From NCBI GenBank assembly GCA_030765805.1, contig JAVCDH010000084.1, positions 3,961 through 67,960 of the forward strand: a stretch of DNA of 64,000 nucleotides. Reading direction: 5' to 3'. Position 1 is the first letter of the stretch; each line of letters opens with the position of its first letter. The notes under the pieces are model-generated. The model ran no database searches. It saw only the letters and a list, made by a program, of their open reading frames with translations, and had not been told where the DNA came from. The stretch is from Candidatus Euphemobacter frigidus. Lineage in GTDB: Bacteria; Auribacterota; Erginobacteria; Erginobacterales; Erginobacteraceae. The position numbers and the translations under genes are program-made. Positions 1 through 64,000 of this stretch are shown here, piece after piece.

Positions 1-260
1 GAAACCTGGCCCGATTCCTGGGTAGTCCGGTGTGGGTTAACAGCATTGAAGCTATTCTGGTTACAGAGATTGAAAGAGTAATTACCAATAAAAGTGAAAC
101 AATCGCGATCATAGTATTCTATTTTAAATTAAGTTAGGCGAGATGGAACCTTTTCTTTTTTATCGGCTGACGGGTGTGTCCCCTTCCCGCCCTAAGCAGC
201 GGCGGGTGGAACTCCTGATCGCCCAGAGACTTGATGCTGCGAAGTATAAACTCAGCGCGG

Positions 261-863
261 CTATCGCGTCCATGTGAGCACGTAAGCCGGGGGAAAATTT
301 CGCAATATGACCCGGCTGCGTTTGTACCGGGAAGATATCGATCCCATTTTTCTGCGGAATCGAACCGCGGAAGGCAAAAAGTATGTATGCATGTACTGAA
401 AAGTGCGGAAGATACAGCCAGGCGTCACCAGGGAGTATATGTTTTCGATGATCAGGTCATGAACAGAGCTTTTCACCCCGGCAAAAGGCAGGCTTGAGAT
501 AATTACCTTGACCGGGTTCAACCCGGCCTGTTCATAAATTCTCCGAACGTCTTCCGCCCCGGCGGTGACGAAGTCCAGGTCCGGAAAACGCTTTCTCAGC
601 AATTGGATGAACAGCGGTTCGCGCTCGATGCCCAGGTAATCCTTCGGGTCCGGGATGATCCGGTTGATCTGGGTGGTAAACGAGCCGGTGCCCGGCCCGA
701 GTTCCAGGATCGTCTCCCCGGAGTTTAGTTTTAGATCTCTGACCATTTCCTTTGCTAACGCCCGGGAACTTGGCGCGACCGCTCCGATACCGACTGGATT
801 GCGCAGAAAGACCTTCAGGAAAGTGAGGCTGTTTCTCAGGGATGTCAGGCGGTTGGTCAACAT
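261..863 (-). CDS. Class I SAM-dependent methyltransferase (RrnaAD/PmtA-like small MTase)
   Basis: The translation shows a glycine-rich motif I (ILELGPGTGSFT) and an acidic post-I motif, at the ~200 aa size typical of this family. The C-terminal 40 aa look atypical, so the 3' end is uncertain. Confidence 0.55.
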   Translation of the reverse strand: MLTNRLTSLRNSLTFLKVFLRNPVGIGAVAPSSRALAKEMVRDLKLNSGETILELGPGTGSFTTQINRIIPDPKDYLGIEREPLFIQLLRKRFPDLDFVTAGAEDVRRIYEQAGLNPVKVIISSLPFAGVKSSVHDLIIENIYSLVTPGCIFRTFQYMHTYFLPSAVRFRRKMGSISSRYKRSRVILRNFPPAYVLTWTR

Positions 864-1069
864 TATCTAATCCTCTTAAGAGGAGAAGGCACAATTAGCG
901 AATTTTAAAGATAATAATAACGTCACATTAATTAAAAGTCAAGGAGCTGCTGCAGGCGGGGAGGCATAACGGAAGATACTAAAACAAGCCGAAAAAAGGC
1001 TTGCCTTCCGAAGGTCAGATGAAATTCTATTCTTTGGGACATTTACGGCCCACGCCGAGAGATCGGGAT

Positions 1070-2812
1070 TTATACGAGACTTACAATCAAAGCGCCCCAG
1101 ACTGTGAGGAGGACGTTCCCGATCGCGTAGGGAACGGTGTATCCGATCACCGGGACCGCGCTCTTCGCGTCTTCTTTGACCGAGTTCATGGCGGCGGTAC
1201 AGGTTCCGGCCCCGGTCATCGCTCCCAGAAGAAGAACCGGGTTGAGCTTGATTGCATAAAGACCGAAGATCCAGGTCAAGATGTGGGGAATCGAGGTCAG
1301 GCATACCCCGGCCAGGAAGATATTAATTCCCGCCGTCCGGAGCGCGTCAAGAGCGCGGGGTCCGGCCGCGATACCGACGCAGGCAATGAAAAAGTTCAGC
1401 CCCAGGTCAGTGAATATCCAGACCGTCGCGGTAGGGATCAACCCGAAGGTGGGCTTTACCGAACGAAGCCAGCCGAAGAAGAGACCAGAGATCAGAACAC
1501 CTCCTCCCACGCCCAGGGTAATCGGAACGCCGCCCACTTTTATGGCCACCAGTCCAATCAGGGTTCCGAGGATGAGACCGATACCCACCGTGACCAGGTC
1601 GGTTATATTGGTCTGGCGTTCGGGATAACCGATAACCTTAATCAGTTCCTCCACATCGGAGCGATCTCCGATCACATTGATAATATCTCCCCGGTAGATC
1701 TTCAGCTTGGGGCCAAGCGGAAGTTCGTGGCCCTGACGGGTGATGCTCCGGACGAAGCAACCGTGCCCATAATCAGTGAAGATCTCATCAAATGTTTTCC
1801 CGTCCAGATCCTTGTTGGTCAGGCAGATGGGGAGGATCTCCCCGATCATCTCTTCTATGACACTGTCACTAATTTCCGGGCCGAAATCCTCCCAGGAATC
1901 GAAGAGACTGGAACGCCGACCGGTGATAATAATAACATCTCCTTTATCCAGCTTCATATCACCGGGGACATCGACGATGACCTTATCTCCCCTCTTGATC
2001 TTCACTATGGAGACATAGGCGTCATGGTAGGCATCATGTAAACCGGATTTCTGAAATGAATCTTCGATCTCTTTGACGGTCTTCCCGATCACCTCGGGAT
2101 TTTCAATTTGATAAGCCCGGGGGACGATCAGATTCGACCAGTGGAAGGCTTCTAGCGTATCCTGGGCTTCGGCGGCTCCCAGTTCAGCCTGAGCTTTTTG
2201 GGCCTCGGCGGGAAGATCGATCCGCCAGACCTTGCCGATAACCTTCAGGAGAATAATCAGACCAGCGGTACCAAAGATATAGGTGACGGCATAGGCCACC
2301 GCAACATCGGACTTGAGATTGATGACCGAGCTGAGGATCGAGGCGGTCTTCCCCGTGGCCAGGTGCTGAAGAGCCCCGTCCGCGGTGCCGATGATCGCGG
2401 ACTGGGTCAGAGCTCCTCCCATCAGACCCCCGGCGTAACCCGCGTTGAGACCGAAGGCCCGGGCCAGGAAGACAGCGGAGATCAGGGCTACCACGCAGAA
2501 GAAGACCGCTACCGTAACGTACTTGACCCCGCCGCGCTTCAGCCCCCCGATAAAGTCGGGGCCGACCTTGTAACCGATGGCAAAGATGAAGAAACCGAAG
2601 GAGACGGTCTTGATCAAGCCCAGGTCCAGATCATCATGGCCGCGGAAGATGATCGCTCCCAGGACAATCGCTATCAGGAGAACGCTGGTGGTGGAGCCGA
2701 GCGAGAAGGATTTTCCGAATTTAACTTTTCCCAGTGCGTATCCCCCGGCCAGAGCCGCGAAGAGAACTATTGGGGGGTTCTCCCGCAGAAATTCAAATAG
2801 ACCACTAATCAT
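1070..2812 (-). CDS. aspT: AspT/YidE/YbjL (AAE) family transporter with two TrkA-C domains; putative aspartate:alanine antiporter
   Basis: The 580 aa protein has an N-terminus of the MxxxxFxFLxxNPxxxLFxALxxGYxLG type, two membrane halves separated by two cytoplasmic RCK_C-like regions, and sits immediately downstream of an aspartate 4-decarboxylase gene. Confidence 0.7.
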   Translation of the reverse strand: MISGLFEFLRENPPIVLFAALAGGYALGKVKFGKSFSLGSTTSVLLIAIVLGAIIFRGHDDLDLGLIKTVSFGFFIFAIGYKVGPDFIGGLKRGGVKYVTVAVFFCVVALISAVFLARAFGLNAGYAGGLMGGALTQSAIIGTADGALQHLATGKTASILSSVINLKSDVAVAYAVTYIFGTAGLIILLKVIGKVWRIDLPAEAQKAQAELGAAEAQDTLEAFHWSNLIVPRAYQIENPEVIGKTVKEIEDSFQKSGLHDAYHDAYVSIVKIKRGDKVIVDVPGDMKLDKGDVIIITGRRSSLFDSWEDFGPEISDSVIEEMIGEILPICLTNKDLDGKTFDEIFTDYGHGCFVRSITRQGHELPLGPKLKIYRGDIINVIGDRSDVEELIKVIGYPERQTNITDLVTVGIGLILGTLIGLVAIKVGGVPITLGVGGGVLISGLFFGWLRSVKPTFGLIPTATVWIFTDLGLNFFIACVGIAAGPRALDALRTAGINIFLAGVCLTSIPHILTWIFGLYAIKLNPVLLLGAMTGAGTCTAAMNSVKEDAKSAVPVIGYTVPYAIGNVLLTVWGALIVSLV

Positions 2813-2874
2813 ACTAAGACCTCCTTATTTTTACGCCGCCGGCGAAAAAGATCTGCACTACGAGCTTATTCCGA

Positions 2875-4467
2875 TTATTTCCCGGCCTCCCACTCCGACT
2901 TGTACTGGTCGAGGAGGGCGCTGATGCCCTTGCCGATGTTCTCGTAATCCGGCTTGAAGAGGTTGGCCAGGGAGACCCGGACCGACATCTCGGGGGCGTC
3001 GAATCCTCCCCCGTCCATCAGGACGATCCCTTTCTCTTCCGCCAACCGCCAGACAAAGTCGATCGGCTCATGGGCGGTCTCCATCCACTTGCCGAACTCA
3101 TCCCCGTAGCGTTCCCGGGCCAGCTTGCGGATATCGATCGTGGTATAGTAACAGGCATAGAAGGGCAGCTCGGGTCCTTCAGTCCCCAGCGCTTTATAGA
3201 GGGTCTCATAGCGTTCATGGACGATATCCTGCATCTCTTTCTTGTAAAGATGATAATCGATGTCCAGGAGTTCATGGAGAGAGAAGAGAACCATCATAAC
3301 CTGCTGGGGAGTGGAGAGACCGGCAGTATGGTTGAGGGCGACCGCCCGGCTGTCAGCCACCAGCCGGTCAATCAGTTTAATGCCGGCCGGATCGGTCGAG
3401 ATCGTCTTGTATCGCTCATAGAGCTCCTGCTTCTTGGCCTCGGGCAGCTCGGCGATCATCTTATCCATGACATTGTCTTCATAGATTCCGATCACCCCGA
3501 GTCTCCAACCGGTGGCTCCGAAGTACTTGGAATAAGAGTAAACCAGGATGGTGTTCTTGGGAGCGATGGCGACGAGTGATTTGAAGCCATTGACAAAGGT
3601 TCCGTAAACATCATCGGTAAGAATGATCAGGTCCTTCCGCTCGTTCTTGACCAGGTCGGCGATCTTGTCCAGGGATTCTTTGGCCATGCTGACAGAGGTG
3701 GGGTTGGATGGATTGACCAGGAAGAAGGCTTTAATGGCCGGGTCGGCCAGTTTTTCCAGCTCCGCTGCCGGGTACTGCCAATTCTTGTCCTCATCCTGCT
3801 CAACCTCGATTTCGACAAGTTGATAGTCATTCAGGACCGGGATCTCTATGTAGGGGGTGAAGATTGGAGTTCCTATTGCGATCTTGTCCCCGGGGTGGAT
3901 CAGCCCATTCTCCTTGAGCGTGTTGAAGATATACGTCATGGCGGCGGTTCCGCCTTCGGTCACGAAGAGGTCCATCGTCCCTTCCGGGGGATCGTTGTCG
4001 CACATGGTCAAATCAAGATAGGCCCGGATGATCTTCTGGGTGTTATCCAAAACTCTGTCCGGGACCGGGTAGTGGTCGCCCAGAATACCATCCACCATCT
4101 CGCCGATATAGGAGTCGCCGTCCAGACCGAGTTTTTCGGTCACGAACTTGTAACCATCCTCCAGTAGCTGCGTTCCCCGCTGTTCGGCGTGGATTCGACA
4201 GAAACCCAGAAAGCGTTCGCCCATCCCTTTGGAGTCCGGGGCGCCGGAGATTCCGGGACGGCTCATGACCCGGTGCGATTCTTCGATGGCGAAGGTTATG
4301 AGGATGGAGTAGGCCAGCCGGGGGAAGACCGCTACCCAATTCGGGTTGCCCCGCCCGGCGTTGAGCATCATCTTAATCCGGGGACTCTCCGCCATTGCGA
4401 TCAGCTGGTCTTTTAGTTCAAAGGGACTCAAAGCCTCGTATTTTTTTTCAATCTTTGCTTCGTCCAT
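2875..4467 (-). CDS. asdA: Aspartate 4-decarboxylase (AsdA/AspD, PLP-dependent aminotransferase class I fold)
   Basis: The ~530 aa protein carries the PLP-lysine motif SYSKYFGATGWRLG and an N-terminus KYEALSPFELKD, both typical of AsdA. I chose the start at the ATG at 4467 because GGGAGGGG lies 8 nt upstream. The ORF track begins earlier, at 4515. Confidence 0.75.
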   Translation of the reverse strand: MDEAKIEKKYEALSPFELKDQLIAMAESPRIKMMLNAGRGNPNWVAVFPRLAYSILITFAIEESHRVMSRPGISGAPDSKGMGERFLGFCRIHAEQRGTQLLEDGYKFVTEKLGLDGDSYIGEMVDGILGDHYPVPDRVLDNTQKIIRAYLDLTMCDNDPPEGTMDLFVTEGGTAAMTYIFNTLKENGLIHPGDKIAIGTPIFTPYIEIPVLNDYQLVEIEVEQDEDKNWQYPAAELEKLADPAIKAFFLVNPSNPTSVSMAKESLDKIADLVKNERKDLIILTDDVYGTFVNGFKSLVAIAPKNTILVYSYSKYFGATGWRLGVIGIYEDNVMDKMIAELPEAKKQELYERYKTISTDPAGIKLIDRLVADSRAVALNHTAGLSTPQQVMMVLFSLHELLDIDYHLYKKEMQDIVHERYETLYKALGTEGPELPFYACYYTTIDIRKLARERYGDEFGKWMETAHEPIDFVWRLAEEKGIVLMDGGGFDAPEMSVRVSLANLFKPDYENIGKGISALLDQYKSEWEAGK

Positions 4468-4521
4468 ATCTATTCCCCTCCCTGGGTTAGAGTTAGGTGG
4501 TTTCCGGATGATCAATCAATA

Positions 4522-4538
4522 TCGTACTTAAAGTACGA
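4522..4538. promoter_or_regulatory. Perfect 17-bp palindrome TCGTACTT-A-AAGTACGA about 55 bp upstream of the asdA start; candidate operator
   Basis: The arms are 8 bp each and perfectly inverted, and the site lies in the divergent asdA / GT-C promoter region. Confidence 0.35.
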
Positions 4539-4739
4539 ATACAGCAACAGACATACCGGGAACAATCTCATTGACGAAAACCTCCCTTTCGAAAGTTGGC
4601 GGCGCAATAACCACGTTGACCCGGTAGCTGACTATTCCCCGCCTGCTGACGCGGGGGACCCTGGAGCTTTGCGTCCCACCCTTACGGATGGTTTGCCTTT
4701 ATCTATGATTTGATTATAATAGATTAAATAAAATCAGAT

Positions 4740-6338
4740 ATGAATTATTATTTTCACGAAACAGAAAGTGTGATGTCCCGAAATATGAAAGCGGGAAGCT
4801 GGTTGCTGCTTATAACCTTTATCTTGTTTCTCCTGGTCAGGATCTTTGTCCCTTCCCCATATTATTTCATCTCGCTGGACGAGGCAAAGTACCTGACCCT
4901 GGCCCGATCCTTTCCCCGTCATACCCTCTTCAACAATCAGCTCTACCTGGTCCATCCTCCTCTCTTTCCTTACCTGATCCGGGCTTTCTCGCTGACGCTG
5001 CCCGATCATATTGCCGGGATGACTGTCTCCCTCGTCTTCGCCGCGATCACTTTCGCGGCAATGGTAAAGCTCTTTCGCCTCTTCGAGAAGGACCGTTACT
5101 GGATTGTCATCGCCCTCTTCGTGTTGGCGATCTCCCCTCTCCATATCCCGACATCCCGGGTTGTCTATAAAGACTCGATGTTTTTCGGGCTTTTTGCCGT
5201 CTCCCTCTATTTATTTATTAAAGGGATATTAAGACCATCCAGCCGATATTTATACGGCGCGGGCTTGGCGGGGGCGGCCTGCTGCCTGACATCGGATCTG
5301 GCCCTCTCCCTGATCCCCGTCTTCGCGGTCGCCTACCTTGTCTTCCGGAGACCGGGGGTCCGATTGAGAGCCGTTCTGGTATCGGGCTTATTTATGCTGA
5401 TCGCTTACGGCGGATGGCTCCTGGTAAGAATAATCGTATACAAGCATAACATTTTCTACCCCGCCGGTGTCGACGGGACGATAGAATATGTCCGCTCTTT
5501 CACCTTCCGGCAGCTCTTCACCCCCCGCTACTTTCCCGCCACCGCCACAATGTTCAACTTCTCAGTCGACCTCTCCGAGTTCCGGATCAACGCCAACGTC
5601 TACCCCCTCGCCCCGCTTGTGAACCTCCCCATCTTCTGCTCCACGGTCTTTTACGGCTTTATCGCGGCCACCGCCCTGTATTCCATTATCCATGGAATCA
5701 AGAAGAGGCTGATCCGTGATAACGCCGCCTTCTTCTTCTCCCTCCTGCTGATTATCTTCACGCTGCCGGTAGTCCTCCATCCCGAACCGCGTTTCCTGTT
5801 TCCGATCCTGCTCCCGATGAGTTTTCTCTTCGCCCACGGTGTGGCCCGGGCGGGTGCCTTCTTTCCCCATCCGAACCGGGCTCTTAAAGTAATTGCCCGG
5901 GGATTGATACTGGTTCTGGCGGTAGCCACGACGATATATCTGGTTCATGCCCGGCATTGTATCTTCTCCCTGGAGAAGGAAGTGGAGGTTTCACGAACCG
6001 CCCAACTCCTCCGGGACCTGCCGGGGGATGGAGTGATGGCCCAGGTCGGCTATCCGCCGGAACTGGTTTACCTGACCGGGAAAAGAGTCCTGGCCCTCCC
6101 GATCACACCGATGGTTCTGAATGACTTTATCCGCCGGTATGGGATCCGGTATCTATTGTACGGCCAGCGTTACCTGGCACCGATTGCCACGAACAACCCG
6201 TCACTGATCTGGTGCTACCATACGATCCGGCATATCCGGAGCAACCCGAAGGAGTACCCTCTGCTGCGGGTGATCGATGAAGTCTACCGGTCGGGGGCGC
6301 CCCCCGACCGGATATTCATCCATGGGGTGCGGCAGTAG
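4740..6338 (+). CDS. GT-C fold glycosyltransferase (ArnT/PMT/GT39-GT83-like polytopic membrane protein)
   Basis: The 532 aa protein has more than 10 predicted TM helices, a DE motif in its first extracytoplasmic loop (SLDEAKYL), and a TATAAT -10 element upstream at about 4716. Confidence 0.5.
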   Translation: MNYYFHETESVMSRNMKAGSWLLLITFILFLLVRIFVPSPYYFISLDEAKYLTLARSFPRHTLFNNQLYLVHPPLFPYLIRAFSLTLPDHIAGMTVSLVFAAITFAAMVKLFRLFEKDRYWIVIALFVLAISPLHIPTSRVVYKDSMFFGLFAVSLYLFIKGILRPSSRYLYGAGLAGAACCLTSDLALSLIPVFAVAYLVFRRPGVRLRAVLVSGLFMLIAYGGWLLVRIIVYKHNIFYPAGVDGTIEYVRSFTFRQLFTPRYFPATATMFNFSVDLSEFRINANVYPLAPLVNLPIFCSTVFYGFIAATALYSIIHGIKKRLIRDNAAFFFSLLLIIFTLPVVLHPEPRFLFPILLPMSFLFAHGVARAGAFFPHPNRALKVIARGLILVLAVATTIYLVHARHCIFSLEKEVEVSRTAQLLRDLPGDGVMAQVGYPPELVYLTGKRVLALPITPMVLNDFIRRYGIRYLLYGQRYLAPIATNNPSLIWCYHTIRHIRSNPKEYPLLRVIDEVYRSGAPPDRIFIHGVRQ

Positions 6339-6357
6339 ACTCAACTCCTAACTACTC

Positions 6358-7125
6358 CTAACTGAGGAGAGCAGCCGGATCCTGATTATAAAACAGGCGC
6401 AGCTCCTCGTAAAGTTCAGGGTGCTTACGCTTCAACCGGACCGGCTTTTCAAAGAAGTATTCGGTAACCACCGCAAAAAATTCGGCCGGGGAGATCGCTC
6501 CGTAAGGGTCGATATCGACCGGGTGATGAGACTCGATCCGAGTCAGTAGATCCTGATATTCCTTCCCCAGGACCCGGGCCCAGGTAAGGTACATCGAACG
6601 GTGGGGCAACACCGGAGCCCCGTCAGCGCTCCCGTCTTCCTGGTCCAGTTGATGGGCGAACTCATGGAGGGCCACATTATGGCCATCGTGAATATCCGCG
6701 GCGCTCTTCCTGACGTCATCCCAGGAAAGAACTACCGATCCCCGACTCCACGATTCACCACCCCGGGTTTCCACTCCTTCCCGGATAAATCCACCCGGTT
6801 CCACCTTCCGGCCGGTCACCTGATAGGCATGAGGATAGACCAGAATCGAACGGAGGCGGGGATAATTATTATTCTTACGATGAAGCTGGAGAATACAGGC
6901 CTCGGCGGCGATGGTGACCCTGATCTCATCCGTTATCTCCAACCCACCGCACCCCTCAAAATGTTTCTCATCCAGGAAGACCAGTATGTCACCGAGCAGT
7001 TCTTTCCGGTCCTCTTCTGGAAGAGCCCGGAAATAGGGGACATTTTCTCTTATGAACTCAATCCACTCCGAAGGGAAAGACCGGCGGCGAATTTTCTCAC
7101 GATATTTTTTCTTCCAAGCGAACAT
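6358..7125 (-). CDS. MtfA-like zinc metallopeptidase (peptidase M90, HEXXH)
   Basis: It has the HEFAHQLD zinc-binding motif and overall resembles the Mlc titration factor A family. Confidence 0.65.
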   Translation of the reverse strand: MFAWKKKYREKIRRRSFPSEWIEFIRENVPYFRALPEEDRKELLGDILVFLDEKHFEGCGGLEITDEIRVTIAAEACILQLHRKNNNYPRLRSILVYPHAYQVTGRKVEPGGFIREGVETRGGESWSRGSVVLSWDDVRKSAADIHDGHNVALHEFAHQLDQEDGSADGAPVLPHRSMYLTWARVLGKEYQDLLTRIESHHPVDIDPYGAISPAEFFAVVTEYFFEKPVRLKRKHPELYEELRLFYNQDPAALLS

Positions 7126-7270
7126 TGTTAACAGAAAAAGAGCATCTCCAGTCTATATTTATATCCGGAATTATATTATAATCGTTCGTTATGAAACCAG
7201 CCATTTATATCAACAGGAATGATTTTACACTCTCTCTAAACGCCATAATCTGAACTATCTATTTTTAAAC

Positions 7271-8083
7271 ATGTTTACCCTCCTAAAACTGATCAAGCCC
7301 TTCTTCCTCCCCCCTCTCGCGATCTTGATCGGGATGGGCATTGCATTCTATCTGCTTGTCGCAAAAAAGATGAAGTGGGCCGGAAGAATCCTGATAGTGA
7401 TCATGGTAAGTTATTACCTCCTCACCACCGGGCCGGTAACCTATCTCCTGGTCAGGAGCCTGGAGAGAGCGGTTCCCCGGTTCCTAGAGTCAAAGGAAAA
7501 AGACTCAGCCCTATTCACCGGGGCTGAACCGGAAGCGATCGTTATCCTGGCCGGGGGGGGAGGCCGGAAAAGCCCCCTCCACCCGCGTCCTGAACTTTCG
7601 GGGCCGAGCTGGAGGCGGTTATGGCGCGGTATTGAACTCTACCGGGAATACGGGGGAAGAGTTCCGATAATATACAGCGGGGGGAGCGGCAACCCCTTCA
7701 ACAAGGAGTCAATAGAGGTGGACCTGGCCCGGAAGTACGCCCTCTCGATGGGTATTCCGGGGGCTGACTTCTGGATGGAAGCCACTTCCCGTAATACCTA
7801 CGAGAACGTCCGGGAGACAGAACGGCTCCTCGACCGGAAGTTCCCGGACTCCCCGGTTCACCGGGTTATCCTGGTCACCTCCACCATCCATATGCCGCGG
7901 GCGGTATTGGTCATGAAGAGTATCGGACTCGATCCTCTCCCGGAGGCGGCCGACTATCCCCTCCGGGTTCTTGCCATTGATCCCCTCAGCTTCCTCCCCT
8001 CCGCCGGTAACTTCAAGATATCTTCCAGTTGTATCCACGAATGGATCGGGATCATCGCCTACCGTTTGATGGGGCGACTGTGA
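7271..8083 (+). CDS. DUF218 (YdcF/ElyC/SanA family) membrane-anchored protein
   Basis: An N-terminal TM segment is followed by conserved GGG and IIYSGG motifs of the DUF218 family. Confidence 0.6.
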   Translation: MFTLLKLIKPFFLPPLAILIGMGIAFYLLVAKKMKWAGRILIVIMVSYYLLTTGPVTYLLVRSLERAVPRFLESKEKDSALFTGAEPEAIVILAGGGGRKSPLHPRPELSGPSWRRLWRGIELYREYGGRVPIIYSGGSGNPFNKESIEVDLARKYALSMGIPGADFWMEATSRNTYENVRETERLLDRKFPDSPVHRVILVTSTIHMPRAVLVMKSIGLDPLPEAADYPLRVLAIDPLSFLPSAGNFKISSSCIHEWIGIIAYRLMGRL

Positions 8084-8145
8084 CATCAAGGGGGATAATT
8101 TTATTCAACAAAATTCAATAATCGGAAGAGAATGGAAGGAGGAAT

Positions 8146-9042
8146 GTGATGATTAAAGGGAACGACAGAAAAAAACTGATTGAGATCGGGATCAAGGTTG
8201 GTAATTCCGATATGTATGATGAAGACAAGATCTGGGCACTCTACAGCAGCGACAAGATTGATATCGGCGAGGTGCTGATGAAGGTGATCAGAACTCTGGA
8301 TAGAGAGCTCCCTCTCTCCAGAGAACTGCGCGCCCTCTCTATCGGCTCCGGCTCCGAACCCCAGTTCCGGATCCTGGAACCTACCGCGCGAGGAGGGCTA
8401 TATCTTCTCGATATCGATAGTGTACCGCTCGGCATCGTCAAGGAACAACTCCGCCGAGAGTGGATAAAACACGTAACCACAATCAGAGTCGATTACAATC
8501 GGGTCCTGATCCGTGCCCAGAAAGTGGAGCAATTTGTCAAGAATCGGCTTGGAGGGAAGAAGCTGGATCTGATTGTCCTTCATCATTCCCTGTATTACAG
8601 CCGGGAATCGGAATGGGAAGCTCTCATTGAGAATCTTTACCGGAAGATCCTGGCCTCCCGGGGGGCGATTCATGCCGTGATGATGGCTTCTGAGTGTCAA
8701 GATCAATACTCCACCACCTGGCTCTACAACCATTTTGCTGGAAAATATTTCGGCTGCCGGAACGACCAGGACCTCAAGGCTTTCGGGAAGGGGTTGAAGA
8801 AGAACAAGATATTTAATAAAGCTGTGATCGACCAGCGGACTCACCGGGTCCGGTTCTTTGTCGATGATTTCGGAAAATTTATGTCGGTGATCTGGATGAT
8901 TCTACTCTATCCCAATGTGCATAAATATACCCGGAAGCAGAGGGAAGAGATTACTGAAAACATCTATGATAAGTTCTGGCTGAAGAAGATACCGCTTAAC
9001 CAGATGCAAGATCACCTGGTCGTTTATAAGCGGCCGGCCTGA
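8146..9042 (+). CDS. Hypothetical protein with class I SAM-MTase-like motifs; compositionally atypical (AT-rich, Lys-rich)
   Basis: It shows motif I-like LSIGSGSEP, post-I LLDID and motif II-like LDLIVLHHSLYY. Its codon usage differs markedly from its neighbours. Confidence 0.4.
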   Translation: MMIKGNDRKKLIEIGIKVGNSDMYDEDKIWALYSSDKIDIGEVLMKVIRTLDRELPLSRELRALSIGSGSEPQFRILEPTARGGLYLLDIDSVPLGIVKEQLRREWIKHVTTIRVDYNRVLIRAQKVEQFVKNRLGGKKLDLIVLHHSLYYSRESEWEALIENLYRKILASRGAIHAVMMASECQDQYSTTWLYNHFAGKYFGCRNDQDLKAFGKGLKKNKIFNKAVIDQRTHRVRFFVDDFGKFMSVIWMILLYPNVHKYTRKQREEITENIYDKFWLKKIPLNQMQDHLVVYKRPA

Positions 9043-9230
9043 TCTGTTCGCGGCAGGACCAGGTTCAGGAATGTGGCGACGATCGCGCCGAGAACCAGGC
9101 CCGATTGGAGAATGGCCGAAAGTGATCTCAGCATGACGCTCAGGACGCCCGTCTCTCCGGCGGCCGCCCCGATACAGACATCGCAGCGATCAATTATTTC
9201 TTGAATCTCATCTTTAAATTTCTCTCCCAT
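9024..9230 (-). CDS. Small hypothetical protein (68 aa, CDVC motif plus a hydrophobic C-terminus) immediately downstream of the SSS transporter
   Basis: The ORF sits 20 nt after the symporter stop. It probably starts at ATG 9230; the ORF track starts at TTG 9248. Confidence 0.3.
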   Translation of the reverse strand: MGEKFKDEIQEIIDRCDVCIGAAAGETGVLSVMLRSLSAILQSGLVLGAIVATFLNLVLPRTDQAGRL

Positions 9231-9251
9231 CACACTCTTATTCAACAAATA

Positions 9252-10727
9252 TTACAATGTATTATTTGTTGAATAAGGGCGGGAGAAGAGCCAGCCCCAG
9301 AGGAAGGTCCAGGCGGTTCCGATTACCACATACCAGGGCCAGGCGAGGAGGGTCTCCCCCCCCAGGAGAAATTGCTCGATCAGAGTGAGAGTAAGTAGGA
9401 AGAGAGCACTGCTGATCATGGCCCAGAGGTTCATCCGGTCATTACTCCTCCGGGTCAGGACCCCCAACAAGAATATCCCCAGCAAGGCGCCATAGGTAAA
9501 CCCGGTCACCTTGAAGCCGAGCCAGAGCTTCCCGCCGGGGATTCTGTTTAGAAGAAGGGCGGAGATAACCAGAAGAAGACAGAACGCGGCCACGAAGATC
9601 CGGGAGACTTTCAGATAGTGCTTTTCCGAAGCCCCGGGGCGGATGAACGGCTTGTAGATATCCATGATCGCGCTCGAGGAGAGGGCGTTGATGGCCGAGT
9701 CAAGACTGGACATGGCGGCGGCGAAGATGGAGGCGATCAGCAATCCCCGGACGCCGGCGGGGAGGGCCGTCATGATGAAATACGGGAAGATGGTATCAGG
9801 ATCGGCCAGGAATGATGCCGGGATATGATGCCCCAGAACGTTGTAGAGGCAGAAGAGGGCGGTTCCGATCAGGAGGTAGGTAAAGACGATCGGGAAATCG
9901 AGGAGGCCGGTCAGGAGCAAAGCCCGCTGGCTCTGCTTAAGGTTTTTGCAAGTCAGCATCCGCTGGGTCAGATCCTGGTCGGTCCCGAGGGCGGCAAAGG
10001 TCTGGAAACAGCCGTTGATAAAAGCGATCAGGAAGACCTGGCTCCCGGTGAAGGTAAGACGAAAGTCGAAGATCCTGAACTTCTCCGGCGCGACGAATGT
10101 TCGCAGCCCTTCCCATCCGCCGGGGATAGCGTCTAAGAGAAAGAAGATAACAACCCAGGCGCCGCCCATGAAGATGATGAATTGAAAGACATCGGTCCAG
10201 ATCACCGCCTTGATCCCCCCGATCAGGGTATAGAAGAGGGCGATAATCGCCACCGCGATTATGATTATGAAGAGAGGGAGCCCGGTAACCACGCTGAGAA
10301 CCAGGGAGACGACCAGTAAGCGCACCCCGCTGGCCAGGAGGCGGGTGACAAAGAAGAATATTACCGCGGTCAGCCGACTTCTCTCACCGAACCGCTGGTT
10401 GAGAAACTGGTAGATCGAGGTGACACGCCCCCGGTAGAAAGCGGGGAGAAAGAGAAAGGCGATCAATATCCTCCCCAGCAGAGAGCCGAAGGCGAACTGG
10501 AGATAGGCGTAGTTTCCCAGGTATGACGCTCCCGGCGCACCAATGAAGGTGACGGCGCTCACCTCGGTGGCCAGGATGGAGAAGGTCACCGCCCACCAGG
10601 GCATCGAGCGTCCGCCTAAAAAATAATCTTCGGTATTCTTCTCACGCCGGCCGGCCCAAAGCCCGATCGATGCGATGGAGATGAAATATAGGATTAAAAC
10701 CAGATAATCGAGAGGAGCAAAAGTCAT
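9252..10727 (-). CDS. Sodium:solute symporter family (SSF) transporter
   Basis: The 491 aa protein has 13-14 TM segments and an N-terminal region (LGGRSMPWWAV...) typical of the SSF family. Confidence 0.8.
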   Translation of the reverse strand: MTFAPLDYLVLILYFISIASIGLWAGRREKNTEDYFLGGRSMPWWAVTFSILATEVSAVTFIGAPGASYLGNYAYLQFAFGSLLGRILIAFLFLPAFYRGRVTSIYQFLNQRFGERSRLTAVIFFFVTRLLASGVRLLVVSLVLSVVTGLPLFIIIIAVAIIALFYTLIGGIKAVIWTDVFQFIIFMGGAWVVIFFLLDAIPGGWEGLRTFVAPEKFRIFDFRLTFTGSQVFLIAFINGCFQTFAALGTDQDLTQRMLTCKNLKQSQRALLLTGLLDFPIVFTYLLIGTALFCLYNVLGHHIPASFLADPDTIFPYFIMTALPAGVRGLLIASIFAAAMSSLDSAINALSSSAIMDIYKPFIRPGASEKHYLKVSRIFVAAFCLLLVISALLLNRIPGGKLWLGFKVTGFTYGALLGIFLLGVLTRRSNDRMNLWAMISSALFLLTLTLIEQFLLGGETLLAWPWYVVIGTAWTFLWGWLFSRPYSTNNTL

Positions 10728-10746
10728 CTATATCCAACCCGGCATT

Positions 10747-11052
10747 CTACTCGGGGTGCGGTGTCGGCTCGATGATGAAGATCTTCTCGTTCTTCCCCAC
10801 CAGGCCCAGCTTCTCCCGGGCCAATTTCTCAAGTTGGGCCGGGTCATTCCGAAGCTCGGCTATCTCTTTGCTCAACCGTGCCACATCATCTTCCAGCAGA
10901 TCGATTCTTTCCTGATAAATAATCTGCTGCCGGCGCAACTCGCGCAATTTTACGAACTTGTGATAGAAGAGATATCCGAATCCGACCAGGAGAACGGTCA
11001 AACCCGTCAACCAGAGTATCTTCAGGAGGCGATTCAAACCGGTCTTCCCCAA
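10747..11052 (-). CDS. ftsB: Septum formation initiator FtsB/DivIC family
   Basis: A single N-terminal TM segment is followed by a coiled coil, and the gene lies immediately downstream of eno, the conserved synteny. Confidence 0.7.
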   Translation of the reverse strand: MGKTGLNRLLKILWLTGLTVLLVGFGYLFYHKFVKLRELRRQQIIYQERIDLLEDDVARLSKEIAELRNDPAQLEKLAREKLGLVGKNEKIFIIEPTPHPE

Positions 11053-11099
11053 TTAACTTATTACTGGCGGAGATCCCGCTACAGATCCCGGCCGAACGG

Positions 11100-12440
<1,341 letters not shown>

Positions 12441-12501
12441 CTACTTATTTCTCCAGCAATTTGAACTTTCTTTGTCACCGGCTCTATGCTCATGTCTGGA
12501 C

Positions 12502-13713
12502 ATGAGCAGAACCGCGAAGTTAACAGTTGAGGACCTGATCGATTTTTTCCGAGGCTCGATTGTACCGCCCTCCGAGAACCACGTTGGAGCGGAGTATGAG
12601 ATCTTCTGCCTGAATAAGGAGAGCTTTACCCGGCTTGGTTACGACGGCTCACCCGGGATAAAAAAAATTCTGGAGTTTCTGTTGGGACAGAGCGGCGGCC
12701 GGCCGATAAAAGAAGCTGATAAGATCGTTGGTCTTGAGCATGAGGATTTCACCATCAGTATCGAACCCGGAGGGCAACTGGAGGCTTCTTTCAGCCCCTG
12801 CCGGGCTATCAGGGAGTTAGCAGAGAAGCTTTCAAACTACCGGAAATTACTCAAAGAAGCCGAATCACTGGGGGTTATCTTCATCGCTTTTGGTGTGGAT
12901 CCAATCAATCCATTCGAGGCGGTCCCCTGGATGCCGAAGAAGCGCTACCAGATCATGCGAAGATACTGGGCGAAGAAACCCGGTTTGAGTCTCTACATGA
13001 TGAAACAGACCGCGGCAATTCAGGTCAGCATCGACTACAACTCGGAAGAGGATGCCATTCGTAAACTCCGTAATGCCATTATCCTCTCTAATGCCCTCAC
13101 CCCCTTCTGCGGCAATTCGTCGATCTATGACGCTACCTACCGTTATACCAACAACTTCCGGAAGCAGTTCTGGTGTGGGACTGATAAAGAGAGAAGCGGG
13201 ATTCCGGCCGGATGCGCGAAACCGATCGGCTCCTTCGTCGATTATGTCGATTACGCGCTCAATATTCCGATCATCTTCCTCTATCGGGACGGCCGGTATC
13301 ATGAATTAGCAGAGCGTGTGACCTTCCGGCAATTTCTCACGGAAGGATATCACGGTTTTTTCCCTGTTCTTAAAGATTGGCTCCTTCACCTGAATACGAT
13401 CTTCTCCCTGGTCAGATTTAACAACACCACTCTGGAGATCAGGCCGTTCGACTCCAATCGGCCCGAGATGTTGCTGGCTATCGCCGCCCTGGTAAAAGGA
13501 CTTTTTTATAACAACCGGCTTTACAACCCGTTGATATCACCGGGTGAACTGGCGGAAAAAGCACGGGAGGGACTACCGGAAGAAGATAGAATTTACCTGG
13601 ATCCACTCAAGCTTCTCCTGAGAGAGGGAGAAACTTGCGGTGATAGGGCTTACCGGATCTTCAGACAAAGGGGAGGAATCACTTCCTTGATTGATTGGCT
13701 AAAAATTGGATGA
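12502..13713 (+). CDS. gshA: Glutamate--cysteine ligase (GshA/GCS family carboxylate-amine ligase)
   Basis: It contains an EYE...ISIEPGGQLE segment characteristic of gamma-glutamylcysteine synthetase and is ~400 aa. The start is uncertain: the ORF track begins inside eno at 12238, and the first in-frame ATG after eno is 12502. Confidence 0.55.
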   Translation: MSRTAKLTVEDLIDFFRGSIVPPSENHVGAEYEIFCLNKESFTRLGYDGSPGIKKILEFLLGQSGGRPIKEADKIVGLEHEDFTISIEPGGQLEASFSPCRAIRELAEKLSNYRKLLKEAESLGVIFIAFGVDPINPFEAVPWMPKKRYQIMRRYWAKKPGLSLYMMKQTAAIQVSIDYNSEEDAIRKLRNAIILSNALTPFCGNSSIYDATYRYTNNFRKQFWCGTDKERSGIPAGCAKPIGSFVDYVDYALNIPIIFLYRDGRYHELAERVTFRQFLTEGYHGFFPVLKDWLLHLNTIFSLVRFNNTTLEIRPFDSNRPEMLLAIAALVKGLFYNNRLYNPLISPGELAEKAREGLPEEDRIYLDPLKLLLREGETCGDRAYRIFRQRGGITSLIDWLKIG

Positions 13714-14620
13714 TGGGCTCTTCATAGTGGACATTATCCACTTGATTTGATTCCGCCAGCAAACCCGGACTGGTAATATTGAACTCAGAGAGATGCCCAG
13801 CGATAATATCCAACGCGGAGAGAACGATATCTTCTTCACTGCAGAACGCGCCGACAGCACGCGAGATCTCCCCTTCCTTCTCCGTCAGTATATGCGGTGC
13901 TCCATGAGCTCCGAAATCAAAGTTGGCCTTGAAGGAACCCGGAGCAGGTATTTTCTTCATAACCGCCAGAGGACTATCCCCCAGCATGAAGATACGGGTC
14001 TCACCGGCCGTTACCTCCGGAAGATATCGCTGAATCATAATCTTCCGTGTTTCGTTGCCGGTCGCGGATAGGATTATCTCCTTCAATCCGGGATCGGTGG
14101 CCAGCAGAAGTTCAACGTCTTTTCCGCTGCAAGAATAGAGAGGTTTGAGAACCACCGTGCCGCCGACCTCGGTGACAAACCGGATGATTCTGGAGAGAGA
14201 GGAAGTTACTATTGTTTCGGTAATAAATTCCGGAAAGAGGAAGATGGAAAGCTTTTCATTATAACGCAAAAGGGAGAGAGGCTTATTAATGATCCGGGGC
14301 CCGCGAATGTCCACAAGGAGAAGAAGGAGGATGAGATAAGATTCATCGAAGGGCGGATCCTTCCTGATTAAGATGACATCAAACGATTCCAGGTTATATC
14401 TGGTTTCAGTCAGTGATGACAGCCGGATAGATTCACCTATCTCATTACGATGGTGTCGGGCGAGACAGGAAGTTGAGGCGCGTGATCGCGATATATCAAA
14501 TTCGGTACAGGAATAAACCTCATGGCCCCGGTGAAGCGCCTCGTTCATCAATAATATCGAGGTGTCACTGGTGATGTGAAGTTTTTCGAAGGGATCAAGT
14601 ATATATAACTGTTTCATCAA
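13679..14620 (-). CDS. gshB: Glutathione synthetase (prokaryotic GshB, ATP-grasp)
   Basis: The 313 aa protein has an N-terminal ILDP...DTS...EA..RGH substrate-binding region and a C-terminal ATP-grasp region. Its 3' end overlaps gshA convergently by 35 bp. Confidence 0.65.
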   Translation of the reverse strand: MMKQLYILDPFEKLHITSDTSILLMNEALHRGHEVYSCTEFDISRSRASTSCLARHHRNEIGESIRLSSLTETRYNLESFDVILIRKDPPFDESYLILLLLLVDIRGPRIINKPLSLLRYNEKLSIFLFPEFITETIVTSSLSRIIRFVTEVGGTVVLKPLYSCSGKDVELLLATDPGLKEIILSATGNETRKIMIQRYLPEVTAGETRIFMLGDSPLAVMKKIPAPGSFKANFDFGAHGAPHILTEKEGEISRAVGAFCSEEDIVLSALDIIAGHLSEFNITSPGLLAESNQVDNVHYEEPIIQFLANQSRK

Positions 14621-14675
14621 TTAGCGCCTCCGACTTTAGGTTTAAATGTTATAATGGATAGCGAGGGTTTTATCA

Positions 14676-15380
14676 ATGAGGAATGTGCCAATGCTCAAAG
14701 TAATACAATTCAGATACGGCAATGACAACCTGGGTTATCTGATCCACGACGAACATACGGGGATTGCGATCGATCCGGGTGATCCCGGATTTTTATGGGA
14801 CTATATCCAGCAACACGGAATCCATCTGAAAGGAATTTGGAATACTCATTCTCACTCCGATCATACCTTGGGCGACAGTTTGCTGGCGGCGAAGAGCGGG
14901 GCGCGAATTATGCGCTCAACCGGAACAGAATATATCACACTTGAGGGAGGAGAAATAGAAGTGATGCCTACGCCCGGGCATACCCAGGATTCAGTCTGTT
15001 TTCGGGGTAATGGCTGGGTCATAACGGGTGATACCCTTTTAATTGCCAATGTGGGGAATTCTGTCCCGGGACTGTTCAAGGCCTTTCGGGGATCGCTGAC
15101 CCGGCTCATCTCACTTCCGGAAGAGACGGTTGTCTACCCCGGACATGATTATACGGAGAGATCGATCCTCCGCGCCATGCAGATCGAACCCGGCAACGAT
15201 CATATAAAGCGTTTTTGGCAGTCATATACTCCCCCTCCCGTCGTGTCCACCATCGGCGATGAGAAGAGGATCAACCCGTACTTAAGAACGGAAGTGCCGG
15301 CGGTAATCGCATATCTTAAAGCAAATGGGAAGAATACAGATACCTCTTTCAAGCGGTTCAAATCGTTCCTGGAGCTTTAA
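14676..15380 (+). CDS. MBL-fold metallo-hydrolase, hydroxyacylglutathione hydrolase (GloB)-like
   Basis: It carries an HSHSDH metal-binding motif and is ~230 aa, consistent with GloB-like hydrolases. Confidence 0.6.
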   Translation: MRNVPMLKVIQFRYGNDNLGYLIHDEHTGIAIDPGDPGFLWDYIQQHGIHLKGIWNTHSHSDHTLGDSLLAAKSGARIMRSTGTEYITLEGGEIEVMPTPGHTQDSVCFRGNGWVITGDTLLIANVGNSVPGLFKAFRGSLTRLISLPEETVVYPGHDYTERSILRAMQIEPGNDHIKRFWQSYTPPPVVSTIGDEKRINPYLRTEVPAVIAYLKANGKNTDTSFKRFKSFLEL

Positions 15381-15445
15381 ACGCTTATTCGAGCAGATAA
15401 AAATCAACTTGGTGAATCCGGCGCACCCTGGTATAGTAACATCTT

Positions 15446-16129
15446 ATGAAGATAATATTTATAATGGCCCTCTTTTCTCTGACTTTTCTCCCCGGCGGTG
15501 CCGGCGAGAATACCGCGCCCTGTCGCTCTGAAGTCTATTTCGGCCCCACCGGGGGGTTGGCACCCCGGAATTACAACAAGAAAATTCTTCTACTTCAGCC
15601 GGACCTGACCAATGAAAATCCGGCGGCCGGCAACATGAGCACCCCCCTGGTGGATATGATCCGGCGAGCGAAGAAGACCATCGATATCGCTTCCTATATT
15701 CTGGACAACCGCTCGGACGAGTATTTCGAACTCCTGAAAGCGAACCAGCGGGGGGTCAAGATCAGGATCTTCCTCGACGAATCAATCAAAGACTTTGTAA
15801 CCGAGAAGCCGATAATCGACCCGATGATCGAAGACTTGAAGAAGGAGAACCCGGTGATTGAAGTCAAGGTTCTCGATTCCGAAAAGACCGAACAGTTGAC
15901 CGGGATCCCGTTCAAGACCATGCACGAAAAGTTCGGCATCTTCGATCGCCGGGATTGCTATAACGGCTCCGCCAACATCAGCCGCCTGGCCACGCTGATC
16001 TATCATGAGAACCGCTTCTTCTTCCGGAACTGTCCTTCCGTGGTTACGGCCTTCCAGGAAGAGTTCAACCGACTCTGGAAGATGGGCCGGTGGCGGGTGG
16101 AATCGGCACAAGCGGGGGAGGAAAAATGA
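15446..16129 (+). CDS. Secreted PLD-family protein with a single HKD motif (Nuc-like nuclease/phospholipase)
   Basis: A signal peptide is followed by the motif HEKFGIFD-x6-GSAN, matching HxK(x4)D(x6)GSxN. Confidence 0.7.
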   Translation: MKIIFIMALFSLTFLPGGAGENTAPCRSEVYFGPTGGLAPRNYNKKILLLQPDLTNENPAAGNMSTPLVDMIRRAKKTIDIASYILDNRSDEYFELLKANQRGVKIRIFLDESIKDFVTEKPIIDPMIEDLKKENPVIEVKVLDSEKTEQLTGIPFKTMHEKFGIFDRRDCYNGSANISRLATLIYHENRFFFRNCPSVVTAFQEEFNRLWKMGRWRVESAQAGEEK

Positions 16130-16956
16130 GAGTACTAACCGGCCTTTTCTTGATGATCGTTCTACTATGTCCATCAGCCCCCCGGTCTTTCGGCGAGGTC
16201 GAGGTTATCTTCAACAGCACCCGCCCCCTGGTTGACGAGATCATTTATCTCTTCAAAGAGGCCGCGCCGCTTACGCCGAGAGATCAGAGCGGCAGCATCG
16301 ACGTGGCTATCTTCAGCTTTACCTCCAAGCGCCTGGCCGACGAACTCCTCCGGATCGGGCGTGATTACCCCAATGTCAAGATCAGGGTTCTGGCCAACCT
16401 GAGCATGCTGGAGTCGCCGTTCTCGGTCATCCCCTACCTGGAGAGCGTCATCAGCGGGGATCCGGAAGAGTACCGGACCGAGGCGATCCGGTCGGCAGCC
16501 TATATCGAAGATGACGAGGAGAAGAAAGCGCGGAAGATCGAGAAGACGGAGAAGGTGCTGATGAGCCAGTTCCGGGGCAGGCCGATCCCCAATATCGAGG
16601 TGCGGTACCATTATTACCCGGGCTGGTCCTGGAATGAACAGGAAGGTAAGCCGGCCTACGACCACTTTCACCAGAAGTCACATATCTGGCACCACAAGGC
16701 CGTGATTATCAACGGCAATATCCTGGTCACGGGAAGCTATAACTGGTCGAGCTCAGCCGAGATCAAGAACCTTGAAAACATCATGATATTCTCCGGCCCG
16801 GAAGAACAACACCTGGTGGATGGCTTCATGGCCGAGTTCGACGCGATGTGGAAAGATCCCGAGCTCGCCGGCGGCGGCGATGAGTGCCGGCGGCGGCGGG
16901 ATAAACGGTATCAAGAGATCCTTAAAGAACGGGAGACCGCTTCTCCCGGGTCCTGA
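16126..16956 (+). CDS. Secreted PLD-family protein with a single HKD-like motif (D replaced by N)
   Basis: Its motif is HHKAVIIN-x6-GSYN. The ATG at 16126 overlaps the upstream PLD stop as ATGA, with GGGGGAGG upstream. The ORF track starts at 16090. Confidence 0.65.
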   Translation: MRVLTGLFLMIVLLCPSAPRSFGEVEVIFNSTRPLVDEIIYLFKEAAPLTPRDQSGSIDVAIFSFTSKRLADELLRIGRDYPNVKIRVLANLSMLESPFSVIPYLESVISGDPEEYRTEAIRSAAYIEDDEEKKARKIEKTEKVLMSQFRGRPIPNIEVRYHYYPGWSWNEQEGKPAYDHFHQKSHIWHHKAVIINGNILVTGSYNWSSSAEIKNLENIMIFSGPEEQHLVDGFMAEFDAMWKDPELAGGGDECRRRRDKRYQEILKERETASPGS

Positions 16957-16986
16957 ATCTCCCCCTCCCTGTTTCTTCGCAATAGG

Positions 16987-17409
16987 TTAATCGAGCATTT
17001 TGATGATGGTGAGGAGGTTGGAACCATTCTCGCGGCGGTACTCCAATCGATCGGAGAACTTTTTCATCAGATAGACACCCAGGCCGCCGACCGGACGCCG
17101 GTCGATATCGAGATTGAGGTCCGGGGGGCCGACTTTCAGGGGATTGAAGGTGATCCCCCAGTCCCGGACAGTAGCGACAAATGACCGCTCAGAGAGGGTG
17201 CAGGTGAGCTCGATATCCCCCGGCGAACCGGAGGGGTAGGTATAACTGATGCAGTTGGTACAGGCCTCATCGACCGCCAGGTGGATATCGGAGGCCGTCT
17301 CCCCCTCGATTCCGGCGGACCGCAGGCAGGAGAGAGTAAAGTCGATCAACTTCTCCAGGTTCTCCAGCCGGGCCGGCACCCGTATTTTTTTCTCTTCTCC
17401 AGGCTTCAT
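16987..17409 (-). CDS. Anti-sigma regulatory factor, RsbW/SpoIIAB-like serine protein kinase (HATPase_c)
   Basis: The 140 aa protein has an N-box and G-box characteristic of partner-switching anti-sigma kinases. Confidence 0.65.
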   Translation of the reverse strand: MKPGEEKKIRVPARLENLEKLIDFTLSCLRSAGIEGETASDIHLAVDEACTNCISYTYPSGSPGDIELTCTLSERSFVATVRDWGITFNPLKVGPPDLNLDIDRRPVGGLGVYLMKKFSDRLEYRRENGSNLLTIIKMLD

Positions 17410-17608
17410 CCGCAGATTCCCGTATCATAATTGATATCGCAATAATCCCACCGGGCATGAGGGGCGTCAAGCGAGAAAAGAGATACGGGCGGTAAAGCTA
17501 TTCCGGAAAAAATACCATCGGGAGCAATAATACCGGGCTAAGATATACCGAGGTTGAAGATTGACAAAATATAGCGTATATTAAGGTATAAGCCGAGGAA
17601 GAAACGAT

Positions 17609-19954
17609 ATGAATCGGTTACCCGTAAATATTTTCTTTCCGAAGCGCTCGAAAGAAGCCGGAATTCACTCTCTGGCAAGAGATTCCCGTTTAAAATTAGT
17701 TGGCAATATTATCTTCCTCTCCCTGCTTCTCCCCATGTTTCTGGTCTCCGCCCCGGCGGAAGCGAGAACAAAACCTCCACTTTCCGAGCTTCTGGCGGCA
17801 TCTGAATATCTTGCTGAAGGAGAGATACCGGAAGATCGCTCTTCCGCGGCGGGGATGACACCCGTCTATGTGGCAACCGACGGAGATGATTCCAATTCCG
17901 GTCTCTCGCCGTCCACTCCGAAAAAACACCTGGGAGCAGCGATAGAGTACGCCAATGCAAATCCTGCGGTCCCCTTCGTAATCTACCTTCGAGGAGGAAC
18001 CTATTACCGGCCGGCCCTTTACGAGTATCTCATGATCGAGCGGGGAGACCTGATGATAACCGCTTATCCCGGCGAGGAGGTCACCATCCGACCCGACATC
18101 TGGCCGGCCAACCCCACTTCGTGGGGCGAAGAGGTGCTCTTCCATTCATATTACCCCGGTCATAACATCACCATCTGTAATCTCACCCTGGAGGGTTGGT
18201 CCACCCCTTTTGTCTTCGGTACCCAGTTCGATCAGCCGCCACTCGAAAACTTAGTGATTAAAAATATCCGAGCACGGGAGTTCAGAAAGAGAGGGCCCAC
18301 CTTCATCAGCGAGCTGTTTTCTGCCAATTACGTGACTGAAGGCTATTTTTCCGGGCGGGAATTTGACCCACTTGATCCCGGCATTAAATACCAGATCGAA
18401 GGACTGATTTTTTCCGATATCTCTATCGAAGGCGTTGATATGCCCACAAACATCGGAGATGAGGATGACGCCAATGTGAAGGGCTTGAGGATCACCGGTG
18501 TCGAGGTTTACAACGATCCCCAGCCTACCGGCAGCACGGCGGTGAACGGTTTCGCGGTAGTAAACTGCCACAATGTGCTGATCGACAACTGCCGGGTGGA
18601 AAACATCGAAGGAGACGGGATAGACGCCAAGTCATTCCGGGTTTGCGTGATAAACACATTGCTCTCCGGTATCGGAAGAAACGGTGTTAAGTTCTGGCAC
18701 GGCGGCGAAGTGATCAACTCCGTCATTTACGACGCCGACGCCGGCGCCGCTTTTGTCATCGAGGAAGGCCCCTGTCGGATGATAAATTCCATACTCATGA
18801 AGAAGGGTGACGGCTATGCCGGCACATATGCCTGGGGTGAGCCCACAGCCGAGAAATTCGAAGTGGCGAATTCCATCTTTATTGACCTTGATCATACCTT
18901 CTATGTTGGGACCCCGGACCTTCGTTCCCGCAACTCCCTTTATTTTAATATGCCGGGCGGACTTTATTCCGGCCTGGTCTCTGCCGTCAACGTGGCGGCC
19001 TTGAACGAATTTCCCGCCTGCTCTGATAATATCTCCGGGGGGCCTCTCCTGGTCAACCCGGAGGGGGGAGATTTCAGGGCTTCCTATGCTTCTCCCTGTC
19101 GAGACAACGGCGGAAATACCGGGATTCTTTTACCGTCTTTCGATTTCTACGGAAATCCCCGCAAAAGGGGCCGCAGACCTGATATCGGTCCGGTTGAGGC
19201 CGCGGACCCGGTCTTCATAAGCCGAGCGGATTACGATGGCGATGGAGATAGCGATATCGCGGTATACCGCGACTCGACCGGGCTCTGGGCGGCCAGGGGA
19301 ATAACCCGGCTGTATTTCGGCAAGACTGCGGACATTCCGATCCCCGCCGATTATGACGGGGATGGGACCTCCGAAGTTGGTATTTACCGGCGTATTACCG
19401 GGCTCTGGGCGATCCGGGGGATCAGCCGCTTTTACTTCGGCACGGTGAATGATCTTCCCATCCCCGCCGATTATGACGGGGACGGTCGTCTTGAGCATGC
19501 CCTCTTCCGGGAAAGCAACGGACTCTGGATAATCAGGGGGATCAGCCGCTTTTACTACGGTCGGAGGGGCGATTATCCGGTTCCGGGAGACTATGATAAT
19601 GACGGCTCGACGGAGCCCGGGATCTTCCGCCCCGCCGAGGCGGGGGGGCTCTGGGCGATCAAGGGGATCAGCCGCTTCTATTTCGGGGGTAACGATGATA
19701 TCCCCGTTCCCGGTAAGTTCGCTGGGGGGCGTTCCCAGGCCGGGATCTTCCGACCTTCGACCGGGCTCTGGGCACTCAGAGGGGGAGCTAGGTGTTATCT
19801 CGGTACAGTCACTGACATCCCTATTCGGGGTGATGGTGATGGTGATGGTTCGGATGAAATGGGGATCTTCCGACCCGATAGAGGGCTCTGGGTACTCCGG
19901 GGAATAACCCGTGTCTACTTCGGGAAAACCGGAGACATTCCCATAATAAGATAA
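17609..19954 (+). CDS. Secreted right-handed parallel beta-helix (pectate-lyase fold) protein with six C-terminal FG-GAP/VCBS-like repeats
   Basis: An N-terminal hydrophobic signal is followed by beta-helix-like NxxI/V repeats in the middle. The C-terminus carries six ~40-aa units of the form DYDGDG...GLWA.RGISRFYFG...D.P.P. Confidence 0.55.
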   Translation: MNRLPVNIFFPKRSKEAGIHSLARDSRLKLVGNIIFLSLLLPMFLVSAPAEARTKPPLSELLAASEYLAEGEIPEDRSSAAGMTPVYVATDGDDSNSGLSPSTPKKHLGAAIEYANANPAVPFVIYLRGGTYYRPALYEYLMIERGDLMITAYPGEEVTIRPDIWPANPTSWGEEVLFHSYYPGHNITICNLTLEGWSTPFVFGTQFDQPPLENLVIKNIRAREFRKRGPTFISELFSANYVTEGYFSGREFDPLDPGIKYQIEGLIFSDISIEGVDMPTNIGDEDDANVKGLRITGVEVYNDPQPTGSTAVNGFAVVNCHNVLIDNCRVENIEGDGIDAKSFRVCVINTLLSGIGRNGVKFWHGGEVINSVIYDADAGAAFVIEEGPCRMINSILMKKGDGYAGTYAWGEPTAEKFEVANSIFIDLDHTFYVGTPDLRSRNSLYFNMPGGLYSGLVSAVNVAALNEFPACSDNISGGPLLVNPEGGDFRASYASPCRDNGGNTGILLPSFDFYGNPRKRGRRPDIGPVEAADPVFISRADYDGDGDSDIAVYRDSTGLWAARGITRLYFGKTADIPIPADYDGDGTSEVGIYRRITGLWAIRGISRFYFGTVNDLPIPADYDGDGRLEHALFRESNGLWIIRGISRFYYGRRGDYPVPGDYDNDGSTEPGIFRPAEAGGLWAIKGISRFYFGGNDDIPVPGKFAGGRSQAGIFRPSTGLWALRGGARCYLGTVTDIPIRGDGDGDGSDEMGIFRPDRGLWVLRGITRVYFGKTGDIPIIR
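19200..19950 (+). repeat. Six tandem ~120-bp coding repeats encoding the FG-GAP-like units
   Basis: Tandem units with about 60-70% nucleotide identity are visible directly in the sequence, for example the recurring gattatgacggggatgg...ggctctgggc. Confidence 0.7.
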
Positions 19955-20230
19955 GACCGTGTTCGGACAGGCTCCTAGACTCATTTTCATTTGACTGCTT
20001 CACGCGGGCATGGTAGCTTTCCCTGCAACAGAGGACCCTTCCCGGATAATGGATCTTTTAAAATTCATTATTTGAGGAGGTTCACAGACTGGTTTTCTTC
20101 CCTTGCGGGGCAACCATAATTACTTAAGAAAAGCCATGTTCCGTTCAAGTCACCCTCATTCAACTTTTCCCCAATCTTTACCTTCTACAATTTCAGCATT
20201 ATATATTCTTAGGGCGCCTCATTAAGTATC

Positions 20231-21616
20231 ATGGAACCAATTCGCTATTACAGTACGAACCGAAATTCCCGACTGAAGGGAATCAAACCATTTCGAAACC
20301 GGGTCAACTTCCCCAATGCCCTGATTATGGGCCAGGCCCCGGATGGTGGTCTCTTTATGCCCGAGAGGCTCCCTTCTCTCTCTTTCCGGGAGATCGCGGA
20401 GCTTAAGAGTAAGCCCTACCGGGAAGCGGCGCTGGCGGTTGGAAAAAGGTTCTGGGAAGACTGCGTTCCCGGCGACGTCCTGGAGGACATTATCCGGGAA
20501 GCCTATAACTTCGAGATCCCCCTCGAGCGCGTTTACGATCGAAAGTATGTGATGCGGCTCGACCGGGGGCCGACCGCCTCCTTCAAGGATTTTGCCGCCC
20601 GCCTCATGTCCCGCCTGATGAGTTATCTGCGCGGGCCGCATAGCCATCTGAACGTTCTGGTCGCCACCTCGGGGGATACCGGCAGCGCCATCGGTGAAGC
20701 CTTCAAGGGGGTGGAGGGGATCGATGTCTATATTCTTTATCCGGCCCGGGAGGTCAGCGCGCGTCAGAAGAAGCAGCTTGATACCATCGGGGAGAATGTC
20801 AGGGCGCTGATGGTGGACGGCAAATTCGACGACTGCCAGAACATGGTCAAGCGGGCCTTCCTCGACGAGGATCTCTCCGCTCTGAATCTCACCTCAGCTA
20901 ACTCCATCAATATCGGCCGCATCCTTCCCCAGACCATCTATTATATCTGGGGGTACGCCCAGGTCGCGGAAGCGGGGGAAGAAGCCGTCATCTCCGTTCC
21001 TTCGGGCAACTTCGGCAATGCTTTCGGCTGCGAACTGGCCCGACGGATGGGGCTTCCCCTCCACCGGCTGCTGATGCCTACCAATGAGAATAATGAATTT
21101 TCTCAATTTCTCTCTCGCGGAATCTACCATAAGATCGATCCGTCCCGGAAATGCCTCTCCAACGCCATGAACGTAGGCCACCCCAGCAACCTCGCCCGCT
21201 TCTTCGATATCTACGGGGGTAATGTCGATAAAGAGGGGAAGGTTCATGCTGTTCCCGATCTTGACCTGATGAGAAAGCGGATCTTCTCGGTAAGCGTAAG
21301 CGATGAGGAGACCAAGAAGACTATCGTGGAGGCATACAAAAAGCACGGCCTCCTCCTGGAGCCTCACGGAGCGGTAGGCTGGAGAGGATTGGAGAAATTC
21401 CTGGAAGAGGAAGGTGATTTCCCGCTCTGCATCTCAATCGAAACCGCCCATCCAGCCAAGTTTCCCGATGAGATCGAAGAACTGCTCGGGATCCATCCTC
21501 CGGTCCCCCCGAGTTTGCGAGGCCTGGAAGAGAGGAGCGGAGAACCTCTCACCATGCCCAACAATTACCGGGCATTTAAGTCATTTCTTCAGTCTAATCT
21601 TCGGTCCGCCGATTAA
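20231..21616 (+). CDS. thrC: Threonine synthase
   Basis: The PLP lysine sits in SFKDFAAR, there is a glycine-rich SGDTGSA loop, and at 461 aa it is the long-form ThrC. Confidence 0.85.
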   Translation: MEPIRYYSTNRNSRLKGIKPFRNRVNFPNALIMGQAPDGGLFMPERLPSLSFREIAELKSKPYREAALAVGKRFWEDCVPGDVLEDIIREAYNFEIPLERVYDRKYVMRLDRGPTASFKDFAARLMSRLMSYLRGPHSHLNVLVATSGDTGSAIGEAFKGVEGIDVYILYPAREVSARQKKQLDTIGENVRALMVDGKFDDCQNMVKRAFLDEDLSALNLTSANSINIGRILPQTIYYIWGYAQVAEAGEEAVISVPSGNFGNAFGCELARRMGLPLHRLLMPTNENNEFSQFLSRGIYHKIDPSRKCLSNAMNVGHPSNLARFFDIYGGNVDKEGKVHAVPDLDLMRKRIFSVSVSDEETKKTIVEAYKKHGLLLEPHGAVGWRGLEKFLEEEGDFPLCISIETAHPAKFPDEIEELLGIHPPVPPSLRGLEERSGEPLTMPNNYRAFKSFLQSNLRSAD

Positions 21617-21618
21617 TA

Positions 21619-22770
21619 ATGAAGATCGGAATTGATATTCAGTGTCTGACCAGACCTCTGACCGGGGTCGGATACTATACCCTGGGACTTCTGCGGGGAC
21701 TGGCTTCAATCTCCGGCTCCGACCGGATTTATCCGTTTTTTTTCAGCAGCAGAGGGCACGTCGATCTCCCGCCCCAAGTCTATAAGAAGTTGGCTCCTCT
21801 GGGGAAAAGGATCCCGGGGCGGATTCTTAGCCTGGGTTGGAAGCGGCTTGGTTTCCCTCCCCTGAACTGGCTGATCCGGGGGATGGATCTCTACCACTTC
21901 CCGGATTTCGTGGCCCGTCCGGTCAAGAAAAAACCGGTTGTCATCACCATCTACGATCTCTCTTTTAAACGTTATCCGGAGTTTACCGAACCGAAAAATT
22001 TGCGTTACCTCGAGACGTCCATCCCCGGAAGCCTGGAGCGAGCGGACCGGATTATTGTCATCTCCCGGTTTACCCGGGATGAGCTAACCTCCCTCTATCC
22101 GGTCTCCGCGAATAAGATAGCGGTAATCCACGGAGGGATCGACGACATCTTCCGGCAATCGATCACCCCCGATGAACTTCTCCGGATCAGATACCGTTTC
22201 AACCTGCCGGAAAAATATGTTCTTACCGTCGGCACCTGGGAACCCCGCAAGAACCTGGTCAGGCTGCTGCAGGCCTGGCGAACGCTAAGGGCTGAGGGCA
22301 AGCTGGCTGGATACAAGCTGGTGATGGTGGGAATGAAAGGATGGCTCTGCGGTGAGATCGAGCAGCAATTCCATAATCAGGCCGGAGAGCGAGGAGTGAT
22401 GGCGCTCGGTTATATCCCACGGAGCTCACTTCCAGCTATCTACCGGGGAGCGGCGGTTTTCGTCTATCCTTCCATCTACGAGGGATTAGGCCTGCCCCCC
22501 CTGGAAGCCCTGGCCTGCGGGGTGCCCGTCGCAGCCGCCCGGGCGGGCGCGCTTCCGGAAGTTCTAGGCGACGCGGCGCTTTACTTCGACCCAACCAATC
22601 CTCAAGAGATGGCCACGGCGATAGAAACAGTCGTGACCCAAGAAAAAGTGGCGGAAGAGTTGCGGGAAAAAGGGAGAGCGCGGGCGGAAAAATTTACCTG
22701 GGAAGAGACGGCTGAAAAGACGATGCAGGTCTACCGCAACGCCTGCGGCGGCGGTGAGGTGCTGGGGTAA
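21619..22770 (+). CDS. Glycosyltransferase family 4 (GT-B, Glycos_transf_1)
   Basis: It has an MKIGID...GVG N-terminus and a C-terminal E-x7-E-like region (EGLGLPPLEALACG). Confidence 0.8.
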   Translation: MKIGIDIQCLTRPLTGVGYYTLGLLRGLASISGSDRIYPFFFSSRGHVDLPPQVYKKLAPLGKRIPGRILSLGWKRLGFPPLNWLIRGMDLYHFPDFVARPVKKKPVVITIYDLSFKRYPEFTEPKNLRYLETSIPGSLERADRIIVISRFTRDELTSLYPVSANKIAVIHGGIDDIFRQSITPDELLRIRYRFNLPEKYVLTVGTWEPRKNLVRLLQAWRTLRAEGKLAGYKLVMVGMKGWLCGEIEQQFHNQAGERGVMALGYIPRSSLPAIYRGAAVFVYPSIYEGLGLPPLEALACGVPVAAARAGALPEVLGDAALYFDPTNPQEMATAIETVVTQEKVAEELREKGRARAEKFTWEETAEKTMQVYRNACGGGEVLG

Positions 22771-22811
22771 CCACAGGAGAACCGGATAAAATTTTTCCGG
22801 AGAAATAATTT

Positions 22812-24017
22812 ATGAGGATCGGCATTGACGCGCGCTGGATTTTTCCTCAGATTTCCGGGGTTGGTCGGGTTACGGAAAAGCTGATCCACCACCTAGGCGA
22901 GATCGATCCGGAGAATCACTATCTTTTATTTTTCAACGATTCTTCCTTGATGGCTCGATACTGGAGGCGCTGGGAGAGATACACCAACCTGGAACCGGTC
23001 TCGGTGCCCTGGGGGATCTTCTCGCCGGCCGGTCAGGTGGGGATGCCCGCGCTTATCCGAAAGATGGAACTGGACATCTTCCATTCAACTAATTACTTCC
23101 TGCCGTTGCTCTTGTGGAAGACCAGGATGGTGATCACCATCCATGATCTCATCCCCCTTAAATTTCCCCACTTTACCCCCCGGGCCAAAAAGACGCGCTT
23201 TAATTGGTTTTTTCGCTGGATCTTATTGCGGTGCTCCCATCGGGCTGATCGGGTGATCACGATCTCCCTCCATACCCGGAATGATCTCATAACAGAACTC
23301 GGATTGCCCGCGGAGAAGATAACGGTCGTCTATAACGGCATCGATAGCAAGTATCGCGTGCTGGAAAGGGAACGTGTCCTCCGCTTCTGTCAGGAGAAAC
23401 TAGGCTCCACCTCCCCCTTCATCCTCTATGTGGGGAGGTTCGATCCCTATAAGAACGTGGCCGGCCTGATCCTGGCCTTCGACCGGTTCCGCCGGGACCG
23501 GAAAGATGATCCCCGGCTGGTCCTGGCCGGCCATCCCGATCCGCGTTACCCGGAGACGGGCGAGATCGTCCGGTCGCTTGGGCTTGAGTCCCGGGTCGTC
23601 TTCCTGGATGGTGTCGATGAAGACGAACTGATCTATCTCTACAACGGGGCACGGATTCTTATCCTGCCTTCGTTCTACGAAGGGTTCGGACTTCCCCCGC
23701 TGGAGTCTATGGCCTGCGGGACCCCGGTCATCGTTTCAGACCGAGGGAGTCTGCCCGAGGTGATCGGAGACGCGGGGCTCTTCGTCGACCCGGACCGGGA
23801 AGAGAGTATCACCGGAGCGATCAGGACGCTCTGGGAGTCCGATCGCCTCCGGTCCGAGCTCAGGGAGAAGGGGTTCAAGCGGGCAAAAGACTTCTCCTGG
23901 GAGAAAACCGCCCGGGAGACCCTGGAGGTTTATGAGAGCCTGGCCGGGAGCCCGGCGGAGAACAAGCCCCGCTCTTGGCGGGGCAAGGCAGTTAGCGCCG
24001 CAGGAGTTAAATTATAA
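22812..24017 (+). CDS. Glycosyltransferase family 4
   Basis: It is a paralog of the previous GT4 gene, with EGFGLPPLESMACG near the C-terminus. Confidence 0.8.
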   Translation: MRIGIDARWIFPQISGVGRVTEKLIHHLGEIDPENHYLLFFNDSSLMARYWRRWERYTNLEPVSVPWGIFSPAGQVGMPALIRKMELDIFHSTNYFLPLLLWKTRMVITIHDLIPLKFPHFTPRAKKTRFNWFFRWILLRCSHRADRVITISLHTRNDLITELGLPAEKITVVYNGIDSKYRVLERERVLRFCQEKLGSTSPFILYVGRFDPYKNVAGLILAFDRFRRDRKDDPRLVLAGHPDPRYPETGEIVRSLGLESRVVFLDGVDEDELIYLYNGARILILPSFYEGFGLPPLESMACGTPVIVSDRGSLPEVIGDAGLFVDPDREESITGAIRTLWESDRLRSELREKGFKRAKDFSWEKTARETLEVYESLAGSPAENKPRSWRGKAVSAAGVKL

Positions 24018-25133
24018 ATGAAGGTTGCTTTAGTCCATGACTGGTTGAACGGGATGCGGGGAGGAGAGCGGGTGCTGGAGGCGCTCTGCGAACTCTTCCC
24101 GGAAGCCGAGATCTTCACGCTGCTTCTGGAGCGGGAGAAGATCTCCCCCCGCATTCGGGAGATGAAGATCCATACCTCCTTTATCCAGAATCTCCCCTTC
24201 GCCCGGAAGCACTACCGGAACTATCTTCCCTTCTTCCCCCGGGCGATAGAACGATTCGACCTGACCGGTTATGATCTGGTCATCAGCACCAGTCACGCGG
24301 TCGCCAAAGGGTGCCGGGCTCCGGAGAACGCCGTAAACGTCTGTTATTGTTTCACCCCGATGCGGTATATCTGGTTTCTCTACGAGGAGTATTTCGGGGA
24401 CAACTTCCTGAAGAAGCTGGTCCTGGGCCCCTCTTTCGCCTACCTGAGAAGGTGGGACATTCGTTCTTCCCGTCGGGTTGGATACTTCCTGGCTATCTCA
24501 AAAACCGTTGCCGATAGAATAGCCCGGATCTATAATAGGGAGGCTGAAGTAATATATCCGCCGGTCGATACGGATTTTTTCCATCCGGCCGAGAGCTCCG
24601 GAGACTTTTTTTTAATCGTATCCGCGCTGGTCCCTTATAAGAGGGTGGACCGGGCGATAACCGCCTTCAACCGATTGGGGTTGCCGTTGAAGATTGTCGG
24701 GACCGGACCTTCAGCCGCGCGGTTGAAAGAGAAGGCCGGCCCGCAGATCCGGTTTCTAGGGCGGCAGGGAGATGACAATCTGCGCCGGCTCTATCAGGAT
24801 TGCCGGGCCTTGATATTTCCCGGGCTGGAGGACTTCGGGATCGTCCCACTGGAAGCGCAGGCCTGCGGGCGGCCGGTGATCGGCCTCGGGGCGGGGGGGC
24901 TGGCGGAGACCATCATCCCCTGGAGGTCCGCGGGAGGCCGGGCGCCGACCGGGATCTTATTTGCCAAACAGACAGTGGAATCACTGATCGGTGGAATTAA
25001 CCTTTTTCTGGAGAACGAAACTTGCTTTGACCGGGACGCGATCAGAGTCCACGCGCTTCAGTTCGACCGGAAGATATTCAAAGAAAAATTCCGAAAGAAA
25101 ATTGAAGAAATCTTTGAAAGAATAAAATTATAA
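24018..25133 (+). CDS. Glycosyltransferase family 4-like
   Basis: It begins MKVALVHDWL..GGER. The start codon abuts the previous stop, indicating an operon. Confidence 0.7.
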   Translation: MKVALVHDWLNGMRGGERVLEALCELFPEAEIFTLLLEREKISPRIREMKIHTSFIQNLPFARKHYRNYLPFFPRAIERFDLTGYDLVISTSHAVAKGCRAPENAVNVCYCFTPMRYIWFLYEEYFGDNFLKKLVLGPSFAYLRRWDIRSSRRVGYFLAISKTVADRIARIYNREAEVIYPPVDTDFFHPAESSGDFFLIVSALVPYKRVDRAITAFNRLGLPLKIVGTGPSAARLKEKAGPQIRFLGRQGDDNLRRLYQDCRALIFPGLEDFGIVPLEAQACGRPVIGLGAGGLAETIIPWRSAGGRAPTGILFAKQTVESLIGGINLFLENETCFDRDAIRVHALQFDRKIFKEKFRKKIEEIFERIKL

Positions 25134-25154
25134 CTTTTTTTACGAAGTAAAAAA

Positions 25155-26597
25155 ATGTCACAGATTCGTCGCCATACGGCCATCTTTACCCTGATCTCCA
25201 TTGTCTCCGACGGGATGGTCCTTTTGGGGAGCATGCTCCTCGCCTTCTGGGTCAGCTTTCATTCTCCCCTGACCCTGATCTTCCCGGTGGCGAAGGGGAT
25301 TCCTCCAATCTCCGAGTACCTGAAGGCCTTCCCGGTTATCCTGGTGGTATTTCTGATCGTCTTTAAGTCGTTTCATCTCTATCGTCGGAAGACGTATTTC
25401 TCCCCAACCTGGCATTTCTTCACTTTTACCAAGGCGGTCACAGTGGCGCTCTTCAGCCTGATGGCGCTGACGTTTCTCTACCGGGAAGACTTCACCTACT
25501 CCCGGAGGATGCTGGCCTGGAGCTGGGTGTTCTGCATCATCCTGATAACGCTCTTCCGGAGGGTGGTTGATAGACTGGAAGTGAACAGCTGGAAGAAGAA
25601 CAAAGCGCCCCGGAAGATTCTCCTGCTGGGAGCCGGAGAGATGGCCCGGCGGCTTATCGAAAATTTTTCCGCCAATCCACGCTGGGGGGCCGAGGTGGTC
25701 GGTGTTCTGAGCTTCAACGGACCTCCCATCCCGGATGATTTCACCGGACTCCCGATCCAGGGAAGAATCGATCAGTTTGAAGAAATACTCCGCACCGGTC
25801 AGATCGATGAGGTTGTCATCACCCGACTCGACCTGCCTCACACCCGGATTATGGAGGTTATCATGCTCTGCGAGAAGAACCTGGTCGCGGTAAAGCTGGT
25901 CCCGGACGTCTTCTCCATCATGACCAGCCAGGTGGAGGTTGTGAACCTGGATGGCGTCCCCCTGCTGGGTTTAAGGGCCCTTCCTCTCCATTCGGCCTGG
26001 AACCGGTTTGTCAAAAGAACATTCGATCTGATCACCGCCGCGGTCGGGTTAATTATAACCCTCCCGGCTTTATTGGTCTGCGCGGCTGCCCTCAAACTGA
26101 CTTCGAGAGGACCGGTTTTTTTTCAGCAGGAGAGAATGGGGGAGAACAGGGTGAAATTCCAGCTCTACAAGCTGAGAACCATGCCCGTCGACGCGGAGAA
26201 AGAGAGCGGGCCGATTCTCCCAAAACGGGACGATCCCCGGGCCACACCACTGGGCAGATTCCTGCGGCGGTTGAGCCTGGATGAGCTCCCCCAACTCTGG
26301 AATGTCCTCAAAGGGGACATGAGCCTGGTCGGTCCGCGACCGGAACGGCCAATCTTCGTGGAACAGTTCAAAGAATCCATCCCCCGGTATATGTCACGCC
26401 ACCTGGTAAAGTCGGGCTTGACCGGCTGGGCCCAGGTGAATGGGTTACGGGGGGATACCTCAATGAAGATGCGGGTCAAGTACGACATGTACTACCTGGA
26501 GAACTGGTCCCTCATGCTGGATATCAAGATCGTCCTCCTCACCCTTTTCTCCCGCAAAGTCCATCAGATCAGTACCCACATCCTCCCGCTGGATTAG
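25155..26597 (+). CDS. Polyprenyl-phosphate glycosyl-1-phosphate transferase (WbaP/bacterial sugar transferase family), priming enzyme
   Basis: Four to five N-terminal TM segments precede a C-terminal domain with [25 protein letters not shown]. Confidence 0.85.
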
Positions 26598-26614
26598 GAG
26601 GCTGTATAAGATAG

Positions 26615-27391
26615 TCAGGGAGTGATCACGATCGGGGAACCGAGGACCACGAAGTCGTAGATCTCTTCTTCCTGCGGGTGGAGGACCCGAATGCAGCCGA
26701 AGGAGGCATCCGTGCCGATCTCTTCCGCGATCCTGGATCCGTGGATGCCGTAAGCTCCCGGCGGGGGGATGAACTCGATCCACCGGGTTCCCAGGGGATA
26801 GTCGGGATTATCCGCCCTGATGATGGTCCGGTTGTAGGGATCGGTCCAGGGAGGATCGACCAGTTTTCTCACAACCGAGAACTCTCCTTCCGGCGTGCTG
26901 TTCTTCTTCCCCAGAGCCACCGGGTAGGAACGAATAAACTTATCCCCCAGAAAGATGGAGAGGGATCTATCGCTCTTATCCACGGTAATCCGGAACGGAC
27001 CTTCGATGACAATCAGCTTCTGTCCGATCCGGATCAGGTCTGGATCCGCAATCTCATTGAGGCGAGCCAGAAGTCCGGTTCCTATATTGTACCGGGAAGC
27101 GATGCCGCTCAGTGTGTCACCATCCTTAACCTTGTATTCCGTTCCCAGTTTCTGGATCTCCTCCCAGCTGAGATCTTCCATTTCCTGAGCCGGAACCCTC
27201 TCCTCGACTACGATTATCCCTTCAACTTCTTCTCCGCCCTCGCCGCGTTCCAATATAACGACATCTTCCTCTTCAGAGATTTCCCGCGGCTCCTCGGGGG
27301 GTAGAGGTTGGGGCGCGTAAGAGCGTCGGGCGGCGCATCCCACGCTTAAAAGAATGACGGCACTTAAACAGAAAAACATTCTTATCTTCAT
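26615..27391 (-). CDS. LysM domain-containing L,D-transpeptidase (YkuD family) lipoprotein
   Basis: It has a LysM segment (YKVKDGDTLSGIASRY) and a YkuD catalytic segment (HGS....SFGCIRV). Start is the ATG at 27391 with GGAGA upstream, and there is a lipobox-like LLSVGC. Confidence 0.8.
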   Translation of the reverse strand: MKIRMFFCLSAVILLSVGCAARRSYAPQPLPPEEPREISEEEDVVILERGEGGEEVEGIIVVEERVPAQEMEDLSWEEIQKLGTEYKVKDGDTLSGIASRYNIGTGLLARLNEIADPDLIRIGQKLIVIEGPFRITVDKSDRSLSIFLGDKFIRSYPVALGKKNSTPEGEFSVVRKLVDPPWTDPYNRTIIRADNPDYPLGTRWIEFIPPPGAYGIHGSRIAEEIGTDASFGCIRVLHPQEEEIYDFVVLGSPIVITP

Positions 27392-27590
27392 ACCTATCTC
27401 CTCTATATTGTTTTTAAAATTATTTATTGATAATAGATTGTACAGAATGTTTACGCAACTCATAAATAATCTAAAATCCATAAATATCAATCATACAGAA
27501 TTATTTCTCATTGTCCCTTTTTAATCAGGTTGGTAGGATGTTTTTATCTCTGATTAATGAAGTACTGTATTCAAGTATCGGAGTATTAAG

Positions 27591-28553
27591 ATGAGTGATT
27601 TTACGCGGCCAACCATTATGTTGAAAGATTCATTCGACAGAACAATCGACTACCTAAGAGTATCCCTTACCGACCGATGCAACCTGAGGTGCAGGTACTG
27701 CATGCCGGAGGAAGGAGTAGAAAAATTCCAACATCAGGATATCCTGAGTTTTGAAGAGATCAACCGGGTAATAAAAATTACCCGGGAGCTGGGAATCTCC
27801 AAGTTCAGGTTCACCGGCGGCGAACCCTTCTTAAGGAAAGGGGCTCTGGAATTCTTTGAAGAACTCACAATCCGGGACATTTACATCACTAGCAATCTGG
27901 CCATAGAAGGTCTCGACGTGGAAAGAATCAATCAGCTGAAATTAGGAGGGCTAAATGTAAGTTGCGATTCACTTGAACCCGCGAGATACCATCGGATAAC
28001 CCGGTGGGGCGATCTGAACGTCTTTATAAAAAACATCAAACGGGTTAAGATCGACAACCTGAAGATAAATGTCGTCGTAATCAAGGATTTCAACGAAGAT
28101 GAGATCGTCGATTTTATCCGGTTCGGGGTTGCCCACCGGGCAACGATCAGGTTTATCGAGAAGATGGACTTCACCCCGGACGACATGGAATTTTCTTCCT
28201 TGCAAGTAATAAAACAGCGATTGATCGACGATCAGATCATCGGGCCCGAGAGCTACCGAATACATAATTCCGTCTCCGAGTACCATCCTTTAATCGGCGA
28301 GCAGGGAAGTGTCGGCTTCATCACCCCGATCACCAATAGCTTCTGCGCCGGCTGCAATAAGATCCGGCTTAAAGCCAACGGGGAGTTGAAACTCTGCCTC
28401 TTCGGGAAAGATAGTTACAATCTCCGGGACATATTACGGACGGAACCTGACGACGACCGGGTCAAGAGCTGGTTGACTGAAATTATCAGATACAAGCCGG
28501 CTGAACCGATTATCAAAAAAGCGGATGAAACCATGGCAGAGATAGGGGGATAG
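27591..28553 (+). CDS. moaA: GTP 3',8-cyclase MoaA (radical SAM)
   Basis: It carries the CNLRCRYC radical-SAM cluster motif and a C-terminal second-cluster region. Confidence 0.9.
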   Translation: MSDFTRPTIMLKDSFDRTIDYLRVSLTDRCNLRCRYCMPEEGVEKFQHQDILSFEEINRVIKITRELGISKFRFTGGEPFLRKGALEFFEELTIRDIYITSNLAIEGLDVERINQLKLGGLNVSCDSLEPARYHRITRWGDLNVFIKNIKRVKIDNLKINVVVIKDFNEDEIVDFIRFGVAHRATIRFIEKMDFTPDDMEFSSLQVIKQRLIDDQIIGPESYRIHNSVSEYHPLIGEQGSVGFITPITNSFCAGCNKIRLKANGELKLCLFGKDSYNLRDILRTEPDDDRVKSWLTEIIRYKPAEPIIKKADETMAEIGG

Positions 28554-28585
28554 ATAAACTCATCTCGAAAAAAGGGAGCTCATTT

Positions 28586-29080
28586 ATGAATCAAGATATT
28601 AATAACGGGGAAAAAGTATCCCATTGGTCGGAAGACGAAAAACTGAGGATGATTGATGTCTCAGATAAAAATCCTACCCGGCGAGTGGCGAAAGCAACCG
28701 GGAAGATCTTGATCAAGGATGCGACGATCTCATTGATCCGTTCCGGAGAGACTCCAAAAGGCGATATCTTTACCGTCTCCAAGATCGCGGGGATCAACGC
28801 AGTCAAGGAGACGCAATTCTTGATACCTATGTGCCACAATTTGAATATCACCCATTGTGAGATCACATTTGAAATTTTGAAGAATGCGATCAGCGTGGAG
28901 ACAACCGTTAAGACACATAACCGGACCGGAGTCGAGATGGAAGCACTGGTCGGCACCGCCATGGCGTTGTTAACGATCTACGATATGCTGAAACCGGTCG
29001 ATAAGACCATGGTCATCTCTGATCTTGAGTTGATTGAAAAATCCGGGGGTAAAAGCGGTGACTGGAAAAAATCAAGTTAA
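28586..29080 (+). CDS. moaC: Cyclic pyranopterin monophosphate synthase MoaC
   Basis: The 164 aa protein follows moaA and is MoaC-like throughout. Confidence 0.85.
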   Translation: MNQDINNGEKVSHWSEDEKLRMIDVSDKNPTRRVAKATGKILIKDATISLIRSGETPKGDIFTVSKIAGINAVKETQFLIPMCHNLNITHCEITFEILKNAISVETTVKTHNRTGVEMEALVGTAMALLTIYDMLKPVDKTMVISDLELIEKSGGKSGDWKKSS

Positions 29081-29552
29081 GACCGCCGTCCTCACCATCT
29101 CCACCAGTTGTTTCAGGGATGAGAGAAAGAATCTGAGCGGGCCGGTATTGGAAGATCTCTGCCGAGAGGCCGGATTCGACGTGGTGGGAAGAGGGATCGT
29201 TCCCGACAACGCCGAGATGATCAGGGAAAAGCTGTTGTTCTTCTGCGACAACCAGCGAGTGGATATCGTCCTGACGACCGGGGGCACCGGTCCCGGACCT
29301 TATGATATAACTCCGGAAGCGACCGCCGATATCTGTGAGCGGTTACTCCCCGGAATCTCTGAGTTAGTGCGGGCTGAAGGAGGCAAGAAAACCAGGCGGG
29401 CTTACCTTTCCCGGGGTGTCTCCGGGATCCGGGGTAGGACCCTGATTATCAATCTGCCCGGATCTCCCGGCGCGGTCCGGGAATCGATGGCGGCGATCGG
29501 GGAGATTATCCCCCACGCTCTGGATATGATCGCCGGGGGAGGGCATGATTAG
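29058..29552 (+). CDS. mogA: Molybdopterin adenylyltransferase MogA/MoaB-like
   Basis: It contains the GGTG motif (TTGGTGPGPYD). The GTG at 29058 with an upstream GGGGGT is the likely start; the ORF track starts at ATG 29034. It overlaps the moaC 3' end. Confidence 0.75.
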   Translation: MTGKNQVKTAVLTISTSCFRDERKNLSGPVLEDLCREAGFDVVGRGIVPDNAEMIREKLLFFCDNQRVDIVLTTGGTGPGPYDITPEATADICERLLPGISELVRAEGGKKTRRAYLSRGVSGIRGRTLIINLPGSPGAVRESMAAIGEIIPHALDMIAGGGHD

Positions 29553-30398
29553 CTATTTCTGACAATGGGGACAGAAATGGGCGGTCCGGCCGCCCAGCTT
29601 GACGGTCTCGATGATCGCCCCGCAACGCGGGCATCGCTCCCCTTTTCGCTGGTAGACGTTGAGCCGGGCCTGGAATCTCCCCGGCTCCCCCTTACTGTCG
29701 ACATACCGGCGGTCGGCGGCAGTGGTACCATGGAGGTTAATAGCTTCCCTCAGAACCTCCCGGATACCCTGAAAGAGCCTCTCGATCTCCCTCCCGGTCA
29801 AGCCGGAGCTTCTTCTCCGAGGATGAATCCCGGCCCGGAAGAGCGCTTCATCAGTATAGATGTTCCCCAGCCCAGCCACAATCTTCTGGTCAAGGAGAAC
29901 CGTCTTGATCACCGAGCGGCTTTTCTTCAGGCTCCGCCCCAGGACCTCCGGGGTAAAGCTCTTCAGCAGGGGTTCGGGCCCCAATGAGAACGGGTCAATC
30001 GTGGTATGGCCTTCTTTCTTCGAAAAGAGATAGACTTCACCGAACTTGCGCGGATCGATGAGACAGAGTCGTCCCGCGGCGGCGATCTTCAAGATTAAGC
30101 GGGTGTAAGGCGGGGCAACGCTTCGGTCCGGGAGAAGAAGGAGCTGGCCGCTCATTCCCAGGTGGATAATCAGGATCTCATTCGTATCCAGGTGGAGAAG
30201 GAGGTACTTGGCGCGTCTTTTCAGCGTAATGATTCTCCGGCCGGTCAACTTCCGAATAAAACTTCGTTTCGATGGATAACGCCGGAGAAGACGACTCCCT
30301 CTCGAATCGTCAGGGATAATGACACGACGAATTACTTTCCCCCGGAGCCGGGGTAGCAATCCTCTCTTTATGGTCTCGACTTCAGGTAACTCAGGCAT
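29553..30398 (-). CDS. mutM: Formamidopyrimidine-DNA glycosylase (Fpg/MutM)
   Basis: It has the catalytic N-terminus MPELPEVE and a C-terminal zinc finger (CPRCG...CPHC). The ORF track begins at an upstream TTG. Confidence 0.9.
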   Translation of the reverse strand: MPELPEVETIKRGLLPRLRGKVIRRVIIPDDSRGSRLLRRYPSKRSFIRKLTGRRIITLKRRAKYLLLHLDTNEILIIHLGMSGQLLLLPDRSVAPPYTRLILKIAAAGRLCLIDPRKFGEVYLFSKKEGHTTIDPFSLGPEPLLKSFTPEVLGRSLKKSRSVIKTVLLDQKIVAGLGNIYTDEALFRAGIHPRRRSSGLTGREIERLFQGIREVLREAINLHGTTAADRRYVDSKGEPGRFQARLNVYQRKGERCPRCGAIIETVKLGGRTAHFCPHCQK

Positions 30399-30399
30399 C

Positions 30400-31764
30400 T
30401 TATGGAAGTGATCTTTCAATCAGCTCGGCCTGCTGGAAGCTGTTGCGGGCACTCTCCCAATCACCAAGATTCTTATAGGCGTGACCCAGGACCCGGTATC
30501 CGTTGATCTTATCCCTGACGAATTTTTCGGGCGTTCGCGAAAGACCGAGGTTTAGCATCTCAATAGCCCGAAGCGGATAGCCGTTGAAGATCTCGACCTC
30601 AGCCCGGGCAATCAGGACGCGGGAGTTGTTGGGGAACATCCGGGAAAGCTTCTCCAGCACCCGGGCGGCGGTGGTTATCTCATGCTGCTCGATCTTCGCT
30701 TCCGCCAGCTCGATGAAGGCCTGGTAAGCATCGGGAGCGTTGTGGAGGGAATCTGACAACAATCGGCATAATGAGGCATCTTCCCGGCTCCCCCCACGCT
30801 CCAGGGTAGCCCCCAGGAGACGATATCCGCGCTCCAGTTCCCAACGATAATAATAAGCGGTACCCCGGATCCCTGAACGGAGGGCTTCTTCCGCGGCAGC
30901 GAGGGCCCCCCGGTGGAGGGCGATCTCACCCCGAGCTAACGCGGCCCGGGAGTTGTGAGAATAAAGCTTCTCGAGCCTGGCCAGAATCCTCTTCGCCTTT
31001 TCCAGGTTGTCTTCTTCAATCGAGAACTCGCAGAGATTGATCAAGGCGGCGAAAGAGTTTGGTTTCTCAGTCAGGATGAGATCGATCTGGTGCTCGGCTC
31101 GGCGGTATTTCTTCTGGCGGGCATAGGCCAGAGCCAAGTTCAAGCGGAGATCATGATCTCCTTCTCCCAGAGTGAAGGCCTTCTCCAGCCAGCGGGCGGC
31201 TTGATTGAAGTTGTCGGCTTTGAAATAAAACCGTCCCAGATCCCTGCTGCGGTGATAGGTAACTCCGTATCTCTTAACCAACTTTTTCAGAGCTTTGATG
31301 GTCCCCGGGACGTCCATTGCTTCCTTGCCGACAAAGACGATTCTCTCCAGGCTCTTCTCTTTGAGAGGATCATCCTCATTGACCCGGTGATACATATTGA
31401 CCGCCTTAACCGGCCGGCCCGAACGGACGTAATGCCGTTCCAGTTTTTCATAGGCCAGAAAACTCTCCGGGAAGAGATTCTTGACCTGGCGCCATGTCTT
31501 GGCCGCCGCACCGGAAAAGCCTCCCGCCTGTTGAGCCCGGGCCAGATTTTCCAGAAGGCCCTGATCTTCAGGGAGCTTTTCGAGGCCGACTCGAAGCACT
31601 CGAGCAGCCGGACGATAATATTCCATCCCGATCAGAATCCGGGCGATCTGTTTATAGGCCGACGCACGGCGTGGTTCCTTCCGGAGATCGGCACGGAGTT
31701 TTGCGATTGCGGGAGTTACCGCCTTTTTCGGTAAACGCAGACTATTCATCATAAGCTCCTTCAT
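30400..31764 (-). CDS. Tetratricopeptide repeat protein
   Basis: Multiple TPR-like helical repeats are present. The gene ends 2 nt before fpg. Confidence 0.65.
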   Translation of the reverse strand: MKELMMNSLRLPKKAVTPAIAKLRADLRKEPRRASAYKQIARILIGMEYYRPAARVLRVGLEKLPEDQGLLENLARAQQAGGFSGAAAKTWRQVKNLFPESFLAYEKLERHYVRSGRPVKAVNMYHRVNEDDPLKEKSLERIVFVGKEAMDVPGTIKALKKLVKRYGVTYHRSRDLGRFYFKADNFNQAARWLEKAFTLGEGDHDLRLNLALAYARQKKYRRAEHQIDLILTEKPNSFAALINLCEFSIEEDNLEKAKRILARLEKLYSHNSRAALARGEIALHRGALAAAEEALRSGIRGTAYYYRWELERGYRLLGATLERGGSREDASLCRLLSDSLHNAPDAYQAFIELAEAKIEQHEITTAARVLEKLSRMFPNNSRVLIARAEVEIFNGYPLRAIEMLNLGLSRTPEKFVRDKINGYRVLGHAYKNLGDWESARNSFQQAELIERSLP

Positions 31765-33080
31765 TCCTGACTGGACGCGAGATCTTGGGCCTGGCTAAGA
31801 AACCGACGTGATTCTTCCTCCATCCCCTTCTCTTCATGCAGCTCGGCCATCAGCTCCAGACCCCGGATCTTGTCTTTGAGGTAACGGGGATTACTCTCCC
31901 GGCTGGCCCGTGCGGCGAAGGAGATGGCTTCGTCGATCATGCCCCGGATCCGAGCGATCTCCGCTTTCTTAACATAGGCCAGCGAGTTCATCGGGAAGCG
32001 AGCCAGCAGGCCATCCGCAACTTTTCCCGCCATCTCCAGATCACCGGATTCAATCATCTCATCGACCACCTCGATCGTAATCTTGAAGAAATCACCGCCG
32101 CCTTTAATCCTCTCGGCCATTAGATTATGATAACCAGCTTCCCGGGGATTTCCGATAGCCGAACAAGCACCGGCCAAGACCAGATGACCGAGGCTCAGTT
32201 CGTCAGTATAGTAAAACGGTGTGGAGGATGCGCCTTCACGGCACAGGGAGAGAGCTTCTTCGGGGTGTCCCTCCAGGAGCAGGATCCGAGCCCGGTTGAT
32301 TTTGACCCGGGAGTTTCCGGGAAAGCGGGCGTCAATCTTCTTTAAATGCTTTTCGGCTTCCGAGAAACGCCCGTCTTCGATATCCATCTCAGCCAGGTTG
32401 ATGTGCGAACCATACCACCCGGGCCGGTAACTCAAAATATCATCGAAGCGACGGCGAGCCTTCTTCCGCAAGCCGGCCTTCCGCTTGGATACTCCGATCA
32501 GCAGGGCAAGATCGGGATTCTGGGGCTTAAATTTCAGCGCCTTCTTATAATTAACAATGGCTTGCTTGAGATTGCCGGATTTCTCATAGAGTCGTCCCAA
32601 ATCCTTGAATCGCGAATAATCGGAGCCGAACTTTTCGATCAGCAGTCTCAGATAGTGACGAGCCGCTTTGAAATTGCCGAGGTCGCTCTCCAGCCGGACC
32701 AGGCGCTTTAAAGCCCGCTCCCGCTGGGGGTTCCCTTTCTCCACCCCTCTCAAAACTTTGATCATCTCTTTCTTCCGGCCCAGTCTGCGATAGATACGTT
32801 CCAGGCGTTCGTAGAGGACGGGTGTTTCCGGGTATTCCCGGATCAGCTTGTGGTACTCCCGGATCGCCCGTTGGGTGTCACCCGCATTCTCATGGAGCCG
32901 GGCGATCTGTTTTTTAATCTCTTTTGCTTCTTGAAATTGCTCGGGGGGTATTCTCTTCAAAGCCATCCTGAGAACCGCAATAACTTCACTATAACGATGC
33001 CGCTTATCGAGGAGACGCGCCAGCTTTCGATACCGGGAGATCCGGTCAGGATCTTCTGAGATATCTTTCCAGAGGCGCAT
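31761..33080 (-). CDS. Tetratricopeptide repeat protein (paralog of the downstream TPR gene)
   Basis: It shows TPR repeats. Start is likely the ATG at 33080 with GGGGAAGAG upstream. The ORF track extension to 33233 runs through the DnaA-box cluster and is unlikely to be coding. Confidence 0.6.
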   Translation of the reverse strand: MRLWKDISEDPDRISRYRKLARLLDKRHRYSEVIAVLRMALKRIPPEQFQEAKEIKKQIARLHENAGDTQRAIREYHKLIREYPETPVLYERLERIYRRLGRKKEMIKVLRGVEKGNPQRERALKRLVRLESDLGNFKAARHYLRLLIEKFGSDYSRFKDLGRLYEKSGNLKQAIVNYKKALKFKPQNPDLALLIGVSKRKAGLRKKARRRFDDILSYRPGWYGSHINLAEMDIEDGRFSEAEKHLKKIDARFPGNSRVKINRARILLLEGHPEEALSLCREGASSTPFYYTDELSLGHLVLAGACSAIGNPREAGYHNLMAERIKGGGDFFKITIEVVDEMIESGDLEMAGKVADGLLARFPMNSLAYVKKAEIARIRGMIDEAISFAARASRESNPRYLKDKIRGLELMAELHEEKGMEEESRRFLSQAQDLASSQE

Positions 33081-33191
33081 CTCTTCCCCTGGTTGAAGAT
33101 TGAGGCAGGACGGTATCTTACTCATGATGATTAATGATATTAAGAAAGAAAAGGGGGATATTGTAACGAATGGCAATGAGTTGTCAACAGG

Positions 33192-33297
33192 TTTTCCACA
33201 GCTTTCCACAGTTTTTCCACAACTTATCCACAATCAAGGGGGGATTTTCCCCTTGTAGAAAGTGGGTTTCGCAGCTGGTGGATAACGGGTGGATAAT
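33192..33297. promoter_or_regulatory. Cluster of six DnaA boxes: four direct (TTTTCCACA, CTTTCCACA, TTTTCCACA, TTATCCACA) and two inverted (GTGGATAAC, GTGGATAAT)
   Basis: The motifs are read directly from the sequence and match the DnaA box consensus TTATCCACA at 8-9 of 9 positions. An AT-rich stretch lies adjacent at 33121-33180. Confidence 0.55.
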
Positions 33298-33313
33298 CTA
33301 GGAGTCTGATCGC

Positions 33314-35141
33314 TTATTCTACCGTCACGGATTTAGCCAGGTTCCTCGGCTTGTCGATGTCGCAGTTCCGCTCCCGGGCGATATAATAAGCGAAGAGCTG
33401 GAGGGGGACAGTATTGAGGATCGGCTGGATAATATCGATCGAATGGGGGACATGGATGGCATGATCGACGTGGGAGTCGATATGATCGTCGCCTTCCACG
33501 GCGATCGCCAGAACCTTCCCATCGCGGGCCTTGATCTCCTGAATGTTGTTGACCATCTTGTCATAGGTGGAGTCCCGGGGAAGAATCGCGACGGTCGGGA
33601 ACTCGGGATCGATCAGGGAGATCGGGCCGTGCTTCATCTCTCCAGCCGCGTAGCCCTCCGCGTGAAGGTAGGAGATCTCTTTCAGCTTGAGGGCCCCTTC
33701 CATGGCGATGGGAAAATTGAAGAGCCGCCCAATAAAGAGGAAATTATTGTACCGGGCATACTTCCGGGCGATCTCCTCGATCCGATCGGCCTTCTTCAGT
33801 ATCTTCCGAATCTGACCGGGGAGTTCTTTAAGGGCCCGGGTAATGAAGAGACCTTCGGTAAGAGAGAGCCGCTGGTAACGCCCGATCAACAGCGCCATCA
33901 GGGTTAATATCACGCACTGGGAGATGAAGACCTTGGTCGAGGCCACGCCGATCTCCGGACCGGCGTGATTATAGACGCCGGCGTCGGTCTCCTGGGCAAT
34001 CGTCGAGCCGACCACGTTGACCAGCCCCAGGCAGAGGGCCCCCTTCCGGCGCGCCTCCCGGACGGCGGCAACGGTGTCGGCGGTCTCCCCGGACTGAGAG
34101 ATGGCGAGAACGGCCATCTTCTCATTGAGCCGCAGGGAACCGATAACGGAACTCGGAGGCGTACTCGACCTCGACGCTGAGATCGGTCAGTTTCTCGAAT
34201 ATGTACCGGGCCAGGAGTCCGGCGTAATAGGAGGTCCCGCAGGAGATGAAGTGAATTTTTTCCATTGACTTCAGTAGGTCCAGCACCCCTTCCAGGCCGC
34301 CCAGCCGCGAAACTCCTTCTCCCTCCAGGATCCTTCCCCGAAGGGCGTTCTTTACCGTTTCGGGCTGCTCGAATATCTCCTTGAGCATGAAATGCTCAAA
34401 ACCCTTCTTGTCGGCCGCGCCCTGGTCCCACTCTATCGTCTCCGTCTCCCGGACCACCTCCCGGTCCTGGAAATCGCTGATCGAGTATTCGGCGCTGTTC
34501 AGAACGGCCAGCTCGTTGTCCTTGAGGTGGATCACCTTGTTAGTGTAGCGGATCAGCGCGTTGATATCGGAAGCGGCCAGGTATTCATTCCGGCCGATCC
34601 CCAGGATGAGCGGGGAACCCCGCCGGGCCAAAACTATCTTACCCGGTGAATCCCGATGAAAGAGGGCGATGCCGAATGTGCCCTGGACGCGGCTCAGTGC
34701 CTTCTTGACCGCCCCCTCCAAATCGCCGTCGTAGTACTCTTCGATCAGGTGGACCAGGACCTCGGTATCGGTCTGGGAGGTGAAGGTATGTCCCTTCTCT
34801 TCCAGTTCTTCCTTCAGGGAGAGATAGTTCTCGATAATACCGTTATGGACCAGGAAGATCTTATCGTTCTCATCGGTGTGGGGATGCGCGTTAGCCACAG
34901 TGGGGCGCCCGTGGGTGGCCCAGCGGGTATGGGCGATCCCCAGCTTTCCCCGGGGATGAAGCTCCCGGATTTTTTCTTCCAGGCAACTGACCTTCCCCAC
35001 TTCTTTGATCAGGCAGGTCTCGCTGCCGTCGGTAACGGCGAGACCGGCCGAATCATAGCCGCGGTATTCCAATCGCTTCAATCCTTCCAGGAGGATCGGG
35101 GTCGCTTCCTGTTTCCCGATATAACAGACGATGCCGCACAT
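33314..35141 (-). pseudogene. glmS: Glutamine--fructose-6-phosphate aminotransferase GlmS, interrupted by a single-nucleotide frameshift near 34117-34125
   Basis: The N-terminal MCGIVCY glutaminase domain (ORF 34122..35189) and the C-terminal SIS domains ending AKSVTVE (ORF 33314..34117) are in different frames. A +1 frame restores EFRYR...RLNEKMAVLAISQSGETADT. Start is the ATG at 35141 with AGGAAGG upstream. Confidence 0.8.
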
Positions 35142-35194
35142 AGTATAACCTTCCTGTTGAATTTCTTTTATTGTGAGATAATATAGCAAATAAA

Positions 35195-37066
35195 ATGACA
35201 GAGAACCACCCTTTAAAATACGACGTTGTTCTTGTCGGCGGAGGTCACGCCGGGATTGAAGCTGCCCTGGCCGCCGCCCGCCTGAACTGTTCCACTCTCC
35301 TCATCACCATCAATCTGGACCGGATCGGGAAGCTCTCCTGCAACCCGGCGATCGGGGGGCTCGGGAAAGGGCAACTGGTCAAGGAACTCGACGCCCTGGG
35401 GGGAGAGATGGCCCGCGCCGCCGATGAATGCGCCCTTCAATACCGGCGGCTGAATACTCGCAAAGGACCCGCGGTTCAGGCCACCCGGGTCCAGGTCGAT
35501 CGTCACCGGTACGGGCTCTCAATGAAGCGGCGAGTGGAAGCCACCCCCGGTCTCCACCTCCGTCAGGGCCGGGTAGAAGAGATTATTCTCCGGGATGGGC
35601 GGGTTCTAGGTGTAGAGACCGCTCTGGGCGAGTTCTTCCGCGCGGACCGTGTCATTCTCGCTCCCGGGACATTTCTGAACGGTCTGATCCACGTGGGACT
35701 CCGGCATTTCCCCGGGGGCCGGATGGGCGATCCCGAAGCCTCCGGCCTCCCCGCTTCTCTGAGAAAGCTCGGCTTCACCCTAGGGCGGTTCAAGACCGGG
35801 ACCTGCCCCCGCCTGGACGGCCGGACCATTGATCTCAGCCGCCTGGAAATCCAGGAAGGTGACGTCGAGCCGACCCCATTTTCGTTCTCTTCTCCACCCA
35901 TCACCATAAAACAGATCCCCTGTTACATTACCCGAACCAACCGGAAGACTCATGAGATTATCCGGAGCGGGCTTTCCCGTTCCCCCCTCTTCTCCGGAAT
36001 CATAAAAGGGCACGGGGTCCGTTATTGCCCGAGCATCGAGGATAAAGTCGTCAAGTTCGCAGGTAAGGATCACCACCACATCTTCCTGGAACCGGAAGGA
36101 AGGGATACCAACGAGTACTATCCCAATGGAATCTCCACCAGTCTCCCGATCGATATCCAGATTGAGATGATCCATAGCATCGAAGGGCTTTCGAGAGCCG
36201 AGATGGTCCGTCCCGGCTATGGGATCGAGCACGACTATGTCCATCCCACCCAGCTGAAGCCGACCCTGGAAAGTAAGCTGGTCGGGGGGCTCTACCTGGC
36301 CGGACAGATAAACGGAACGACCGGTTACGAGGAGGCCGCCGTCCAGGGACTGATCGCGGGGATCAACGCCGCCCGGTCCATTCGGGGGGAGGAACCCTTC
36401 CTCCTCTCCCGCGGCGAGGCATATATCGGGGTCCTCATCGACGACCTGGTAACCAAAGGGACCGATGAACCTTACCGAATCTTCACCTCCCGGGCGGAGT
36501 TCCGGCTCAGGCTTCGGGAGGATAACGCCGATCTCCGCCTCCGGGAGAGGGGATACCGCCTCGGCCTGGTAAAGAAATCGGAATGGGAAGAGACCCGGAG
36601 AAAAGAGCGCTCGATAGAGAAAGCGCTGAAGATCTTGTCCACGGTAAAGCTGAAACCAACCGCGTCGGTAAACCGGAAACTGGCCGGTGTTGCCGGCAGC
36701 CCGATTCGCAAGACAATCACCCTGAAGGAGATTCTGCGGCGGCCTGAGATCAGTTTCCGGGACCTGATCATCTTCGAACCGGTCTTAAGAGAGTTTAATC
36801 CGGAAGTAAAAAAACAGGTGGAGATCATAGTCAAGTACGAGGGTTTCCTATCACGGCAGGAAACGGATATCGCCCGGCTGAAGCACCTGGAGGAGGCGGC
36901 AATCCCTTCCAGGTTTGATTATTCTCTGGTGTCCGGGCTTAAAACTGAGGTCCGGGAGAAATTAGCCCGCTTCCAACCATTCAATCTGGGACAGGCTTCC
37001 CGGATACCGGGGATCACGCCGGCGGCAATATCAATACTGATGATTTACCTTAAAAAACACCGCTGA
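35195..37066 (+). CDS. mnmG: tRNA uridine 5-carboxymethylaminomethyl modification enzyme MnmG (GidA)
   Basis: It has an FAD-binding N-terminus [15 protein letters not shown] and the full-length 623 aa GidA architecture. Confidence 0.95.
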
Positions 37067-37086
37067 GGTGGTATCATCTCCCTGAG

Positions 37087-37776
37087 ATGACACTCGGAGA
37101 ATCACACTACCAGGAGCTCAAAGGTCACGCGTTCGAACTGGGTTTCTCCCTCTTCGGCGTAGCCGAGCTTCCGGATTTGGAAGAACTGGCCTTCGATCTA
37201 TCTCCCGGCACCGTCCGGAACCTGACAACCGGGATAGCGCTGGCCGTTCGCCTCTCCAACGCGGTGCTGGAAGATATCACGGACCACCCCACCCGGCTCT
37301 ACCTCCACCACTACCGCCAGGCCAACTACTTCCTGGATCGGAATGCCTTTGAACTGGCCCGGCGGATCGAAGAGATGGGAGGACGGGCGCTGGCGATCGC
37401 CGCTTCCCAGACCATCGACTGGGTGAACCAGAGAGGACATCTTTCGCATATAGAGGTCGCCAGGCGCGCGGGCCTGGGCTGGATCGGGAGAAATAACCTC
37501 CTGGTCACCCCCAAGTGGGGCGCCCGGGTCCGGCTGGTGACGATTCTGACCGACCTCTCGCTCCCTCCCGGCTCCCCCCTGGCCCGGGATTGTGGAGACT
37601 GCCGGAAGTGTCTCCCGGTCTGCCCGGCCCAGGCCATATCTGAAGAGCCGGGAAAGTTCAACCACCGAAAATGCTTTGAGCAGCTCAGTTTCTTCAAAAA
37701 GAAACTGAATCTCGGCCACCACATCTGCGGGGTCTGCGTCAAGGCCTGCTATCCAGACAGTAGCAATGGGATTTAG
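37087..37776 (+). CDS. 4Fe-4S cluster protein, short QueG-like (epoxyqueuosine reductase family, DUF1730 + Fer4)
   Basis: It contains GWIGRNNLLVTPKWG followed by CxxCxxCxxxCP. At 229 aa it is shorter than canonical QueG. Confidence 0.45.
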   Translation: MTLGESHYQELKGHAFELGFSLFGVAELPDLEELAFDLSPGTVRNLTTGIALAVRLSNAVLEDITDHPTRLYLHHYRQANYFLDRNAFELARRIEEMGGRALAIAASQTIDWVNQRGHLSHIEVARRAGLGWIGRNNLLVTPKWGARVRLVTILTDLSLPPGSPLARDCGDCRKCLPVCPAQAISEEPGKFNHRKCFEQLSFFKKKLNLGHHICGVCVKACYPDSSNGI

Positions 37777-37880
37777 ACGGAATTAACAGGATATACAGGA
37801 TATTATTTTCCCCTAAAGATAAGAAACAGAGTGCCGAATATTTAACTTGTAAATCCTGTTCATCCTGTCAAAAGATTTAT

Positions 37881-38072
37881 TCAAATCCCCGGGTATCCCT
37901 GATTCCGGTCCAGCTTCGAGCCCAGAGTCTCTCCGCAGACCGGGCAGGTGTACTCGTATTTGTCGCCTCCCGGCAAGACCAGGAGGAGCTTCTTTCTGAC
38001 CTGAACCGGTTCCCGGCAACGGGGGCAGAAGAGAGTTACCGCATCAAATTCTCTGAAACTATCCGGTCTCAT
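37881..38072 (-). CDS. Small zinc-ribbon protein (CPRC...CPVC)
   Basis: A 63 aa protein with two CxxC pairs. Confidence 0.3.
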   Translation of the reverse strand: MRPDSFREFDAVTLFCPRCREPVQVRKKLLLVLPGGDKYEYTCPVCGETLGSKLDRNQGYPGI

Positions 38073-38095
38073 GGGGAGTTTTAGTAGACCAACAT

Positions 38096-40033
38096 TTAAC
38101 GGTTATCGAGAACCTGACGGATTTTCACTGTGAGTTCGTCAGGTTTAAAAGGCTTCTGAAGAAAAGCGGCGGCTCCTTTCTGAAGCATCTCCTGGGTGGT
38201 CTCATCAAGAGCATAGCCCGTGCAGATAATGACCGACAGCCCCGGAATCAGCTTCCTCATTTTTTCGAAGGCCTCGGCCCCATCCATCCCCGGCATTATC
38301 ATATCGAGCAGAACAAGGTCAACCCCCTTTTTCCTCTCCTCCAACACCTTCAGGGCATCCTCCCCGCTGGCCGCCTCGATTACCGTGTAGCCAAACCATT
38401 TAAGCCGGATCCCGATACTGACCCTGAAGTCTTCCTCATCATCCACCAGCAGGATTATCTCGTCTCCCTTCAAGGTCTCCACCGGGGTTGGCGGGGCGGC
38501 ACGGTCTTCCTCCCAGGTGAACGGCAGATACACGATAAAGGTGCTCCCTCGGCCCGGTTCGCTCTCAACCTCGATGCCGCCGCCGTGCCGTTCGATGATT
38601 CCTAACACCATAGCCAGCCCAAGCCCTGCCCCCGGTCTCCCGACCTTGGTAGTAAAAAGGGGGTCAAACATGCGTGAGCGCGTCTCGGAGTCAATACCGG
38701 CGCCGGTATCGGAGACGCTGACGCGGACGTAGGGCCCTTTTTTTAGGCCGGGGTGGTCATTGAAAAACCCATCGTCCGGTTCCGCGTCTATTGATTTAAC
38801 GGTCAGCGTGCCGCCGGCGGTCATCGCCTCGCAGGCGTTAATGCATAAGTTCATGATAAGCTGGTAGATCTGGCTCTCGTCCGTGAAGACGCTGGAGATA
38901 TCCGGCGACAGGTTTTCTCTTATATCGCACTTTCTTCCCACAGTTTCTTTAATAACTCTGAGTAAGTGGTCGATAACCAGATTGACGTTCAGCGGTTTGG
39001 GCTGATATATGCCCCCGCGCGTGAAAGCCAGGAGCGCTGTGGTCAGTTCGGCTGCTCTCTGTGATGATTTGGTGATCTTCTCCACGGCTGCAATTAACGG
39101 ACTACTCTGGTCGAGACGATTTTTCAGCAGAGAAGCGTACCCCATGATCCCGGCCAGAATATTGTTGAAATCATGCGCGATCCCGCCGGCGAGTTTCCCG
39201 ATCGCCTCCATCTTCTGCACCTGGAGAAGCTGCTCTTCCAGCTTCTTGCGCTCGGTGATATTGATAGCGATTTCGATGGCGCCTATAATATTGCCCTGCG
39301 CATCACGGACCGGGGCGGCCTTCGACAGCCATGAACCCTGGGTCAGCGGCCAATGGTCCTGGTTCTCGGGGGTCAGTTCTGCTTCGGCAGACTTTCCGGT
39401 CTCAATCGCGGTAATGACCGGGCAGCCGCGGCATTTCTTGGAGAGCTTCCAAACATCATAACATTTCCGCCCCACCATCTCATTTATCTTTAATCCGGTC
39501 GCTTCTCCGTATGCTTAATTTGCCCAAACGATGTTAAGGTCCTTGTCGTGAAATGCCGCGATCATGGGAGCGTTGTGGAGAAGCTCCGCCTTAAAATAAT
39601 TCTGCTTTTCGCTCTCCCGCAGGGCATCCTCGGCCCGCTTGCGCTCAATAATTCTTCCTAATCGCTCAGTTACTGCGTCTATTAAATTTCTTTCCTCTTG
39701 AGAAAATGGCCCTTCGTAGCTTCCGGGTTTTTCTTCCCGATAATAAACCTCCACTGTCCCGGCCTTATCTCCTTTCACCACGATATCAGCCGATTGTTTC
39801 CACGCGGTCGTTCTGAAGTTATCTGTTTTAAATTCTTTGTTATCCAAGGATATCCTGGCGCAGGTAATATCGGGATATCGCCATGCAGGGGGAAGCATGC
39901 CTACCACTCTCTGAAGTATCCCTTCCAATGAAATATCGGGTTCCTCAATGAGCCGGGAAATATTATAGAGACAATTAAGCTCTTTTATTCGTTCCTTGAG
40001 ACGATCTTCTGCTTCAAATAATGGCTCTGTCAT
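38096..40033 (-). pseudogene. Hybrid sensor histidine kinase/response regulator (GAF-like ELNCLY domain, PAS, HisKA, HATPase, REC) interrupted by one in-frame TAA at 39515-39517
   Basis: ORF 39515..40033 ends ...DLNIVWAN, then comes TAA, and the same frame continues AYGEATGLKINE-MVGRKCYDVW into ORF 38096..39478. The stop therefore lies inside a contiguous PAS domain. Confidence 0.6.
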
Positions 40034-40259
40034 TATTCAACCGCCTTTTATCGGTTCAAGATAATAACCCTCAGATTCAGATTATGCCTCTTTTCTTTTG
40101 ATATAGCAATTAATAATCAGCAACTATCTTCCATCCTCTGATTAATGAATTCGGTTCGCTTCCATTTTTCTTTTGGTCGTTATGTTAGATTGCTATAATA
40201 TAACTTCTTTTAATAGTTTTTGAGGATCGAAGGATATCAATGGAGAGAAGATATACCAA

Positions 40260-40901
40260 TTGATGGCGATCATCGATTATGGGATGGGTAATCTTAGGAG
40301 CGTGGAGAAGGCGCTTCAAACCCTGGAAGCGGACTGCTCGATTTTCACTGAACCGCCGGATAGTGCTTATCTTGCCGGCATCGTGCTTCCCGGTGTGGGA
40401 GCCTTCAGCGATGCCATGCGGAACCTCCACCGGGGAGGCTGGGTCGAGTGGATCCGGGAGAAAGTCGAGGCCGGCATCCCACTTCTCGGAATCTGTCTGG
40501 GCCTTCAGCTCCTATTCAGCCGGAGCGAGGAAGGGGCCGGGGTGACCGGCCTGGACTTGCTCAAGGGAGATGTCGTCAGGTTTCCGCCTTCAGTGGGGAT
40601 CATCCCCCACATGGGATGGAACCAGCTTAAAATCGTCTCCGACACTCCCCTTCTCTCCGGGATAGATGAAGGCGAATTCGTCTATTTTGTTCATTCATAT
40701 TACGCGGTCCCGGCTGACCCCGCTATCATCGCCGCGACGACCGATTACGGGATTGACTTCGCCTCGGTAGTGGCCGACCGGAATATTTATGGTCTCCAGT
40801 TCCACCCGGAGAAGAGCCAGACAGCCGGGTTAAATATTCTCCGCAATTTTATCAATATTTCTATCCCGGATATTCACGCGCGAATAGTCAGGAATAATTA
40901 A
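40260..40901 (+). CDS. hisH: Imidazole glycerol phosphate synthase, glutamine amidotransferase subunit
   Basis: The class I GATase catalytic triad context is present (GICLGLQ, HPEKS). Confidence 0.9.
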
Positions 40902-40902
40902 A

Positions 40903-41718
40903 ATGTTGGCGAAACGGATAATCCCCTGTCTCGATGTCAAGGACGGACGAGTGGTCAAGGGGGTCAACTTCATCGACCTCCGGGACGCGGGTGACCCGGT
41001 CGAACAGGCTAAATTTTATGAGACTGAAGGAGCCGATGAACTCGTCTTCCTGGATATAACCGCCTCGACTGAAGAGCGAAAGACGATCGTGGAGCTGGCC
41101 CGCCGTACGGCCGACCAGGTCTTCATGCCCTTCACCATCGGTGGCGGGATCAGGGGCATCGATGACATCCGGGCCATCTTGAAGGCCGGCGCGGACAAGA
41201 TCTCCATCAACACCTCCGCAGTCCGTGATCCGGAGCTCATCAGCCGCTCGGCCGCCCGCTTCGGCAATCAATGCATCGTGGTCGCCATCGACGCGAAGAG
41301 ACGGAAGGGGGGATGGGAGGTCTTTACGCACGGAGGCAGGATACCAACCGGGAGAGACGCGGTGGGATGGGCCCGGGAAGCCGAGGAACGCGGAGCCGGA
41401 GAGATTCTTCTGACCAGCATGGACAGGGACGGCACTCTCTCCGGTTATGACCTGGATCTCACCCGGACGATCAGCCGGGCGGTCAATATCCCGGTAATCG
41501 CGTCCGGCGGGGCCGGCACCCTGGAGCACCTTTACCAGGGAATCGTCCAGGGAGAAGCCCAGGCGGTACTCGCCGCATCCATCTTTCATTTTCGGACTTA
41601 CTCGATAGGGGAGGCCAAAGCCTACCTGAAAGAACGGGGGGTAATGATCAGAACTTCACCTCATACTATTCTGCCGAAGCAAAAGAGTATTACTTCACGT
41701 CCGGGTAGTGGTAGTTAA
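40903..41718 (+). CDS. hisF: Imidazole glycerol phosphate synthase, cyclase subunit
   Basis: It begins [20 protein letters not shown]. It has a ~20 aa C-terminal extension. Confidence 0.9.
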
Positions 41719-42826
41719 AGGTATCATTGGTGAGGCGGCGGACGGTTTTCTGGGCGGCCTTTCCCTCTCGACTGACGGCATAGAGCTGCCAGTTATCACC
41801 ATCTCTCTGCGACGAGAAGACAACATTCTCGCCATCCGGAGTCAGGGTTGGAGAGTGGTCGGGGGCGGTATTTTTAGTGATGTGCCTGAACCGTCCATCT
41901 TCAATATAACTTAGCCAAATATCTTCCTGCGTCCCGGTTCCGGAGACATAGAGTAGGGCTAACCCATCAGGATCGGAGATACAGGTGAGACGGCTCTCCG
42001 GGCTGGCGTGAGCGATTATCTCCCGGGGAGTCCCCTCCGGGAGATCTGCCATATATATCTTATACTTCTGCATTCTCTCATAACCGAAAAAGATTTTCTC
42101 CCCCCGGGGAGAGAAAGCGATCGCTCCGCCCTTCCCATCTTCAAAATCAGTCAACGGACGGAGGCTCCGGTCGAAGATATTCATTATCCAGAGGTTGTCG
42201 ACCCCCTCCTGCCGGGAGAAGAAAGCTATATTCTCGCTATCGGGGGACCAGGAGGGGAAGGTGTCCGGCTCCAGGTTATCGGTCAGCTGCTCGGGATTGC
42301 TCCCATCCGCTTCCATCAGGTATATCTCCGGGTCTCCGTCCCGGTCGGAGACAAAGACGATCCTTTCCCGGTCCGGAGACCAGCTCGGATAACTGTCGGA
42401 GGCTTTGTTATCGGTCAGTTGTCTGATCTCCCCGGACGAACAATCAAGATGATAAATCTCGTTGTCACCATCCCGGTCCGAATAAGCAATCAGGGCTATA
42501 TCAAACCTCGTGGGATGATTAAAGGAGGAAACACCGGCCCCCTCCGGCGTGGGGGACGGCGTTAAAGTCACCGTGGTGACCCCGGAAGGGACGGGAAGCG
42601 TTGTGGGCCGCAGTGTGCCCGGAGAGATTGCCGGCGAGGGAGTGGATTGGCAACCGGCAAGCCATAGAACGGCGCATAAAGACAAGCTAAAACCTAAGTT
42701 GAGCGGGTATCGACAGTTAAACGCACCGACCTTATCGGCCCGGTCAGCTCCGGGAAGACCGCAACAGGTCGTTTTAGACATGCCTATGGTTTGCGTATTC
42801 TTCCGGAGATCATAATCCTGATGCAT
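41690..42826 (-). CDS. Lipoprotein with PD40/TolB-like beta-propeller repeats
   Basis: It has repeated S.DGxxIxF.SDRDGxxEIY units and an LAGC lipobox. The N-terminal start is uncertain. Confidence 0.55.
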
Positions 42827-42880
42827 TTCACCCCCGACAACCGCTCAGCTTAGGTTTTACTCGTCAATTATAATAATTAA

Positions 42881-43672
42881 TTAAAACAATACGTTGGCCT
42901 GGACGATGACCTCGAAATCGGGAGCTCCATCATCAAGACCCACCCCGATACCGCCTTCAAGACTGAGCATCTCATTGATTAAGTACTCGGCGCCTCCGGT
43001 TAACTCGATATCATTATCCATGTCTTTATAGGCCTCGGTGGCTAAGTTCAGCTCAGTCAGCAGGTTCAACTCCGGCGCCACCTGATAGATCATGCCCGCC
43101 CCCAGCTCAAACTGTGTTTCGCCCTCATATTTTATTTTTTGACCCCCGACTTTTTTGTCTGCATCTCCGTTGATCCGAAGACCCATGTGACCGATCAGGG
43201 CAAAGATATCGGTGATATAATAACGGAGGGCCCCGAAGAGCTCAAAATTGAGCTCGCCGCTGGCCCAGGGGTGGATGACCTTCTCGGACCCGGTCGGGAG
43301 TGTAAACATGATACCTCCGGAAAGGAGAAGCGGGTCATCCAGGAACTGGTATTTCCCCCAGAGGTCGATATCGCTCATACCGCTCTCGTTGCTTCCTCCA
43401 TCCGGCTTCATGCTCAGGAACCAGAACCTGCCTCCGACTTCCAACCGCTCCAGGTTGGGGATGCACATGGCATAAGTGGGGCCCAACCCCCAGCCCTTTA
43501 TTTTATCAAACTTCTGGTAGCGGAACTGACCCCGCAGCCAGGGGCCGGTAACCACCGCCCCGTCCCACTCCGCCTTCTGGAGGAGGCGAGCATCAGGTGA
43601 GACCTGGGCTTCAACCACGGCCGGGAGCAACAGAAGGACGAGTGCGATCGCCCAGCATACTTTCTTTACCAT
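42881..43672 (-). CDS. Putative outer-membrane beta-barrel protein
   Basis: It has a signal peptide, alternating amphipathic strands and a C-terminal aromatic residue (NVLF). Confidence 0.4.
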   Translation of the reverse strand: MVKKVCWAIALVLLLLPAVVEAQVSPDARLLQKAEWDGAVVTGPWLRGQFRYQKFDKIKGWGLGPTYAMCIPNLERLEVGGRFWFLSMKPDGGSNESGMSDIDLWGKYQFLDDPLLLSGGIMFTLPTGSEKVIHPWASGELNFELFGALRYYITDIFALIGHMGLRINGDADKKVGGQKIKYEGETQFELGAGMIYQVAPELNLLTELNLATEAYKDMDNDIELTGGAEYLINEMLSLEGGIGVGLDDGAPDFEVIVQANVLF

Positions 43673-43891
43673 TGTTTTCCTCCTATTTTTATTATCGCCT
43701 GCGGCAATAGTTAATTTTATTGACTGAAGCGCAAAATAATTCTTGGCCGGCTAAAATATAAGCTACTAAGACGGACTCTTTCACTGCCGGATAGAAGAAG
43801 ACAAATGTAAATCAGATGAGCGCCGCCGTCAAGTGAAACCATGACGCTCCGGCAATATCTTGCTCCGGAAAAGAACCATTTATTTTATAAG

Positions 43892-45136
43892 TTAGAAGAG
43901 ATACGAGGAAGCGAGAAAGACATACAGATATGACTCATTCGCATCCACGACCTCCATCTCTCGGGTGTTCTTCCATCCCACCGCCTTCCCACTTCCCCGG
44001 ACGTAGTTGACGCCGAGAGCGAGGGTGGTGTGTTCCGTCTCCCGAGCGATCCCGGCGGTGATCCCGTACTTATTAATATGGGCGGGATACCATGATGTGG
44101 TGGGGTCGGCGTCGGGGGCGGATGACCGGCTGGTGAAGAAGCCAAGCCGTAAGGCATAACGGTCCAGGAAGTAATACTCGCCGCCCAGGTTTACGTCGAC
44201 CGTCCCCTCCCGGCGGAGTCTATAGTACCAGGTCGTGCCGAACTGGTCGGTTCCCTGGAAGCGGTTGAAGCTGGTAGGGAAATGATAGGAGATGTCGAAG
44301 CCAAAGGCGTAGCAGCGGGGAACCTGGTAGCCAATACCAGCGGTCAGGCTGGTGGGTAGCTTGTTCCTGGTCTCGCCACTATCGACGTAACTGGCACGGG
44401 TGACGGTGGAACTTACATCCTTGAGCAGGTACTTACCGTCCCCGGTCAGATGGACGGTCGGGCTCTGGACCCTCAGGCCCAGCGACCACCTCTCCCCGAG
44501 CTGGTACCTCGCCCCCAGGACCATCAGCAGGCTTAGGTCGTTGTACTTGATGTCCTCCGAGAGGGAATACCCGTAATTACCCCAGAAAAAGTCCCGGAAC
44601 TGGCTGAAGGTACGGTAAACACCGAAGACGGAGACCCCGACCGATAGATCGGGAATTAATAGGTAGCCGATCGAGGGGCCGAGCCAGAGTGTCTGGTCGT
44701 CCTTGTTGTACTTGTAATAGTGTCCGGGGGTGGTGAAGGCCTCAAGATCATTGCTGCTGGACCGGTCGGGGATGAAGGCCGATACGGCGATCGATGCATC
44801 CTCGCTCAGTTTCCAGATCGACCCGACGGTGGAAGGGATGGTGATAAACGAGTCGATATCCACGTCCTCATCCGGGAACCACCCGTCCTCAGATTCGAAA
44901 TGGTAGAAACCATACAGGCTGGCCGAGAGTGAGATGGTGCTGCCGGGAGCGAAGGCCAGCCCGGCCGGGTTATAGAAGCAGGAGTCAACCGACCGGCAGA
45001 GCGCGGTCACCGCCCCCCCCATCCCGGCAGCGCGTTCCCCGATGATATAATTCTGGTAGTTGCCGTCACCGGCATTGAGAAAACACGGAACTAAAAGAAT
45101 AAAAAGAAAAACGAGAAAAACATAACGATACTTCAC
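43892..45136 (-). CDS. Outer membrane transport protein of the FadL/TodX/OMPP1 family (hydrophobic compound channel)
   Basis: It has a signal peptide, the motifs AAGMGGA and YNPAGLA, and a C-terminal SSYLF. Confidence 0.6.
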   Translation of the reverse strand: MKYRYVFLVFLFILLVPCFLNAGDGNYQNYIIGERAAGMGGAVTALCRSVDSCFYNPAGLAFAPGSTISLSASLYGFYHFESEDGWFPDEDVDIDSFITIPSTVGSIWKLSEDASIAVSAFIPDRSSSNDLEAFTTPGHYYKYNKDDQTLWLGPSIGYLLIPDLSVGVSVFGVYRTFSQFRDFFWGNYGYSLSEDIKYNDLSLLMVLGARYQLGERWSLGLRVQSPTVHLTGDGKYLLKDVSSTVTRASYVDSGETRNKLPTSLTAGIGYQVPRCYAFGFDISYHFPTSFNRFQGTDQFGTTWYYRLRREGTVDVNLGGEYYFLDRYALRLGFFTSRSSAPDADPTTSWYPAHINKYGITAGIARETEHTTLALGVNYVRGSGKAVGWKNTREMEVVDANESYLYVFLASSYLF

Positions 45137-45263
45137 GGTTCACCTCCTTTTTTTGGATGATTTATTAAGATTAAAATATATTAATGAACTAACCCGATTA
45201 TCGCGACTATATTACATTATGAAACCGGTTATTGCCCGCAAAAACTGAAAGGAAATAATCGTA

Positions 45264-46577
45264 TCAAAAGATATAAGCCGAGGCTAAGAAGACGAACAGG
45301 TATGACTCTCTCGCATCAACTACAGTCGGGTTAAAATCTTCATCCAAGCCCTGACTTTTCCCATCACCCCAGACATAGTTTATTCCCAGGTTTATGGTGG
45401 TATGTTCGGTCTCCATTCCGATTCCGGCGCTGACACCATACATATCGATCTGCCGGCTGATCACATTCTCTTCCGGGTCCGGGTAGGGAGCGGCAGAGAG
45501 ATTGGTAAAAAAGCCCAGCCGGAGGGGATAACATTCGTTTATATAATATTCGCCTCCTATATTGAAGTTAGTCACCGATTTCTTCCGGACACCCAGACTG
45601 ACCTGCTCGCCTGTCCAGGTATCGTCTCCGGTTAGTTCGGTATAATTGGTAGGGAAGTAGTGGGTAATATCCAATTCAAACCCGTACCGGCTCGGCACGC
45701 GATAGCCAATCCCTGCCGAAAACTTTGTAGAGAGTTTATTCTTGCTCTTCATATTTTTTGCATTGACCAGTTCATCCTGCTCCGGATTGTCAAGAGCGGC
45801 GGCATAGAATAGATCTCCGTTTCCGGTCAGGTTCAGGGAAGGAGTTTGAACCGTGGCTCCAAGGTATATATCATCGGTCAGCATGTACTGCGCGCCGAGA
45901 ATTCCCAGAAGTCCGTAATTGGTATAATCAATTGAATATTGTCGGGATAAAACTTGAACAACCTCCTTACTTCCTTCTTTCGTGTAGAGATAGGTCCAGG
46001 CCTGTTTTCTGACCGAAGATCGATAGACCACATAGGCAGCCATGCCCAGGGAAAGGCGGTCACTGGCCCGAAAGCCCAGGGAGGGGCCAATCCACATCAT
46101 CGTGTCGTCCAGGGTAACCGAATAATAATCAGATTGCAAAATTCCCGGCTGATAGGGATACCGTTCAAAAGATTTCTGCGCGTTATAATCGATCTCATCG
46201 GGCGTCAGAACGGCAAAGGCCAGCGAAAATCGATCAGAGACATTGAGAATGGATCCGAAAGCGGAAGGGATGCTCTCAAACTCACGCGCCTTATAACTTT
46301 TACCGGGCCCAAGGGCTTCTTTCGCCCAGATGTTGTATATTCCATACAAAGTGGCTGAGAGAGAGATCCGGCTGCCGGTCACGCGCGCCAGACCGGACGG
46401 GTTATAATAACAGGCATCCATGTCGCGGGTGGAAGCAACCACCGCTCCGCCCATCCCGGCGGCGCGGTCTCCCACCAGAAAATTCTGATAGTTGCCGTTA
46501 TCGGCCAGTGTGATGGATAGTGGATAGAAAATCCAGGCCATGAGCACTATAATTGATATCAGATACCAGTCTCGCAA
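45264..46577 (-). CDS. Outer membrane transport protein, FadL/TodX-like (paralog)
   Basis: It carries the same motifs (AAGMGGA, YNPSGLA) and a C-terminal SAYIF. Confidence 0.6.
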   Translation of the reverse strand: MRDWYLISIIVLMAWIFYPLSITLADNGNYQNFLVGDRAAGMGGAVVASTRDMDACYYNPSGLARVTGSRISLSATLYGIYNIWAKEALGPGKSYKAREFESIPSAFGSILNVSDRFSLAFAVLTPDEIDYNAQKSFERYPYQPGILQSDYYSVTLDDTMMWIGPSLGFRASDRLSLGMAAYVVYRSSVRKQAWTYLYTKEGSKEVVQVLSRQYSIDYTNYGLLGILGAQYMLTDDIYLGATVQTPSLNLTGNGDLFYAAALDNPEQDELVNAKNMKSKNKLSTKFSAGIGYRVPSRYGFELDITHYFPTNYTELTGDDTWTGEQVSLGVRKKSVTNFNIGGEYYINECYPLRLGFFTNLSAAPYPDPEENVISRQIDMYGVSAGIGMETEHTTINLGINYVWGDGKSQGLDEDFNPTVVDARESYLFVFLASAYIF

Positions 46578-46702
46578 CGTTCTAACCCCTTAAAAACAAC
46601 ATGCAAAGGTAATTAGTAGCAGAAATCACCGGCTTCGTAAATATTTTTTTCCTTTCAATCTGCTTATTCATCGTTATTATCTGACATTATTGTTCGTAAT
46701 AT

Positions 46703-47572
46703 ATGCAGATTACATCGATGAAGAACGAGATTATCCTCTCCAACGGGTCACTGAGAAATTATGGGTTGGACCGGGTCTTCGAGATCGCGGTCCGGTGCGG
46801 CTTTGACGGAGTGGAGCTGATCGTGGACGAAAGGACCGATACCTTCCATCCTGGCTACATCCGGCGGCTCGTCAAACGGCACGGACTCCCGGTTCCGGTG
46901 ATCCATGCCCCTTTCAACTTCCTGGATCCCCCCGGCTGGGAGAGAGACGAGGTCTCGCGCGTCAAACGGTCAGTCAGGCTGGCCGAAGATATCGGTGCCG
47001 GGTGCGTCGTTCTGCATACTCCCTTTTACACCGATCGACTGTATCTGCGGTGGCTGGAAGAAGATCTGGAAGCGTTCCAGGAGACCACAGCGGTCATCAT
47101 CCTGGTGGAGAATATGCCGTGCTATCGCAAACCGGGCGGCCGGATCGGCCGGTGGCTGAATGTATCCGACGTCCTGGAGCAAGGCCGGAAGAAGATCTGG
47201 AAACTGTTACCTTCCTTTCTCAACCCCCTCTGTTTCCCGCTCTGCGATCCGGCGAGGCTGGAGCGCTTCCCCCATATCATTCTCGACACCACTCACCTCG
47301 GTACTGGAGGATTTAATCCGATCGCGGTTTTCGACCGGTTAAGAGAAAAGATAGAACATATCCACCTCTCCAACTTCGACGGACGCGAACACCTGGAACT
47401 GCGGACGGGGATACTCGATATAGCTGCTTTTCTGCGGCACGTCACCGCCGCGGGATACGATGGGCTGTTCTGCCTGGAGATCATGCCGGAGTACTTCCGT
47501 TCCGAGGACGAAGAGTATTCCATCCGTCTGCTGGGCGATAACCTCGCTTTCATCCGGCAGCACACCCGGTAA
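46703..47572 (+). CDS. Sugar phosphate isomerase/epimerase (xylose isomerase-like TIM barrel)
   Basis: It shows typical FDGVEL and HxP...E metal-site patterns of the AP_endonuc_2 family. Confidence 0.6.
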   Translation: MQITSMKNEIILSNGSLRNYGLDRVFEIAVRCGFDGVELIVDERTDTFHPGYIRRLVKRHGLPVPVIHAPFNFLDPPGWERDEVSRVKRSVRLAEDIGAGCVVLHTPFYTDRLYLRWLEEDLEAFQETTAVIILVENMPCYRKPGGRIGRWLNVSDVLEQGRKKIWKLLPSFLNPLCFPLCDPARLERFPHIILDTTHLGTGGFNPIAVFDRLREKIEHIHLSNFDGREHLELRTGILDIAAFLRHVTAAGYDGLFCLEIMPEYFRSEDEEYSIRLLGDNLAFIRQHTR

Positions 47573-47587
47573 GGCTTTTAGTATTTA

Positions 47588-49387
47588 TTAGTAGCCGAGT
47601 TCTTGTGACCGATAGAGATGATAATCGGCTTGCTCGGTCTGGCCGAGCCGGCGCAATGCTTCCGCGAGACGAGAGTGGACCCGGGCAACGTCCGGCATCA
47701 GCCGCAAGGATTTCCGGTACATTTCAACCGCCTCTCGGGGCCGGCCGGCCAGATCATAGGCAACGCCGAGGTTGTAGAGCGTATCGGAGTCAAGGGGATT
47801 GATCGCGGCCGCTCTCTTCAACATCAGAATCCCTTTCACCGGACGATCCAGGCGGCAGTAGATGATCCCCAGGTTATTGTAGGCGGCGGCGTAAGCCGGA
47901 TTCAGCTCGATTGCCCTTTGAAAGAGAGGAACCGCCCGGTCGAAATCTCCCGCCTGATAATAGACATTCCCCAGATTGTTATATGGATTGGGGTAACCGG
48001 GATCGAGCGAGATAGCCCTCCGATAGGATCTGACCGCGTCTTCCTTCCTTCCCCGGTTGAAGTAGTTATTCCCGAGGTTGTTGTGCATCCGGGCGGAGCC
48101 GGGGTTGTAACGAAGCGTCCGTTCGTAAAAGGTCAACGGCTCATAAAAATAGTTGTTCTGTTTAATCGTTAAGATACCATAGCAGAAGAGGACCACGATC
48201 CCGAGGGCGATCACTAAACCCCGGTATCTCTCTAACCGGAGGAGAGAAACGTAGCCGGCGGCCAGAAGCGTGAAGACCCCGATTGAGGGGAGATAAAGCC
48301 AGTGTTCCGCGATATAAGCCTTGATAGGATAGATGCCGGAAACGGGAATAATGGCAATGAAGAACCAGAAGACTGAGAAGAAGATCAGCCTCCGCGGCAA
48401 ACTCCCCCCGGCCCCGGGAGACCTGAACGGCGCCGTTTTCTTTAATCCGGCCCGGAGAGCAACGGATAACAGCAACACTGCGATCAGAATGCCGGCCGGG
48501 ACCTCGAGATCAGTAAACCGGAAGAGCGCAAACCCATACTCCTGGTGAAGATGGATGGGGAAGAGAATCAGCTTGACATAGGAGGTCACGGCGGCGAAGA
48601 ATCCGGGCACTCTCTCTGCCAGCGTGGTGGGAACTATGACCGGTCCAAGGAATAACTTCCGAAGCAGAACATACCCGGCGGCCATCCCGGCTAGGATCAG
48701 GAATAATGAGAGTTTTACTCTCCTCTTGAAAGTGACGTGAAAGAGGAGGAGAAGACCGGGCAGGACCACGCTGTTCTCACGCGAGAGGAGCGCCAGCAGA
48801 TAGGAGAAGAAGACCAGACCGGTCAACGGAAGTGAGCCACCGTCAAGACACTTGAGATAGCTGATGAAACAGACCAGCAGACAGAAGGCGGCCAGGGAAT
48901 CCGGGCGCCCGGATATATAGGCCACCGTCTCGGTCTGGATGGGATGAATAACATAGAGCAGGGCGGTCAAGAAGGCGAGAAGGTTTTCTTTGAAGAGGAC
49001 CCCGATTAAAAGATAGACCGCCCCGGCAACCAGGATGTGAGAGAGAATGGAGGAGATGTGGTAGCCGGCCGGGTTCAGCCTCCAGAAAGAGTAGTCGATA
49101 AGATAGGTAACTGTGGTCAGAGGGCGATAATAGTTATAGTCCTCCCCGGACCCGGCCGCCACGTCTTCGGTCATAATCCGGGGAAGGTAGACCGGACTTC
49201 TCAGATAAACATTGTTTTTGATAAAATGGACATCGTCCCAGATGAATGAACCGGAGAGGGAACTGAGATAGACCGCTACCCCGGCAAGAATAATCAAGAC
49301 CAGGGGCAACCAGCGAAGTTTCTTCGCCGGCCGGATGCAAGATACTATCCAGGTCTTTATTATACTCATTCTCAATCTGTGGAGCAA
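47588..49387 (-). CDS. GT-C type membrane glycosyltransferase-like protein (TMTC/PMT_2/DUF1736-like) with C-terminal TPR repeats
   Basis: It has ~10 TM helices with an FIWDD motif in the first loop, and its C-terminal 200 aa form TPR repeats. Confidence 0.55.
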   Translation of the reverse strand: MLHRLRMSIIKTWIVSCIRPAKKLRWLPLVLIILAGVAVYLSSLSGSFIWDDVHFIKNNVYLRSPVYLPRIMTEDVAAGSGEDYNYYRPLTTVTYLIDYSFWRLNPAGYHISSILSHILVAGAVYLLIGVLFKENLLAFLTALLYVIHPIQTETVAYISGRPDSLAAFCLLVCFISYLKCLDGGSLPLTGLVFFSYLLALLSRENSVVLPGLLLLFHVTFKRRVKLSLFLILAGMAAGYVLLRKLFLGPVIVPTTLAERVPGFFAAVTSYVKLILFPIHLHQEYGFALFRFTDLEVPAGILIAVLLLSVALRAGLKKTAPFRSPGAGGSLPRRLIFFSVFWFFIAIIPVSGIYPIKAYIAEHWLYLPSIGVFTLLAAGYVSLLRLERYRGLVIALGIVVLFCYGILTIKQNNYFYEPLTFYERTLRYNPGSARMHNNLGNNYFNRGRKEDAVRSYRRAISLDPGYPNPYNNLGNVYYQAGDFDRAVPLFQRAIELNPAYAAAYNNLGIIYCRLDRPVKGILMLKRAAAINPLDSDTLYNLGVAYDLAGRPREAVEMYRKSLRLMPDVARVHSRLAEALRRLGQTEQADYHLYRSQELGY

Positions 49388-49401
49388 CTTGTGAATATCT
49401 C

Positions 49402-49440
49402 TTATTATACAAATATTACCATGTAATATTTGTATAATAT
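49402..49440. promoter_or_regulatory. 17-bp perfect inverted repeat TTATTATACAAATATTAC-cat-GTAATATTTGTATAATA containing TGTATAATA (an extended -10) on both strands
   Basis: Read directly from the sequence. It lies in the divergent promoter region between 47588..49387 (-) and 49573..49920 (+). Confidence 0.45.
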
Positions 49441-49572
49441 GGGCTGTTTACACCGCCTATTTCTTTCTCTCCGACAATCGTAACTTTACAGATACGGCAA
49501 CTAATTGTACATTAGGGGCATTAAAAAATAGATAGCAATCTTTCCGGCAGGGTAATTGCAAGGAGACAGCTA

Positions 49573-49920
49573 ATGAAGAGAGTTCTTTCAGGGGTGTTAT
49601 TGTTTATCATAATCCTTGTCATCTCTCCCATCAGTCGGGGGGCTGATCGCCTGCTGGGGCCGCCGTATACGTACATATCCATCACTTTCACCTCGGGAGG
49701 GAAGACCCGGACCGGGGTAACGGCGATCCTGGTCGACGGTTCAAATACGGAATGGAAAGAGATCAGCAACCGGGAAGGGGAAGTGACGTTCGCGATCAAG
49801 GCCGAGTCCGGCATGGCCTTTCTCACCTACTGGGAGGGTGAGTCCGTCCCGGTCTATAAGAAAGTGTTCGAGTATAACGCCGGCAACCACTATAGCTTCC
49901 GCTTGAAACTGGCGAAGTAA
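49573..49920 (+). CDS. Secreted hypothetical protein (signal peptide, ~90 aa mature)
   Basis: It has an N-terminal signal peptide and no recognisable family. Confidence 0.4.
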   Translation: MKRVLSGVLLFIIILVISPISRGADRLLGPPYTYISITFTSGGKTRTGVTAILVDGSNTEWKEISNREGEVTFAIKAESGMAFLTYWEGESVPVYKKVFEYNAGNHYSFRLKLAK

Positions 49921-49923
49921 ATT

Positions 49924-50268
49924 CTATTCCCCGGCCGTGGTTGACTCCGGAGCACGATCAAGAGAGGACTCGATCAGGGAGATTAACTGGCCGCCTTCAA
50001 TCAGTACCTTCTGAGTCATCTTCATCTTGTCTACCGGATCGACGGATTTGACATACTCGATGGGAGAGAATGTCTCCATCATCCGGGAGCCGGGAAAGAG
50101 ATCCCGAGCCACCTCCAGAAGTTTATTATAGCGGCTGATAAACGATCCGGAATCGTAATAACCCGCGCCCAGTTGCTGGATCGTCTTCAGGTCATTCAAG
50201 AGTGTGCGTATCATCCCGAGCAGAATCATTCTCTCATCCCGGCTGGTATTATCCGTGTGTGGGCTCAT
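49924..50268 (-). CDS. Hypothetical protein translationally coupled to rplQ through an ATGA overlap
   Basis: The ATG at 50268 overlaps the rplQ TGA stop. The protein is 114 aa with no recognisable domain. Confidence 0.4.
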   Translation of the reverse strand: MSPHTDNTSRDERMILLGMIRTLLNDLKTIQQLGAGYYDSGSFISRYNKLLEVARDLFPGSRMMETFSPIEYVKSVDPVDKMKMTQKVLIEGGQLISLIESSLDRAPESTTAGE

Positions 50269-50684
50269 TTATTGGGACTCTCCTTCTTGGGTTTCATCCG
50301 CGCCGGAGAAGTAGATGACGGCACTTCCTCTTCCAGAAAGGAGAGCCGGGCCATCTGTGCCCCATCACCGTGACGGCCCCGGGCGATCTTCAAGAGCCGG
50401 GTATAACCGCCCGGGCGATCAGTGAATCGGGGGCCGATCTCCGAAAACAGCTTCTTTACAGCTTCTCTGTTCCGCAGCACCTGAATAGCCCGACGACGGG
50501 TAGCCAGAGTATTGCGTTTGGCCAGAGTCACCATCTTCTCAGCCAGGGGCCGGGCGGACCGCGCCTTGGCAATGGTGGTGGTGATCGTTTCTTCCCGAAT
50601 CAGGCTTGACACCAGGTTGGCCAGCAGGGCCTTGCGGTGAGCCGATGTTCGATTCAGTTTAACCGTTTTTTTTCTATGACGCAC
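50265..50684 (-). CDS. rplQ: 50S ribosomal protein L17
   Basis: The N-terminus MRHRKKTVKLNRTSAHRKA is L17-typical. Confidence 0.9.
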   Translation of the reverse strand: MRHRKKTVKLNRTSAHRKALLANLVSSLIREETITTTIAKARSARPLAEKMVTLAKRNTLATRRRAIQVLRNREAVKKLFSEIGPRFTDRPGGYTRLLKIARGRHGDGAQMARLSFLEEEVPSSTSPARMKPKKESPNK

Positions 50685-50696
50685 TATTCGTTACCC

Positions 50697-51701
50697 CTAA
50701 TCTTCCAGGATTCCTTCGATTAACTGCTCAGGTTTAGGGATGTCCATCCCCAGAGAGAGCCCCAGGTCGGATAAGATGCTTTTAATCTCCTCCAGCGATT
50801 TCTTCCCGAAGTTGCGGTACTTAAGCATCTCGGATTCTGATCGGCCAGCCAGGTCGCCGATGGTCTGGATGTTGGCCGATTTTATGCAGTTGGAAGACCT
50901 GACCGATAACTCGATCTCATTGATCGACATATTGAGCAGTTTCTGGATTTTGTCCTCCTTGTCCTCCACCTCGATCTCTTCTTCAAACTCGATCGCATAG
51001 CGATCCTGATCGGTAAAGAGATCAAGATGCTTCTTCAATATGGCCGACGATTGAATCAAGGCTTCCCGGGGGGTGAGACGACCGTCGGTCCAGATCTCAA
51101 TAATCAGGCGGTTATAGTCCGTCCGCTGGCCGACCCGGGTATCTTCAACGTAATATTTCACCTTACGAACCGGGCTAAAGATGGAGTCAATCGGGATAAC
51201 CCCGATTGGAGCATCCGGGCTTTTATTCAGTTCCGCCACGCGATAGCCCCGTCCGAGCCTTACACCCATCTCCATCTTGAGCGTCGCACCTTTCCCGAGC
51301 CGGGCGATCGGCTGCTCCGGATTGACGATCTCTACCATCCCCCCGGTATTTATATCGCCGGCCTTAACCTCTTTTTCACCCCGGGCCGATAGTGTAATCA
51401 TACGAGGCTCCCGGCCGTCTATCTTCAGGACAATCCGTTTCAGATTTAGAATGATCTCGGTCACGTCTTCATAGACACCATCTATGGTCGTAAATTCATG
51501 GAGCGCCCCTTCGATCTTAACGTCGGTGATCGCCGCTCCTTCAAGAGACGAAAGGAGAACCCGGCGGAGGGTGTTGCCCAGGGTAAATCCATACCCTCTT
51601 TCGAACGGTTCAGCAGTAAACTTGGTATAGGTACTGGTAGCGGTCTCCTCATCTTCTATCAATACCTTGGGAAGCTCAAACTTCCCCATCACAATGGCCA
51701 T
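50697..51701 (-). CDS. rpoA: DNA-directed RNA polymerase subunit alpha
   Basis: The 334 aa protein has an NTD dimerisation region and a CTD helix-hairpin-helix. Confidence 0.95.
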   Translation of the reverse strand: MAIVMGKFELPKVLIEDEETATSTYTKFTAEPFERGYGFTLGNTLRRVLLSSLEGAAITDVKIEGALHEFTTIDGVYEDVTEIILNLKRIVLKIDGREPRMITLSARGEKEVKAGDINTGGMVEIVNPEQPIARLGKGATLKMEMGVRLGRGYRVAELNKSPDAPIGVIPIDSIFSPVRKVKYYVEDTRVGQRTDYNRLIIEIWTDGRLTPREALIQSSAILKKHLDLFTDQDRYAIEFEEEIEVEDKEDKIQKLLNMSINEIELSVRSSNCIKSANIQTIGDLAGRSESEMLKYRNFGKKSLEEIKSILSDLGLSLGMDIPKPEQLIEGILED

Positions 51702-51759
51702 AGTATTCCTCCTCTAATATTTCAAATCTGTAAAAGGCGCAAACCGGGTAAATCATGTC

Positions 51760-52386
51760 TTATTTAGAGTAAAGTCCCACTACCAGGGATATATCCACCG
51801 GAACCCTTCCTTCATTGATCGTGGGAAGACGGAGCGCTTCACCCCGGAACTGATTCTTGTCAAGGTGAAGCCACTCGGGAACTTCCTGGGCGTGAGAGGC
51901 TTCCAGCGCCTCCGCCGCCCGCTGTCGGCTGGTGCTCCCTTTCCTTACTTCGACTATATCACCCACCTTTACGGCATAGCCCGGAAAATCGACTCTTCGT
52001 CCATTAACCTGAATATGGCCATGGAGAACAAACTGACGGGCGGTGCGAATAGCCGGCGTGAAACCCAGGCGATATATTACATTATCCAGACGAGTCTCCA
52101 GCATTTTAAGCAGATTCTCTCCCGTCATACCTTTCTTCAGAGCCGCTTTTTCATAATAATTTCTAAATTGCCGCTCTCCGATCAGGAAGCTTCTTCTCAG
52201 CTTCTGCTTCTCCCTCAGCTGAACCCCGTATTCGGATACTTTCCGTCGGCGCAATCCATGCTCACCCGGCGGCTTCCGGCCTTTCTCTACCGGACATTTA
52301 CTCATCAGGCACTTGGCGCCTTTGAGAAAAAGTTTCATCTTTTCCCGCCGACACAATCTGCAAACTGGACCTATATACCTTGCCAT
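51760..52386 (-). CDS. rpsD: 30S ribosomal protein S4
   Basis: Start is MARYIGPVCRLCRRE at ATG 52386 with GGAG upstream; the ORF track has an N-terminal extension. Confidence 0.9.
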   Translation of the reverse strand: MARYIGPVCRLCRREKMKLFLKGAKCLMSKCPVEKGRKPPGEHGLRRRKVSEYGVQLREKQKLRRSFLIGERQFRNYYEKAALKKGMTGENLLKMLETRLDNVIYRLGFTPAIRTARQFVLHGHIQVNGRRVDFPGYAVKVGDIVEVRKGSTSRQRAAEALEASHAQEVPEWLHLDKNQFRGEALRLPTINEGRVPVDISLVVGLYSK

Positions 52387-52403
52387 AATAACTCCTGAAT
52401 CTT

Positions 52404-52799
52404 TTAGACTCTTCGTCGTTTCGGTGGACGGCACCCGTTGTGGGGAACCGGAGTCACGTCCCGGATGGCGGTAATCTTCAAGCCGATCCCTTGGAGCGCC
52501 CGGACCGCCGAATCTCGGCCGGCTCCCGGGCCCTTTACCCAGACTTCAATTCGCTGCAATCCTAGATTCTTCGCTTCATTACCAGCCCGCTGGGCTACTA
52601 TCTGGGCGGCAAAAGATGTGCTCTTCCGCGACCCTTTAAAACCGACCCGGCCGGCGCTGGCCCAGGAAATGACCGCGCCGTCGGAGTCGGAGATGGTGAC
52701 AATCGTGTTATTGAAGGTGGCCTGGATGTGAGCCAACCCCGAAACTACCGAGCGGTCGAGCTTCTTCTTCCTAGCCGTCTTTCTCTTCCCTTTAGCCAT
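52404..52799 (-). CDS. rpsK: 30S ribosomal protein S11
   Basis: It begins [13 protein letters not shown] and is S11-like throughout. Start is the ATG at 52799. Confidence 0.9.
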
Positions 52800-52885
52800 T
52801 CGTACCTCCATATTGCACTGCTATCGATATTAGCCCGACTTTAGCGATTCGCGACAAGTCGGGTTAATTCCGGCATTGTTTAAAA

Positions 52886-52955
52886 CTAACCCGATTTATG
52901 CCTGCCTGTCGCCTGCCTGCCGGCAGGCAGGGCAGACAGGAATAAATCGGGTTAG
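52886..52955 (-). other. Long imperfect hairpin (~30-bp stem) between rpsM and rpsK whose right arm overlaps the last codons of rpsM
   Basis: The sequence is CTAACCCGATTTATGCCTGCCTG...CAGGCAGGGCAGACAGGAATAAATCGGGTTAG. The inverted arms were checked by hand. Confidence 0.5.
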
Positions 52956-53335
52956 CGCAGGCCTTTCTTCTTTCTCTTCGCCCCCACCGTCTGCCCCGGG
53001 CCTTTTCGGGTCCGGGCATTGGTGTGAGTTCTCTGACCCCGCACGGGGAGGCCCCGCCTATGACGAAGTCCCCGGTAGCATCCAATATTCATCAGACGCT
53101 TAATATTCTGGGTGCGTTCTCGCCGGAGATCCCCTTCCACCTGATACTCCTTCTGGATCATGGAGCCAATTTTTCCCACCTCATCTTCGGTCAGATCTCG
53201 GGCTCGCATACCCGGCTTAATGCCAATCTTCTTTATTATATCACCGGCGAGTTTCCGCCCGATTCCATAGATCGAGGTCAGAGCAATTTCAACCGTTTTC
53301 TGTTTCGGGATATCAACCCCGACAATTCTGGGCAT
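52952..53335 (-). CDS. rpsM: 30S ribosomal protein S13
   Basis: It begins [26 protein letters not shown]. Confidence 0.9.
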
Positions 53336-53347
53336 TGTTGCTCTCCT

Positions 53348-53461
53348 TTATCCCTGCTTCTGTTTGTGCCGGGGGTTGGCACAGATCACCCGCACCACAC
53401 CCTTCCGTTTTATGATCTTGCATCGCTCGCAGATTCTTTTTACCGAGGCTTTAACTTTCAT
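53348..53461 (-). CDS. rpmJ: 50S ribosomal protein L36
   Basis: Translating the minus strand by hand gives [37 protein letters not shown] (37 aa). It is too short to appear in the ORF track. Confidence 0.8.
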
Positions 53462-53520
53462 TGTATTTTTTTTGCTCCGCAAAAATAACTGTAAAACTTT
53501 AACCTAACGACAGAACTCTA

Positions 53521-53736
53521 CTAAAGGCGGCGGATGATCCGACCTTTAGTTAGATCATAAGGTGACATCTCCATCAAAACTTTATCTCCCGGAAGCAGCT
53601 TGATAAAGTGGAGACGCATCCGACCCGAGATGTGGGCAAGGACTAGATGCCCCTCACCGACTGCCACCCGAAACATGGTATTGGGGAGGAGTTCCTTGAC
53701 CTCGCCTTCAAGTTTGATCGCTTCGTCTTTAGTCAT
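53521..53736 (-). CDS. infA: Translation initiation factor IF-1
   Basis: A 71 aa S1-like OB fold with the segment NTMFRV...GHISGKMR. Confidence 0.9.
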
Positions 53737-53762
53737 AATTTTTATATCTTGCCCGGGTGTCG

Positions 53763-54416
53763 TTATTGTAACCGGCTGAGAATCTCCTCTAACTTCTTAT
53801 AAGTCTCGACGCGCGCGATGCCGGCATCGACCCGCTCCAGCAATCTTCTGTCGGCATACCATTGAATAAGATCCTCCGTCTTATCACGATAAACCTGGAG
53901 CCGCTGGCGGATCGCCTCCGGTTCATCATCGGGACGCTGGTAGAGCTCCCCCCCGCAGGCGTCGCAGATGCCGGGTTTGAGGGGAGGCATATTGACAGTA
54001 TGGAATATCTTGCCGCATTGGTGGCAAATTCTCCGTCCGCTTAAACGTTTGATAATCACATCTTCCGGCGCATCCAGGTAGATCACCCGGCTCAGTTCGG
54101 TTCCCATTTCAGAGAGGAGATGCTCGAGCATCTCCGCCTGGGGAATTGTCCGGGGAAATCCGTCCAGAATATAACCATTCCCGGCATCTTCCTTTTGAAG
54201 ACGTTTCCGGATAATGTCAACCGCTAACTCGTCCGGAACCAGATTGCCGTCATCGATATAGTTCCGGGCGAGCTTGCCCAGTTCTGTTCCCGCTTTTATC
54301 TCTTCCCGGAGTATGTCGCCGGTCGAAATATGGGGAATTCCGTATTTTCTTGCCAGATCAACCGCCTGAGTGCCCTTACCGGCTCCGGGAGGCCCTAAAA
54401 ACACCACATTTTTCAC
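53763..54416 (-). CDS. adk: Adenylate kinase (with a zinc-binding lid, CxxC...CxxC)
   Basis: It has a P-loop [11 protein letters not shown] and a lid region with CHQCG...CDACG. Confidence 0.9.
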
Positions 54417-54417
54417 T

Positions 54418-55770
54418 TTAAAACCTCCCCCGAAGTTTGCCCTTTTTCATAAACCCGTCATAATGACGCATCAAAAGATGAGATTCAACCTGACGCATGG
54501 TGTCCAGCATGACGCCCACAATGATCAAGAGGCTGGTGCCTCCGAAGAACTGGGTGATGGTAAAGCTCAAACGCAGGCGCCCGCTGATCAAGGTCGGCAG
54601 GATCGCGATCGCCGCCAGGAAGATAGCCCCGGAGATCGTAATCCGGGTCATCACCCGGTCCAGGAAGTCCGCCGTGTTCTTCCCGGGGCGGATCCCCGGG
54701 ATGAAGCCGCCGTATTTTCGCATATTGTCGGCTACATCAACCGGGTTGAATGTGATAGCAGTATAGAAATAACAGAAGAAGATAATAAGCAGAACATAGA
54801 GCAATGAATAGAGCGGAGCACCGGGAGCGAGATAGCTGCTGAGAGCTCGAAGCTTAGGTATAAATCCGGCCAATGTCGCCGGAAACATCAAGAGCGCAGA
54901 GGCGAAGATGATGGGGATGACACCGGCCTGGTTGACCCGGAGAGGGATATAAGTTCGCTGCCCCCCATAAATCTTGCGGCCGACGATCCTTTTGGCATAC
55001 TGCACCGGGATCTGCCGTTGGCCCTGCGTAACCATGATCACGGCCGCCACCACCCCGATGAAGAGGATCAACATCACGATCAGCAACCCCAGCGGCTGGG
55101 TCGCCTTGCCCGGATCGAGAGGGGAGAAGACGGCCCAGGCATCGATGGCGGCGCGGGGGGCCCGGGAGATAATGCTGGTAGTAATAATGAGGGATATCCC
55201 GTTCCCGATCCCCCGATCGGTGATTTGTTCGCCGAGCCACATGATGAAGATGGTCCCTGAGGTCAGCGTCAGCATGGCCAGGAGCCGAAAAGCAAGACCG
55301 GGGGGAGCAATCTGGACCCCCTGGGCGAGACCGGGGAAGATCGACTGGGGATTCTGAAGGCCGACGCTGATCATGTACCCCTGAAAAAGTGAGAGAACCA
55401 CCGTCGCGTATCGGGTATACTGGTTGATCTTCTTCCGCCCTACCTCTCCTTCCTTGGACAGCTTCTCCAGGAAGGGAATAACCGCGGTCAGGAGCTGCAT
55501 GATGATGGAGGCGCTGATGTAAGGCATAATCCCGAGCGCGAAGATGGTACACTTCGATATCGCCCCGCCGGAGAAGATATCCATCAGACCGAAGATAGTC
55601 CCACCCCGGGCGCTGGTCAGTTTCGCAAAGATCTTAGTGAGAGCCTCGGAGTCGATCCCTGGAGTGGGAATATAACAGCCGATCCGGTAAACAATTAGCA
55701 ACCCGAGTGTGAAGAAGATCCGTTTCCGAAGTTCCGGGATTTTAAATATATTGGTAAACGCGGATAACAT
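54418..55770 (-). CDS. secY: Preprotein translocase subunit SecY
   Basis: The 450 aa protein has 10 TM segments and the SecY signature throughout. Confidence 0.95.
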   Translation of the reverse strand: MLSAFTNIFKIPELRKRIFFTLGLLIVYRIGCYIPTPGIDSEALTKIFAKLTSARGGTIFGLMDIFSGGAISKCTIFALGIMPYISASIIMQLLTAVIPFLEKLSKEGEVGRKKINQYTRYATVVLSLFQGYMISVGLQNPQSIFPGLAQGVQIAPPGLAFRLLAMLTLTSGTIFIMWLGEQITDRGIGNGISLIITTSIISRAPRAAIDAWAVFSPLDPGKATQPLGLLIVMLILFIGVVAAVIMVTQGQRQIPVQYAKRIVGRKIYGGQRTYIPLRVNQAGVIPIIFASALLMFPATLAGFIPKLRALSSYLAPGAPLYSLLYVLLIIFFCYFYTAITFNPVDVADNMRKYGGFIPGIRPGKNTADFLDRVMTRITISGAIFLAAIAILPTLISGRLRLSFTITQFFGGTSLLIIVGVMLDTMRQVESHLLMRHYDGFMKKGKLRGRF

Positions 55771-55776
55771 AGCCTA

Positions 55777-56220
55777 TTATCCTATTCCCCGGCAGCTTCC
55801 CCCGGCGGTTTCGATCGCGGCGCGGGCGGATTGACTGAACCGATGAGCTTGAACGGTCAGTTTCTTATCGATCGTCCCCCTCCCCAGGATCTTGACGCCG
55901 TATTTCAGGGTACGGATTATACGCCTCTCCCGGAGCAGCTCGGGGGTTACCTCCGATCCTTCCGGAAAGACGGCCAGATCCTCCAGATTTACGATGGTAT
56001 ATACCTTAGGGTTGAGAGAGGTAAATCCCGTCTTGGGCTGCCGCCGCTTGAGGGGCATCTGCCCTCCCTCGAAACCAGGTTTAGACCGGTAACCGGAACG
56101 TGATTTCTGGCCCTTCTGCCCGCGGCCCGATGTCTTCCCCAGGCCCGAGCCGGGACCTCGGCCCCTTCTCTTCCGGGGGCGGCGTGATCCGGGAACAAGA
56201 TGTAATTGATGAAGTTCCAC
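55777..56220 (-). CDS. rplO: 50S ribosomal protein L15
   Basis: It has a glycine/arginine-rich N-terminus ([20 protein letters not shown]). Confidence 0.9.
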
Positions 56221-56721
56221 TTATTCTCCCTTCCTCAGCCTATAAGCTGCTTCTTCTCCTTTGATTCGATTCAACCCTTCGATCCCGGCCTTGATCAGAT
56301 TGAAGGGGTTACGGGATCCCAACGCCTTGGCGTAGATGTCCTTGATCCCGGAAAGTTCCAGCAGGGCCCGCACCCCGCCGCCGGCCACGATCCCCTTTCC
56401 AGGAGAGGCGGGCTTTAACAACACCCGGGCACCACCATAACGGCCTACCACGCGATGGGAGATGGTAGCCCCCTTCAGAGGTACCGAGAAGATGTTCTTC
56501 CGGGCAATCTCGGTCCCCTTGGCAATGGCTTCGGCCACTTCCTTGGCCTTGCCCAAGCCGAGACCGACTTGGCCGGCCCGGTCACCCACCACGACCACGG
56601 CACTGAAACTGAAGCGCCTTCCCCCCTTTACAACTTTGGAGCAACGGCGGATATCCACCACCAAGTCTTCAAGTCCACTCTCATTCTCTCTCTTCTTAGC
56701 CTTTTTCTGATAAGCCGCCAT
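56221..56721 (-). CDS. rpsE: 30S ribosomal protein S5
   Basis: Start is MAAYQKK at ATG 56721 with AAGGTGG upstream. The ORF track extension to 56778 is antisense to a hairpin and is unlikely to be real. It abuts rplO with no L30 gene between them. Confidence 0.9.
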   Translation of the reverse strand: MAAYQKKAKKRENESGLEDLVVDIRRCSKVVKGGRRFSFSAVVVVGDRAGQVGLGLGKAKEVAEAIAKGTEIARKNIFSVPLKGATISHRVVGRYGGARVLLKPASPGKGIVAGGGVRALLELSGIKDIYAKALGSRNPFNLIKAGIEGLNRIKGEEAAYRLRKGE

Positions 56722-56883
56722 TATTACCACCTTATAAATTAGCGCCTTCGGCGCTACTTTATATTGGACCCCCGACACCAGCGTCGGGGGTCTGTTGGTT
56801 AACTAAAACCTCGGTTTAAAAATATGTCTGTGTTGTTGTTCCAATGTTTGCACAATCTTATTTTTTCACAGAAAAAATAAGAG
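56722..56883 (-). other. 162-bp structured spacer between rplR and rpsE containing two perfect GC-rich hairpins
   Basis: The hairpins are GACCCCCGAC-accagc-GTCGGGGGTC (10-bp stem) and AGCGCC-ttcg-GGCGCT (UUCG tetraloop). Confidence 0.5.
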
Positions 56884-57255
56884 TTAGAAGATCAGCCCAT
56901 TCTTCCGGGACGCCTCCGCCAGGGCCCTGATCCGGCCATGATAGTGATAACATCCCCGGTCAAAGACTACTTCTTCGATCAAAAGCTCGGCCGCCGTCGC
57001 TCCCACCAATTCACCCAGGGCCGCGGCCGCCTCTACCGTACCCCCTCCTTTCTGATACTTCTTCTTGAAAACCGGCGAGAGGGTGGAAAGAGCGCCCAGG
57101 GTCCGGCCGGTTTCATCGTCGATGAACTGGACGGAAAGATTCCGGAGACTGCGATAGACGCTCATCCGGGGTCGGGCCGCCGTCCCTCTAACCTTTTTTC
57201 TGATCCGGATCGATCTCTTCCTCCGGGCTGCGTTCTGCTTAGTCCCTGGCCTCAT
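56884..57255 (-). CDS. rplR: 50S ribosomal protein L18
   Basis: It begins MRPGTKQNAARRKRSIRIRKK and is L18-like. Confidence 0.9.
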   Translation of the reverse strand: MRPGTKQNAARRKRSIRIRKKVRGTAARPRMSVYRSLRNLSVQFIDDETGRTLGALSTLSPVFKKKYQKGGGTVEAAAALGELVGATAAELLIEEVVFDRGCYHYHGRIRALAEASRKNGLIF

Positions 57256-57256
57256 A

Positions 57257-57793
57257 TTATGCTATCGCCTTACCGGCTTTCCGCTTAATGTACTCGCCCT
57301 GATATTTGATACCTTTCCCTTTGTACGGTTCAGGAGGACGAAAACGCCGGATCTGAGCAGCCGTCTCACCCACTTTCTGGCGATCGCACCCGCTTACCGT
57401 AATCCCCAATCGGCCCTCCAGGGAGATGGTCACACCTTCCATCGGGCGATACCGGATCGGGTGAGAAAATCCGAGCTGGAGTACCAGGTCGGATCTGTCC
57501 ATCTCGGCCCGGTAGCCCACCCCGACGATTTCCAGCTTCTTTTCGAATCCTCGGCTGACCCCGATCATCATATTATTGATCAAGCGGGCGTGCAGCCCAT
57601 GGAGGGACTTTGCCCGCTTCGTCTCCGCGCCGCGTTTCACCCGGACCAGGTTGTCCTCCATCTCCACACTCACGATCGGCGGGAGGGAGAGGCCAAGCTC
57701 CCCCCGGGGTCCGGAGACGGAGACTTCTCTCCCCTCCAGCCTCACCTGGACACCCTCGGGAATGCTGATGGGCTTATTGCCTATTCTCGACAT
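57257..57793 (-). CDS. rplF: 50S ribosomal protein L6
   Basis: It begins MSRIGNKPISIPEGVQV. Confidence 0.9.
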   Translation of the reverse strand: MSRIGNKPISIPEGVQVRLEGREVSVSGPRGELGLSLPPIVSVEMEDNLVRVKRGAETKRAKSLHGLHARLINNMMIGVSRGFEKKLEIVGVGYRAEMDRSDLVLQLGFSHPIRYRPMEGVTISLEGRLGITVSGCDRQKVGETAAQIRRFRPPEPYKGKGIKYQGEYIKRKAGKAIA

Positions 57794-57937
57794 TGGTACT
57801 TCTTCCTTAACTTAGCGGACCTGAAGGTCCGCGACTACGAAGATGTCGTAGTCGTCGACCTTTAGGTCGACCGAATTACTGAAATTCCGAAGCAATGAAT
57901 TAGTTATCAGTTTACTGAATGTTACAACTATGGCATC
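57794..57937 (-). other. 144-bp spacer between rpsH and rplF with three consecutive short perfect hairpins
   Basis: The hairpins are CGGACC-tgaa-GGTCCG, CTACGA-agatg-TCGTAG and GTCGACCT-tt-AGGTCGAC. Confidence 0.45.
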
Positions 57938-58336
57938 TCACCAGACATAGCAGATGATCTCGCCTCCCATTCCGGCTCGGCTCGCCTGCTTATCGGTAAA
58001 AACTCCCTTCGAGGTTGAGATAATAGCAACTCCCAGCCCCCCCTTGGGATGAGGGATCTCATCCTTCCTCACATAGATGCGCCGCCCGGGCCGGCTGATT
58101 CTCTGTAAATTTCGGATCACCCTGGCCCGGGCCGGGCCGTAACGGAGGTAGACCCGCAGCATTCCCTGCCGACCATCCTCCATAAACTTGGAGTTCTTGA
58201 TAAATTTTTCTTCCTCAAGAATCCGAACTATCTCTTTCTTCAGGCCTGAGGCCGGGATATCTACCGTACCGAGCCCCCGGATATTGGCATTGCGGATTCT
58301 GGTCAAAAGATCCGCGATCGGATCAGTCATCGTCAT
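57938..58336 (-). CDS. rpsH: 30S ribosomal protein S8
   Basis: It begins [18 protein letters not shown]. Confidence 0.9.
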
Positions 58337-58370
58337 ACCAACAGGTCTCCTTACTTACTTTATCTAAATT

Positions 58371-58556
58371 CTACCAGCTGGCCTTGGTCACACCGGGGAT
58401 CTTGCCTTCACTGGCAAGCTGTCGGAAACAGATCCGGCAGATCTTGAACTTCCGGAAGTAACCCCGGGGCCGGCCACAACGCTGGCAGCGGTAATATTGG
58501 CGCACCTTGAATTTCGGTGTCCGCCGGCTTTTTTCAATTAAGGCTTTCTTCGCCAT
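58371..58556 (-). CDS. rpsN: 30S ribosomal protein S14 type Z (zinc-binding, 61 aa)
   Basis: It carries CQRCGR...CRIC zinc ligands and has the short type-Z length. Confidence 0.9.
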
Positions 58557-58559
58557 TGC

Positions 58560-59120
58560 TTAGCTCTCTCCCTCCCCGCGTTTAAACGGCATTCCAAATA
58601 ATCTTAAAAGCTCTCTTGCCTCCCCAACGTCCCGGATTGTGGTAACGATGGTGATGTCCATTCCCTGGGTTCGGTAGGATTTGTCAACATCCACTTCCGG
58701 GAATACGATCTGTTCCACCAGGCCAAAGCTGAAGTTGCCGTGTTCGTCGAAAGAATCGGGGGAGAGGCCCCGGAAGTCCCTGATCCGGGGCAACGCCACG
58801 TTGATCATCCGATCGATGAATTCATACATCATCCTTCCCCTCAGAGTTACCCGACACCCGACTTCCATCCCCTCACGAAGCTTGAAACCGGCCACGCTCT
58901 TCCTGGCCCGGGTAATGACCGGTCGCTGCCCGGTTATAAGTGCCAGCTCATCAGCCGCAGCCTGAACGGCTTTGCTATCGGCGATCCCTTCTCCGACTCC
59001 CATGTTGACGACTACCTTCTCAATCCGCGGCACCCGGAGGGGATTGGAGAAATGGAACTCCCGCATCATCTCCGGCACAATCTCTTCTTTATATTTTTTC
59101 CACAGACGGGCTTCTTCCAT
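58560..59120 (-). CDS. rplE: 50S ribosomal protein L5
   Basis: A 186 aa protein, L5-like throughout. Confidence 0.9.
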   Translation of the reverse strand: MEEARLWKKYKEEIVPEMMREFHFSNPLRVPRIEKVVVNMGVGEGIADSKAVQAAADELALITGQRPVITRARKSVAGFKLREGMEVGCRVTLRGRMMYEFIDRMINVALPRIRDFRGLSPDSFDEHGNFSFGLVEQIVFPEVDVDKSYRTQGMDITIVTTIRDVGEARELLRLFGMPFKRGEGES

Positions 59121-59122
59121 GA

Positions 59123-59449
59123 TTATTTATCCAATATCTCGCCGGACTTCTTGGAATACCGGACCTTGGTTCCATCCTTCAAGGCTTTAATTCCAACCCG
59201 GGTTCCCCGTTTCGAGGAGGGGCAGTAGGGCATGACATTGGAGATCGCGATCGGCGCCTCCTTCTCGATAATCCCTCCTTTCTGATGCTTCTGGGAGGGC
59301 TTGGTATGTCTCTTGACAAAATTAAAACCCTGGACAACCACGGTTCCGGCATCTCTGTTGACCTGAAGGACCTTACCTGTCTTCCGGGAGAATCGTTCCT
59401 TGCCCGCAACCGCGATAACAATATCGTCTTTTTTTATCCGAGCCCTCAT
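59123..59449 (-). CDS. rplX: 50S ribosomal protein L24
   Basis: It has a KOW motif in the N-terminus (KKDDIVIAVAGKE). Confidence 0.9.
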   Translation of the reverse strand: MRARIKKDDIVIAVAGKERFSRKTGKVLQVNRDAGTVVVQGFNFVKRHTKPSQKHQKGGIIEKEAPIAISNVMPYCPSSKRGTRVGIKALKDGTKVRYSKKSGEILDK

Positions 59450-59818
59450 TCACAATACCTCCGGAGCCAGAGATATAATCTTTAAAAACTGCTTTTCCCG
59501 TATTTCCCGGGCAACCGGCCCAAAGATTCTGGTTCCTTGAGGATTACGCTGATTATCGATAATCACGACAGCGTTCTCGTTGAACCGGAGAACTGATCCA
59601 TCCGAACGTCGAATGTCGTTCTTGGTACGCACGACCACGGCTCTCACTACCTCTCCCTTCTTCACGGAAGACGAGGGGATTGCCTCTTTCACCGTTATCA
59701 CCACGATATCGCCGATCTCCGCGTACCTCTTACCGCTCGCCTCCACTACCTTGATACAGGCGGCGCGGCGGGCCCCCGTATTGTCGGCTATTTTCAACAT
59801 TGTCTGCATCTGTATCAT
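59450..59818 (-). CDS. rplN: 50S ribosomal protein L14
   Basis: Start is [18 protein letters not shown] at ATG 59818. The ORF track starts at GTG 59830. Confidence 0.9.
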
Positions 59819-59850
59819 GCGAATATACACCGCTCTCCGGGCTATTCACC

Positions 59851-60126
59851 CTACTCCGGCTGAGCCTGTTTAATGATGCCGACCAGCCGCCACCGCTTGG
59901 TCTTGCTGGTCGGACGGGTCTCCATGATCTCCACGATATCCCCGGCCTGAGCCTGGTTTTTCTCATCATGGACATAGAAACGGGTGGTCTTCTTTATCAC
60001 TTTTTTATAGAGCGGATGCCGAAACTTTCGGATTACTTCCACTACAATTGTCTTATCCATCCGGTCGCTGCCCACTGTTCCCCGCCGGATCTTCCGACAA
60101 CCACGCCCGTTATTACTTTTCTTCAT
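59851..60126 (-). CDS. rpsQ: 30S ribosomal protein S17
   Basis: An OB fold with the segment [16 protein letters not shown]. Confidence 0.85.
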
Positions 60127-60328
60127 CTCTATGATCCTTGCTTTCTTTCCGTTCTCTCATGATCGTCAGGACGCGGGCGATATCTCGCTTCACCTCCCTG
60201 ATAAGGTGAGGCTTCTCGATCTGGCCGGAGGCCGCCTGGAAACGGAGCTTGAAATGCTCTTCCCGAAGCTGCCGGTACTTCTGCTCAAGCTCTTCCGGCG
60301 TCATCTCCTTCACCTGGTTCGCTCTCAT
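60113..60328 (-). CDS. rpmC: 50S ribosomal protein L29
   Basis: A 71 aa helical protein beginning [17 protein letters not shown]. Confidence 0.85.
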
Positions 60329-60335
60329 TTCAACC

Positions 60336-60755
60336 TCACTTTAGCCGTTCCCGAGCCACAAACCGGCAGGGGAACGGAAGCTTAAAAGCGCCCAACCGCA
60401 TCGCCTCCCGAGCCAGAGTCTCGGAGACTCCTTCCATCTCGTATAATATCTGCCCGGGCTTGACAACGGCCACCCAGAACTCCGGGTTACCTTTGCCTTT
60501 TCCCATCCGGGTCTCAGCGGGTTTTTTGGAGACCGGTTTGTGGGGAAAGATCCTGATCCAGATCTTCCCTTTCCGCCGGATATGCCTGGTCAGAGCCACC
60601 CGCACCGCCTCGATCTGGTTGGCGGTCATCCAGCCCCCGGCAAGGGTCTGGAGTCCATACTCCCCGAACTCAAGCGTGGTTCCCCGGGTGGCGTACCGGG
60701 AGATCTTGCCCCGCTGAGACTTGCGGTATTTAACTCTTTTTGGCATCTGAGCCAT
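60336..60755 (-). CDS. rplP: 50S ribosomal protein L16
   Basis: It begins [14 protein letters not shown]. The start may instead be the ATG at 60746. Confidence 0.9.
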
Positions 60756-61407
60756 GGTTCACATCCTCCTCCTCGGCCGACAGCTTCTCACCTCTGTAAA
60801 TCCAGGTCTTGACCCCGATTGTCCCGTAATTGGTGAAGGCCTCGGCAAAGCCGTAACTGATATCCGCCCGCAGCGTCTGCAGCGGGATCTTTCCTTTCTT
60901 ATAGCTCTCCGTCCGGCACATCTCTCTCCCACCCAACCGGCCGGCAACCTGGATCTTGATGCCCTCGGCACCGCGTACCATTGTATCCCCGATCGCCCGC
61001 TTTACCGCGCGTCGAAATGATATCCGACGCTCCAGTTGCTGTGCCACATTCTCCGATACCAGTTGCGCCTCCAACTCCGGGACCTTGACATCGCTGATGT
61101 CAATGATTACTTCCCGGTTGACGAGCTCTCTCAGCTCCTCGCGCAGCACATCGATCGCCGCGCCGCGGCGGCCCACCACCAGCCCCGGGCGCGCCGTAAA
61201 TATTTTAATCCTTACCTTTTCCGGAGTCCGACGAAAGATTTGGATCTCGGAGATGCCGGTATGGTAAAATTTCTTCTTGATATAACCCCGAAGCTTGTCG
61301 TCCTCCAGAAGGAAGTCCCCGAAGTCCTTCTTGTTCGCGTACCATTGCGAACTCCACTTCTTGTTAAAACCTATTCTGAACGAGATTGGATTGACTTTCT
61401 GTCCCAT
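60730..61407 (-). CDS. rpsC: 30S ribosomal protein S3
   Basis: It has a KH domain and an N-terminus [13 protein letters not shown]. Confidence 0.95.
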
Positions 61408-61416
61408 GAACCTTTC

Positions 61417-61815
61417 CTATGGTTTCTTTTTTCTGCGCGATCTTCGTAAAGCCTTCGTAGTCTCCGGGGCCGGGGCTTCCGCTTCTTCAACGACCACCGT
61501 AATATGACAGGTCCGGTTCCGGATCCGGTTCGCCATCCCCCGGGCCCGGGGCCGATATTTGAAGGGAGGGACCAACGGCCCTTCGTCGGCGAAGATCTTC
61601 TTGATATAAATCAAGCGCTCGTTAATCTTGCCCTTTCCCTTGAGATTGGCCGCCGCGGACTGGATGACCTTCTCCAGGAGCCGGGCAGCCTTCCGAGGCG
61701 ACGCGGCCAGGCGGGCCAGAGCCTCTTCAACCGGCTGATTTCTGACCTGGTTCAAGACCGGTCGAACCTTGTAGGGCGAAATCTTAAGATATTTTGCTAC
61801 TGCTCTTGCCTCCAT
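61417..61815 (-). CDS. rplV: 50S ribosomal protein L22
   Basis: A 132 aa protein with a C-terminal basic extension. Confidence 0.85.
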   Translation of the reverse strand: MEARAVAKYLKISPYKVRPVLNQVRNQPVEEALARLAASPRKAARLLEKVIQSAAANLKGKGKINERLIYIKKIFADEGPLVPPFKYRPRARGMANRIRNRTCHITVVVEEAEAPAPETTKALRRSRRKKKP

Positions 61816-61824
61816 GCTGCATCC

Positions 61825-62109
61825 TTACTTCTTTTGAGGAGTCACCCGGGATTTGATTCCGGCATGTTTCCGGAAGGTCCGGGTGGGGGCAAACTCACCC
61901 AGCCTATGGCCAACCATGTTTTCAGTCACATAGACCGGAAGAAACCGCTTGCCGTTATGGACGGCGAAAGTAAGACCCACGAACTCCGGCATAATAACCG
62001 ATCGGCGGGACCAGGTCTTAATCGCCTTGCCTCCGGCGGCTTTGTTCTTGCTGATCTTGCGGAGCAGACTCGGTTCCACATACGGTCCTTTCTTCAACGA
62101 TCTCGCCAT
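61825..62109 (-). CDS. rpsS: 30S ribosomal protein S19
   Basis: It begins [19 protein letters not shown]. Confidence 0.9.
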
Positions 62110-62124
62110 TGTTCTCTTCCTTGA

Positions 62125-62949
62125 TTATTTTTTCCTCGATTTAACGATATGCTTGGCGGACTTGCTCTTCTTGCGGGTGTTACCGCCCTTGGCCGGCTTA
62201 CCCCAGGGCGAGACCGGATGACGTCCCCCGGAACTCTTGCCTTCTCCACCCCCCATCGGGTGATCGACCGGATTCATCGCCACACCTCTCACCTTGGGGC
62301 GCCGCCCTCTCCAGGCGCTTCGGCCGGCCTTCCCATCGGTGATGGAGTTGTGGTCCGGATTCCCTACCTGCCCGATCGATGCGGCGCAGGAGAGCAGGAT
62401 ACGTCTGACTTCGCCGGAAGGGAGGCTGATATGCCCGTATTTACCCTCTTTAGACATAAACTTGGCCGTTGTCCCGGCGCTTCTTACCAGGGCTCCACCC
62501 CGGCCGGGAGTCATCTCAATATTATAGACCGGACTCCCCAGCGGAATCCGATCCAGAGGGAGGCGATTACCGACTCTGATCTCGGCCTCCGGACCCGCCA
62601 TCAGCCAGTCTCCCGACTTAACGCCGACGGGAGCGATGATATACCTTTTCTCACCGTCGGTGTAAAAGAGAAGCGCAATCCGGGCTGATCGGTTTGGATC
62701 ATACTCGATTGCGGCCACGCGGGCCGGAATCCCCCATTTATCCCGCTTGAAGTCGATGACCCGGTACCGGCGTTTATGACCTCCACCCCGACGACGGGCG
62801 GTGATCCGGCCCTGACTGTTTCTCCCGGCCGACTTCTTGATCGGCCGTAGCAGGGCCTTTTCCGGCTTCTTCTTTGTAATCTCCGCAAAGTCGGAGACGG
62901 TCATGAACCGCCGGCTCGGCGTGGTCGGTCTGTAGTGTTTAACTGGCAT
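62125..62949 (-). CDS. rplB: 50S ribosomal protein L2
   Basis: It begins [14 protein letters not shown] and is 274 aa. Confidence 0.95.
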
Positions 62950-63119
62950 AATAAAAAGAACTTAACCCCGCCGTTGGCGAGGGACTTTTTCAGACAGGAT
63001 TAACAAGGATTTTTTTATTTCATCATGTTTTATCCTGTAAATCCTGTCAAAAAATACAATTTCCTATGCGATTAAATTAGCTCCCGGAGTCTACCCCGCA
63101 AAATGCGGAGGTCGCAAAT
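62950..63119 (-). other. 170-bp AT-rich structured spacer between rplW and rplB with nested inverted repeats
   Basis: It contains GACAGGATT...AATCCTGTC flanking CAGGAT...ATCCTTG, plus CCGCA-aaa-TGCGG. It has low GC and interrupts a junction that is normally near-contiguous. Confidence 0.45.
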
Positions 63120-63407
63120 TTATGTCAAATCTATCGTGTCTCCCTCTTTCAAGGTGACAATGGCTTTCTTCCAGCTTGGCTTCCGGCCCTGAGTTCTCCC
63201 GACCATTCTCAACTTACCGTGCACCGTTATCGTCCGTACTGATGTCACATCCACGTTGAAGACCTTTTGGATCGCTTCTTTGATCTGAATCTTGTTGGCG
63301 CGCGGATCGACCCGGAAGAGATACTGGTTGTTCTTCTCCTGTAACCCCGTTCCCTTCTCGGTTATCACCGGATTCAAAATCAACTGCCGGGCCTCAATCT
63401 CTTTCAC
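63120..63407 (-). CDS. rplW: 50S ribosomal protein L23
   Basis: A 95 aa protein, L23-like. Confidence 0.9.
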   Translation of the reverse strand: MKEIEARQLILNPVITEKGTGLQEKNNQYLFRVDPRANKIQIKEAIQKVFNVDVTSVRTITVHGKLRMVGRTQGRKPSWKKAIVTLKEGDTIDLT

Positions 63408-64000
63408 TTTATCGTCTCCATCCAGGTTCGCAGGTGGCCCAACGCTTCACGGGTAATTACAATCTTCTGATGACTAATCACAAGAAATGTATTCAAATCC
63501 CCAATCCTCGCGGTAGTTACCTTCGGAATATTCCGACAGGAGAGGACAATATTCTTATCCCTCCTCGCCGTAATAATCAGGACGCTTTCTCCAGCCCCCA
63601 CCGTCATCAGGATGGCGGCGAGGTCCCTGGTTCGGGGCTCTTCCAGGCTCAAATCATCTATAACCAGAACGCGCCCTTTTTGGAAGCGGATGGAAAGAAT
63701 GGACTTTAACGCCTTCCGCTTTACCTTTTTTGGAACCGAGAACCCGAAAGAGCGAGGACTCGGGCCGAAGATAACTCCCCCGCCACGCCAGATCGGACTG
63801 GCCCGATCCCCGGCGCGAGCCCGACCGGTGCCTTTCTGGCGCCAGGGCTTCCGGCCCGAGGAGGCTACCCGGGAACGGTTCTTAGTCGACGCGGTTCCTC
63901 GTCGGTTCCGGGCCTGATGCAACCGAATCACATCATGGATCATCCCGGGGCTTCCGGCACTCTCGAGGAGGGTGTCGGGGATCTCAATCTCCTCTACGCG
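63404..64000 (-). CDS. rplD: 50S ribosomal protein L4 (5' end beyond the window edge)
   Basis: It contains [16 protein letters not shown]. The frame stays open upstream to position 64000, so the gene is partial in this window. Confidence 0.85.

Follow-up and report, generated by a model that had tools for sequence, protein, structure and literature searches.

The window examined in this work, meaning the whole stretch of DNA that was analysed, is 64 kb long and comes from Candidatus Euphemobacter frigidus, a member of Ca. Auribacterota in the PVC group, described as a MAG species from Ace Lake, Antarctica (PMC9324843). At the site under study all genes lie on the minus strand. Two TPR genes and fpg/mutM form an operon, glmS lies upstream of it, and the intergenic region of 188 bp between glmS and TPR1 contains an array of DnaA boxes (Table 1). 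The first-pass annotation had placed these boxes between a TPR gene and glmS and 2 kb from mnmG/gidA, and this location was confirmed; mnmG is divergent from glmS, at 35195.

Neither TPR protein could be assigned to a specific family by NCBIfam, every match being far below the curated cut-offs. Homologues of TPR1 are confined to Auribacterota-like lineages, and wherever a locus extends far enough, fpg comes after the TPR pair. TPR1 truly begins with the ATG at 33125; translation from there yields the N-terminus MxKIPxxLNLQPGEE common to all homologues. The start at 33233 of a 490-aa ORF, earlier suspected to be a spurious extension into the motif array, is indeed wrong. A 44-aa antisense ORF across the array, called by one source, was rejected as an artefact of the repeats. 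The true start of fpg/mutM is probably about 7 codons inside its ORF.

In the window, glmS is split by a 1-nt frameshift near 34118-34130 into ORFs running from 35141 to 34122 and from 34117 to 33314. The break falls between the EFRYR and LNEK...SQSGETADT segments, and relatives encode one intact protein of 608 aa; the frameshift is either an assembly error or the mark of a pseudogene. The gene past mnmG (37087-37776, plus strand) encodes a 229-aa Fer4_16 protein with partial similarity, below cut-off, to QueG/reductive-dehalogenase iron-sulfur domains, and in relatives it is followed by hisH and hisF. Because this gene is not rsmG/gidB, the classical gidA-gidB-parAB origin neighbourhood is absent.

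Table 1. Features of the glmS-TPR1 intergenic region and the adjoining genes (window coordinates).
Feature	Position	Strand	Description
fpg/mutM, third operon gene	29553..30419	-	formamidopyrimidine-DNA glycosylase; above NCBIfam equivalog cut-offs
TPR2, second operon gene	30400..31764	-	454 aa; full-length TPR paralogue, 27% identical to TPR1
TPR1, first operon gene	31761..33125	-	454 aa; lineage-specific family; no NCBIfam model at cut-off
C-run/T-run element	33149..33157	-	CCCCCTTTT; conserved; at or near the predicted transcription start
-10 hexamer	33160..33165	-	TACAAT; 16-nt spacer from -35
In-register pseudo-box	33181..33189	-	TGTTGACAA on minus, TTGTCAACA on plus; includes the -35 hexamer TTGACA (33187 to 33182)
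Proximal box 4	33192..33200	-	TGTGGAAAA on minus, TTTTCCACA on plus; end 2 bp ahead of the TG preceding -35
Proximal box 3	33202..33210	-	TGTGGAAAG on minus, CTTTCCACA on plus; 2 mismatches; weakest site in all lineages
Proximal box 2	33213..33221	-	TGTGGAAAA on minus, TTTTCCACA on plus; 11 bp from box 1
Proximal box 1	33224..33232	-	TGTGGATAA on minus, TTATCCACA on plus; perfect DnaA-box consensus; outermost; presumed high-affinity anchor
Hairpin	33235..33255		CAAGGGG-loop-CCCCTTG; between the arrays; weak terminator candidate for glmS; not conserved in relatives
Distal array, two boxes	33277-33285 and 33288-33296	-	both TTATCCACC; inverted relative to the proximal array
glmS, upstream co-directional gene	33314..35141	-	MCGI start at about 35141; outside the element

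Structure of the array and its promoter

Six DnaA boxes and one pseudo-box are contained in 116 bp. All motifs of the dense six-box cluster reported in the first-pass annotation were recovered. The four direct boxes stood exactly where they had been placed, including the perfect consensus TTATCCACA at 33224-33232, while the two inverted boxes, given as GTGGATAAC at 33278 and GTGGATAAT at 33289, had been set one base off register. Such a density does not arise by chance. Boxes with no more than one mismatch number 19 in the 64-kb window, and 5 of these are inside the 105-bp array stretch; in 300 dinucleotide-preserving shuffles, the largest cluster per 110 bp was 2 boxes (41 shuffles) or 1 (259 shuffles). 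The window contains no second DnaA-box cluster, and in the related loci, too, none was found apart from the counterpart of this array.

Read on the minus strand, the proximal boxes follow each other as TGTGGATAA gt TGTGGAAAA ac TGTGGAAAG c TGTGGAAAA cc, then TGTTGACA, and the distal pair is TTATCCACC, cg, TTATCCACC. Start-to-start spacing is 10-11 bp inside each array, and the proximal register is about 10.75 bp. The distal array starts 18 nt past the glmS stop codon. About 50 bp of non-conserved DNA, including the hairpin, separates the two arrays, and no hairpin was found at the equivalent place in one relative (L004). An iteron or plasmid-origin reading was also tried and discarded: the repeat unit is the 9-mer DnaA box, not an iteron of 17-22 bp, and no rep gene is nearby.

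The proximal boxes run in register into TGTTGACA, which holds the -35 element, and are followed by a spacer of 16 nt, the -10 hexamer TACAAT, the dinucleotide at, the element CCCCCTTTT, a short leader and ATG. In a consensus scan, this promoter, TTGACA-16-TACAAT, matched at 11 of 12 positions and was located directly past box 4. The consensus of the DnaA box is TTWTNCACA (PMC13438810, PMC8203912). Sites fitting it are next to the promoter, boxes 1-4 ending 2 bp ahead of TG-TTGACA. The pseudo-box TGTTGACAA is a seventh site, overlooked in the first-pass annotation, which continues the register of the four proximal boxes and differs at one position from the degenerate box of the family, TGTGGA[T/A/C]AA.

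A short C/T run is kept in almost every lineage 2-4 nt past the -10, as CCCCCTTTT(T) or CCCCACCTTTATAG, and it accompanies neither of the other promoter-like sites of the window. An Rfam scan of 32950-33450 returned no match, so the run does not correspond to any known RNA element. It may represent a GC-rich discriminator or the initial transcribed sequence; the model proposed below leaves it unexplained.

Conservation among related lineages

Homologues of TPR1 form a tight, lineage-restricted family of 32 proteins at 48-100% identity, followed by a gap to generic TPR matches. Related loci were gathered by exact-protein look-up and by a metagenome scan with a TPR alignment, the loci from the latter being chosen blind to the boxes. 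Fourteen distinct relatives were obtained (L004, L005, L007, L009-L015, L019-L021 and L026), and the remaining matching loci were duplicates. The same layout was found upstream of TPR1 in all 14, in which TPR identity ranged from 39 to 71%, and boxes and promoter were kept jointly in each of them, as in a phylogenetic footprint. Absence of the box array from related genomes, which the first-pass annotation had named as a refuting result, was thus not observed (layout present in 14/14).

A column-wise alignment of 11 lineages, anchored on the -35, showed conservation in the four 9-mers, TGTTGACA, TAnAAT and the C/T run. Almost no information was present in the DNA upstream of box 1, in the 2-bp spacers or in the promoter spacer of 16-17 nt. 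At the position of box 1, the perfect 9-mer occurs in 6 of the 11 lineages, and a one-mismatch variant in 4 of the 5 others; box 2 has the consensus TGTGGA[A/C]AA. The element TGTTGACA is invariant in 11/11 lineages, including the TG, which the -35 hexamer itself does not require. TAnAAT is retained at a spacing of 16-17 nt with a variable spacer sequence, and the leader differs in length between lineages. Even where the middle boxes have decayed (L011, L012 and L026), the register to the -35 is retained. The order in L011 and L012 is box, box, AT-rich 9-mer, -35 site, and in L026 it is box, box, nothing, box, -35 site.

The gene upstream of the operon changes among these loci. It is glmS in the window, L007 and L012; thiF or thiS stands between glmS and TPR1 in L004, L005, L009 and L010, and the array is still with the operon. 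In L026 (39% identity), a divergent UDP-glucose dehydrogenase gene precedes the operon, neither glmS nor mnmG is in view, and the array is kept. The layout in all 14 relatives, its independence of the upstream gene and the lack of conservation in the spacers imply that the array is a cis-element of the TPR-TPR-fpg promoter. Control of glmS, one of the roles suggested earlier, is not supported, as the array lies beyond the stop codon of glmS and is retained at loci in which glmS is not the neighbouring gene.

The window and 10 of the 14 relatives have the inverted distal array, which comprises 2-3 boxes (degenerate in L007) and always comes just past the stop codon of the upstream co-directional gene. 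Its distance from the proximal array varies from about 46 to 158 bp, without fixed phase. In L011, L012, L014 and L026 it is missing or unrecognisable, and it is thus regarded as auxiliary.

Short tandem or low-complexity repeats were also observed upstream of the arrays in several relatives, their sequences differing between lineages. Examples are GTTACGAGAG in three copies in L004 (9600-9650), CTTCAAA in three copies in L011 (140-175), GTTCGATGTTGGAA-like units in L013 (about 1090-1120) and ACACAGATTT in two copies in L026 (1480-1560).

Four direct repeats that run in helical phase into a -35 also match the geometry of winged-helix sites. Response regulators of the OmpR/PhoB type classically bind direct repeats of 10-11 bp abutting the -35, and a non-DnaA factor of this kind might bind the repeats described here. 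We consider such a binder unlikely. The repeat consensus TGTGGA[T/A/C]AA agrees with the DnaA box TTWTNCACA at 9/9 positions; at least one perfect TTATCCACA is present in all 14 relatives except L007; and the variants TTTTCCACA and TTGTCCACA fit the degenerate positions of TTWTNCACA or differ by one base. The inverted distal array is built from the same 9-mer. Moreover, activator-dependent promoters normally have a poor -35, whereas the -35 here is the invariant consensus TTGACA. The locus therefore shares the 10-11-bp phase of an OmpR/PhoB operator, but not its weak -35.

Replication origin and DnaA-control locus as alternatives

Were the array the chromosomal oriC, DnaA would oligomerise on the opposed arrays, and the AT-rich stretch (33121-33180) would serve as the unwinding element. 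Seven dense sites in two opposed arrays with 2-bp spacing resemble the DnaA-assembly region of E. coli oriC, and mnmG/gidA is 2 kb away, a linkage that recurs in many relatives. The organisation of the window, however, is not that of an origin. Coding bases are 64% on the plus strand to the left of the site and 76% on the minus strand to the right, including the ribosomal-protein operon at 50-64 kb. Because the left side is mostly plus and the right side mostly minus, the genes converge on the site, the opposite of the origin pattern; the first-pass annotation had correctly drawn its doubt about an origin from the direction of the ribosomal-protein operon, which points toward the site. When GC3 skew is averaged across plus- and minus-strand genes, it comes to about +0.01 left of the site, to about -0.005 between 33 and 50 kb and to -0.09 between 50 and 64 kb; no negative-to-positive switch is seen, and the raw skew of the 64-kb window has no inflection at 33 kb. 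The window's 40 largest ORFs were scanned against Pfam, and neither dnaA nor dnaN was among them; about 4 kb beyond the left end of the window likewise contained no dnaA. The checks that had been suggested for a skew inflection and for dnaA/dnaN at this place thus came out negative in the 64-kb window and its 40 largest ORFs.

The AT-rich stretch pointed out in the first-pass annotation does exist, but it is modest and not conserved. Its AT content is 67%, a value equalled or exceeded by 2.75% of 60-bp windows, and 75-85% AT is reached at no fewer than 12 separate places in the window. The stretch comprises the -10, the leader and the start codon, and its counterpart is GC-rich in L009 and L010, i.e. 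there is no conserved DUE. A DnaA-trio-like triplet run was likewise absent from the array region in the window and the aligned relatives, so the search for a DUE or DnaA-trio beside the boxes yielded neither. The conserved positions are exactly the promoter hexamers at 16-17 nt spacing, not an unwinding element. In L026, furthermore, the array goes with the operon into a neighbourhood without glmS or mnmG, beside an unrelated gene, which makes the earlier argument from the gidA/glmS neighbourhood incidental.

In view of the convergent genes, the absence of a skew inflection, the absence of dnaA/dnaN from the screened ORFs and the lack of a conserved DUE, the origin reading, which had been kept as an oriC-like option in the first-pass annotation, is rejected. 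The site is almost certainly not the replication origin, and an oriC at this position would be very improbable. Origin predictors that use DnaA-box density and gidA proximity would mis-call the locus as oriC in these MAGs.

The array might instead serve primarily to control DnaA itself, either by sequestering or inactivating it in the manner of datA or a DBC, or by reactivating it as DARS does. That 6-7 boxes form a conserved cluster away from any recognisable origin accords with such a role, and B. subtilis offers a precedent: deleting its six non-origin DnaA-box clusters advances initiation, and some of the clusters also regulate their neighbours (PMC3245932, PMC2533591). The present array, however, is register-locked to one promoter and moves with one operon, neither of which a pure sink would require, and six or seven sites provide only a small titration capacity. 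datA and DARS2 depend on IHF, and no IHF consensus WATCAANNNNTTR occurs in 33126-33313; its 4 matches in the window are all outside the intergenic region, although the use of IHF in this phylum may differ. As a primary role, DnaA control therefore appears to have a low probability. A datA- or DBC-like buffering role alongside operon control is compatible with the data, and the two are not exclusive, since some clusters of B. subtilis do both.

A putative DnaA operator of the TPR-TPR-fpg operon

As judged from the sequence, the array is probably a DnaA operator that forms part of the promoter region of the Ca. Euphemobacter frigidus TPR-TPR-fpg operon. Among the readings offered in the first-pass annotation, control of TPR-TPR-fpg is thus the part that gained support, and those of oriC and glmS control did not: the boxes are phase-locked to a conserved promoter and travel with the operon when the upstream gene changes. 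As a control region ahead of the operon promoter, the array would link the operon to the replication initiator rather than mark an origin.

DnaA can act as a repressor, an activator or a terminator, with the nrdAB and dnaA promoters as examples, and its high-affinity boxes bind both nucleotide forms of the protein while its low-affinity boxes bind only DnaA-ATP (PMC13438810, PMC8203912). At the present locus, the outer consensus box 1 would be bound by DnaA in either nucleotide state and serve as an anchor. DnaA-ATP would then fill the weaker, 2-bp-spaced sites cooperatively toward the promoter, as in the low-affinity arrays of E. coli oriC; weak boxes also depend on cooperative neighbours. 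Growing along one helical face, the resulting oligomer may reach the -35 and gate RNA polymerase, and occupancy of the -35 site would turn the promoter off. For the distal boxes, two roles are conceivable: a loop to the proximal array that stabilises the complex, or a barrier to transcription reading through from the upstream gene. Like any such cluster, the array would also hold some DnaA. The net effect, speculatively, would be a coupling of Fpg and the two uncharacterised cytoplasmic TPR proteins to the replication-initiation cycle.

If DnaA binds, repression at high DnaA-ATP is the mode we favour, and it has about an even chance of being correct. It is favoured because a promoter so close to consensus does not require an activator, and because the -35 is inside a box-like site. 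Activation from upstream of the -35 is a more tentative possibility. In L011 and L012, the two good boxes stop 15 bp short of the -35 on its upstream side, and an AT-rich in-register site lies in the interval; this geometry would suit activation (from about -50 to -72) or UP-element competition no less than occlusion.

A wider role is conceivable but rather doubtful, namely a DnaA-ATP sensor used throughout the phylum. The phased, graded operator would read the nucleotide state of DnaA, the lineage-specific TPR paralogues would be hitherto unrecognised regulators of DnaA or of the replication cycle and feed back on initiation, Fpg would be co-regulated so that base-excision nicks avoid the fork, and the array would double as a DBC-like buffer.

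The locus belongs to a known kind of element, the DnaA-regulated promoter or non-origin DnaA-box cluster; what is new is this locus itself. Its notable properties are the strict register to the -35 and the conservation of this arrangement across much of a candidate phylum. The geometry of the operator is unusually regular, consisting of an anchor box, weaker boxes spaced by 2 bp and a -35 in the same register, and it therefore yields a simple, testable prediction about the sensing of DnaA-ATP levels. The locus provides a comparatively supported example of putative DnaA action away from the origin in a candidate phylum without a cultured member, and it puts forward two uncharacterised TPR proteins, together with Fpg, as candidates for replication coupling in Auribacterota.

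Three described cases come nearest to this locus: oriCII of P. aeruginosa, the non-origin clusters of B. subtilis, and the dnaA and nrdAB promoters of E. coli; in its box grammar the array is like the low-affinity arrays of E. coli oriC. The oriCII/gidAB-parAB promoter of P. aeruginosa is a five-box, origin-like cluster beside gidA that the chromosome does not need for its replication; it is bound directly by DnaA and governs transcription of the operon next to it; the boxes precede the gidA promoter, and the fragment can replicate a plasmid (PMC13438810). The present array differs in probably serving the TPR-TPR-fpg operon 2 kb from mnmG, in being strictly phased into the -35, and in that its linkage to mnmG is dispensable (L026).

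The non-origin clusters of B. subtilis are likewise intergenic, with several boxes outside oriC, and act by cooperative DnaA binding, regulation of neighbours and buffering of initiation (PMC3245932, PMC2533591, PMC4447404). In the present array, by comparison, an 11-bp register is fixed to the -35 and kept down to 39% TPR identity. Box spacing in the clusters of B. subtilis is irregular.

The low-affinity R1-to-I2 and R4-to-C3 arrays of E. coli oriC resemble the present array in having an outer high-affinity anchor and weaker 9-mers of the same orientation 2 bp apart, and both loci possess two arrays of opposite orientation. Unlike E. coli oriC, the present locus lacks a DUE as well as the skew and gene-orientation signatures of an origin, and on the inner side its array leads into a promoter -35 instead of R2 or the origin's middle.

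In the dnaA and nrdAB promoters of E. coli, as in the present one, DnaA boxes overlap a sigma-70 promoter or lie upstream of it. Their output follows the DnaA-ATP level: that of dnaA is repressed, and nrdAB is activated at low DnaA-ATP and repressed at high (PMC8203912; PMC13438810). The present promoter has other target genes, and no inverted distal array is described for the E. coli pair. The boxes of the E. coli promoters are fewer and less regular.

Elsewhere in the window, a c-di-GMP-I riboswitch (RF01051) was detected at 4620-4707 on the minus strand, with 54.6 bits against a gathering score of 35, just upstream of a 546-aa aminotransferase-like ORF at 2875-4515.
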